Assembly: GCF_009914755.1 (NCBI RefSeq)
Contig: NC_060929.1
Source of the DNA: the human T2T-CHM13v2.0 reference genome, Homo sapiens
DNA length: 64,000 nucleotides
Direction: 5' to 3' (one strand)
Within the stretch, counting starts at the first letter, position 1; each line of letters opens with the position of its first letter. Under the pieces are notes generated by a model. That model saw nothing but the letters and a program-made list of their open reading frames with translations. It was not told the DNA's origin and made no database searches. Position numbers and translations under genes: made by a program. This document shows, piece after piece, positions 1-64,000 of this stretch.

Positions 1-24
1 TGGGGACACAGATCCAAACCATAT
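1..24 (-). mobile_element. Terminus of an MST-type MaLR LTR, cut by the window edge and abutting Tigger1
   Basis: Reverse complement reads ATATGGTTTGGATCTGTGTCCCCA, the MSTA-like LTR start. Confidence 0.6.
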
Positions 25-1292
25 TTGTGACTTCCAATTGAAGCCAAGGCTATAGTGTTAAGGCCTTTAAAAATTATGCTAAATGTAATTTGAGTGTTAT
101 CTATGAATAGGATAGCAATGTCTAGATGATAGCATATTTGTTTACATAGTGGTTTACTAAATACTTTAAGCCCACTGTTGAGACCTACTGCTCAGAATAA
201 AATATTTCTTTTAAAGTGTTACTGCTCATTGACAATATACCTAGTCATCCAAGAGATCCGATGGAAATTTACAAGGAGATTAATTCTGTTTTCCTGCTTG
301 CTAACACAACATCTATTCTGTAGCTCATGGATCAAGGAGTAATTTTAACACTTAAACCTCATTATTTAAGAAATAGTTTTTTAAGGCTATGGTTTCCATA
401 GATAGTAATTCTTCTCTTGGATCTGGGCAAAGTAAACAGAAAACCTTCTGGGAAGGATTCACGATTTTAGATGTCATTAAGAACATTTGTGATTCATGGG
501 AAGAGGTAAAAAAATAAACAGTAATAGGAATTTGAAAGCAGTTGGCTCCACAACTCATAAATGACTTTGAGAAGTTCAAGACTTCAGTGGAAGAAGTTAC
601 TGCAGATATGGTACAAATAGCAAGAGAATTATAATTAGATATAAAGCCTTGAGATGTGAATGAATTGTTGCAATCTCATGGTAAAATGTGAACAAATGAG
701 GGGTTGCTTCTTATGGATGAACAAAGAAAGTGGTTACTTGAGATGGAATTTATTCTGGGTAAAGATGCCATGAAAATTGTTCAAATGACAACAAACATTT
801 TGAATATTACATAAACCTAGTTGATGAAGCAGTGGAAATGTTTGTAAAGATTGACCTCCAATTTGAAAAAAGTTTTACTACAGCTGGAATGTTGTCAAAC
901 ATCACCACATTCCACAGAAAAATCTTTCATTAAAGGAAGCGGAAGCCTATTGCAAACTTCATTGCTGTCTTATCTTAAGAAAGTGCCCCAGCCACCACAA
1001 ACTTCAGCAGCTACCACCTTGATCAGTCAGCAGCCATCAACATCAGGGCAAGACACTCCACTAGCAAAAAGATTATGACTCACTGAAGGCTCAGATGATT
1101 GCTAGCATATTTTAGTGGTAAAAGATTTTGAAATTAAGGTATGTATATTGTTTTTTGGACATAATGATATTATACACTGAATAGACTACAGTATAACATA
1201 ACTCTATATAACCTTGGAAATAAAAAGAAATATGTCACTTGCTTTTTGCTGTGATCTGGAACCAAATACACAATATCTTGAAGATATGCCTG
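25..1292 (+). mobile_element. Tigger1 DNA transposon, 3' part (decayed pogo-type transposase and right TIR)
   Basis: Tigger1-like sequence (ttaagcccactgttgagacctactgctcag; tcagcagccatcaacatcag). Ends caatatcttgaagatatgcctg followed by a TA target dinucleotide at 1293-1294. Confidence 0.88.
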
Positions 1293-2413
1293 TATTGAGA
1301 ATATCTTATTTTAAATGGAAAATAAGTTAATGATAATACAGTATGGTTTTTCATGAATTGGATAGAAAAACATTGTGATTTATCAACATCACTTTCATAA
1401 TTAAATTTTCATTTCTCTGATTAGGTCTTAGAAAGAAATGAGCCAAAATAAATAGGCTCTGGCTTCTGAAATGACTACCTTTTCAAGACATAAGTACTGG
1501 GGTGGTTGTTTTGATTTATTAGAAACTTGAGCTTCTGCAATTTGTATCATGTTATAAGTCCTAAATATGTTACTCTGATTCCTCTTGGACAAAATATAAA
1601 TGGGGACTGGTCTATCTGAAACGTTGGTTCTGGAGTAGCCAGTGGACAATCTACCATCAGAGATCTCTTCCCAGGAAAAATCCCTGACCTGGTTTGATAA
1701 TGCAAAAGTAGATAGTTTGTGTTACTTATATCCTTATTCATAAACTTGTTTGTAATGTACAGTTAGTGGTATATGTTAAGGCATAGTCCATACAAGTGCA
1801 CCAGAGTCCAGATTCAGGCCACTGGAACTAGTATGAAGGTCCAGGAGCAAAAGAAACCTAGATTAAAGCAATTTTTATGAGTTTGACTCAACTGTAGCTT
1901 GTGATTTGATCATATGTGGAAAACATGAAGAAAGGGTCATTCTTTGCTTTCTCATCCATTTCACAGGGTAGGTATCAAAGTAAAATTTCTGTGTGTGCTT
2001 ATATTGAAAGACAAATTTTAACTAGTGAAATATGGATTACAAGATACTAATTAAGTTTGCAAAAGTTAAATTACCCTAATGTATTTTAATTTCACTTTGA
2101 TTTGCCTGGCCCTGCCTTTATTCTCTACCCCAACTCCCACCTCTGATCCATTGTAAGCTCCTAGAAGTAAGGGACTTGGATTTGTTTAATAAACTATACC
2201 TAATTCTTAGAATCACACTGAGCACCTTTTAGGTAAAAGATGCATTTAAATCATTAAATGAAAGAATGAATAAGATATCTAATTTAAAATATTAACATAT
2301 TTTAAAAATAACATTCAACATTCAAAAATACATGTCTAGAGATGTTATTCTAGAAATATTTTGTGAATAATTGCAACATTTCAGCTCGCAAATAATTGAA
2401 ACAAATAATTTTT

Positions 2414-5400
2414 TATAATTTTCTTTTATTTTTAGTTTTTGTGGGTACATATAGGTATATATTTTTATAGAGTACATGAGATATTTTGATACAAGCATGG
2501 GATGAGTAATAATCACATAATAAAAAGTTGAGTATCCTTTCAAGCATTTATCCTTTGTGTTACAAGCAATCTAATTATACCATTTTAGTTATTTAAAAAC
2601 GTACAATTAAATTATTTATTGACTATAGTCACTCTGTTGTGCTATCAATACTAGGTCTTATTTATTATTTCTGTTTTTTTTGTTTACCCGTTAACAATCC
2701 CTACTCCCACTTTCCACCCACCTACTACCCTTCCCAGACTCTGGTAACCATCTTTCTATTCTTTATCTTCATAAGTTCAATTGTTTTGATTTTTAGATAC
2801 CACAAATAAGTGAGAACATGTGAAGTTTGTTTTTCTGTTCCTGGCTTATTTTACTTAACATAATGACCTCCAGTTCCATTCATGTTGTTACAAATGACTG
2901 AATCTCATTTTTTTTAATAGCTGAATAGTACTTCACTGTGTCTAAGTACCACATTTTCTTTATCCATTCATTTGTTGATGGACACTTAGGTTGCTCCCAA
3001 ATCTTGGTTATTGTTAACTATGCTAAAACAAACATGAGAATGCAGATATCTCTTCAATATGCTGATATCCTCTGGGTTTATACCCAGCAGTAGAGTTACC
3101 GGTTCATTTGTAGCTGTATTTTTCATTTTTGGGGGAACCTTCAAACTGTTCTCCACCGTCGTTGTACTATGAAAATTTACATTTCCAATGAAAATGTATG
3201 AAGGTTCCCTTTTCTCCCCATCCTCACCAGTGTTTGCTATTGCTTAACTTTTGGATAAAAGCCATTTTAACTGAAGTGAAATGATATCTCACTGTAAGTT
3301 CTGACTTCCATTTCTCTGATGATCAGTGATGCTGAGTACCTCTTCATATGCCTGTTTGGAATCTGTATGTCTTCTTTTGAGAAATGTCTACAGAGACCCT
3401 TTGTCTATTTTTTTCAATGAGATCACTAGAAGTTTTCTAAAGAGGTGTTTGGGTTCCATATACTCTGGTTATCAATCCCTTGTCAGATGGGTAGTTTGCA
3501 AATATTTTCTCTCATTCTGTGGGTTGTCTCTTCACTTTGTTGATTGTTTCCTTCATTGTACAGAAGCTTTCTAACTTGGTGTGATCTCATTTGTTCATTT
3601 TTGCTTTGGTTGCTTGTGCTTGTGGGGTATTACTCAAATTTTTACCCACACCAATGTCCTGAAGAGTTTCCTCAATACGTTTTTGTAGTAGTTTCATAGT
3701 TTGAGATCTTAGATTTAAGTCTTTAATCAACTTTGATTTTTTTAAATAAGGCAAGTGACAGGGTAGAGCCCTATCTAGACTAGATGTTTAATTCTTCTGC
3801 ATATTGCTATTTAGTTTTCCCAGCCCCGTTTATTGAAGTTACTGTTTTTTTCCCCAATGTATGTTCTTGACCCCTTTGTCAAAAATGAGTTCAATGTAGG
3901 TGTGTGGATTTATTTGTCCATTCTCTATTCTGTTCCTTTGGTCTATGTGTCTGTTTTTATGCCAGTACCATGCTGTTTTGGTTACTATAGCTCTGTGGTA
4001 TAATTTGAAGAAAGGTAATGCAATTCCTCCAGTTTTGATATTTTAGTTCAGGATAGCTTTGGTTATCCTGGTCTTTTGTCATTCCATATACATTTTAGGA
4101 TCATTTTCTCTATTTCTGTGAAGAATGTCACTGGTATTTTGATAGGGATTGCATTGAATCAGTAGATTGCTTTGGGTACTGTGCAGATTTTAACAATATT
4201 GTTCCTCAAATTCATGAACATGAAATATCTTTCCATTTTTGGTGTCCTCTCAAATTTATTTCATTAGTGTTTTATAGGTTTTGTTGTAGAGATCTTTCAC
4301 TTATTTGGTGATGTTAACTCCTAGGTATGTAATTTTATTTGTGGTTATTGTTTATGGTATTATTTTATTGATTTCTTTTTCAGATTGTTCAGTGTTGGCA
4401 TTTAGAAATGCTACTAATTTATGTATGTTGATTTTGTATCCTGCAGCTTTAGTGAATTTATAAGTTATAATATTTTCCTGATAATAGTCTTTAGAGTTTT
4501 CTAAATATATGATTATATCATCTGCTAACAAGGACAGTTTTTCTTCCTTTCCAATTTGGATGCTATTTATTTCTTTCTCTTGTCTAATTGCTCTAGCTAA
4601 GACTTCCAGTACTATGTGAATAACAGTGGTGAAAATAGGCATCCTTGTGTTTCAGATGTAAGAGAAAAGGCTTTGAGTTTTTCCTCATAATACATGTGGG
4701 TCTGTCATATATGGCCTTTATTACGTTGAAGTGTGTTTCTTTTATATGCATGTTTTTGAAGGTTTTTATCATTAAGTGATGTTGAACTTTTTCCATCCCT
4801 TTATTTTCAGTCTACGTGTATCTTTATGTATGAAGTGTATTTCTTATAGGCAACAGATCATTGAGTACTTTTTTTTATCCATTCAGCCCCTCTCTGTCTT
4901 TTGATTGGAGAGTTTAGTGCATTTGCATTCAATGTTATTATTGATAAGTAAAGACTCACTCTTGCAATTTTATTACTCGTTTTTTGACTGTTTTGTGGCC
5001 TTTCTCTTCCTTCTTCTCTTCCTGTCTTCCTTTTAATGAAGATAATTTTATCTAGCAGTATGCTTTGATTTGTTGTTTTTTATTTTTGTGTATTCATTGT
5101 ATATTTTCTGATTTGAGATAACCATTAGGTTTCCAAATACTATCTCATAACCTATTATTTTAAACTGATGAGAAATTAATTCTGATTGCATAACAAAAAC
5201 ACAAAATAAAACTAATGATAACCCTATTCTTTATCTTTATTTTCCAGCTTTTAAACTTTTTCTGTTTCTCTTTATGTCTTATTGTACCGTCTGTATCTTG
5301 AGCAGTTGCTGTAATTATATTTTTTGATTGGTTCATCATTTAGTCTTTCTACTTTAGTCAAGACAATTTTACACACCAAAATTATGGTGTTACATCATTC

Positions 5401-7135
5401 TGTGTTTTTGCATGTTCTTATTATTAGCAGTGAGCTTTAAATCTTCAAATGATTTTTTTGTTGTTGTTCATTAATATCCTTTTCTTTCTGACTGAAGTAC
5501 TCCCTTTAGCATTTCTGGTGGGACAGGTCTGGTGTTGATGAAATTACTCAACTATTGTTTGTCTGGGAATATCTTTATTTCTCCTTCGTGCACAGAGAAT
5601 ATATTCACTGGATATACTATTGTAGGGTAAAAGTTTTTTTCCTTCAATACCTTAAATATGTTGTGACACCCTCTTCTGGCCTGTATGGCTTCCATTAAAA
5701 AGTCTGCTGCCAGACATATTGGAGCTCCGTTATATGTTATTGGTTTCTTTTCTCTTGCTGCTTTTATAATTCTTCATTTATCCTTGACATTTGGGAATTT
5801 GATTATTCAATCCCTTGTGGTAGTCTTCTCTGGGTTAAATCTGCTTGGTGTCCTATAACTTTCTTTGTAATTTAATGTTGATATCTTTCTCTTGATTTGG
5901 GATATTCTATATTATCCCTTTGAATAAGCTTTCTGCTCCTATTTTTTTCTCTACTTCATCTTGAAGGCCAATAACTCTCAGATTTGCCCTTTGGAGTCTG
6001 TTTTCTAGATCTTGTAGGTGTGCTTCATTGTTTTTTATTTTTTATTATTTTGTCTCCTCTGACTGTATTTTCAAATAGCCTGTCTTCAAGCTCACTAATT
6101 CTTTCTTCTTCCTGATGAATTCTGCTATTAGGAGACTGTGATGAATTTTTCAGCATGTCATTTGCATTTTTCAACCCTAGAATTTCTGCTTCATTCTTTT
6201 TAATAATTTCAATCTCTTTGTTAAATTTATCTCATATAATTCTGATTCTCTCCTCTCTGCTATCTGAAATTTTTTTGAGTATCTCTAAAACAGCACATTT
6301 AATTTTCTGCCTGAAAGGTCATGTATGACTGTTTCTCCGGGATTCATCCCTGGTGCCTTATTTAGTTCATTTGATTAGGTCATGTTTTCCTGGAAGGTGT
6401 TGATGCTTGTAGATGTTTTTTATTGCCTGGGCATTGAAAAATAGATATTTATTGTAGTTTTCACAGTCTGGGCTTATTTGTGTTTGTCTTTCTTTTGAGG
6501 ACTTTCCAGGTATTTGGAGGGACTTGGGATTCAAGCCCAATAACACTGTGGTTTTTTCAAACTTGTAGCAGTACTGTCTTGATGGTCTTGGATGAGTTCT
6601 GGAAGAGATCTCTGAGTTACCAGACAGAAACCCTTGTTTTTGTTTTGTTTTCTTTTGTTTTTTTCATTTACTTTTTCCCAAACCTACAATCTCTCTGTCT
6701 TTACTGAGCACCCTGGAAACAGGGAGTGTGGTGATGCAAGCACCCCTGTAGCCGTTATTGCCATGATGCCCAGGGCTCTTTGCTTTAGAGTGGCAAGTTC
6801 CCCCAGGCCCTTGGAGTATCCCAGGGATTAGAGTAAAAAACTTTAGCAGTTTATTTAATATTCTATTCTACTACAGCTAAGCTGGCACTCAAAACACATG
6901 ATGAAGTCCTTCTTACTCTCCCCTTTTCACAGGCAGAAGAGCCTGTCCATGTGGCCACTACTACCACTGGCCCATGGCGAGTTCTGCCAGGTTTCTGAAG
7001 ATCTTTGCTTCAAGCCCAAGGGCATCTGCATCAGCTTGTGGTAAATGCTGCCAGGCTTGGAACTCACCCTCCAGTGGAGTGGTCTCCTTTCTGGCCCAGG
7101 GCAGGTCTAGAAATGCTGTCCAAGAGCATAAGGTC
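2414..7135 (-). mobile_element. Old L1 (L1MA2/3-like): 3'UTR, 3' ORF2, ORF1 and 5' region, with an internal deletion
   Basis: L1MA-type 3'UTR at 2414-2900. ORF2 RT peptides in the ORF track (IVLEVLARAIRQEKEINSIQIGKEE, LSLLADDIIIYLEN). Jumps to inter-ORF/ORF1 sequence at about 4790. The 5' boundary is approximate. Confidence 0.85.
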
Positions 7136-7559
7136 AATACTTTTGCCTATGATCCAAGACCATTAATATGCATACCTATTATTTGTAGGAAAGGAGTCAC
7201 AAACACCAGTGTTTTCCACAAACACATCAGTGGTGACTGACATATTGTTAAGATTTGTTTATTATAAAAGCTTACTGCTACCTTAAAGTGAGTGGAGTTT
7301 GGCCTGGAAAATATAGAAGAACAGAGAACAACAACAAAAACAAGTAAACATAATCCAAATCTGAGAGGCGTGGGAAAACTTAAAATGTTCAGTGAGAAGT
7401 CTAATCTTGATCTCAGTGAGGAGCTCAAACAGGCTTAATAATGGTTTGTCACCCAAATGATGTTCAAAAGTGCTGAAGTTAATAATGCATCTAATCCAGA
7501 AATAAAGCATCCTTTGAGATAACCAGCTCGGCTATTCTTAGATTGCCAATGGAGCTCTT

Positions 7560-8188
7560 TTTTTTTTAATTATACTTTAAGTTTTAGGTTACATGTGCAC
7601 AATGTGCAGATTAGTTACATATGTATACATGTGCCATTTTGGTGTGCTGCACCCATTAACTCGTCATTTAACATTAGGTATATCTCCCAATGCTATCCCT
7701 CCCCACTCCCCCAACCCCACAACAGGCCCCAGTGTGTGATGTTCCCTTTCCTGTGTCCATCTGTTCTCATTGTTCAATTCCCACCTACGAGTGAGAGCTT
7801 GCAGTGTTTGGTTTTTTTGTCCTTGCAATAGTTTGCTGGGAATGATGGTTTCCCGCTTCATAAAGACATGAACTCATCATTTTTTATGGCTGCATAGTAT
7901 TCCATGGTGTATATGTGCCACATTTTCTTAATTCAGTCTATCATTGTTGGACATTTGGGTTGGTTCCAAGTCTTTGCTATTGTGAATAGTGCCACAATAG
8001 ACATATGTGTGCATGTGCCTTTATAGCAGCATGATTTATAATCCTTTGGGTGTATACCCAGTAATGGGATTGCTGGGTCTAATGGTATTTCTAGTTCTAG
8101 ATCCCTGAGGAATCGCCACACTGACTTCCACAATGGTTGAACTAGTTTACAATCCCACCAACAGTGTAAAAGTGTTCCTATTTCTCCA
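7560..8188 (-). mobile_element. 5'-truncated L1PA (PA3-5-like) with a perfect TSD
   Basis: Poly-T, L1PA 3'UTR and ORF2 C-terminus ([20 protein letters not shown]). Exact 14-bp TSD CCAATGGAGCTCTT at 7546-7559 and 8186-8199. Confidence 0.95.
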
Positions 8189-10412
8189 ATGGAGCTCTTA
8201 TGTTTCCATGTAGAACAGTAGCAACAGCAACAAACTTGGTAGAGACTTATCTTAGATCTTTCTGTGCTGATCCAGTACATGATCCACCGTGACAATGAGT
8301 AGGTGCACTGGAGGAATGAGTTGACGTTGAGAGTCAGTTCTGTTATGAAAACCTGTGTGTCATGTGCAAAAGGGGCCCAGCATCCACCAGGAGCTACTGG
8401 CAGTGGCTCATTGATCTTCCCATTTACTGCACATGAGCTGGAGTAGAGTTTTGCTCAATGATGAAGTATAAATGTGGAGTGTGGATCCCAGGAGATGATA
8501 ATGGTCATACTGAGTTTAAAATAATTCTGTTTCATCGCATGGCTTTGCAAAGCATTATAAATAACCAGATGCTGAGTATTATGTACAAAGCATAGAAAGA
8601 GATTTGGACATGTGAGGCTCTCTACGTAAAAAGCAATTAACTCATGTTCTTGACATGTCTATCAAAATGCCACTTGCTAGCACAACATTGACTGTTGAGT
8701 GCCTTTTCTGTAGAATTTATATTCTTTCCCCACACTGGGAATCACCAGAGTAACCTTTTTACTCTGTTTTCTTAGCTCTCACCCTACCTCCTTCTGCTCC
8801 TTGCCGTCTGTCTCTTTTCATTTGTGAATTTGATTAGTTTATAGGGAAGAACATAGAGTCAGTGCCCTCCAAAGTTTAACTAAAAAGCCTGAAAGCTCAT
8901 GTATTTAAAACAGCACACATAATGTAAATAACCTATATCTATGAACTATATCCCTTTACGACAGAGATTAAGTTAAAAACGTAGTGTTTAAGTTTGACAT
9001 GAGACTTGAGTACTCAAATAATATCACATCAGGGGAAATGCCACATTTTTTTGCAGTCTACTTCACTGCTAGTAAGGAAAGACCAATTAAAAAATAGGGA
9101 TCGGTAAATATGTTGTCTTGATAATCTAGGGTAAAGGATATGTTTGCATATAGATTCTTTGCTGTATTAGCTCAGCTGAACTTTATCTTTTCCCTTGACA
9201 CCCTGCTGATTTCCAGCATATGTGTGTGTAATCACTAGTGTGTGACCTTCTACTGTTTGCCACTTAAATATCTGTTCCCTTGCTTTTTGCCAGCTGTACT
9301 AAGCAATGTTCTCAGGTATATTTTTGGTCCTGTCAGCAATTTAAGCATCAGAAAAAACATAGCTGTGGGTATCTCAAAAATTATCCTTTCCTTTCTCATT
9401 GTGTTCTCCATTCCACTTTTGAATATAATTGATTACAAGTCTAATGAATGATCTTACTATTGTTAATACATTAACCTTTTTCTTCAATTTAAATTCAGTA
9501 TCCAAACTACATATCTTCAAAAGGGATATATCCACGCAAAGAAGGAGGAGAAATAAAATGCACAATAAATATTTGAGATAAAATCCTTATGATAGTCACT
9601 TGAAAACTTATTTGCTGTATTTTCTCCTATTTCTCCCCTTGCCCTAAACAACATAACCTGAACTAGTTACAATATGAAGAGAATGTCAATATTAATTGGA
9701 GTGTTTTGACTTCATCAGGAAACAACGAAAAATCAGAAGCTCTTAAAGCAGTAAGTTTCATCTTCTGGGAGGTTAATTTCCTTCGGAAGTTATATTAACT
9801 CCTTCTCACCACATGGGCATTATGTACTCTTAGTGTTACTGTTGTCTTTATAAATAGCCCTCCAGTGGCCCTAAATAGTAATTAAAGCTTTGCAATATGC
9901 CTAAATTGTTAAAGTATAAAAAGAGTAATGTAGATATGTGAAGAGTGTAGCTTGACAAATTACAATGATCACTTCTTTTCTTTCAGATTGAACATTTTTC
10001 CCCCCAACTACATTTTCCTCTTCCTTGAACAGGATAAATTTCAACTGGCAGGGCCACTAATAGTCTCAGTTTCACTATCTAATGATAACTGTATTCAGAT
10101 GCAATGGTCTTTGACAAATTGAATTCTAATGTTTAATGTATGCAGATCTTCTTTGTTCTGAATGTGGGAAGATGGAATTCCGTGCTTCAAGCTGACAGCA
10201 GTAGTTTGCATAATACTGATTTTAAGACTATCTTGTGATATATAATCTACTTCTTTACCACAGAAGAGGATTTAAAGCTTGGGACATGTGTCTGCATCTC
10301 ACTATTTGACGTTTCCGCAAAAATAATATTAAACTTTCCCCGTTGACTCAATATAGGGTTCGTAGAATATGAGTGTTTTAGAGTGAATTAGAGTGTTCCC
10401 TCAATTTGATAA

Positions 10413-10713
<301 letters not shown>

Positions 10714-11543
10714 CAATTTTTTTAAAATTGGAAATTTTGTAATTATTTTTTCTCACTGTTAAGTCTTATAAATCCTTGTTATATTTATCTTAGAACCCTC
10801 AATTTTCTTTTAAACCCACACATGCATTGTGCATGCACACACTAACACACATACAAAACTAACATTCCCATGATTTCTGAATTCACTTTATGTACCTATA
10901 CAGATACTTCTTAATTTACAATGGGGCTATGTTCCAATAAACATGTTGCTGGCTGAAAATATTGTAAGTTGAAATGTATAAAATATACCTAATGAATTGA
11001 ACATCATAGCTTAGCTTAGCCTAACTTATACATGCTCAGAACACTTACACTAACCTACAGATGGGTAAAGCCTATGTTAACACAAAGCCTATTTTATAAC
11101 AAAGTTTTCAATATCTTATGTAGTTTATTGAATACTAAACTGAAAGTGAAAAACAGAATGGTTATAACAGAATAAAAAGATAACCTGCAGAAAGAAAGAA
11201 AATATTTGCAAAGTCATTCATTTGACAAGGAATTAATATTCAGAATACAAAAGAAACTCAAACAGCTCAACATCAAAGAAAAAAATTGAATAAAAATTGG
11301 CAAATTAGCCAAATAGACATCTCTCAAAAGAGGACATACAAATGGCCAAGAGGTATATGAGAAAATACTCAACATCGTTAATCATCAGGGAAATGCAAAT
11401 TAAAACCACAATGAGATATAATCTCCCTCTAGTTACAATGGCTATTATAAAATAGACAAAAGATAACAAATGCATAGAAAGGGGAACTCTTATACACTGT
11501 GGTGGAAATGGAAATTAGTATAGCCATTATAGAAAACACTATT

Positions 11544-11780
11544 GGCTAGGTACAGTGGCTCACTCCTGTAATCCCAGCACTTTGGGAGGCCAAGGCAGGC
11601 AGATGACCTAAGGTCAGGAGTTTGAGACCAGCCTGGCCAACATGGTGAAACCCTGTCTCTACTAAAAATACAAAAAATTCACCAGGCATGGTGGTGCATG
11701 CCTGTAATCCCAGCTACTTGGATGGCTGAGGCAGGAGAACCGCTTGAACCCAAGAGGGGGACGTTGCAGTGAGTTGAGAT
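11544..11780 (+). mobile_element. AluS lacking its 3' end and tail
   Basis: Alu dimer stops at gcagtgagttgagat and runs directly into L1 3'UTR sequence. Confidence 0.9.
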
Positions 11781-11905
11781 GCTGGGAAGGGAAATGGAGA
11801 GGAAGAACAGTACAAAATTGGTTAACAGATAAAAAATTACAGCTAGATAATAGGAATCAGTTTTACTACTGCTTTAAGCACTGTAGGTGACTATAAAAAA
11901 AATTA

Positions 11906-12233
<328 letters not shown>

Positions 12234-15115
12234 CTAAAAGAGCAAATTTTGAATGATTCCAACACAAATAAATAATAAATGCTTGAGGTGATGAATGTGC
12301 TAGTTACCCTGATTAGATCATTACACATTGTATATACATGTACCAAATACTACACTGTACCCCATAAATATGTACAATTCCTATATATTAATTAAAAATA
12401 ATTTTAAAAAGCAAAAAAACCCCTCAGAATGGTTGTATAGCTACTTGAAGTATGGTTTTGTTTTTGTAAATTCAAAAAATTGTTGACCCATCATCAGTCA
12501 GAGATCCATTCATATGCACTGTACACATATATCTTTAATATCTTCTTGCTTCTGTTTTATAATATTATTTTGCCAATATTATGTTTTTGTGATATCATTC
12601 ATTTATTTTTAAAGATTAAAATTATACTTTAATAAAATGAATTATGTGTCATTGTCTAATTTTAATTTTGTAAATAAATTTTCTTTTATGGCCTATTTGT
12701 CCATGTGTTTAAGAGTGACGGAGTTTCATTCTAGATGTAAATTCATTTTCCCTTTTGCATCTATCTCTTTGTGTTTTACTCTCTGTGTCTAGAAGTTTTG
12801 GCAATGACTTCAACCAACCACAGTTTCTATCAGTCCAAAAGCAGCATGGAGACTTTGTCCCTTGGTGACAGTAGATATTTGTAGATCTAGACACCAAGCC
12901 ATCGGGGTGGTTTGTCTCAGTCCCCACCTCTCCCAGGTCCCCCAAATAATTCATAGTCTCAGGGAATGATGAGCTGGCAGCAGCTTTTCCATTCTTTTCT
13001 CAGCAAGTGGTTCTCACCCCAGATGTCTGTTTTAGAGTACAGAGCCTTGTTTTGTTTTTGTGCTTTAAATGGAATTATTTACTTTTATTACAGAGAAAGC
13101 TTTTCTTCTGATCTCTGTTGCCTGCTGGCTGGGGGTCAGGAAGCTTGAAACCTTGGCCCCATGCTCTGAGGTATGTTTGAGTTCTGAATATGGATTATGG
13201 AAATGGTTACCTTATAGTTGAACAAAGCAAGTTCTTTTCTACTCTCAGGTTATTAATTGAAACTATCATGATGTATGTGTGTGTGTGTATGTATATGTAT
13301 TTAGGTTTGGGAGTTATACTCAAATTATGGTTTTAAAGTATCATCTTTATTGAAAGTCATGCAGATTGTTATTATGCAGTGAAATTTATTGTATAGTTTC
13401 AAATTCTGCCACTGTAGCTATGAATAAAGCTGTTTTTGAAATCATCAGTAAACACTAAACTAAGCTCTATATCTAAGAAAAACTTTGTATTTTGTACTAT
13501 TTTTATAGAACAGTGTGTGTTTTTCTCTGTTAACTTTATTTTGAGTAACCTGATAACATTAGCTATAGATTGAGTCTACAAATAATAATCCTAGAAATTC
13601 AGTGAATAATAATGTTGATTAGTGTTATAAAAGTTCCTTGATATTAAGATTCATAGAAAGTGATCATTCCTTTGGCAAATTGTTACATGGGGAACTAAAT
13701 ATTGTCTCTAAAAATTCAGATTCGCAATCCAAACAAGAAGATAAAAATAAAAATAAAGACTTTTAAATATGTTCAATTATGTTCATGTTACATATTTAGT
13801 TTTTTTCAGTTGAGTGATCACTGATTTGCTGGAATAAAATTTTCTGTTCAGGGTTAAATAGGCTTAAAATTTTTAAACCATCAAAATATAAAAATAAAAC
13901 TTTAAATTTGCATTGTGTAAATAGAACAATATCCATAATTTACTACTGGAAGGAAACATTTTTATTTTAACCTATTTTATTTATAAATAATGATATGATC
14001 ACTGTTTATATTTGTTATATCATATATTTGAAATAACATAAATAAGAAAATTGTATATTTGAACTATTAAGTGTATTTGAAGACGCATTCATTAGTATTA
14101 AATATTTCATGAGTGGTGAGTAAAATACTCTCTCTTGATTAATATTATCATATATTAAACTGGTAACATTATTCAGATAATTGTTTTTTAGTGTTTTCTC
14201 AGCTAGAAATTAGCAGTAATTGAAGCAGAAGTCTTATCTGATGATTATATTTTTTAAAAACATTATAAATGACATAATCCCAGAAAAATTTTAAAACCAT
14301 TTGTATATGGTGTAGTGCTCTTATATATGTTTCTTCCTAAAAAAAGTGGATAAATGATATTTATTTAGAGATTTTGAGACTTCTAAAATACTTGCCTTCA
14401 ATTATATCAGGAAATCTCAGATAATTTTTTTCTTGCCAAAACTTGTGCATGCCTCTTTATCCAGAATTAAATTTAAAATTTTCTCCCTATTTTTCATATT
14501 TCTGCTTAGGCTAATTAAATGAGTTACTAAACTTCCTAGTTGGATAGAAGGCATCTAGTGTTTTAATCTTTCTGTGCTACAAATAGTATCTAATAGTGTC
14601 TTCTACAATTCAGATTGAAAGGTATAAATTAGTCTTTGTTGTCCTCTGTATCTAATTTCTACAATAAGTTATAAATATGTTTTTCAAATTGAGAATCATA
14701 AGATAATCAAATAACCAGTAATCAGTAACTTTAACCATATGATATATAATATATAGTTATATATGTATATATATTAAGATTTTAAGATTTATGGGCATGG
14801 AATAAATATTTTAATTCTACCAATAAGAAGCTTAAATGTTTTATTTTCCAATATTGTAAAAAGTAATACAAATATCACTATATCAAGACAAAATACAGAT
14901 ATCGACATAATTAAACTGTTATCTATATTTTCATACATACATACGTACATTCATATTTCTAAATCCTCATGGAGGACTAATGAAACAAGTGTAAGTCATA
15001 GCTATAATGTTTCAGAAAAGAAAAAAAAATTGTAAGTCTTGCTCTACCTAACATAAAATCATAGAAATAACAGACTCAAAATAGTAGGGCACTATTAAAA
15101 TGAGTTATAAGGAAT

Positions 15116-15464
15116 TGCTATGATTTAAATGTCTCCTCCCAATTTTATGTGTTGCAAACAATGCGCAATGCAATAGTGTTGGGGATGGGACTTTGAAAGG
15201 TATTTGGGTCATTAAGGGTCTGCCTTCAGGAAAGGATTAATGCTGTTATATAAAGGCTTGCAGGAGTGAGCTCTTATGCTCTTCTCCCATGTGAGAAACA
15301 GCGTTCAAGGCGCCATCTTGGATATGGAGACCAGGCCCTTTTAAATTTGCCTGTGTCTTGATCTTGGACTTTCCCGCCTCTGGAAATGTGAGTAAATAAA
15401 TTTCTGTCTTTATAAATGACCCCGTCTGTGGATTTTGTTATATCAGAATGAAATGGACTAAACA
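15116..15464 (+). mobile_element. MaLR solo LTR (MST-type)
   Basis: tgctatgatttaaatg...aataaatttctg...aaatggactaaaca; flanks ggaat/gaaat (4/5). Confidence 0.8.
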
Positions 15465-15594
15465 GAAATCAATGCAATGAAATAGGCTAATGTAACACAG
15501 AAAACATCACAAATGAATGAAAGATAACTATTTAAAAGTAGCATTTGTTACATGGATAATTTGTAATAGAAGTTTTACATTAAGCCTTATCCAG

Positions 15595-15951
15595 TATGTT
15601 AGTCAGTTGTCAGTTCAGGCTTCAATAACAACTACCATACACTACATGGCTCTAAGCTGCAAACATTTATTTCTCACAATTCTGGAGGCTGGGAAGTCCA
15701 AGAATAAGTGCCAGGCTCACTCAGTTCTTGGCAAGGGCCATCCTCCTAATTTTCAGAAGGAGGCCTTCTTGCTGTATACTCACATGACACAGAGAGAAAT
15801 CATCTTCTTCCTAAAGGAATTCTAATCCCATCATGAGCACTCCTCATGACCTAATAATCTTTCAAAGCTCCCACCTCCAAACACCATCACACTGGGGATT
15901 AGGGCTTCAACATATAAATTTTGGGAAGACACAAACATTCAGTCCATAGCA
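15595..15951 (-). mobile_element. MaLR solo LTR (MLT1A-like)
   Basis: atttatttctcacaattctggaggctgggaagtccaag and terminus acaaacattcagtccatagca. Confidence 0.82.
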
Positions 15952-16037
15952 CAACACTCAGCATCAAACAAGTACATAAGTGCATAAATGAACACTATTC
16001 AAAAAGTTAAACGTAGCCAACGAAATTACAACTATTA

Positions 16038-16396
<359 letters not shown>

Positions 16397-16799
16397 CTAA
16401 ACAGAACATTAACAAACTCCCACTAGCCTTCAAAAAATGAAAAGAAAAATCCGTGGATGCTTGTTGGATATGACAACCTATGAAGGAAATATAACTAAAA
16501 CCAATATCACCAAAGTTAACATATATACACTAGGAAAAACTGTGCAAGAAAATACAAAGAACAAATAGTTAAAACACAAACATTCTTGATTGCCATCACC
16601 TAGAGAAAAATTTATGGGGTTTGTCAATTCTGAGAAGAGGAATCAAAGATGTTCAACACAACAGTATTCAAAGTATGATTTATAAAAACAAAATATTTCT
16701 TTTATAACTGGGACATTTGAAAATAATTTATAATTTTAAAATAAGATACATCCTAAAGAAGGTGTAGGGTAAACATTGCAGTATTAATAGTGTATGTAG

Positions 16800-17030
16800 T
16801 AGCCCACATTTATTAAGCATCCAATATGTGATTTGTGTTTTTCTAAGACTTGAGTTATATGTATTAGCAATTTATCTTCAAAACATCCTTATGAAGTAGG
16901 CACTATTAGTATTCTCACTTTGAGGCACATAAAAATTCAAAACTTGTTTTTATAATTAGTGCAGTGGAAAAACCTAGGTTCATCATCAAGCTGTCCGGTT
17001 CTAGAGGACACGAGACTCTTAAACACAGGG
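16800..17030 (-). mobile_element. MIR, degraded
   Basis: catttattaagcat...ccttatgaagtaggcactatt...tgaggcaca...ctcttaa follows the MIR reverse complement. Confidence 0.55.
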
Positions 17031-17318
17031 CAGTGCTTGCAAGGTATAACAATAATATTTACCACTTATGAACACTACATATTTGCTAGGGATTATGGTA
17101 ACCATTTATATGTGGTATTTCAAGTAATCTCTAGAGGAAAGTTTATTTTCTTCTTAGACTAAGACAGAAACCAAAACCCAAATATTTTAAGTAAATATCC
17201 AAAGCAGAAAGAGCTGCTAAACATAGCAACTGTCTGTGAAATAGCAAAACCTTGCACACTCATGCCCTTTACATTTTGGGATTTTTTTTCAATATTTCAC
17301 TAAAGCAAAATGAGGGTA

Positions 17319-17653
17319 CAGTAGCCCCTTCATGTCTGTGGGTTCTGTATCCCTGGATTCAACCAATGGCAGATCAAAAATATTTGAATAAAGAAACAAT
17401 TTTAAAAAAACAATAAAAATAATACAAATAAAATATGATAAAACAAATATTTACAAAATATTTACATTGTATTAGGTATTATAAGTAGCCTAGGGGTGAT
17501 GTATATATGATGTGCGGAGTTGTATATAGGAGGATGTGCAGAGGTTGTACACAAATATTACATCTTTCTGTATAAAGGACTTGAGCATCCTTGGATTTTG
17601 GTATTGGTGGGAAGTCCTGGAACAAATACCCCATGAATACTGAGGAACTACTG
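17319..17653 (-). mobile_element. MER2 (Tigger-family MITE)
   Basis: Ends ta|cagtag and ctactg|ta (TIR plus TA duplication); internal ggacttgagcatccttggattttggtat. Confidence 0.85.
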
Positions 17654-20010
17654 TATGTCTAACTGAAAAAAAAAGTTTTTAAGATTATGTTATTTCATTT
17701 GTATGAAACTCTACTAAAAATGGTAAGAAATGGAAACAAAATGTTATGTTCATGAATGTACTTGGCAACCATGATTGTGAAAAAAATAAAATAATTCAAA
17801 TGTCTAACCATAGAGAAATACCAAATTCACATACTGACTGAAGCATAGCTACTGGAAATCAGGTGTTCAAAGAGGATATAATGATATATATATTTATTCA
17901 TTTTCTCTATATAAGTGTGCTCAGAGACAATGATTGAGGGAAGAATACAAGAACTATTAGCAGTGGTTAATGTAATATTTTGCCATGTAATATAATTTTT
18001 TCTTTGAGATTTCTCGATTTTTTTTGAAGTTTTCTGGTCTCAACTAATTTATTTCGCATATGTGAACCAGGGGACAAGAAGAATGAGAATCATAATAGGA
18101 GTATGCCACAAAGGAAAGATAAATAGTTAAATAAGTAATACTTTTTTTGAAAAAGGTTTATTTTCTATCCTACAATGGACATCTCAAGACAATTGGGTAG
18201 TCCACTGAGTCTCTAAATTAGAACACAGTTGGATGTTTCTGACAATGTTCAGATTTTGTTTTCATCTTCCGAGATGCTGAGATTCACTAGGGAAACCTAG
18301 CATTCCAAATGTGTTAGAAAATACATAATGTGTCAACACATTGTGACATGGGAGTGATACTAGTAAAAGCTGTTTGAGTCTATTAATAACACAAAACCAG
18401 TTCATTCTAATAGCAGAAAAATATGAGTAAATTTCAGGTTTCCTTCCTTCTCTCTTTCTTTTTTTCTTATTTGCTTTTGTAGTATTACTTTATAAATTAA
18501 GAAAAACGATGTAATTTTCTAAAAGTTGTAGGAGGCTTTGTGTGGAAATTTCTGCTCCCTTTGAAGCTCGTTATTCAGCATTATATACCGAACTATTTTA
18601 GCCATGCATTGTTTTTTACTCATTTACTCATTTGCTTTTTTTTCTGTCTCCCTTGCATCATCTGTGATGCTCACATTCAGATGGCAAATGAAAGAATACT
18701 TTGCAAAGTTCATGAATTGGCACAACTTTGGTTCATAAAAGTTATTTTCTGACTAATTTGCTGTTTTTCATTACACCTTTTCTGAAAGTGACAGAGAAAA
18801 GAGAGAACAGGATCAATAATAGATAAGTGAATATGACCTTACCAACATGTGTCCTCAATTGGAAAATGTTCACAGGTGTAATGAATCAGTCAGCATCTTA
18901 CTTCATTCATAGGTGAAATGATTGACCTGTCTCTCCCAACTTCACCTCCATTACCTTTGAGGACAAGGGGCACTGAAGATGTGCTTAATGATTATTGGCT
19001 GCAGTATGTTAGTTGTTACTAGCCATGTTTATTGTTTGTTATTGCTTATGCCTAAATCACCTTTAGTAATAAAAAAATTGTTTAGAAACATCAAATATAT
19101 CTATTTTTTCCTACTGACAGAACTCTGAAGGTTCTAATTTTGGCTAACATATCGAATCACTTCCATTTTGTCAATAGACATTTTGGAGAGATGACATTGA
19201 AACCTATCTGGATGTACACTGATTATTGCAGTTTCTACAGAATTATGTGTAACTAATGAGATGTATGACAAGGTGACCCAGTGATAGTGATGATAGTGAT
19301 AACAAAGGGACTAGAAATCCCAGCACAGTTGTCACCTCAATTTAGTGAGAAAAAAGAAAGCTCTGAAGGATTTTTTTCTTCCTTGAGTAGCTTGTTTTCT
19401 TAGTTTGCTCCTTCATTATTATTATAAATTGAAATTAATTTATTTCCTCAGTTTAATCCTTAATACGCTAAGATATGTCAAATGTGTCCAATTGCATTGA
19501 ACAATTTGAATACATTCTATTTTAATCTTATTGACTATATTGATCTCATTCTACTCCTCAAACAACGCAGCCAAAAATATGCAATCCATTTCAGCAAATG
19601 AAACCTCTGGGTGAAGGTTAATTACAAGGCTTCTAAATGAAACAACTGAAAAGAGACAATGATCAATTGAAAATAGACCCTAATAGAGTATGTATGTGCA
19701 TTTTTCCTTTCACCATAAGGGTTGGAATTATAAGCCACAGATGCCAGTTCCCAGTTACTCATGCCAGCTGGGGGTACATTTGCCCCCACTCTTTCCCATT
19801 GGATTTGAAAACTGCTCAATTATCCTTGTATTCCAAGGTCTGTGCTTGCAGCAGGGCTCTGAGATCTAAATTCTTTCACAGATACGGAGATGGGTTCAGT
19901 TTACGTGTCTAAAGAGATAATGTTTTAAATGCTCATACGTATTTGACTTTCACATAGTAAGAAAAAGAAACATTTACATCTATCAAGTTAAAAAGAATGC
20001 AGTAAGTCTG

Positions 20011-20030
20011 GTGTGTGTGTGTGTGTGTGT
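20011..20030. repeat. (GT)n microsatellite
   Basis: About 10 GT units. Confidence 0.9.
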
Positions 20031-21051
20031 TATAGGAAAGGTTGGGGAGAGAGGAGCAAACTGGCACTTTTTCAGGGACAATCTAGCTATTTGCTATTCC
20101 ACAGTTGCTTCTGGAGTCTGCGGTGGCAGCTGGTAGTGCTTCTCTGATGGCCATGCTTCCAGGAAACAGCAGAACTAAGACAACCTAAAACAATAAACGC
20201 AATGCTATTAACAAATTACTGCCCCTTCCCCCTTTCTACCGATTTCTTTCCAGAAAACATCTGTCTTCTTGGTCTCCTTTCTGCATGCATAAATTCACCT
20301 CTAAAGTTCACAGCTTCTTGAGCATTTTTCTATTCTCTATTTAAAAAATGTGTTTTTTCTCACAATCATCTGACAACCTTTCAGTAGCAGAGGTTGTCTG
20401 TACTATTTAGTTTTACTTTCTCTATCAAGAATACTGTTTACATACTAGGCAACGACCAATGAGATCAAAAATTATTAGGGGCAATAATATAAGATAATCT
20501 TATTAGAGAAATTTTGCTTTAATAATCTCTCCCACTTCCTAGAGCCCATTCTACAACTTCCTAGCTTGTACTGGCATAATTTATTTTATTTTAGTTTCAT
20601 AATATTACTATTTTTTTCTTTTCTGTGCACTTTTTCTATTACAAGAATCACGACTTCCACTTGTTTTCCACACATCCATTATTTACAATTAACTAATTTC
20701 AAGACTGATGGATCACCACTGCCTTCCCCTCTCCTTTTGTCCTTTCTTTTGAAATCAGTATCGTTAATTCAAATATATTTTTATTAAGAGTTTTCTTCAA
20801 ATAGATACATAAAGATGTATCCTTTTAATGTTTGTTGTTGCTCAAAAATGCCTTTCTTTTGCCTAACATATGTTTGGTATTTTGCTTGGAGATGTGATAT
20901 TTGAATTGCAGTCTCAACTTCTCAATAGTCTGTAGATGTTCTTCCACTGTCTTCCACTCTTCCACTTCCATTATTGCAGAGGCGAGGTCCAGTGTTTTGT
21001 TTTGTTTTTAATTCTTGTTCCTGTATAGTCAGTTGCTATTGCATGGATATC

Positions 21052-21362
21052 TTTTTTTTTTTTTTTTTTTTTTGAGATGGAGTTTCGCTCTGTCACCCAG
21101 GCTGGAGTGCAGTGGTGCAATCTCGGCTCACTGCAGCCTCCGCCTCCCGGGTTCAAGCAATTCTCTGCCTCAGCCTCCCAAGTAGCTGGGATCACAAGCA
21201 ACTGCCACCACGCCCGACTAATTTTTTTTTTTTTTTGTATTTTTAGTGGAGGCGGGGTTTCACCATCTTGGCCAGGCTGATCTTGAACTCCTGACCTCGT
21301 GATCCACCTGCCTTGGCCTCCCAAAATGCTGGGATTACAGATGTGAGCCACCGCACCTGTCC
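21052..21362 (-). mobile_element. Alu (AluSg/Sc-like)
   Basis: Full dimer, poly-T, expanded middle A-rich linker. Confidence 0.93.
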
Positions 21363-22436
21363 AACTTTTTTTTTTAAATTTAAATTATGGAAGAAAGGAT
21401 TTATGAAGATATTGCCTCTCTTACTCTCTGTACATTTTCCAGTAAAAACTTAATATATAGTAGGTATGAGAAAAATATTCAGGACGTATGAACAAACATT
21501 TGTTGAGTGCATGCTAATACGAAGTACTGTGATAGATTACAGACACCTCTTTCCCTTGCTCCTTAGGTTGGGAGTACAATATGGAATGTACACAGGTAAA
21601 CATTTAATTATGACAAGGCATACTGAATTGGAACTAGTTAGGGATTAGACAAAGTTCTCTCTGTGGAAATAAATAAATGATTTGTTTCAATGGATTTTAC
21701 AGAAGTCATCTGGGCTTTTCAACAAAATAGATTCCTCTCTCCATTGACCTGAATTGCCTTAACTGCCAAATGTCTGGGTCTTTGCTTAGTAAAAGATAGA
21801 CACAGGGTGCAATTCTTCTATTTTGTATCCTTGTTCCCTTTGTCAATTGAACGTCTAGTTGGGCATTTATTGCTGAAGCACACTGAAGGCAATTTCAGCT
21901 GAAGGTGAGCCAATGTTTGTGTAAACTTCCAATACAGATTAAATATTAGGGTTTGTCCCAGCTCACATAAGAAGCTAGAGCTATCAGGTTTAGGGTTGGA
22001 GGGAAGTCAGAAATTCTTTTAGACAGAGGAAAGAACATATGTAAAAGGCTGGAAGCAAGAAAGTCCATGAAAAACAGGTTAAGAAAGAGATTATAAAGTA
22101 CATGGAGCCGTATTACAATATGACCCTGAGTGCAACTGGGTGGCTTTGAATGAAAACAGATTCATGATATGAACTGACCTGAAAAATCAGTGTATGAGGT
22201 TCCCCAGACAGGAGGGATATTGGACTAATCCAATAGATACATGATAAAAAGAGAAAAAATATAATCCTTATTTTCTTGAAATGCTTTTCATTTAAACCAA
22301 AACAATAGCAACCAGGAAACCTGTCTGAAAAACAATCCAATAAACACAATAGAGCTACTTTATTTTTTGGAATAAAGAGGAATACTCTTATATTTTTATA
22401 TATTATTTATATCTCGGCCAGCATAAAACATATTAG

Positions 22437-22745
<309 letters not shown>

Positions 22746-23209
22746 TAAGGTTTGATTGCTTTTTCACTTTTGTATGAATCTATTTTGAAAGCAGTCTCTG
22801 AGTGTGGGAGGTTCCCTGGGACTTGCAATGCATCTGCTGGAGTCACAACTGAGAAGATTGCCTTAAAAAATAAAGTAATCCATGAAAACATTGGCCTGAC
22901 CAAAGTAGACAAAAATCCCTGTCAAGATAGGATAACAACTCTGTTTATTGATCTACTTTACTAAAGTTGGCTAGGAAGAGGGGCGTAATCACAATTCATT
23001 TTGTTTGAGGATTTGTGAAACTTGAAAAAGCTGATATTTTCAGATTATTTTGGAATTATCACTTAATAATTGAAATGTTTATATTCAAATATTTTAAATG
23101 TAAATTAATATTTGACTGTGTAATTTAAAAATATACAGCTGCTCCACAGGGAGCTTTTGGGGTTCTCCTTTCTGCACTGAGATCACTGTCATTAGCTATT
23201 ACAGCACAT

Positions 23210-23652
<443 letters not shown>

Positions 23653-24139
23653 TAAGTTGCAATCTTCTTCAATACATAATTTTTCAACACATAATTTTAG
23701 TGTGCTCTTTCTTAATATGGAATCTTGAAAATAATAGACAGCTGCTACTTTAATGATTGATTGGTTGGCTGGTTGACATATCTCCTAGTTTCAGTTTCAT
23801 CTAACATTTTTTGTTGTTGTTTTACTGGAATCCCATTACATGATTTTCCTTAATTTTAAAAGAATATATGCAGTTTTTTTTTTAATTTTAAAAAGGCAAT
23901 TATTTCAGAATGGCTTAAAAATAATTTCACAGTTCTTTGTCCTCAAAACCACAAAACTCCCTATGGGCAAACATATTCAACAGTTTGTTTTTAATTCTTA
24001 TAGATGTTGTCTTAATCACTCTTGACTTAATTTTAGGCCTTACTTCTGTTTTGACACTTTCTTTTATATAATTAGATAATTAGATAGAAAATTATTTCCA
24101 CAACTTCTCCTTAAATTGTAAAGTTCCACTTTTAGAGTT

Positions 24140-24530
24140 TTGTTTGATTTTTAATTGACAAATAATAATTGTACATATTTATGGGATACCATGAGATGTT
24201 TTAATACATGTATATATTCTAGAATGATAAGATCTTGCAAATTAACATATCCATTATCTCACATGCTTATTATTTCTTTGTAGTTATTAACGTTTAAAAT
24301 CTACTCTTTTAGCAGTTTTGAAATATATAATATATTATTATTAATCATGGTCACCATGTTGTGCAATAGATCACTTGAACATATTTCTCCTGTCTAACTG
24401 AAACTTGGTAAGCTTGGAACAACATCACTTCTTTCCTCTTGCACCCTCCAACACTGCTTTCCCCCTTCCCAACCTCACCCACTCCCTTGTGTCCACAGCC
24501 TTTGATAGCCACCATTGTATTGTCTTCTAT
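24140..24530 (-). mobile_element. L1MA (MA8-10-like) 3' end
   Basis: aattgacaaataataattgtacatatttatggg...aaaatctactcttttagcagttttgaaata...gtgcaatagatcacttgaac. Confidence 0.75.
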
Positions 24531-25403
24531 CAAGATATTAATAATTTATTTTGACTTCAAACTATGTAAGATGAGAATATATGTTGCCCAGATTCTCTTT
24601 ACCTTTCCTTTTCCATCTTTGACCATCACACTTACATGAGCTATATCTTCAATTTTAACATTTTTCTAAACCTTTTTGAACTCCAATCAGAGCTATGCAT
24701 TCTCCCTGTACAGAGAATGCTATCCTCACAATCTGTGCAGGCTCACTCTTAACTTTTATTGAATTGTTTTTATTTGTATTATTCCATGTCCCCAATTCAG
24801 TTATTTTCCTGTAGTAGCCAACCATACTTCTGGGCTATGTAATGCATCTTTTCCCAAAATATGTTTGATTTTTTTCCTTTTAATTGTCTTTGGTTTTGGT
24901 ATTGGTAGTGCTATCCTCCTAAGATTAGCTTGGAAGTGTTCCTTCCTCTTCTATTTTCTCAAAATGTTTGCAGAGAATTTGTAATATTTTTTTCTCTAAA
25001 TGTTTGAAAGGATTCACCAGCAAAGTTATCCATTTAAAACTACACATCTTTTCTTTGTAAGAAAGTGTTTTATTATAAATTCGGTTTTTTAATTGGTATG
25101 GGAGCACTCTGATATACTCTTGCTTAGAGTCAAATTGGATAATTTATGTAGTCAAGGAACTCAACCATTTCTTCTACATTTCAAACTTGCTGGCATTATA
25201 TGGCTACATAACATTCCCTTCTTAAAATATGTGTAGGATTTATGAAGACCTCTTTTATTTCTGATATTTTTAATGGGTATTTCTCTTTTTTTGCCTTTAT
25301 CAGTAAAATCAACAGATTTACTCATTTTATTAGTACTTTTAAACAATTAGCTTACCACATAATTAATTTTATTTATGTTTTGCATTTCATTTCATTTCAT
25401 TTG

Positions 25404-25704
25404 TTTTATTTTTTTGAGACAGAGTCTCGTTTGGTCATTTAGGCTGGAGTGCAGTGGCATGATTCAGGTCACTGCAGACTCCTTCTCCTGGGATCAAGGG
25501 ATCCTCTCACCTCAGCCTCCCAAGTAGCTGAGACTACAGGCACATGCCACCACATCTGGCTAGTTTTTGTATTTTTTTGTAGAGACAGGGTTTCGCCATA
25601 TTGCCCAGGCTGGTCTCAAGCTCCTGGGCTCAAATGATACTCTTTACTCTTACCTCGACCTCTCAAAGTGCTGGGATTACAGGTGTGAGACACTGCACCC
25701 AGCC
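25404..25704 (-). mobile_element. AluJ
   Basis: Diverged dimer with J-type motifs (gatcctctcacctcagcc, ctcctgggctcaa). Confidence 0.88.
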
Positions 25705-26069
25705 TCATTTACTTTTTGTACTTACCTTATTTCCTTTCTTCTACTTATTTTGGGTTTAACTGGATTTTTGATGAATTTTTCTTGTGCATGTCAGTAGTCA
25801 AATAATTCTCTGAGCTTTCGCTTATCACAAGTATTATCAATTAAAAGTTTTTTTGTGATATAAAATTCTAGGTTGATTTTTTGGCTTTTTACACTTTAAA
25901 GATGATATCTCATCTTCTGCCCTTTTGACTTGCTTCTGATGAAAATGAATAGAATACATTATTATTTATGATGAAAATGAAGTTACCATTAATAATGTTG
26001 CCCTATATTGAATGTGGCCTATACATTGGTTGCCTTTTCTTTTTTCTGTGCGGTTGGTTTACCACATGC

Positions 26070-26138
26070 AAACTACTGCTGCCCTAAGCATCAAACTATT
26101 GCTGACCTAAGCATTAAACTATTGCTGACCTAAGCATC
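26070..26138. repeat. Tandem repeat, 3 x 23 bp (AAACTATTGCTGACCTAAGCATY)
   Basis: Units at 26070-26092, 26093-26115 and 26116-26138, head-to-tail with no spacers. Confidence 0.92.
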
Positions 26139-26653
26139 ATTTAAAAAATGTATTTACTCTTATTATTAGCCAAACTTTTGGATACGTAGGTTTGTGTTTT
26201 TCAAAACTTTTTGAAAGTTTTATCTGATGTTTTATTCAAACAGTTTTACGTACAATTATATTTCTGAGAATTCAATTACATTTATCATGTTTGATGTTAA
26301 AAGTGAGAAATTGTTCATTATTTGCAAACATTTCATTTTCTATTAGTCTTTATATTTGATAATTTCTATTACTCTGTCTTCAAGTTTACTTACTTTTTCT
26401 TTTGTAATCTCCAAAATTGTATTACATTAATCTAGTAATTTTTTCATGTTCTACCTTTTAATCTTTAATTTTGAAATTTCATTCATTCGTTCATATAGAT
26501 GATTCTACTGCTTTGCCCAGACTACCTTTCTCTTTAATCATCATCTCAATCATTTTGTTCATATAATCGAACATAGTCACAATAGTTTTCTAAAGTCTTT
26601 GCCAATTCCAACATCTACATTATCTCAGTCAGTTTTTAAAAAATTAATTATCA

Positions 26654-27688
<1,035 letters not shown>

Positions 27689-28681
27689 AAAACATTAATT
27701 ATCACTATTTTCTACTCATTCATATGTCTTATACATTTTATAACAATTATATCTATTACAGCCATTCTTGATGTCATTCTGGAAGGTCTCTGGATTGTTT
27801 TGACAAAGACTTAAATTACTGGTGAGTTATTTTGTCCTGCCAAGCTTGCTTTCATAATTACTTTAAAAATGCTCCTCCTGTTTTGCCCTTATCCTGAGGA
27901 TCTGGCCTTTACTGTACAGAGAGTTGTGTTTATTTCTAAGGGATGGTTTTACTGAGGTGTGAGTGAATTTCTTCTTGGCCAGGATTCACATTTCCCCAGC
28001 ACCCTTTGCCCTTTGGTATCTCTACTGAGCTTGCCACCCCATTATATTCCCTCTGTGTTAGCCTAAGATTTCACCCCATAAAACCACATATTAGTGTTAG
28101 GCAAAAATTATAGAAATGTTCATGTAAACACAGTGTCCACCTCTGTCAATCTTCAGCCTCTCTTTCCTCTTCAGCGTTTGCCTTAAAAATTTCTACCATT
28201 TCGTTGTTCTGAGCTCTGAGCTGTGCCTCTTCACATCAGCAAGAACACTATACTCTGCTTTGCCCCTTCTTCCCTATGACTACTCTGGAAAGTGCTCCTA
28301 AGCAGAAATATGGAGGAGACATGAACTTCAACTTGAATATTTCTTTACTGTCAAAGTTCACATTCCTCTTATCAATTATCTAAAAAACACTTTCTTTAAT
28401 TATTCTGAGCAAGGCTAGCATCAATTACTCCATCTTTGCTAGAAGTGGAATTTGAGCTTCAATTAGATTTTGTTAATATCAAGTTTAAGTATTTGTTTCA
28501 CCTCACACTAATAATGGAAATAGGAGTACAACTGTAAATGGTCCTTCAGATTAAGTGGATTCCTTGTGTGTGTTTTAATTTTAAATATTTGGCCTTAAAA
28601 ATCTGACAATGCTATAAGGTATCCAAAGACATTTCCTGGCCATTTGCTTTACTGTTAGATTTTTCCAAATTTAAAGTATAT

Positions 28682-28805
28682 AGCTGGGCATGGTGGCTCA
28701 TGTCTGTGATCCCAGCACATTAGGAAGCTGAGGCAGGAGGATGGCTTGAGGCCAGGTGTTCCAGACTAGCCTTGGCAGCATAGTGAGACTCCATGCCTAT
28801 AAAAA
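28682..28805 (+). mobile_element. Free left Alu monomer (FLAM-like)
   Basis: Single monomer gctgggcatggtggctcatg...catagtgagactcc, followed by an A-rich tail. Confidence 0.8.
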
Positions 28806-30480
28806 CTATAAATGAAATAACAACAAGTATAAATAAAACAGATGTGTCATATTTTACATACAATACAAATTAAACATATTATGTCTTTCATTGTAATATC
28901 CCTATTTTAATCTACTTCTCTCCATCTCTACTAACACTACCGTAGTTCTCGATGGCTTTACATATGAATTTTCCTTGATTGCAATTTTCTTTTCACCCAA
29001 GTTGCCTTTTCATCTAAGCTAGTTTGTCCGTAAGGTATTCCTCACATTATAGTTGTAGTGACTTTTAAAAGTGTATAAGTATGTCGTGCCCCCATTAGAA
29101 AACATCCAGTAATGACCTATTATTTGTAAGATAACACTCTAAGGCCTAGTCTGGCACTAGAAATTATTATGGAATAATGTTTCTTTATGCCTTCAACTCA
29201 TCTCGCTTCATTCCTCTATTCCCTATTTACTCCCATGCTATGAAATAGGCATAATTGATTACTCAGTGTTTCTTAACACTCCATTCTTTCCTTAAATATT
29301 CATCCCATATTACTTTATCTTACTGGTATTGTATTGCTTTAAATGAGAACTCACGTTTCTTCACTTATTGCATTTTAAGCTATTTGCGGACAAAGATAGA
29401 ACATTAGCATGGTTATTTAGTCAGTAAATTTTCATCCAATGAATGAAATCTATTAAATCTTCACATAAAATTATTTAAGGGTTGTTGGATGCATTCAGAA
29501 GGCAAACTGAGTGAATAAAATGTACATATTTTAAAATATCTTCATTTTTTCAGATCATTAATAGTGTACAAACACCTTTAAAAATTTAAGGGATAAAATG
29601 GGAAGTAATTAACTTTTAAGCATTGAGTGAAATAGTTTAATAAAATAATTAGAAATGAAACTACCAGCATCCTGTTGAACTACATGGAAATACAAAAAAG
29701 TCGGCTTTCATAGTCAAATATAATTCTTAGTGCATCTTATCTTTTAGCTATAGAAAGCATGAGAGAGAGAACATACAGAGAATCTATGAATATTGCTGCT
29801 TAATATTACCGAACTGAGAGAAAGATTGGTGAATTACTAATTTTTACTTGAAGATACACACATTTTGTGATAGAAAATAATAATAAAATTTCAGTTAGAT
29901 ATAAACCATATGTATTACAGTATTTTTACTGAGTGAAGCAGATAATATACCCATGTTAAATGTACTTATAAAATTCTTCTTTAAAATGAGTTTTTTGACA
30001 AATAGACATGAAATATAGATAATTTGGGGTGGCAATTTACAAGTGCTCCTTTCAGAAGGGACACAAGAAATATTGTTCAATTTGAGACCCAGGAAGTATA
30101 GATGCTGATGAAACATATAAAGTGACCTTCAATCAACACTATCTTTGTTTTCCTCCCTGATATTGTCAAAAATGTTGTGAGCAATAAAAGAGAATGATCA
30201 CATAGATAGATAAGAAATAGTAAGGTCTTAAAATAAATAACCATATGCTCTAGTTGCTGAGAAAGGAAGTAGAGTTTCCAGATAGAATGGAGAAAATCTT
30301 TAAGGATGTAGGCCAGGACAGAAAGAAATAAAGAAACAAGTATGAAGATATAAAAGCAAGCTTTTAGGAAGTTTGATAAAAATAACATGTGGCATAATGA
30401 AGAAAGAGAGAAAAATATGCATTATTATATAATGTCAAATTTTCTTTCCAACCTCTCCTCATGCAGTGTAAAGAACAGCA

Positions 30481-30663
30481 GTGGGGTGGGGGGAGGGGGG
30501 AGGGATAGCATTAGGAGATATACCTAATGTAAATGACTAGTTAATGGGTGCAGCACACCAACATGGCACATGTATACATATGTAACAAACCTGCATGTTG
30601 TGCACATGTACCCTAGAACTTAAAGTATAATAAAAATAAATAAATAAATAAATAAAATAAAAT
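30481..30663 (+). mobile_element. Very short 5'-truncated L1PA 3' end
   Basis: G-rich tract, ggatagcattaggagatatacctaatgt, poly(A)/(TAAA) tail; approximate TSD aaagaacagcagt/aaagacagcagt. Confidence 0.92.
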
Positions 30664-33600
30664 AAAGACAGCAGTTAATTCTGCTGGCAATGTCTCACAT
30701 CTTGTTATCATCAAATAAAATCTATCATCCATCCATCCCTCAATCAATCAATCTATGTATCTCTCTGTCTATCTATGAAAACTTATAGGTAAACATTTAA
30801 AAGGCTGATGAGTTACTGATTTGTTTGCAGATAACTACATTGTTCTGAAGAATGAATCTTAATATTCGTGGAGAGTTTGTTGATTTTCTCATAAATTCCA
30901 CCAGCTACTGTCAATAGCCAATATATGTTGATTCTTATAGAAATAAAAGACACACTTTTGAAGATATTTAGCTTATAACTTGAGAGATCTTAAAAATTGT
31001 AGAGAGCATGGAATGAGAGCTGATATTCTAAGTAGGGTCGTTTGCAAAAGACTGAAGTTGCACGTGGTAAATTTATGAAATTTTTGTAAGTAGCCATGAG
31101 AGCTTGAACTTTGGAATTATTTTATTTAGATGAACTGTGGATTTGCCATACTAGTGTGCAGGAATAAATAATGTAATAAGTAAAACTATTAACAGTTGAC
31201 CAAAGCCTTCAACTGAACCTAGCCAATCCTTCTCTCACTGTTCATAGCACAATAATACTCATAAAGAGGTAAAAATCAGGCATACCAACATTTTTATCAT
31301 TTTTTTCTTGTGAAAAAAATATGATTGAGTAAAGGGTGAAGCTTTAATAAAACTGGAAAATAAACTGCATGATTTAAGTATAGGAAATTTGTACCAGAAA
31401 TACAATTTTGGGGGAAAGTACTGCTTAGGTAAACATTTCTGTATATTAGGTTATTAAAACACCAAGTGTGAAAATCTGGAAGAAGTTAAGGTGGAGAACA
31501 AGTACGAAGGGCCTAAGAGGAAGAATGCTTGTCTCATTTAAAGCAAAGTCATGAGGCTGATTGGCTCCTGAAGAAAAGCTGAAGGGAAGGGTGGAAGGAG
31601 GTAAGATGAGCAAGGTAACGATGAACTAGACCCTGGAAGGCCATGTAGACCATTCAAGGTAGGTACAGAGCTTCATGTCATTCTGCAAACTGTCATCAGT
31701 GTATGATTAAATGAACATGGAAATTGAGAGTAAGCATTTGAAATTTTGTGGGTGTAATTCTGTAAAATAATTCTCTGAAAGAATTTACTTTTAATTGGCC
31801 TGAATTAACATTTGTTATTTTACTTTTAATAATTTATTTGTATATATTTATAAAATATCAGTACATGATGGGTTGGACACTTTAAAAGATACTTAAAAAA
31901 ATGTTTCCTGCTCTCAGATAGTTCAAAAGGCACTGTAATCACTTTGACTTTTATTCAGTGAGATAATCAGAGAAATGACCTAATCCAAAATATTTTAAAA
32001 CTTACTACATTGTCTCCTGGAAAAACAGACTATAGAATGGTAGACAAGGGTATACAAGGGGAAACCAGTTAGAAGACCACAATCACAATCATTTTGAAAT
32101 CCTCTTTAAAAAACAAAACAAAAATATCTCAGTCCAGCAGGAAAATAATATTCCCATGGAACTGAAAAGAAATAGATTCTTGATCGGCACTAACGCTAAG
32201 ACCAGCAGGATTTACCGATGGATTGTGTCATGGTTTACAACTGCCTGGGGCTGGCGCATAGGTGGAATAATTTACCAAGACAATTCTAGGAAAAAAAAAA
32301 AAGGCAGATTTATTAGAGAAAGCACAAAAGTATGTTGCAAGCGTGCAACAATGCACAACACAGCAGGGAAGGGGCTGTCTGCAAAGAGGCAGGTCTGGAG
32401 GGAAGTTTTATTAAGACCCTGTTGCTTGGGCTGAATGCTTGAAACAGGATGCTTGGGTGCCAGTGAGCCATTTGCAGTTGACCCTATTTCTCTGAACATT
32501 TCCTCCCCTTTGCCCCTATTTCTGTTCCTGCCAGCTAAGCCCATTTTCACATTTCTCTTATCTCTTTAGAGCTCCACAGATTGGACCTAGATATTAAAAC
32601 AGAATGAGATTTCTGACTGTCTACAAGATTTTGCCTTGAGTTACTGGAAAAAAATGGAGTTGGATTTGTCATTTACTGAGACAGACAAAGATGCAGGCAG
32701 ACTTATACATGTGGTGATGGGAGAACCTGAAAAGTCTGTTCATATTTCTTCCCTTTCTTCAACGAATTTGGAAACAAGGTATCAAGCAAAAATGAGGACT
32801 GTCAGGACAGGTGTAAGATTTGAAGGATAAATAGAATTTATAAAATAACAGGAAATAAAAATATGGTTTTAAAAGGTCATCTCATGTTAATGGCCATGGA
32901 TTTACACATTTGACTGCACAGGCAAAAGTATCAAGGAAAAGGATATGGTATTTCACCATGTTTGGAGTTGCTCCCCAGACTACAATGGAGAGAGGAACTA
33001 AATTGACAAATATATTAGGAAGTGATGATAATGATAAACCAAGGGAACAAATTTAGTGAGGAGCAAATTGAAGACGTGAGAAAGGGGAGTAACAGTAAGA
33101 AGTGGTAGGACGAGGGGATTGATTGTCCCTTTGGAGACCAATAATTTTTGAAGTCAGAGACCTAGAGAAATAAGAGGAGAAGGTAATTGTAAAAATGAAA
33201 CTCTTGAGTTTGAAGTTGTGGATGATTGTTACTTACCAATAACAGTAAGATGTTGGATACGACCATGCATGGTCTGCATGGCAGAGAAGTTTAGGAAGTA
33301 TTTCGCTAAAGAACATCAAGTCCAGGGCGTTAGAAAGATTGTCTTTGGGGATATTAAAATCATCATGGTTCAGGAAAGGAGTAATAGTGAAAAGAACACT
33401 AGAAAATTAAGGGCCCATATCTTCAGGAAACAAGGAAAGCATAAATGACTCCAAAAGACTGAGTATTGAAAGTAACAATCTGATAGCATTAGCTTCAAAT
33501 ATGGCTTTAATATTATGTTTTGTCAATGCTGTTGTTTAATAAGCGTTATATTTTATTCTGGGCATTGTCAAACTGTAACTGTCCAGGGGAATAAGTTCAA

Positions 33601-34242
33601 TAACATAGCATAAAGTACATAGAGATGGTTTCTTCCATGACTTTCACGTCTCCAGGGAGAACAACTTGGTACAATGAATAAAAGTTACAAGGCAAACATC
33701 AGCTCTAAAAATTCAACATTTTAAATACTGGTTTAGTTTAGAAAAAAATGAGCCACAAGTCACTGAATGTTCAAGCAAAGTCTGCATGGCCATCTGTCAA
33801 GAATTTTGTAGAGAAGATGACTTACTTCATAGGAAGTTTTTTCCCCCACTTTGGCATTTTACTCTAGTAATAGAAATAGCAGGAAAATAACATATACTGA
33901 TCAAATAAACTCTCTCTCCTCCCCACCCTCATTCGCTTTCTCTTTTTTGCCTTCCTTCCTTCCCTGTTTTTCATCAAGTGCCAGACACTGTGCTAGACAT
34001 AGTGAATAAAGAGTTAAAAACGCATCCAGTGATTTTAGGTACTATAATTCTAGTGTAGGGACGGGAACTCAAAAAGTGGATATGCATCTTCAAATAAATG
34101 TGTTCATGAGATCGTAAAAACACAAAAGAGAGCAGAATCAAATATGGCTTTACAGAAGACAAAATGCTAGAACTGGTTGTACAAGATGAGGATTTTGATG
34201 GCTTGAGGAAAGGGGAAGCAGATTTTAAGAACTAAGAAAAGC

Positions 34243-34546
<304 letters not shown>

Positions 34547-35975
34547 CTAAGAAAAGCATGTGCGTAGACCTGGACAGACGAAAGAGCAGACACTAGGAAA
34601 CGGCCACGTTACTTCTGTTGGGGATATTCGGGGTGGAGAAGAGCCACTGTGGGTGAGAGGAAGGGATGAAGCAAGGTGGGGCCTATAAGCAGGATCTTGG
34701 TCATGAAGGTCCTTGCAATACTACTCTGCAGCCAGAGAGCTTGTTTTGTCTCTTTGTTTGGTTCTTGCTTACGTCTCCTAAAATGCAAATGTGGTCTGTC
34801 ATATTTTTAAGAGTAACAGTAGGGTCCGCCAAGCTCTTATGTCAGTATTCTTCCTAAATTCCATCTGTACTTATTCTCTCTCAACTTTTGTCCCCTCCAC
34901 CGCTATCAGGTTTTTGTAAATCTATGTATTCTCTTTTGCCCCAGAGCCTTGTTTACTCTGTTCCCTCTATTTGGAACAATCGTCCAGTTCATGCCTCCAT
35001 GCCTCCCTGCCTCCATTCTCCTCACATTTAGCAGGGAAATCCACATGCAGCTTTGACATTACATTTTGCAACTTTGAATTACATTTGATCACAGAGCCTT
35101 TGGCTGACCCCAAAGCATTGCTGGGTTCTCTGTTTCTAAGTTCCTTCCATGTGCCATTGCTTATTAAAGTTAAGTCGTTCATTATTGACTAAGGTTCATG
35201 AGACTGGGAGTTCCACATCCTCTTGGCTTCTGAGACATAGTAACGAGTGGATGTATGAATGAATGAGTGGCTGAATGAAAATGTGCATGAACGCTGTGGA
35301 GTATAGACTCTTTTCTGCAGGTGACTGAAGTTCAATGGATCAAACAGGGAAGTAACTAACTCCAATGTGTTTTAGAAAATTCCCTTTGTTGAAAGGGCGG
35401 GGGGAGGGAATCTGGAAAGAGACAGGATTAGAGGACAAGTGTTATATCATAATATGAATTAGGAGGATACTTTTAACAGTTTTAAAAAGAAGACATTATG
35501 GACCAATAGCAGAGGTCGTGTAGTGGAAAAAAATAGATTACAGAGATATTTAGAGGGTGAGCAATAATTAAATGGATGCATAAGGTGGGAAAAACGTGGA
35601 GGTGGCAGTGGTGGTGAAGATAACATGATTCTGGCTGATCAAGGAGGTACTGTTGTCTTTCATTAGAACAAGTATTGAAATCAGGATAGCAGGTCTTGGG
35701 ATGAGGCAATTGGTCCAGTTTTAAACAGGACTAAACTATTCATGTAGAGAGAAAATTGGCTTTATGATATATCTATTATTCTATTCTTAGGTTTGAGCAG
35801 GAAATCTAAATTATAGAATCAGTGTATATCAGTTAATTTTTAAGTAATGAGAATGAATAAGCAGCAGGTAAAATGTACAGTGATAAGATAATAGGGTAGA
35901 ACAGTATCCTGGGGAGCTTCAACCTGAAAAGATGGCCAAAAGTGTATATGTGTGGTGTGTGTACATGTGTATGAA

Positions 35976-36009
<34 letters not shown>
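35976..36009. repeat. Compound (TG)n(AG)n microsatellite
   Basis: Read directly from the sequence. Confidence 0.88.
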
Positions 36010-39000
36010 CCAAGTTATAGGACAATGGGGACAGATTTTTTACATGGAAGCAAAGGGCAAATACATTTTTTTAGAGCAAGTAATCAAAAATATCAAATGT
36101 GGCGGGGGGTCAAATAAAATAGATATGGGAAAGTGTTCATTAGATTTCATCACACACAGGTTATTGCTACTTATTGTCAGAGAGGTTTCAGTCAAGTGGT
36201 AGGGTCAGCAACCAGACCATAAGTGCTGAGGAGTGACTAGGAGGAAAAAAGTTAATAAAAGGGTAGACGTCGCCATGGAGAAAAGTAACTGTGTTAGGAA
36301 AGAGAAGGAAAGTACTCAAGCATTCAAGCTAGTGGAAGGGTATTTGTTAAAATGGTATTAGCCTCAACTGCAGTGATATTTCAGAGTAGGAATACTTGTT
36401 TTGCATAATGAAACAATAGCTCTTAGATAATTCTATTACCTACACAAAGCAACGTGAGCACTCTAAAAATATCAGTGCTTATCCTGCTAATATTTATAGC
36501 ATCCCGTTTTTTGTTTTAGTGTGAGTGTATCAGAGTTTGTACCCTAATATTATAATCTGAAAGTTAAGGTAATAAAAATGCTTGAGTAGGTACTTAAAAG
36601 TATTTTGTGACTCTGAATGGCTATTTAAATCTAAAATATCGCTGTTACTCTTTCAGCAACAACTGGTTTGGGGTACTGAATAGATATCCATGTCTATGGC
36701 AGCCTACTTTTAAAGTTCTACATACCATAAGGAGACAAGATTTCTGTCGTGCTATCTCAGTAGACAATTTATCATTGACAGTCACTTCTCTTAAGACTGC
36801 AGTCTAATTTTTAAACACTCCTTTCCTCAACCTTCAACTAGTTACAATGTCACTCTATGTATTAAGTCATAAATATTTCATGTTGGAAATTTGTCAAGGA
36901 AGGGGAAAAAAGCAACATGCACATAGTTATTCCCTGGGTATATTCTCTAATAGCTAAAGTGTCTTACAATAAGGAAATTAAGTAAATTATGGTGCATTAA
37001 CTGGATAGCATATTATGCTGCCTATAAAACAATGATGAAAATATTTTGTGACATATAAATATGGTGATTTAAAGTTCTATTAAAAAGTGGACTCTGCAAT
37101 GATTTGGTTTTATTACTGTTTCAACCATAAAATAAATATATCCCTATTGGCAATATTTGCAGGAGAATATGTAAACATAAAAATCGTGAAAAGTATGTTT
37201 TTTTATATATAGAACACTTTAATTTTCTCAGAGCTCACTTTAACCTTTTTCAATAAGAAGAAGCTATGTTCTAGGCACTGTTGCTATTGTCTCAATTTAT
37301 CCAGCTGCATATAAGACAGATAGTAAAACAAATTGTCAGAAATTAAATCTATGACACCTATAATAAAAGGGTTGCTTGGATTTTGTAAATGACATTACAT
37401 TTACAAAGGTAACATTTTAATGTTATTTTCTTTATCGTACATTCACCAGTGAGTCAAATACATTAAATTTCTTCACGTAAATTGGCCATACAATCCTCTA
37501 TCTCCAGGATTTCGTAAGTGACTTTAGAAATTCTTATCTAACCACAAAAAATCCAGAGTCTTTTTGGTTTTCTTGAAAATGACGTTATACTCTTTGGTGA
37601 AAGCAATACTTGGGCACGAAGTTCCAACTTCACAGATGGCTATTAGACTTGAGTTGCCCTGAGACAGCATCCTTTTGTTGATCTGTGTTATTCTATGTTG
37701 CTTGAAACTAGAAAGTTTTTAACACCTCAACAAAAGTTTAAACACACACAATTAAAAACAAAGCATAATTGCTTCCTTTGATCTATATAGAACTCAATGT
37801 CCTGGAATTTTGTTGTTGTTGCTTGCTTTCAGAAATTTATTGTTTAGTTAATGAGCATCTGATTCAGCATCAGGCTAAGCCCTATAGTAAAGTCAAGGAG
37901 GTCTAGAAACTGTTTTTGGTGTCTTTCCTTGAAAGAACTGTATACCATGGTGACACTAGTATGGTTCTTTTACTCTAATATCTTTCTTCATAGCTATGCT
38001 TGGTCTAATTTCATGGTATTGAGAAAAACAGATTTTGGGGGCCTGATGAATGTTTTCCAATTTAGTAAAAGACATCTACCCTACCCCCAGTCACAGAGAC
38101 TAGGCTAATCTTTGGATGGATGAGTTAACATTTTGGACTAAAAATTCTGAAATAAAGGTCAGTATTAGTGAGATGGGCTAATCTTCTTGAAGAGAAGCCC
38201 AGTAGTTATTTACATCACATTTTTTTTTTTTTCTTGGCTGACCATCTATTTCTCACTAAGCTTCTCTGATACAAGTTACTTAGGAATAATATGATCTCAG
38301 TTTTCTGATTCTCCTCTAGAATATAAATTTATGTGAAGTCACAGAATTGTACTATTTTTGAAGTTAGAAGACAGTAAGATGTCACTTACCTCAATCTTCT
38401 CATTTTACAAATGAAGAAGTCATAGTTGTAGAGATAAAATATCTTCTCTAGGAAACTATAGATTCATAAATATGAAAAATGATATTTTTGGCTCTCAGAT
38501 CAATTATTTCTCTTGATCATTCTTTCTTAAATGTTATTCCATTTTGACAATATCCCCTACCATCATTTTGCAATATGAATATTTTTATATGGCAGGCACT
38601 TGCGGCTATATTTAAAAGAAAGCACAAATTCATATGTTTCACATATACGTGCATTATGTTGTAGCTTCTACAGCTTTCTATAGTATATATTTAAAATTCT
38701 TTCCTATCCCATAATTAGCTCATATGGTCATATAAGATTGATGGTTTGATTTTGTAAGTAGGTATAAATTTTTAAACATATAGAATGGTTCTAAAAAAAT
38801 GTTGTACTTTTTTTCCTTCAGAACTGTTCTTTATAGTGATATGTGATCAGGAAGGCAAAACTCTCAATTTTCTAAACAGTGTACATGCACAAGAGGTCAC
38901 AGTTAAGGTTACCTTGGGAGTTCTAATTCTGAATTTCCTGACTTTTGTGGGTTTAAATCACAACTTTAATGTTCCACTAATGCAGGGTGTTTTTTTTTAC

Positions 39001-39465
39001 ACTGATTTGTTTTATGTTTTTTATTCTGTACTAATGGACATTGTTGATTTCTATGAATATCAAAAAGAGCTCAGTATTCTGGTAAACTCTTTTGAGTTCA
39101 CGTTTTATTTTTTAAGTCCTTTTATTTGAGTTTGACTAAAACAGTTTAAAAGCATTTCTATCATAAACAGTTTCTTTTTATTTTACAGACAAAGACTGTA
39201 CAATATTGTTCTTTGTATTTATCATTAAGAACTGCCTTCTAAAAACTGAAAATTTCATGATTTGTTGTATTGTTCTAGTAGCTTTAGAATATCACTTAAT
39301 CATTAGGCCAGTATCTTTTTCATTTAAATTTAAAAGCGTTATATTGTTCATCAGAAAACAAATAAACAGGAAGCTAAAACAAAACAAAACAAAACCCCGC
39401 AGTTAGGCATGATTCTCTATCACGTGTATACCCATAGTGCAGCTTTTCAATTTGGGGATGATGGT

Positions 39466-39582
39466 GAGGCTGAAGCAGGAGGATCGCTTGAGCCTCAGCT
39501 AGTGAGCCAAGAGTTCAGTGAGCTGAGATCGTGCGATTGCACTCTATCCTAGGTGACAGAGTGAGACCCTATCTCAAAAAAA
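39466..39582 (+). mobile_element. Old Alu right-arm/FRAM-like fragment
   Basis: gaggctgaagcaggaggatcgcttgagcc...gacagagtgagaccctatctcaaaaaaa. Confidence 0.75.
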
Positions 39583-40522
39583 TATGAATTTATTGATAAA
39601 AGAATCATGTTTTCATATTTTTATGCAGTCAGAATTCTCAGCTTATTGCCCAATTAATATTTATTGAGCTAAATAGAATTCTCAGCTTCTTAAACTGTGT
39701 TTCTCTCCATTTTCTATACCAAAGTATGCCTCTTTTTAAGTTGGGAGTCGCCACAACGCCTATTTCAAATTAATTTAGTGATAGTTCTAGAACTGAGTAC
39801 TATCCCAGAGCAATAAAGAGAAGAAAGAAGTGACTTGGTAATTATTTATATACCTATAATATGAGCTTAGTGAAAGCTTAGTGGAAGCAAGGACTGTGTT
39901 TTGGTTACCACTCTGAGCCAGTAAGTGTAATATAATGCTATTTGAAATTGGTTCTCTAGATTTTAAATGGTGCGTTTACTATTTTAGTATTATGTTGACC
40001 TCTTTATAATATGACAAATATAAGACATTTTCATACACATTTTACATATTTTTTTCTTAAAATGTAAATAGTCTCCTGAAATGTTAAGTATATGAGTTTT
40101 TGAGGAATTAGAATTAATAGCAACAGATAGAATATTTGAAATAACTGATGATGTTTTATGCAAAACAGACAAAGGAGAAAATCCAAATGGTTAAGTTACT
40201 AATAATGCTCAAATAGTTCCAATGGACCAAATATGAATGATTCTTAATATGCCACGGTATTTAATTCCCACATCAATACTGAAGGCTATTCTTATTGTCA
40301 GATGTGAAAATTACTATTCAGAAAAGTAAAGTGTCTCCGCAGAGGTAAAAGGGAGAATCCGGATGTGGTAGGACATAAAGCTGAAACTAAAACTCACACC
40401 CAAAAAATACTTTGGAAACTTTTTTGGGGGGATCCATTATCTATTAAATTTGAATATTGGTATACTCTTCAATCCACAATTCTATTCCTAGGTTATATAC
40501 AACAGAAACATATACTAATATT

Positions 40523-40977
40523 TGCAGGGAACCGAAGGCCCATGGGACGTGACCAACTCAGCATTCCACTGGAGGCTGTATGATCAAACAGCAATCTGTT
40601 TATCATGAATGCAGGATTTGAGCAAACTCATGACTGCTCCTGCCAACAGAAGGTTTGCTGGAGGCAATCACTGCCTGGCGCCGAGGATATCTACTGCGAC
40701 ATCTAGAGAATACAGTCTTGCAAGCCTACTCTGGACTGAGCAGCTGACCCCTTCTTTCACCACCCCCACCTTCTCACTGTCTCTTTTGCCTAATAAATAC
40801 GGAGGGCTGTGTAAAGCTCAGAGCCCTTGTCCACTAGAGGAAGGTGCCCCCGACCTCTTCTTCCAAATATACTCTTTTGTCTCTTGTCTTTATTCACGTG
40901 TTCACCCCGCTTTGTTCAGTCCAACAGGTTCGCGGCATAGTGGCACCCCAAACAGCGACAGGATCGGGTGTTCTACA
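40523..40977 (+). mobile_element. ERVK-class solo LTR (LTR3/HML-6-like) inserted in an old L1ME fragment
   Basis: TG...CA ends; exact 6-bp TSD AATATT at 40517-40522 and 40978-40983; AATAAA at 40792; motif gtgaccaactcagcattccactggaggct. Confidence 0.88.
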
Positions 40978-42692
40978 AATATTCACCAAAATTCATGCAT
41001 AAAAATCTTCACTGACTTAATTATAATATTAAAAACAACAGAAACATGACGCTGCACTAAAGAAGGCAGACAAATGATTTTATGCCATAGGATTCCATTT
41101 CTATACATTTTAAACAGATAAAACTAAGTTGTGCTTTTGAGGTAGCATAGTGATTATTTTGGAAGAGGTATTGATGGGAAGGAATGTTTCTGGGAGGTAG
41201 ATGATTTTTTATTCCTTGATTTGAATTTTGGGTACACAAATGTGTTCAGTGTATAAAATCCATTGAACTTTATATTTATGGTTTGTGTACTTTCCTTTGT
41301 TATGTAAATCTTCACTATAATTTCAATTAATCAAAATATCGCTAACATGAAAGTAAAATGTATTTTGGAGTCATGTAGATTTAGGTCCAAATGCATCTCT
41401 GGTATTTAAGCAACTTTTGAATTTCAGGTGGGAAAGTAGAACTGGAACATCCACGTTATAATTTTTTTTTAAGATTAAAACCAGTGAATAGACCCTTTAT
41501 AGCAAAAAAATAGATATTTAGATAAAGCTATTATGTTTTTGTTTGTTCATTTTTATTTAAAAGTTCAAATGCATAGCAAACACAACTGGAAATCAAATCT
41601 ATGTTCGATTCTAAAGCCATGGTTTTTCTTTAAATCTTGCTGCATCTCTCCTGATGTGATTCTTCTCTTAAGGAACAATTACGTCTTACAGCAATGAGGA
41701 AAAATTATTACAGAATGTTATATTATGAAGCATGATTAGAAAAAATTCAACTCTTAATAATCACTTATAGCCTAAATCTTTCTTAAAAAATTCAGAATGA
41801 AGGAGAAAATATTTCAAGTTTTGATTTGCCTGAACTCTTAATGGCCTCAAAACAACTAGTCATGCTGGTACCAGATGTTCTTAAGAGCAATTTTGACTTA
41901 CCAGATGATATTTATTTCATGAAACTTCAGGATCTGATGACTTGCAACTTAACTAAGGAGAAGAAAAAATCAAGAGGGACAGAGAGAGAAACAGATAATG
42001 TTCTTCATAGATCTCTTTCTAACTGTGTCATCCTGTCATTGAACTCCCAGGTAATGCTGGATTAACAGCTTGTATATTTCTCTGCCTTCAGACAGAACAA
42101 AAAGATATCCATTTTTTTAGGGTACTCTTTCTTATATGTGGAAAATGCCATAATTTCTTGTTTGACTCACCATGTCTCTTGCAGGTGGCTTTTGAATCAC
42201 CCCAACTTCTTTACCAGCTGATTCATTGAAATCAAATAAAAATGTGGGGTTCATTTAAGTGAGGATACAGATTATTTGCCTCTCCTCATTCTACAAAAGT
42301 ATAACTAAACTCCCTTGGCATTTCTTGGATGAGTTTAGACACAGAAATTTGACTTTATGGCAATGTTAGAAGTCAGGGCAGGAGACAAGCTTGGAGCCAG
42401 ACATGAGATCTGCCTACTAGTTCTGAAGGAATAAATGCAGATGTTGACATTGATTAGGCAAAATAGTACACTGAGGATGAGAATTTTTCATACATGATTC
42501 ATTACAATGCCTAGCACCAGGAAGGCTAAAATGAGGTATCAGAATTACAATCAGGGGCAAAATTTCTGTGTTGGGCAATAAATGACTATTCTGTTATGAA
42601 AGTGAGCATTTGACATTTAAGATGTGTATCCATAAGAAACAGAGACCCAGTCTCTTACTTTGTGATTCCACTCAATGCAGAATTTCTCTTAA

Positions 42693-43159
<467 letters not shown>

Positions 43160-45224
43160 AGGCTCTTCGTAGAATAGTGCTTGGAGTAAGAATATTCTAA
43201 GCAACAACAAATGAGGCTGGGCCTTTGCAACAGCAAGTTAGCATGCTTGAAAACTGTTTCGTTGTTGTTGTTTTCTGGAAACATAGGCAGGGCTGCTTCT
43301 CAGGAAAGCTCAGATATTTGGAGTCTAGGGCAATAGGCATATGAGGTTCAGTTCACATGTGTCTAAAATATTTCTTAAAATGTAACTGTATTCATTTTCG
43401 GAATTTTTTTTTCCAGGAAAGGCAAACCTTTCCACTAAAAAGAAATTAGTGGGTGCTGGTGCTGTGCATGGAAATTGGCAATGATTGCAAATGAGTCTGA
43501 AGGATATTTTTTATAATGAGTGGAAATGTTCTACAGCTGGACTATGGTGATTGTTGGACAACTGTGCAAATTTACCAAAATTTATTGACTTGTATGATTA
43601 AATAGAATTTTCTGGTAAGTGGATGATACCTTCATAAAACTGTTTAAAAGGCTTTGGTATTTAGACTTCTCTGATTAGCTGGCTTTCCACCCACTGCTTC
43701 TTCTTTATATCTTTTACATTAATTGTTCTTTCATTTTGTGTGATTCCTTGTAGTTAATAAAATCCCTTATGAAAAAAAAAATCCCAAATGAGCTCACATT
43801 CCTTACATCAGTAAAAATGCCATTTTTTTCTTTTTCTAGGAAAGCAGAATACAGAAACAGATTAAATCACTGTCACTTGTCTTAAGATACAAAATGTCTC
43901 TGGGGTCTTATCAAAATATAAGCCTCTGTTCTGTAATTAGAGTAGGACTACGTCATGCCTGCAAATCTCTTTTATAATCCTCCTTTACGTTAAAATCATA
44001 CTAGCCTTTTAAAATGTATACTTTCATAAAATAATAGAAAGACACCACCTTTTGTGCCTTGTGGGTATGAGAGAATTGGGATGGAATGCTACCATAGACT
44101 AACCTCCAAGGAAGTTAGAAAAGATGACAGAATGGCACTCCCTCTTCCCAGCCCTCACCCTGCAGGACTTACTTGGAAATAGTTCCATAATATGTCCTTC
44201 CAAAACTCAACTGTAGCCCAGAGACAAATTCCTTTGTCCTGGGCCCTTTTCTTCCAACTAAACAAGGCAAACTTTTTGGATTAAGACTGATGATTGGATA
44301 AGTCTATCTTCAGGCATAGGGCTTGAAGCAGGGAGGGGGGCACCTGTCCATTTCCTGGCCTTGAACTTGATAATACATGAAACCAATGGGAAAATAGAGA
44401 CAAATTTTTATCTCTAAGAGTTCTGCAGTTTTCACTTTATCAAGAACAAGAAGACTTAAATTATGGCCTGAATGATGTGTGAGAGGAAGTCCAAACTTTG
44501 GTATATTCTAAAATTCAAGAATTATTTGAAATGCTCAAGAAATGTTTTTCAGGAAGAGCTGTATAAATGCAACATTGACCGGACAATTGCATGTTCATGA
44601 AGACTTCCATATAACCTTTACATAGGAGAACAATCTGAGCAGATATAAAATACTTAAAATATAATTTTTGTTTTATATATCCAGTAGAGTACAAAAGAAT
44701 ATGTTTGAGATTCCAGGTTTTATATATTTTCAGGTTTGCTACAGGGCTTTAAAAATTAAAATATTGTGAGAATAGTTTGTAGTTATTTCTAAGCTATAAT
44801 CCTCTTTATTTATCTATAATGCATTCCCATTTTTCAATGTACACCTACTGGTCTTTATCACAGGGAAGTGTTATTTCACTAAAGCTTTCTTATTTGCTTC
44901 TGCTTTTCCCTTATTTCCTACTTTTTTCTTTGTTAATATTAGTTTTGGAAGGCTGCGTCTCTATTTTCTGTCCTCTATTGTGTTGTCTTTTTGATTTAAC
45001 CTTAGAAATCTCTTTGACCTTTTCATCTGTATTCTGGGAAGGCTTTTTCTCACTCCATCTTTTCCCATGTCTGAAACCACTTTTTACGATATAAATCCTG
45101 CATTTACTTTCTCTAATGTGAGGGTTTGTGTTTTGTATTTTTTAGGTTTCTTGTAAACATGTCTTAAATCCCCAGTTTTCCATAATCTCAAGTTATTCTA
45201 CATATATTGTAGTTTGTTGGCTGC

Positions 45225-45422
45225 TGATATAGTTTGGATATTTGTCCCCACCCAAATCTCATGTTGAATTTTAATCCCCAACCCTGAAGGTGGAGACTGG
45301 TGGGAGGTGTTTGGATCATGGAGGTGAGTCCCTCATCGCTTGGTGCTGTCTTCATGACTGTGAGTTCTCACGAAGTCTGGTCATTTAAAAGCGTGAGGTA
45401 CACCTTTCCACCTCCCCACCTA

Positions 45423-45453
<31 letters not shown>

Positions 45454-45657
45454 GTGTTTTCACGTTGCGATATGCCTGCTTCCCCTTCATCTTCCAGCAT
45501 GATTCCTAGACTTCCTGAGATCTCCCTAAAACCAAGCAGATGCTAGCATCATGCTTCCTATAAAGCCTGCAGAACTGTGAGTCAATTAAGCCTCTTTTCT
45601 TTATAAATTATCCAGTCTCAGGTATTTCTTTAAAGCAATGCAAAATGGCCTAACATA
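45225..45657 (+). mobile_element. MSTB-like MaLR solo LTR with internal (CT)n
   Basis: tgatatagtttggatatttgtccccacccaaatctcatgttgaa...aaatggcctaacata; flanks gctgc/gctcc. Confidence 0.88.
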
Positions 45658-45689
45658 GCTCCTTATCTTCTTTTGCCAGATTTTCTTTT

Positions 45690-47200
45690 CCTTTCTTTAT
45701 ATTGTGGTAAAAACACATGACATCAAATTTACAATCACAACCATTTTTAAGCTCATAGTATTATGTATATTCTTATTGTTTTGAAGCAGATCTCCAAAAC
45801 ATTTTTATCTTACAAAACTGAAACTTTATACCCATTAAACAATTCTCCCTTTTTTTTCTCCCTCTAGCCCTTGGTAACCTGTTTCTATGAATTTGACTAC
45901 TTTTGATACCTTATATAAATAGAACTACACAGTATTTATTTTTGTGTGTATGTGTGTGACAGGTTGGTTTCACTTAGCCTAATATCTTCAAGGTACATCC
46001 ATGTTGTAACATGTGACAGTATTTTCTTCCTGTTTAAGATGAATAATATTCCATTGTATGTGCATAGAATACTTTGTTTAGTCAGTGGACATTTCAGTTG
46101 CTTCAGCCTCTTGACAATTGTGAACACTGCTGCTATGAACATGCATTTGCAAATATCTCTTTGAGACCCTGCTTCTAATTATTTTGGATATTTACTCAGG
46201 AGTGAGATTATTAGATAATGTGACAGTTCAAACTTTTCTGAGGAACTTCCATACTGTTTTCCATTTTAGTTGCACCATTTTACAATCCTATCAAAAGTGT
46301 GCATGGTTCCAAATTTTCCTTATCTTAGCCAATACTTATTTCTTGTTTTTTTTTTATGGTTTCATTTTTTTAATAGTAGTCATCCTCATGGGTGTAAGGT
46401 GATATCTCATTGTGGTTTTCATTTGTATTTCTCTGATTAGTGACATTGTGCATCTTTTCATATGCTTGTTGGCCATTGTGTATTATCTTGAGGAAATGTC
46501 TATTTAAATCCTTTATCCATGTTTTAATTGGGTTATCTAAATTTTTGTCGTTAAGCTGTAAGAATTTTTCATACATTCTGAACTTACCAATTATCCACAA
46601 TACAATTTGCAAATATTTTCTCCCATACCTTATGTTGCTTTTCCAGTCTGTTGATTATGTCCTTTCATGCACAAAAGTGTTGAAGTTTCATGTAGTCACA
46701 ATTGGCTATTTTTGTTTTTGTTGACTTTGCTTTTGGTGTCATATCCAAAAAAAAATGTTGCCAAGTTCGATATTCCTCTATACTTTCTTTAGAAGTTTTA
46801 TAGTTTCAAGTCTTAGATTTAATTCTTTAATCCAGTTTAATTTTTGTATGGTGTAAGATAAGGGTCCAACTTCATTCTTTTGCATATGAATAGGCAGTTT
46901 TATTAACACCAATTGTTGTCCTTTCCCCATTGAATGGTTTTGCACTTGTTGAAGGTCATTTGACCGTATATGCGAGGATTTATTTCTGGACGCTTTACTC
47001 TTTTCCATTGATCTGTTTGTCTATCTTTATGCCATGTACCACATTATTTTGATTACTAAAGCTTTACAGTACCTTTCAAAATTAGGAAGCGTGAGTCCAA
47101 CTTCGTTTTCCTCAAATTTTGGGGGCTATTCAGGGTCCCTTGGGATTCCATATGAATTTTCCTGTATCCCAAAAAAGTGCTGTTGAGATTTTGATAAGGA
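45690..47200 (-). mobile_element. L1MB-like 3' portion
   Basis: L1MB 3'UTR; ORF2 C-terminal peptides (MFIAAVFTIVKR..., HVTTWMYLEDI; WIKELNLRLETIKLL). Confidence 0.82.
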
Positions 47201-48104
47201 TTGTGAGGCCATATATTCACATACTCTTCTGAGGTTATTAAATACTTTCCTTCCATTTTTTTCTATATTGTATTGAAGATCTCGTAAACTGAGTTTTCAC
47301 AATCATGTTCACTCACTTGTTTACATTTCTTTGATAGGTTTCAGATTCTACAGTTTTTATTTCATTTTTCATCTTTAAGCAAAATGAGATCTAAATATGG
47401 TCTATGTTTGTCACTAGAAATGATGTGTGAGTGGACACTGACTTTGTTTTCCATTAATTTGCATAAAAGTCAACTTATGTGTTAAGATCTATAGCTGAAA
47501 TACATTTGGATAAACTTATAAGTCAGAATGCAGTTTACAGGAGTTATTCATCTAGACCATATCTTCTCAAGTCACACTTTCCTCTTCAACTACATTTTGT
47601 AATACTATGAAGTACACACAAAGCCACAACTTCAAACATGCTGCCATCTGTAGACTTTAACTGACAGTATACAGTTACCACTGAGGCATCCACCAGCTTG
47701 AGAGGGAGGGCTATGTCTTGGAGGAAGTAAAAACAAGCTGTCTAAGGAGAAAGGTGACAAAGAATTGTTCTGATTATTTTGAATACCAAGTCTCTGAGTC
47801 AGAAGTGAATTTCTTTTTTATCACATGGTCTGTGCTTTGGTTCAATGACTGGCAATCTTTAAGACGCGACGTCTAATTTTTTTCTTATTTCTATTGTATT
47901 AGCATTAACATTAGCACATATTTCTTACACTGCTTGACATTTTACATTTTGCACACTTTTGTGATTTGTAGTCTAGCTTTGTAGCTCTATGAGCATTTTA
48001 ACTAAGAAAACCTGGAACTTAATCAGGGGACAGTTGCAAACTTCCATTTAAAGTGGTAGTTTTTAAACATATATTTCATAAGAATATTTAAAAATAAATA
48101 ACAA

Positions 48105-48110
<6 letters not shown>

Positions 48111-48137
<27 letters not shown>

Positions 48138-48301
48138 TTTTTTTTTTTTTTGGAGACAGAGTCTCGCTCTGTCGCCCAGGCTGGAGTGCAGTGGCGCGTT
48201 TCGGCTCACTGCAAGCTCCTCCTCCTGGGTTCACGCCATTCTCCCGCCTCAGCCTCCTGAGTAGCTGGGATTACAGGCGCCTGCCACCACGCCCAGCTAT
48301 T
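48111..48301 (-). mobile_element. 5'-truncated AluY-like element (right monomer only) with (TTA)n tail
   Basis: gcaagctcc/ttcacgccattctc diagnostics; 16-bp TSD taaataacaaattatt at 48095-48110 and 48302-48317. Confidence 0.92.
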
Positions 48302-51300
48302 TAAATAACAAATTATTTCTTTAGAGATTCGTCTATATTCTGACACAGAATGACCCAACAACTCTTATTATCAGGAAGTCCATGTTCTATTTCTTTCAAA
48401 GATACATTTTAAGGAGATTTTTCTTGACTTAATTTGAAAATATTATATCCAATTGAATTTTTATGTTCTTTTGAAGATTGAAATCTGTATGATTCAACTA
48501 ATTCCAGATCTGGATCTAGATTGGTACATAAATTCTATTTTTAGGAAAATGTCATTTTTTTTTTATCTCCATATGGCAAACATCTTTCCAGATTCATTAT
48601 GTTTCTGATTCTGCCTACATGCACTCTGGCATAGCTAATTTTCTCCTTAAAAAATCCCTACAAGTTGCTCTTCAATCCCATCAAGTTTCTCTTTATTACA
48701 TCAGTACTAAAACAAGTTCAGCGTGATCTGGTACGGTTCTCAGCAAAATAGGTCTCTAGGCCTTGGGGCCCGCTTTGTTGAACTACACCTATATGAACAT
48801 ACTATGGTCATGTTATTCAGTATCTAGTGATCTGGTCCACAATCACTTTATCAATGCTATTAAAAAATGCTGGCTACTCAAATAGTTTATAATTGTAATA
48901 GGTTTAGTCTTGTCTCCTATATCTTCATACCTTGTCTTTTTATTCTACCTCTATGTAAAACGATTAAACTTAATTTTAATAGGTCCACTTTCAGACTGTC
49001 TTACACAAAATTGTCTGTTCATGAAGGCATGTAAAGACAGAAATATTATGTCCCCAATACAGGTAATTACATTTCTCCAAATTCCCTCACATTTATTACA
49101 TTCTTTATCTAAAATAATATGTAAATTGTTGAGAAACTAACCAAGGAAAAAACATAACTCTTTTCTAGAATCTTTGCCTGTAGTTTTTATTTATAGATGC
49201 TTCTCAATTTAATAAAGTTTCATTAAAACTATTTTAATACGCTAAAGAGTTTCACAACAGTTTTGATGGTTCTACACAACTTTAAATCCATGTAGTATAT
49301 GATAGAAATATAAAATGAGTGTACTATGACTTCAATGAGCTTATAATTTAATCAAAACAGAAAATAAATTTATTAAAATATGAGGAAAATATATATTGAA
49401 AGAAGGGTATTGGAACAGATAAGAGTACAAGCTAATTATTTGTATATTTTTGTTTTAAAATCCAAATTAGTCATTAATAACATTGACTACAGGTAAGCAA
49501 TTACAGATGAAGATGCTATCCTTGTATCTATTAATCCACAAATTTCCATTGCCATTTAAAATAATTTAACTATTACGTGGTCCTATGTATTACTGTGACT
49601 AAATTAACCTATAGTAAAGTTCTCTTGAAACATCAGGGTTAAATGATGTGTTCAAAAATACATCTTTACTGTTATAATTTTTATTCATTATTATAAAAGA
49701 CATCTATATTTTAGCCCAAAATTAATATGTAGAATTTAATGATAGCACCAGTATGAAGAAATAAAATAAGGTTATAAGGTTAGTGAATTTAATCACATGT
49801 TTTGATTTAGTAGTTTAGGGGATGGCTTTGAAATCCACATTTTAGTAAGCATCTCAGGGACTTCCAATGTAGATAGTTAAAATCTTTACTTTTTCAAGTT
49901 CTGATTCGGTAATTGACAAAAATAAAATTTTAACAACAGGTGTAGATGTTCGACCATTTGCCTGATTAGTGTTCAGCATTTCCACACTACTGCTCAGTAC
50001 TGGATCTGGATATTTTTGTGGCACCTCCATACAACATTTCTAGAATGAAGTCATGGCTCTTTTAAACCTTCTTCTTTGCCTCTAATTCTTGTGTCTTTTA
50101 TTAACACTTTTGTACTCACTATCCTCTTTTCTTTTTCTGCAGTCCTACTGGCATCACTTTATTTCAAGTGTACTTAAACTGCCTCTTCCCTGAACTATTG
50201 CATTAAACTTCAATAGACTTCTCGCCTCTTGTTCCATTTGGATGACAAAATGCTGCCAGATTAATATTCCCAAAGCCATAAAAATTGTTACATTTTACAT
50301 AAAATCTTTTTAAATGGCTTCATTATATACCAAATGAAATTAACTTAATTTTAATATAAGCCCCAGGATTATGTGTCCTCAAGACGACTTTTCCCATCTT
50401 GTCTGACCTAATTTTTTTTGCTACATAATCTCTGCTTTATTTTGCTTCCAACTACAAGCCAATTAAATTGTTCACCGTACACTACTTGAGTTACTCCACT
50501 TGTCTATTTTATGTTTATGAAAGCCTGAGGTCAAATCATTTTCTAATTTACACAGCTGGAAGGAAATCTTCTTCTAAAACCACATAATAACATTTGTTCT
50601 TGTACCATTAACCTTATATTTAATATTGTGTTATACAATGACTTGCATATGAGCATAATTTTCATTTCTAGAGTTTACATTCTAAGAGTGTGGAGTCTAT
50701 TTCAACCTTATACACCATCAGAACCTATTCAAAGCTCTCTACAGATTAGCCATTAAGATTTATCAACAAAAAACCTTTTCCTAGTTCAGCTTTTACTTCT
50801 TTTGAATCAGTGCCCATAGCTAGTACATATTATTTTACAACAACAGAAAGTATAGAAATGCATTCATTGAATTTAATATTTAATAGACACTTGTATAGAA
50901 CTTACTTTTGCTAGACACACTTTGAATTATTAAGGATACTGCATATATTCCATGGGGAATTGTTAATGTTATTTTCATAAATATATATAGTTGAAACAAG
51001 AAAATACAAAACAAATTATGTTACCAATTTATTTTGCCTATTTGAAGCTTTAATTTAAAAAATATAGTTTATATAACTCAGCATAACCTTTAAATATCAC
51101 CACTAATTTTCACTGATTATATGAAAATCTTTTAGGGTAGTATAGAAGTGTTAAATGATATAAGTAAAATTATTAGGTATAATTGACCAAGAAACATTCT
51201 AGAAACAATTTAGATTGTATCCATAAATTGAGGTACATGTGATAAAATCTTGAATTTATTTTATAATCAACTGAATAGATCTTATTTATGTCATTTTTAA

Positions 51301-52583
51301 ACTATCATTACAATATTTTAAATGTAAGATGACCACGTCACGATATATTTTATTAAAAGCAATATTTACTATGTTAGTGTAATATAGTAAAGACCATAAT
51401 AAAAAATGAGATTCATATGTAAAACAGAAGTCTTCTATGATAACAATTATAGATAACAAGTGGGAATTTAAATCTACTGTAGAAAGTAACATTTAAACTA
51501 ATAATTTACAATTAAAAGTGAGCATATTATAGATGATTTTAGAGATGAACTACTGGGATTTATGTATGCCCTTCAAGTAGGTACATTAGCATTTTGTATT
51601 CAGTAAGAAATAATTATATAATATCGTGTGTACTGCTAACTAATTCAAAATCACTATAAGTATAAATTTTTCATTTAGAAATTCCCTTTAGTATAAGAAT
51701 ATATGACGAGAGTATTTACAAATCTTATAATTTGTGACATTTGATTTGCAAATAGATTCCCAGTTTGAACTAAAATTAGGCTGCTTTATCTATGGAGGAT
51801 TATCATTGTGAATTATTTTTCTATTTGTTCTACAAATACTCTTTCTTTTTAAATATGTTTTTGATGTTTACACAGAATTCACCTAGATATAAATTAGAAG
51901 AGAAAAGAAGTTATGGCTACAAATTTCAAACCAAGTACTCCAAGAATCAGATATTAGGAAACATAGATGGCTAACAATTTGGATGAGGTGGGGAAACAAT
52001 AAGGAAATGTGCAAAATATTAAAATAATTTGTCTTTTGGAATTATTTTGTTATAGAATTTGTTTTAAAAATAATTTTCTTCACTTATTGTAAATTTGACT
52101 TTATTATATTTTAATAAGCTATTCAACACTTATGTATAAATATCACATAAGTAATTGATATTATATACTAGTTTGGGGTTTCCTTTTTTTAAAAAAAATT
52201 CAATGTCCTATTAAAAATATGTACATATATTGAATCTGTAAATTACTTTGGGCAGTATCACCATTTTCATGATATTGATTCTCCTATCTATGAGCATGGA
52301 ATGTTTTTCCTTTTGTTTGTGTCCTCTCTTATTTTGTTGAGCAGAGGTTTGTAGTTCTCCTTGAAGGGGTCCTTCACATCCCTTGTGAGTTGGATTCCTA
52401 GGTATTTTATTCTTTTTGTAGCAATTGTGAATGGGAGTTCACTCATAATTTGGCTATTTGTCTATTACTTGTGTGTATTCCAGGAATGCTTGTGGGTTTT
52501 GTATATTTATTTTTTATCCTTAGACTTTGCTGAAGTTGCTCATCAGCTTAAGGAGATTTTGGCCTGAGACAATGGGGTTTTCT

Positions 52584-53169
52584 TATTGGGGTGATCAGAC
52601 CCAACACCAGGTCATGGGGGTGACAAAGTCTGTCGGAGTCAAAGGATTGAGAAAAAGACAGTTTGAGAATTAAAGTGGGCACCAGGGGGCCATCGTGTCT
52701 GTGGAGGCTGCAAAGGCCCTGAGCTCTGGGAGCCCACGTTATTTATTGGTAATCCAACAGAGAAACAGGTGGTGAGAACGTGGAGGTCGAACGGGTGCAT
52801 TGCATTAAGCACATGATTTACAGCTGTGATGGTTTCACACTTGCTCTGCTACTTGATAATGGAGAGCAGGTTCTTTTAACTCAACATACAATGGATCCTG
52901 GGAGAGCAAGAAGCAAGGAGCCACCAAGTCTACACACATTCCAGAGCCACAAGCCCCGGATTCTGTCCAAGCCACAATGGATTTTATGCCCTGGGCTTAG
53001 ATGATGGTGCATCAGGGTAGCCTTCCACCCCTTAGCACAGAGCTTGGTGTTCCAAAGGCCACAAGGGGTTTCAGACCCTGGGCCCCGGACATGTTCCAAG
53101 AGTCTTTTACATTATGTCAGACATGCAAGCCCTGCCTCAGCTTCTCCCAACACTCAGATTTTCCCAACA
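52584..53169 (-). repeat. 3' LTR (LTR14-type)
   Basis: Direct repeat of 56303-56891; minus-strand AATAAA at 52742-52747; adjacent to the PPT. Confidence 0.93.
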
Positions 53170-53189
53170 TGCCCCCCTTCTCTTTTTTT
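53170..53189 (-). promoter_or_regulatory. Polypurine tract
   Basis: Minus strand reads AAAAAAAGAGAAGGGGGGCA immediately before the 3' LTR. Confidence 0.9.
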
Positions 53190-53894
53190 GTAAAAGAGAA
53201 GGTATCGTTATTACTAGCATAAAAGGTAACCTCTTTTAATTGAGCAAGGCAATTGCAGGCTGTGCAGCCCTTAATTGCCGGTTGGTGATCCAGCTTCATT
53301 TTTCTTAGCCCTTATTCAAACTGGAGTCACTCTGGTTTGAGTGCTTTCCACATATCTCCCCTTTCCCTTTTACAAGAGGACCCCTAATCCTAGGGGTTGC
53401 AGAAGGATGAAGGTCCGTCTTCTGTAACTTCTTCATGCTGAATAGGGGTGATGATAGTCCTGCCTAACTATTAGGGTCTCTTATATTCAGGGTAGAGAGG
53501 AGCTGAGTCAGAAAGCATTGGTCCATTAAGCATCGTGACTCTGGTTGGTCTTTGTTCCATCTTCGCATTCAGATTCAACTGGCTTATGGCTCATACTGGG
53601 GGAACCCGGTCCATGGTTGGGATCCATGGGTCCCTCCAGTCTCCTGTTCCGTGGTCATACACATCTTGAGGGCATCCTCACGGTTCATTCATCTCCTGCA
53701 AAAATACAAGCATTCCCTCACCCATACATTAGTAAATCTACTGAAACAGAAGCAAAAACTTGTGGCTGTAGCTGGGAGGCTACTGATAATGAGAAACAGG
53801 CCCCTTCTAAGAGAAGGCACAAGGAAAGCAAATCGAGGCTTTTCAAACCTTCAATTCGCACTGTACAGGTGGGTCCACTAGATGCTGTGGCTCC

Positions 53895-54143
53895 TGATAG
53901 ATCTTCGGATGTTTGGTGGGCACCCACATAGGCAGCTGATTGTCACCTGGAGAGACATACACAAATCCTCTTCCTCATATAATTATCTTTCCTTTTTCCC
54001 AGCTCTTTTTATGTGACCACATCTTTTTCTAAGGCCTGTGGCATTAAGATGAGTTTAATAATGGAATGTTTGTGCATCAGCAAAAGCTGCAGACACCAAT
54101 GCATCCACCCTTTGATTAAGTTTAGTTAAAGGACCCACAGGTT
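53895..54143 (-). pseudogene. pol: pol remnants: RNase H end/integrase N-terminus joined to integrase C-terminus (core deleted)
   Basis: Manual translation gives GPLTKLNQRVDALVSAAFADAQTFH..TH, then [30 protein letters not shown], similar to betaretroviral IN. Confidence 0.75.
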
Positions 54144-54326
54144 CTGTTGGAGAGAAAAGAAAGAGCATTTTTATCCTTATCTCCCTCCTCTCTATTCCTT
54201 TTATATTTGCCCTTTGAGCCATAACTAATTTCTATAATTCAGAATGTTCTTGTCTGTCCCTGCAAATCTCTGTTAGTCTTTGCTTTTGTACCTCTTTAGG
54301 GCACTGACCTTATATTGCTAGTCTTC

Positions 54327-54481
54327 ATCTCTCTACTTCTCTCTCTCTACTTACCTCTCTCTACTTACCTCTCTCTCTCTACTTATCTCTCTCTCTACTT
54401 ACCTCTATCTCTGTTTATACTTAGCTCTACTTACTTGTCTCTACTTACTTACTTGTCTCTACTTTACTTACTTATCTCTAC
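54327..54481. repeat. Degenerate minisatellite, unit about CTCTACTTAC(C/T)(TCT)n, 12-19 bp
   Basis: About 9 recurrences of ctctac(tt). Confidence 0.88.
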
Positions 54482-54967
54482 ATCTTTCCTGGAAACCTTT
54501 TTAATGACCTTGGGTAGAGCTCAGAAATCCACCCTTTAAGCTTCAGCAAGAGACAAAACAGGGACCTCGGACCCGGCACCAGATTGAAGGGAACAGGAAG
54601 TGCTCTCCCCTCCCCAAAGCAGGAAAATGAGAGTTTGGCCCTTGCAAATTTCCACTCCACATCAGCGTCATCCTCAATTTCCTGGAATAAACTGTTGATC
54701 ATGGCAATTTTAGCAAAACAATGACCATTGTAACATTATGGACTCCATAAAGAACATAACCAATGTTTTCAATTAATTTGTGGTTATAGTTGATGACCAC
54801 TGATTTCACTTCAGAAAGTCCAAAGATAGCCCAGAACAGTGTCTTAAAACTCTGTTGTGAAGGCTTCATTTTGTTTTTCACCAATGTAGTAGGATTAGAG
54901 GTTGAATATTCCCATCATAAAAGCCACAAACGCCACAATGAACACATTCAGCCCATATCATGCCTAT
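54470..54967 (-). pseudogene. TRPC6: Processed TRPC6 pseudogene fragment (S2 remnant + S5-pore-S6-TRP box) transduced by the provirus
   Basis: Peptides IGMIWAEC / [29 protein letters not shown] / [47 protein letters not shown] / [25 protein letters not shown] / [21 protein letters not shown] match TRPC6. Contains the LFW pore motif and EWKFAR TRP box, one stop and several frameshifts. Confidence 0.95.
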
Positions 54968-55121
54968 GTGCTCATTAAATCTGCAGAGGCAGGTTAACCA
55001 TGAAACCGAAGCTTCAAGATGACTTTACTTGCACTATGCAAAGCAACCCATGATTTATTTTTTCCGGGGACTACTGCCAACCAGGCCTGTGTGTCCATCT
55101 GTAAGCATCCAACAGCAGGTC

Positions 55122-55510
55122 TACTGTACAAATAGGTCTTTTGTACAGACACTTGATTAACCCAATATATAGCCTTTCCTGTTGGATTAGTACTACCAAA
55201 GCCTCCTGTTCTTTTCACTGTGCTGCTTCCCAGCTTTATGTCAACAACTGAGCAATTCTTTCTTCTAGGGAAGCAGACCATGGAGTTGAGCAACTAATAA
55301 CTAATTGAATTTCTCTGGTATAAAAAGAACCAATCATTCCCATATGCACAGTGACACCTCTAGATCTTTCAAGTAATAGACCTACTGTTCCTGAAGGAAA
55401 TGGTCCCCCAACTCCCCTGGGGACCATCTCGGGTGGCTCCCCCAGAAGCAGGGAAATGGGAACTGCACTGCAAAGGTCCACGGCAGCACTGCTTACCACA
55501 GCGGGAGACA
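55122..55510 (-). pseudogene. pro: pro remnant: dUTPase domain and start of protease (truncated before the catalytic DTG)
   Basis: SSAAVDLCS...GTVGLLLERS...YTREIQLVIS; KRTGGFGSTN (dUTPase motif V); AIYWVNQVS..RPICTV. Confidence 0.88.
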
Positions 55511-55599
55511 ATTGTTGCTGTTTGTAAGGGCACTGGCTGTGCCGGATATGCCTCAATTTATTGAGGTGCTGTCTGAATAAACAAGCCTCAGATTCCACT

Positions 55600-56155
55600 G
55601 GGTCTTAGTACTACCAATTGCTCCGGGTTTTAATGTTGCAGCTATAGGAGGGGTAAGTTATGTAGCTAATTCATTTTCTCACCCATTAAGGGGAGAGAGA
55701 GGAGGTGGCCATTCACTTAATTCAGCAGGTGGAGCCAACAGGCTAGTAAAACACACTATTTTTAGTTTCCCTTTCTTTTCTTTAACTTCCTCCAGTTTCT
55801 ATTCCTCACATTCAGAATCTGAAGTTAGTTTTTTACACTCGTCCACCTCTTCCTCATCTGAATCTGTCTCATCATCTGTTTGAAATGGCTCAAGAGCTGC
55901 TTTTATTAGCTCCCACATTGACCAAACTGAGACTGGAATTTTTGCTCCATCTTTATACGCTTTTTAAAAATCTCTGCCAATTCTCTCCCATTCATCCAAC
56001 TCCATAGTCTCTTGTTCTGGGAACCATGGGCAAAACTGCTTTACTGCGCTAAAGAGTGATAACAAATTCTGAGTACCAACTTTCACTCCCCATCTTTGTA
56101 ATAAATGCCTTAAGAAATTTAAACAAGCAGAATGTCTGCTTTCACTTTGTCCCAT
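55600..56155 (-). pseudogene. gag: gag remnant: matrix and acidic pp region (capsid deleted)
   Basis: MGQSESRHSACLNFLRHLLQRWGVKV...FCPWFPEQETMELDEWERIG, a myristoylated betaretroviral MA; stop at 55964. Confidence 0.88.
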
Positions 56156-56279
56156 TGTTACCCTGGTTCTTCTGAGCGCTCAGCTTTCCCGCCGAGCTTC
56201 TTTTAGACATTCGGGTGTCCTTTGACGATGCATCCTTCACTTTCACGTGCTCTTGCATTCCTTCACCGAGGTCTTTGTC

Positions 56280-56298
56280 GCCCCACATTGAGCAGCCA
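56280..56298 (-). promoter_or_regulatory. Primer binding site, tRNA-Lys(CUU)-like, degenerate
   Basis: TGGCTGCTCAATGTGGGGC versus canonical TGGCGCCCAACGTGGGGC, 4 nt inside the 5' LTR. Confidence 0.85.
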
Positions 56299-56302
56299 GG
56301 AA

Positions 56303-56891
56303 TGTTGGTGTGATCAGACCCAACACCAGGTCGTGTGGGTGACAAAGTCCGGTGGAGTCAAAGGATTGAGAAAAAGACAGTTTGAGAGAGAAATGTGGGC
56401 ATCAGGGGGCCATTGCGATTGTGGAGGCTGTGAAGGCCCTGAGCTCTGGGAGTCCACGTTATTTATTGGTAATTCAACAAAGAAACATATGGTGAGAATG
56501 TGGAGGTCCAATGGGTGCATTGTATTAAGCACATGATTTACAGCTGTGATGGTTTAGCATTTGCTCTGCTACTTGAGATAATGGAGAGCAGGTTCTTTTA
56601 ACTCAAGACACAATGGATCCTGGGAGAGCAAGGAGCAAGGAGCCAGCAAGTCTAGACACATTCCAGAGCCACAAATCCTGGATTCTATCCAAGCCATGAG
56701 GGATTTTATGCCCTGGGCTTAGACTATGGTGCATCAGGGTAGCCTTCCACCCTTTAGCACAGAGCTTGGTGTTCCAAAGGCCACAAGGGGTTTTAGACCT
56801 TGGACCTCGAACATGTTCCAAGACTCTTTTACACTATGTCAGACATGCAAGCCCTGCCTCAGCTTCTCCCAACACTCAGCTTTCCCCAACA
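56303..56891 (-). repeat. 5' LTR (LTR14-type)
   Basis: TGTTGG...CCAACA termini; adjacent to the PBS and gag. Confidence 0.94.
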
Positions 56892-57353
56892 TTTTCTAAA
56901 TATACAATCATGTTATCTACAAAGAGAGACAATTTGACTTCCTCTCTTCCTATGTGAATACTCTGTATTTCTTTCTCTTGCCTGATTTCCCTGGACAGAA
57001 CTTCCAATACTATGTTGAATAGGATTGGTGAGAGATGGCATTCTTGTGTTGTGCCAGTTTTCAAAGGGAATGCTTCCAGCTTTTGCCCATTCAGTATGAT
57101 ATTGGCTGTGGGTTTGTCATAAATAGCTCTCATCAATACCGAGTTTATTGAGAGTTTTCAGCATAAAGCGGTGTTGAATTTTATCAAAGGCCTTTACTGC
57201 ATCTATTGAAATAATCATGTGGTTTTTGTCATTTGTTCTGTTTATGTGATGGATTAAGTTTATTGATTTGCATATGTTGAACCAGCCTTGCAACCCATGG
57301 ATGAAGCCGACTTGATCGTGGTGAATAAGCTTTTTAATGTGCTGCTGGATTCA

Positions 57354-57503
<150 letters not shown>

Positions 57504-60500
57504 TTATTCTATTGTTTGGAATAGTTTCAGGAGGAATGGTACCAGCTTCTCTTTGTAACTCTGGTAGAATTCGGCTGTGAATCTGTCTGGTCCTGGGCTT
57601 TTTTTTTTTGGTTGGTAAGCTATGAATTACTGCCCCTATTTCAGAACTTGTTATTGGTCTATTCAGGGGTTCGACTTCTTCCTGGTTTAGGCTTGGGAAG
57701 GTGTATGTGTCCAAGAATTTATCCATTTCTTCTATATTTTCTAGTTTATTTGTGTTGAAGTGTTTATAGTATTCTCTGATGGTAGTTTGTATTTTTGTGG
57801 GATTAGTTGTGATATCCCCTTTATAATCTTTTATTCTGTCTATGTCATTCTTCTCTCTTTTCTTCTTTATTAGTCTGGCTAGCGGTTTGTCTATTTTGTT
57901 CACCTTTTCACAAAACCAGATCCTGGATTCATTGATTTTTTTTGAAGGGTTTTTCGTGTCTTTATCTGTTTAGTTCTGCTCTGTTCTTAGTTATTTCTTG
58001 TGTTCTGCTAGCTTTTGAATGTGTTTGCTCTTGCTTCTCTAGTTCTTTTAATTGTGATGTTAAAATGTTGATTTTAGATATTTTCTGCTTTCTCCTGTGG
58101 GCATTTAGTGCTATACATTTCCCTCTAAACACTGCTTTAGTTGTGTTCCAGAGATTCTCGTACATTGTGTCTTTGTTCTCATTGGTTTCAAAGAACTTAT
58201 TTATTTCTGCCTTAATTTCGTTATTTACTCAGTAGTCATTCAGGAGCAGGTTGTTCAGTTTCCATGTGGTTGTGCAGTTTTGAGTGAGTTTCTTAATCCT
58301 GAGTTCTAATTTGATTGCACTGTGGTCTGAGAGATTGTTATGATTTCCATTCTTTTACATTTGCTGAGGAGTGTTTTACCTCCAATTATGTGGTCAGTTT
58401 TAGAAAAAGTGCAATATGGTGCTGAGACAAATGTATATTCTATTGATTTGGGGTGGAGAGTTCTGTAGATGTCTATTAGATCCGCTTGGCTCAGAGCTGA
58501 GTTCAAGTCCTGAATATCCTTATTAATTTTCTGTCTTGTTGATCTGTCGAATATGGACAGTGGGGTGTTAAAATCTCCCACTATTATTGTATGGAAGTCT
58601 AAATCTCTTTGTAGGTCTCTAAGAACTTGCTTTATGAATCTGGGTGCTCCTGTATTGGGTGCATATATATTTATGATAGTTAGCTCTTCCTGTTGCATTG
58701 ATCCTTTTACCATTATGTAATGCCCTTCTTTGTCTTTTTTAACCTTTGTTGGATTAATGTCTTTTATCAGAGACTAGTATTGCAACCCCTGTCATTCTTT
58801 GCTTTCCATTTGCTTGGTAAATATATCTCCATCCCTTTATTTTGAGCCTATGTGCACCTTTGCACATGAGATGGAGCTCCTGAATACAGCACACTGATGG
58901 GTTTTGACTCTATCCAGTTTGCCAGTCTGTGTCTTTTAACTGGGGCATTTAGCCTATTTATATTTAAGGTTAATATTGCTATGAGTGAATTTGATCCTGT
59001 CATTATGATGCTAGCTGTTTATTTTGCATGTTAGTTGATGCAGTTTCTTCATAATGTCGATGATCTTTACAATTTGGTATGTTTTTGCAGTGGCTGGTAT
59101 TGGTTTTTCCTTTCCATATTTAGTGCTTCCTTCAGGAGCCCTTGTAAGGCAGGACTAGTGGTGACAAAATCTCTCAGCATTTGCTTGTCTGTAAAGGATT
59201 TTATTTGTCTTTCACTTATGAAGCTTAGTTTGGCTGCATATGAAATTCTGGGTTGAAAATTCTTTCCTTTAAGAATGTTGAATATTGGCCCCCACTCTCT
59301 TCTGGCTTGTAGGGTTTCTGAAGAGAGATCCACTGTTAGTCTGGTGGTCTTCCCTTTGTGGGTAACTTGGCCTTTCTCTCTGGCTGCCCTTAACATTTTT
59401 TCCTTCATTTCAACCTTGGTGAATTTGATGATTATGTGTCTTGGGGTTGCTCTTCTTGAGGAGTATCTTTGCGGTGTTCTCTGTATTTCCTGAATTTGAA
59501 TGTTGACCTGTCTTGCTAGGTTGGGGAAGTTCTCCTGGATAATATCCTGAGGAGTGTTTTCCAGCTTGGTTCCATTCTCCCTGTCACTTTCAGGTACACA
59601 AATAAAATGTAGGTTTGATCTTTTCATACAGTTCGATATTCTTGGAGGATTTGTTTGTTCCTTTTCATTCTTTTTTCTCTAGTCTTGTCTTCACACTTTC
59701 CTTTATTAAGTTGATCTTCAATCTCTGGTATCCTTTCTTCCACTTGATATATTCAGCTACTGATACTTGTGTATCCTTTATGAAGTTCTCGTGAATTAGA
59801 AAAAACTACTTTAAATTTAATATGAAACCAAAAAGAGCTTGTATAGCCAAGACAATCCTAAGCAAAAAGAACAAAGCTGAAGGCATCATGCTACCTGACT
59901 TCAAATTCTACTACAAGGCTACAGTAACCAAAACAGCATGGTACTGGTACCAAAACATATGTATATATAGACCAATGGAAGAGAACAGAGGCCTCAGCAA
60001 TAATGCCACACATCTAAACCATCTGATCTTTGTCAAATTTGACAAAAACCAGCAATGGGGAAAGGATTTCCTATTTAATAAATGGTGTTAGGAAAACTAG
60101 CTAGCCATATGCAGAAAACTGAAACTGGACCCCTTCCTTATACCTTATACAAAAATTAACTCAAGATGGATTAAAGACTTAAATGTAAGACCTAAAACCA
60201 TAAAAACCCTAGAAGAAAACCTAGGCAATACCATTCAGGACATAGGCATGAGCAAAGACTTCATGACTAAAACACCAAAAGCAAGGTCAAGAAAAGCCAA
60301 AATTGACAAATGGGATCTAATTAAACTAAAGAGCTTCTGCACAGCAAAAGAAACTATTATCAGAGTGAACAGGCAACTACAGAAAAGGAGAAAATTTTTG
60401 CAATCTATCCATCTGACCAAGGGCTAATACCCAGAATCTACAAGGAACTTAAACAAATTTACAAGAAACAAACAACCCCATCAAAAAGTGGGCAAAGGAT

Positions 60501-62938
60501 ATGAACAGACACTTCTCAAAAGAAGACATTTATGTGGTCAACAAAGATGTGAAGAAACCTCATCATCACTGGTCATTAGAGAAATGCAAATCAAAACCAC
60601 AATGAGATACCATCTCACATCAGGATGGTGATCATTAAAATGTAAGGAAACAACAGATGCTAGAGAGGATGTGGAGAAATAGGAATGCTTTTACTCTGTT
60701 TGTGGGAGTGTAAGTTAGTTCAACCATTGTGGAAGACAGTGTGACAATTCCTCAAGGATCTAGAACTAGAAATACCATTTGACCCAGCAATCCCATTACT
60801 GGATATATACCCAAAGGATTATAAATCATGCTATTATAAAGACACCTGCACACCTATGTTTATTGCCGCTGTATTCACAATGGCAAAGACTTTGAACTAA
60901 CCCAAATTCCCATCAATGATAGACTGGATAAAGAAAATGTGGCACATATACACCATGGAACACTATGCAGCCATAAAAAAGCCATGTCCCTCTGCAGGGA
61001 CAGAGATGAAGGTGGAAAGCATCATTCTCAGCAGCAAACTTACGCAGGAACAGAAAACCAAACACTGCATGTTCCCACTTATAAATGGGAGTTGAACAAT
61101 AGGAACACATGGACACAGGGAGGGGAACATCATACACTGGGTCCTGTCTGGGGAGCAGGGTCATTGGGGAGGGATAGCATTAGGAGAAATACCTAATGTA
61201 GATGATGGGTTGATGGGTGCAGCAAACCACTTTGGCACATGTATACTTATGTTACAAACCTTCAGGTTTTGCACATGTATCACAGAACTTAAAGTATATT
61301 TAAAAATTAAATAAATAAAAAATATTTATATGGCATGCATATACAGATTTCTTACATGCATATATTTTGTAGTAGTGAAGTTTAGACTTTTAGTGTATTC
61401 ATTACCTGAATAGTGAACATTGTACCCAATAGGTAAATTTTTTACCCCTCACTCCTTTCCTATCTCCCACGTTTTGAAGTCTCCTATGTGTAGTATTCTA
61501 CTCTTTATGTTCATGTCTATCCATTGTTTAGCTCCCACTTATAAATGAGAATATTCTGTATTTGATTTTTCTGTTTCTGAGTTATTTCAGTTAAAATAAT
61601 AGCCTCCAGTTGCAAAATACATGACTTCATTGTTTTGGATATATATACGTACACATCATGGAATACTACTGTGGAATTTATGTGTGCATGTGTGTACTTT
61701 CATACCTAGATATAAATGTATACACAAACATACCCTGGAATATGTATGTATGTGTGTGTGTATTTGTGTGCCTCCAATGATGGACACTTAACATTTATTC
61801 CATATCTTTGCTATTGTAAATAGTGCTGCAATAAACATATGAGTGCAGATATGTTTTTGATACAGTGATTTCTTCGTTTTTGGGTAGATAACCAGTATTC
61901 AGGTTGTTAGATCAAATGGTAGTTCTATTTTTAATTCCTGGAGAAATCTCCATACTATTTTCCATAAAGGTTATACTAAGTGTATAAGCAGTCCCATCAA
62001 CATCTTTTTTTTTCTTTTTTTTCAACTTTTTAGTAGTAGCCATTCTGCCTGCTATAAAATCGTATCTCATTTTGGTTTTAATTTGATGATTAGTGATGCT
62101 GAGCACTTTTTCATGTTTGTTGGCCACTTGTGTGTCTTCTTTTGAAAAATGTCTGCTCATATCCTTTGTCCCCTTTTTTATTAGGGTTATTTGCTTTATC
62201 CTCATTATGCTGTTTGGGTTCCTTATAGATTCTAGATATTTGCCTTTTGTCAATGGCATAGTTTTCAAATATTGTTTCCCATTCTACATGTTGTCTGTTT
62301 ACTCTGTTGATTATTTCTTTTGCTGTGCAGAAGCTTTTTAGTTGAATTACATCCCATTTGTCTATTTTTGTTTTTGTTGCACTTGCTTTTGAGGACTTTG
62401 TCATAAATTATTTGCCTAAGCCAATGACCGGAAAAGTTTTTCTTAGATTTTCTTCTGGAATTTGTATAACTACAGGTCTTATATTTAGATCTTTAATCCA
62501 CATTCAGTTAATTTTTGTATATGTTAAGAGGTATGGTGCTAGTTTAATTCTTCTTCATAGGGCAGCCCAATTTGTCAAGCACTTTTTACTGAAATAGGTG
62601 TTTTTTCTCTAGTGTATATTTTTGTTGACTTTGTCAAAGATCCGATGGTTTTAGGTATGTGACTTTATTTCTCGGAACTCTATTCTGTTCCATTGATCTA
62701 TGTGTCTATTTTTATACGAGTACCATGCTTCTTTGGTTACTGTTTGTAGTCTAGTAGTATAAGTTGAAGTCAGGTAATGTGATGCCTCCAGCTTTGTTCC
62801 TTTTGCTTAGAATTGTTTTGGCTATACAGGCTCTTTTTTTATTCCATATGAATTTTAAGATGTTTTTATAATTCTCTAAAAAAATGACATCAGTAATTTC
62901 ATAGAGATTATGTTGAATCTATAGATTGCTTTGGGCAG

Positions 62939-63422
62939 TGTGATGGTTAATACTGAGTGTCAACTTGATTGGATTGAAGGTTACAAAGTATTGATCCTGG
63001 GTGTCCCTGTGAGGGTATTCCCAAAGAAGATTAACATCTGAGTTAGTGGGCTGGGAATGGCAGACCCACCCTTAATTTGCGTGGGCACAATCTAATCAGC
63101 AGCCAATACAGCTAGACTATAAGCAGGCAGAGAAATGTGAAAAGAGAGACTAGCCTAGCCTCCCAGCCTACATCTTTCTCCTGTGCTGGATGCTTCCTGA
63201 CTTTGAACATTGGACTCCAAGTTGTTCAGTTTTTGAACTAGGACTGGATCTCCTTGCTTCTCAGCCTGCAGATGGCATATTGTGGGACATTGTGATCATG
63301 TGAGTTAATACTTAATAATAATAACTCATGTGATTATAATTAATAACTTGTAATAATAATTAACTCGTGTGAGTTAATACTTAATAAACTCATATATATA
63401 TATATATATTTTATATATATAT

Positions 63423-63475
<53 letters not shown>

Positions 63476-63513
63476 CTTTAGTTCTGTCCCTCTAGAGAAT
63501 CTTGACTAATACA
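62939..63513 (+). mobile_element. MLT2A (HERV-L) solo LTR inserted in the L1PB
   Basis: tgtgatggttaatactgagtgtcaacttgattggattgaagg...ctagagaatcttgactaataca; TSD ggcag/ggtag. Confidence 0.92.
63392..63473. repeat. (TA)n microsatellite, about 80 nt
   Basis: Read directly; two small interruptions. Confidence 0.95.
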
Positions 63514-63548
63514 GGTAGTATTATCATTCTAATGATATTGATTCTTCC

Positions 63549-63599
63549 TTTTTTTTTTTTTTAAATGAGATGGAGTATCTCTCTTGCTCAGGCTGGAGT
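63549..63599 (-). mobile_element. Extremely 5'-truncated Alu (about 35 nt plus tail)
   Basis: Poly-T + gagatggagtatctctcttgctcaggctggagt; flanks tcttcct/tcgtcct within L1. Confidence 0.7.
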
Positions 63600-64000
63600 C
63601 GTCCTATCCATAAGCATAGGATGTTTTTCCATTTGTTTGTGTTATCTATGATTTCTGTAGTTCTCCTTATATAAATCTTTCACCTCACTGGTTAAATATG
63701 TTCCTAAACAGTTTTGTGGCTATTGTAAATTGAATTGCCTTGTTGATTTGATCCTCGGCTAGATCATTATTGGTCTATAGAAATGCTACTGATTTCTGTC
63801 TATTAATATTGTATCCTGAAACTTTGCTGAATTAATTTATCAGCTTTAAGAGTTTTTTGGTGGAGTCATTAGGGTTTTCTAAATATAAGATCATCTCATC
63901 AGTGAACAGTGATAATTTAACTTCCTTTTTCAATTTGGGTGACTTTTTTTCTATTTCTGATTGCTCTAGTGAGGACTTCTAGCACTATATTGAATAAGAG

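What the first reader, a model, noticed from the sequence alone, without database searches (positions are those of the whole stretch)
52584..56891. Endogenous retrovirus that has transduced a host ion-channel mRNA (TRPC6) in place of its protease/RT
Seen: a complete integration signature (two LTRs, TTTTCT TSD, PBS, PPT) with the order gag-MA, dUTPase, host insert, IN remnants and no env. The insert is in the same sense as the virus and encodes TRPC6 S5-pore-S6-TRP box with no introns. It has no poly(A) or TSD of its own, and viral sequence is missing at that position. Inference: it was captured by RT template switching or splicing, as in oncogene-transducing retroviruses, and then copied in trans as a non-autonomous vector. 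Established: from memory, TRPC6 mRNA portions in several HERV-K14I proviruses were reported (Flockerzi et al. 2005, J Virol; verify), so this is probably one member of a known dispersed set.
Basis: partly seen in the sequence, partly recalled or inferred. Interest (0 to 1): 0.85.

Follow-up and report, generated by a model that had tools for sequence, protein, structure and literature searches.

The report
Endogenous retrovirus carrying captured TRPC6 fragment
A 4.3-kb dead retrovirus copy on human chromosome 5 carries a spliced piece of the TRPC6 ion-channel gene that an ancestral virus picked up once and then spread to at least a dozen genomic sites; the phenomenon is already in print and the locus is annotated as pseudogene TRPC6P6.

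Summary
Window 52584-56891 (minus strand) is a defective betaretrovirus-like provirus. It has two LTRs (K2P 0.096), a TTTTCT target-site duplication, a tRNA-Lys primer-binding site and a polypurine tract. It carries intron-less TRPC6 sequence in viral sense.

Genome-wide searches found TRPC6 sequence in 13 distinct LTR-flanked loci. All 12 that reach the 3' host-virus junction share it, and the insertions have different target-site duplications. This means one capture followed by spread in trans.

- The captured RNA began in an intronic cryptic exon ("E0") 2.4 kb upstream of the exon encoding G504. E0 is spliced onto four coding exons (residues 504-800).
- The window copy belongs to a secondary recombinant class ("type A", 7 loci). 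Its insert has a 390-nt internal deletion and lies between two env fragments. A 36-nt E0 scar sits between gag and dUTPase.
- A simpler class ("type B", 5 loci) keeps only LTR, leader, 70 nt of gag, the full insert, an env tail and LTR.

An L1-mediated origin and a TRPC3/TRPC7 origin are rejected. TRPC6 portions in HERV-K14I were reported in 2005 (recalled; the paper could not be read here), so the kind is known. Interest is moderate to low.

The parts
52578..52583 (.). Target-site duplication, left copy (TTTTCT on + strand)
   Evidence: Read directly. Identical 6-mer at 56892-56897, abutting both LTR ends.
52584..53169 (-). 3' LTR (viral sense)
   Evidence: Direct repeat of 56303-56891. 90.6% identity, K2P 0.0956.
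53170..53189 (-). Polypurine tract
   Evidence: Purine run directly upstream of the 3' LTR in viral sense. Conserved in the other copies.
53196..53845 (-). Non-coding viral 3' region downstream of integrase
   Evidence: Homologous to the 3' ends of many TRPC6-less proviruses. Part of it (53236-53535) matches about 40 loci at 83-92%.
53846..53974 (-). Integrase C-terminal domain remnant
   Evidence: Pfam IN_DBD_C E 0.018. Best PDB matches are MMTV integrase C-terminal domains, E 0.16-0.19. Weak.
54009..54134 (-). RNase H C-terminal tail and integrase N-terminal remnant
   Evidence: ORF 54058-54231 matches residues 579-617 of PDB chain 7sr6, which the bank lists only as 'Polymerase' (that it is HERV-K reverse transcriptase is my recall), E 0.013. 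The junction with env is shared by 7 of 7 type A copies.
54135..54281 (-). env SU fragment (3' flank of the cassette)
   Evidence: Homologous to the env ORF of TRPC6-less proviruses L035 and L029. Shared with type B copies.
54282..54473 (-). Viral tandem-repeat (VNTR-like) region
   Evidence: TRF arrays with periods of 14-32. The same repeats occur in TRPC6-less ERV loci. Not present in the TRPC6 gene region that was read.
54474..54942 (-). TRPC6 coding exons: end of the second captured exon, the whole third, and the fourth up to residue ~800. Covers S5, pore, S6 and TRP helix.
   Evidence: 89.2% identity to spliced gene positions 596-1075. PDB TRPC6 residues 671-795. Exon joins are exact. Broken by stops and frameshifts.
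54943..54964 (-). First 22 nt of the TRPC6 exon encoding G504-C510. The 390-nt internal deletion follows it.
   Evidence: 100% match to C11:101486230-101486251. The deletion junction is shared by 7 of 7 type A copies.
54965..55032 (-). 3' part of E0, a cryptic exon from a TRPC6 intron
   Evidence: Matches C11:101488619-101488694. In the gene, E0 ends at a GT donor, and in the provirus it is joined exactly to the next exon.
55033..55121 (-). env SU fragment (5' flank of the cassette)
   Evidence: 87-92% identity to env of L035 and L029. The L035 ORF holding it hits Pfam HERV-K_env_2, E 3e-24.
55122..55571 (-). dUTPase and the first few protease codons
   Evidence: Pfam dUTPase E 7.6e-4 here and E 5.4e-19 in homologous L035.
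55572..55607 (-). 36-nt 'scar' from the 5' part of E0, replacing gag capsid sequence
   Evidence: Only 12 matches in the whole genome at up to 3 mismatches: 7 type A, 3 type B, C19:20.85M and the TRPC6 intron. Provirus L035 has 530 bp including Gag_p24 at this place.
55610..56155 (-). gag 5' part (matrix p10 and downstream), frame broken
   Evidence: Pfam Gag_p10 E 4.9e-16. ATG at 56153-56155.
56280..56298 (-). Primer-binding site for tRNA-Lys
   Evidence: 15 of 18 matches to the complement of the tRNA-Lys(CTT) 3' end taken from this genome.
56303..56891 (-). 5' LTR (viral sense)
56892..56897 (.). Target-site duplication, right copy

Best explanation
This is a fixed, dead, non-autonomous provirus of a lysine-tRNA-primed betaretrovirus-like ERV family. 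It carries part of a spliced TRPC6 transcript.

Shown:
- One ancestral chimera joined viral gag codon ~23 to an intronic TRPC6 cryptic exon (E0). E0 was already spliced to four coding exons (residues 504-800).
- Exon four was joined, 9 nt before its end, to a viral tandem-repeat region upstream of an env remnant.
- This arrangement survives in 'type B' copies. They keep only LTR, PBS, leader, 70 nt of gag, the insert, an env tail, PPT and LTR.
- The chimera lacks gag-pro-pol, yet it integrated repeatedly with separate target-site duplications.
- The window copy is one of 7 'type A' proviruses that share six further breakpoints: gag|E0 scar, E0 scar|dUTPase, dUTPase-PR|env, env|E0, a 390-nt deletion inside TRPC6, and env|RNase H tail.

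Inferred:
- The junctions arose by reverse-transcriptase template switching between co-packaged RNAs. Short microhomologies of 2-7 nt sit at four of the junctions I inspected.
- The 5' capture started in one of two ways: from a provirus in that TRPC6 intron with read-through and cryptic splicing, or from a TRPC6 transcript beginning at E0.
- Spread relied on helper virus proteins supplied in trans.
- The insert is now a decaying passenger with no function.
For: Anatomy of the window copy.

TRPC6 origin:
- The spliced gene sequence (E0 185 nt plus exons of 234, 265, 196 and 195 nt, total 1075 nt) aligns without a break to copy X:154.03M at 92.75%.
- The window copy matches gene positions 18-53 (100%), 106-205 (85%) and 596-1075 (89.2%).
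- Splice-site motifs sit at each exon edge in the gene.
- The first captured coding exon encodes residues 505-581 of TRPC6, by a PDB match.

Single capture:
- The 3' junction is present in 12 of 15 loci probed: 7 of 7 type A, 4 of 5 type B, and C18:72.64M. The 3 misses lack that exon altogether.
- A 1-nt insertion near gene position 1038 is seen in 11 of the 12 copies that cover it (placed at 1038-1040); C5:23.80M is the exception.

Class-specific junctions:
- The gag|E0 junction is in 5 of 5 type B loci plus C19:20.85M.
- Type A junctions are in 6 of 7 copies and 7 of 7 copies. The seventh copy's scar lies outside the held locus but is found.

Independent integrations:
- Of 9 copies with an LTR pair, the TSD is a clean 6 of 6 in five, 5 of 6 in two and imperfect in one. 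One copy has a truncated LTR. All differ from each other.

Tree: type A forms one clade (99/98 support) with a star-like shape and terminal branches of about 0.03 (12 rows).

E0 is host sequence: its 36-nt core is single-copy outside these proviruses, and no viral sequence lies within 4 kb upstream of it in the intron.
Against: - The family name could not be tested, because no Repbase/Dfam library is available here.
- The template-switch mechanism and the helper virus are inferences from sequence anatomy.
- The order of the recombination steps that made type A cannot be resolved. Type B monophyly is weak (59/40).
- No primate orthologues could be examined, so the age rests on LTR divergence and recalled rates.
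- The tandem-repeat block between TRPC6 and env is called viral because it recurs in TRPC6-less ERV loci. Those loci are structurally heterogeneous, and I did not fully resolve them.
- Whole-genome searches score only the best candidates, so copy counts are lower bounds.
Confidence: 0.9

Rival explanations
1. An L1-mediated processed TRPC6 pseudogene inserted into an already integrated provirus, and the other copies arose by DNA duplication.
For: The insert is intron-less. TRPC6P6 is annotated simply as a pseudogene (hub table).
Against: - The insert has no poly(A) tract and no TSD at its edges.
- It ends at residue ~800 of 931, 9 nt before the end of an internal exon.
- It starts with intronic sequence.
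- The same junctions occur in 12 loci on 8 chromosomes, each with its own proviral TSD.
Confidence: 0.01
2. Types A and B stem from two independent captures of TRPC6 RNA.
For: Their 5' host-virus junctions differ: env|E0 at gene position ~104 in type A, gag|E0 at position 1 in type B.
Against: - The 3' junction is identical in both types.
- A 1-nt insertion near gene position 1038 is common to both types (11 of 12 covering copies).
- Both types use the same unusual cryptic exon E0.
- Type A also keeps a scar from the 5' part of E0 that is otherwise found only in type B.
Confidence: 0.03
3. The TRPC6 fragment was kept because it does something, for example a truncated channel subunit or a regulatory RNA, rather than being a passenger.
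For: E0 supplies an in-frame ATG 16 codons upstream of G504. Copy X:154.03M still has a 308-codon open frame.
Against: - The window copy has 4 in-frame stops in 171 codons and several frameshifts. All type A copies lack 130 codons and carry an 8-nt deletion.
- An open frame of that length after this much neutral change is not unusual: P = 0.10-0.41 in 5000 simulations.
- A shared 1-nt frameshift is present in nearly all copies (11 of the 12 that cover it).
Confidence: 0.04
4. E0 in the TRPC6 intron is a relic left by the virus (a progenitor provirus remnant or gene conversion), not native host sequence.
For: The first ~54 nt of E0 also occur at a gag-deletion junction in the TRPC6-less provirus C19:20.85M.
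Against: - No LTR, gag or other viral match lies within 4 kb upstream or 2.4 kb downstream of E0.
- E0 ends at a GT donor and is joined in the proviruses exactly to the next exon's acceptor. This requires E0 to have been upstream of that exon in a primary transcript.
- The provirus L035 lacks the 36-nt core.
- C19:20.85M is more simply a back-recombinant of the chimera with a helper genome at a 7-nt microhomology.
Confidence: 0.07

Closest known systems
TRPC6-bearing HERV-K14I proviruses (Flockerzi et al. 2005, J Virol 79:2941; content recalled from the abstract. Only the title was seen, in the reference list of PMC6112702)
   Same: LTR-flanked, mostly env-less class II provirus carrying part of the TRPC6 mRNA, present in several copies. 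The window locus is annotated TRPC6P6.
   Different: I know of no difference in kind. I could not read the paper. I therefore cannot say whether it reports the intronic exon E0, the two structural classes, the E0 scars or the env flanks.
Acutely transforming (oncogene-transducing) retroviruses and the read-through / non-homologous recombination model of capture (recalled textbook knowledge)
   Same: Spliced host sequence in viral sense. Loss of replicative genes. LTR, PBS, leader and PPT retained. Junctions with short microhomology. Dependence on a helper virus.
   Different: - This chimera spread in the germ line and became fixed at 13 or more loci.
- The cargo is an internal fragment of a channel gene with no sign of a selectable function.
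- The copies have since decayed.
Recombinant ERVs such as recKoRV (PMC6112702; abstract and passages seen)
   Same: A defective recombinant genome formed early, by recombination at sites of limited homology, then remobilised to several loci.
   Different: The partner there is another retroelement. Here it is a cellular gene transcript.
L1-made processed pseudogenes
   Same: Intron-less copy of a cellular mRNA that is annotated as a pseudogene.
   Different: - No poly(A) tract and no TSD of its own.
- The insert is an internal mRNA segment.
- It lies inside a provirus and was copied together with it.

Membership tests
Lysine-tRNA-primed betaretrovirus-like ERV (HERV-K supergroup, class II) | Two LTRs with TG..CA inverted ends, flanked by a 6-bp target-site duplication | tested here: met
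   LTRs 52584-53169 and 56303-56891. TTTTCT on both sides. One TG is mutated to TA.
Lysine-tRNA-primed betaretrovirus-like ERV (HERV-K supergroup, class II) | PBS complementary to the 3' end of tRNA-Lys | tested here: met
   15 of 18 matches plus one inserted base, against a tRNA-Lys(CTT) gene from this genome. Sister copies reach 17 of 18.
Lysine-tRNA-primed betaretrovirus-like ERV (HERV-K supergroup, class II) | Betaretroviral gene content: Gag p10 matrix, and dUTPase at the start of pro | tested here: met
   Gag_p10 E 4.9e-16 and dUTPase E 7.6e-4 in the window. dUTPase E 5.4e-19 followed by the start of RVP in homologous L035.
HERV-K14I / HML-1 with LTR14-type LTRs (Repbase/Dfam names) | Best match of the LTRs and internal region to the curated HERVK14-int / LTR14 consensus sequences | not testable with these tools
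No repeat library is available.
Transducing defective retrovirus | Host sequence in viral sense with introns removed | tested here: met
   The four joins of the capture (E0-exon, then three exon-exon) lie exactly at the gene's splice sites; the window copy itself keeps three of them, the fourth lying inside its 390-nt deletion. Insert and virus are both on the minus strand.
Transducing defective retrovirus | Replicative genes lost while cis-acting elements (LTRs, PBS, leader, PPT) are kept | tested here: met
   Capsid, nucleocapsid, most of protease, RT and the integrase core are absent. LTRs, PBS and PPT are present.
Transducing defective retrovirus | Propagation after capture: the same host-virus junction at several independent integration sites | tested here: met
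   The 3' junction is in 12 loci. The TSDs are distinct.
Transducing defective retrovirus | The cargo confers a selectable phenotype (as an oncogene does) | not testable with these tools
   There is no sequence sign of selection. It would need expression and functional assays.
L1-mediated processed pseudogene | 3' poly(A) tract, a flanking 7-20 bp TSD, and coverage of the mRNA 3' end | tested here: not met
   The insert ends at residue ~800 of 931, inside an exon. It is followed by a viral repeat, not a poly(A) tract, and has no TSD.
TRPC6 (versus TRPC3 / TRPC7) as source gene | Highest similarity to TRPC6 at protein and DNA level, and exon-by-exon colinearity with the TRPC6 locus | tested here: met
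   - TRPC6 scores 88 and 107 bits; TRPC3 scores 77 and 67 bits.
- TRPC6 exons on C11 match at 89-93%.
- The only other TRPC-like genomic hit is 72% identical, at C5:136.75M. I take this to be TRPC7 from its position (recalled).

The most novel reading that the evidence does not exclude
The human genome preserves a stepwise fossil record of how a germ-line retrovirus became a natural 'minimal vector' and then reshuffled its cargo.

1. Capture began at an intronic cryptic exon of TRPC6. That would be either the footprint of a progenitor provirus sitting in that intron or an unannotated alternative first exon.
2. The primary chimera kept only LTR, PBS, leader, 70 nt of gag, an env tail, PPT and LTR.
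3. Microhomology-guided template switches with helper genomes moved the cargo into a different viral backbone (type A, including this window).
4. Host-derived sequence also passed back into a TRPC6-less, more complete provirus (C19:20.85M).

If the 2005 paper did not describe E0, the scars and the two classes, this anatomy is new detail on a known phenomenon.
Probability: 0.35. Interest if true: 0.5.

Novelty: already known. Interest (0 to 1): 0.33.

Why it matters
Capture of cellular genes by retroviruses is known mainly from acutely transforming viruses isolated from tumours. Fixed germ-line examples in humans are rare, and here all the intermediates can be compared side by side.

This set shows three things:
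- What minimal cis-acting sequence was enough for repeated mobilisation in trans.
- That the recombination junctions use 2-7 nt microhomologies.
- That a host fragment can move between viral backbones.

For annotation, the TRPC6P pseudogenes are ERV cargo, not L1 retrocopies. The TRPC6-derived span in this window is wider than the annotated 54449-54944 on one side (it reaches 55032), and it includes a separate 36-nt piece. None of this changes the basic picture, which was published in 2005.

Tried and rejected
I used stop-to-stop pieces instead.
- The 2005 paper could not be opened by DOI or PMC id.
- Eight full-text searches found no open paper that discusses TRPC6 inside an ERV. The two candidates I opened are about other things: TRPC6 expression in colorectal cancer, and a mouse IAP in Trpc6.
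I worked from the ~3-4 kb loci that the searches returned, plus small fetches.
- I first suspected that the tandem repeat after the insert, whose unit resembles a 5' splice site, was expanded TRPC6 intron. I rejected this because the repeat and its neighbouring 45-nt units occur in TRPC6-less ERV loci and are contiguous with viral sequence in C19:20.85M.
- I first read window 55033-55121 as a protease active-site remnant. I rejected this because it is env SU.
- I first took the 36-nt motif at 55572-55607 for viral sequence. I rejected this because of its genome-wide distribution and its absence from provirus L035.
- I looked for a progenitor provirus in the TRPC6 intron: none within 4 kb upstream of E0.
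- The empty-site check of the L1 flanks was inconclusive. No single L1 copy in the window spans both flanks.
- The first two loci taken for a tRNA-Lys gene held none. Two others did.
- Open-frame retention in the X-linked copy was tested by simulation and is not significant.

Full report
**1. What is in the window**

All positions are window coordinates.

- Two direct repeats lie at 52584-53169 and 56303-56891. They are 90.6% identical over 588 columns, K2P 0.0956.
- Each repeat begins TGTTGGG (one is mutated to TATTGGG) and ends CCAACA when read on the minus strand.
- A perfect 6-bp duplication, TTTTCT on the plus strand, abuts the repeats at 52578-52583 and 56892-56897.
- Read on the minus strand, the upstream LTR is followed after 4 nt by a primer-binding site at 56280-56298. 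I took a tRNA-Lys(CTT) gene from this genome. The complement of its last 15 nt plus CCA matches the window at 15 of 18 positions, with one inserted base. Sister copies reach 17 of 18.
- A polypurine tract (53170-53189) abuts the downstream LTR.

**2. Viral content**

- Stop-to-stop pieces of the minus strand give Gag_p10 (55967-56179, E 4.9e-16), dUTPase (55239-55604, E 7.6e-4) and a weak integrase C-terminal hit (53846-53974, E 0.018).
- PDB searches add an RNase H C-terminal tail (PDB chain 7sr6, listed as 'Polymerase'; that it is HERV-K RT is my recall; residues 579-617, E 0.013). The best hits for the integrase piece are MMTV integrase C-terminal domains, though weak (E 0.16).
- Capsid, nucleocapsid, nearly all of protease, RT and the integrase core are missing.
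- For comparison I fetched a TRPC6-less relative, L035 at C2:106.45M. It has Gag_p24 (E 1.3e-30), dUTPase (E 5.4e-19), the start of protease and an env ORF (HERV-K_env_2, E 3e-24).
- Against L035 and a second relative (L029, C19:54.49M), window 55033-55121 and 54135-54281 are two separated pieces of env SU. In those relatives the two pieces lie 375 bp apart.

**3. The host part**

- Two open pieces match human TRPC6 residues 671-721 and 724-795. TRPC6 scores 88 and 107 bits; TRPC3 scores 77 and 67 bits.
- The window's own genome could be searched. It is a human assembly, and the window is C5:24800001-24864000.
- The TRPC6 gene on C11 matches exon by exon at 89-93%. The only other TRPC-like hit is 72% identical, at C5:136.75M. 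I take that to be TRPC7 from its position (recalled).
- I then used a longer relative (copy X:154.03M) as query and read the gene directly. The captured RNA has five pieces:
  - a 185-nt stretch I call E0 (C11:101488615-101488799);
  - four consecutive coding exons of 234, 265, 196 and 204 nt; the last is used only up to 9 nt before its end.
- E0 is not a coding exon. It lies in the intron 2.4 kb upstream of the exon that encodes G504. In the gene it ends ...GCAG followed by GTGGGT. In the proviruses it is joined exactly to the first base of the next exon.
- The next three joins are also exact.
- The first coding exon is TRPC6 residues 505-581 by PDB match. The insert ends at about residue 800 of 931.
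- The spliced reference, 1075 nt, aligns to X:154.03M without a break at 92.75%.
- The window copy holds gene positions 18-53 (100%), 106-205 (85%, with a 12-nt gap) and 596-1075 (89.2%). It lacks 390 nt, about residues 511-640.
- It carries 4 stops in 171 comparable codons and several frameshifts.
- There is no poly(A) tract and no duplication at the insert edges.

**4. Copies elsewhere**

Searches found TRPC6 coding sequence in 13 distinct LTR-flanked loci, or 15 counting the Y copies of two loci at the very end of the X contig (PAR2 by my recall of its position). These searches score only the best candidates, so counts are lower bounds. The loci fall into classes.

- Type A, 7 loci: the window, C5:23.80M, C4:188.25M, C9:113.30M, C7:137.57M, C7:30.68M and C11:121.26M. 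All have the window's full arrangement.
- Type B, 5 loci: X:154.03M, X:154.21M, C5:146.26M, C7:151.79M, and C12:46.86M (5' part only). Their order is LTR, PBS, leader, the first 70 nt of gag, whole E0, undeleted TRPC6, tandem repeat, env tail, PPT, LTR.
- C18:72.64M holds only the last TRPC6 exon piece plus the repeat.

Two further loci are related without TRPC6 coding sequence. C19:20.85M has the type B gag|E0 junction and ~54 nt of E0, then continues into dUTPase and pol remnants. C11:24.35M has only the 3' half of type A.

**5. Junctions**

I probed every junction in every held locus.

- The 3' host-virus junction (TRPC6 ...GATGCAGAG followed by the repeat unit) is present in 12 of 15 loci: 7 of 7 type A, 4 of 5 type B, and C18. 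The three misses lack that exon altogether.
- A 1-nt insertion near gene position 1038 is seen in 11 of the 12 copies that cover it (placed at 1038-1040); C5:23.80M is the exception.
- The gag|E0 junction is in 5 of 5 type B loci and in C19:20.85M, and in 0 of 7 type A.
- The type A junctions are shared by all type A copies that cover them:
  - gag|E0 scar and E0 scar|dUTPase: 6 of 7 (the seventh copy has a ~6-kb insertion there, but its scar is found);
  - dUTPase-PR|env, env|E0, the 390-nt deletion and env|RNase H tail: 7 of 7 each.
- The 36-nt E0 scar at window 55572-55607 occurs only 12 times in 3.1 Gb at up to 3 mismatches: 7 type A, 3 type B, C19:20.85M and the TRPC6 intron. L035 has 530 bp of capsid-coding gag in its place.
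- No viral sequence lies within 4 kb upstream of E0 in the intron.
- Short microhomologies sit at four of the junctions I inspected:

| Junction | Microhomology |
|---|---|
| E0 \| dUTPase | GGGCCCC |
| TRPC6 \| repeat | AGAG |
| gag \| scar | GGTG |
| gag \| E0 | GA..GGG |

**6. Independent integrations and age**

- Nine copies have both LTRs in hand. The TSD is a clean 6 of 6 in five (window, C4, C9, C7:137M, X:154.21M) and 5 of 6 in two (C11:121M, X:154.03M). It is imperfect in C7:151M and not callable in C5:146M, whose LTR is truncated. All differ from one another. C5:23.80M lacks most of its 3' LTR.
- The two loci at the end of the X contig have different TSDs.
- LTR-LTR K2P ranges from 0.058 to 0.096 across the nine copies. 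The window's value, 0.0956, is the highest.
- With recalled rates of 2.2e-9 and 1.3e-9 per site per year, the window value gives about 22 to 37 Myr and the set gives about 13 to 37 Myr. I could not check orthologous sites.
- I built a tree of the shared TRPC6 columns: 569 columns, 12 rows. The C12 and C18 partials and the Y duplicates were left out. It puts type A in one clade (99/98) with a star-like shape and terminal branches near 0.03. Type B is not resolved as a clade (59/40).

**7. Reading**

- Shown: one capture of a spliced TRPC6 transcript in viral sense; loss of the replicative genes; repeated reintegration. The window copy is a later mosaic in which the cargo, still carrying env flanks, sits between dUTPase and the RNase H tail.
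- Inferred: the junctions were made by reverse-transcriptase template switching between co-packaged RNAs, and helper viruses supplied the proteins.
- The start at E0 fits two scenarios. Either a provirus sat in that intron, with read-through and use of the cryptic donor, or a TRPC6 transcript began at E0 and reverse transcriptase switched templates on reaching its 5' end. These tools cannot decide between them.
- A mouse IAP in a Trpc6 intron that yields chimeric transcripts (PMC3088655, passages seen) is a present-day picture of the first scenario's first step. It is only an analogy.
- Function: E0 supplies an in-frame ATG 16 codons before G504, and X:154.03M keeps a 308-codon open frame. Simulation gives P = 0.10-0.41 for that by chance. 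All type A copies are broken, so I read the cargo as a passenger.

**8. What is known**

[quoted passage not shown] I saw it in the reference list of PMC6112702. Its text is not held.
- From memory, its abstract says that several HERV-K14I proviruses harbour TRPC6 mRNA portions.
- No open paper found discusses this.
- The hub table names 54449-54944 as TRPC6P6.

The finding is real and correctly interpreted, but it belongs to a known set. The family name itself (HERV-K14I, LTR14) is not tested here. What may go beyond the literature is the anatomy: the intronic exon, the two classes, the E0 scars and the env-flanked cassette. I cannot tell whether that is new without the paper.

Noticed in passing
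L018 (C19:20847039-20850424): A TRPC6-less provirus that carries the type B gag|E0 junction and ~54 nt of TRPC6-intron sequence, then continues into dUTPase, pol remnants, the tandem repeat and env. It looks like a back-recombinant of the chimera with a helper genome, so host-derived sequence re-entered a more complete viral backbone.
   Followed up: partly
Type A copies: window and C9:113.30M versus C11:121.26M, C4:188.25M, C7:137.57M, C5:23.80M: There are two LTR forms within the one type A clade: ~585 nt, and ~410-430 nt lacking about positions 63-224 of the window LTR. Both LTRs of a given provirus have the same form. This implies LTR exchange or a repeated deletion during spread.
   Followed up: partly
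L007 / L011 (X:154.03M and X:154.21M, with Y copies at 62.23M and 62.41M that are identical (154.03M locus) or near-identical, ~96% to the query like their X counterpart (154.21M locus)): Two type B copies lie 184 kb apart at the very end of the X contig (PAR2 by my recall of its position). They have different TSDs, yet they share a long common branch (0.022) and very short tips. One retains a 308-codon open frame through E0 and TRPC6, which is not significant by simulation. Possible gene conversion between them.
   Followed up: partly
window 54282-54473; also C13:55.49M (L036), C1:160.75M, C11:19.10M, C12:69.18M, C10:109.62M, and five sites at C5:70.5-71.8M: A VNTR-like block (14-16-nt and ~45-nt units) recurs in other ERV loci. 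Its position relative to the viral 3' region varies. L036 carries a different LTR type after the same 3' region. The architecture of these elements was not resolved.
   Followed up: partly
window 52175-52583 and 56898-57134: Both flanks of the provirus look like one older L1 element (my recall of L1 sequence; the flanks overlap NCBI-masked stretches). The provirus appears to have been inserted into it in the opposite orientation. No single L1 copy in the window spans both flanks, so the empty-site check was inconclusive.
   Followed up: partly
window copy and C5:23.80M (L003): These two chromosome 5 type A copies, 1.05 Mb apart, share a 7-nt deletion at gene position 837. They are weakly paired in the tree (52/73), yet they have different LTR forms.
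   Followed up: no
TRPC6 intron, C11:101488615-101488799 (L032): E0 has an in-frame ATG 16 codons upstream of G504 and a usable GT donor. It could be an unannotated alternative first exon of TRPC6. No expression data are available here.
   Followed up: no
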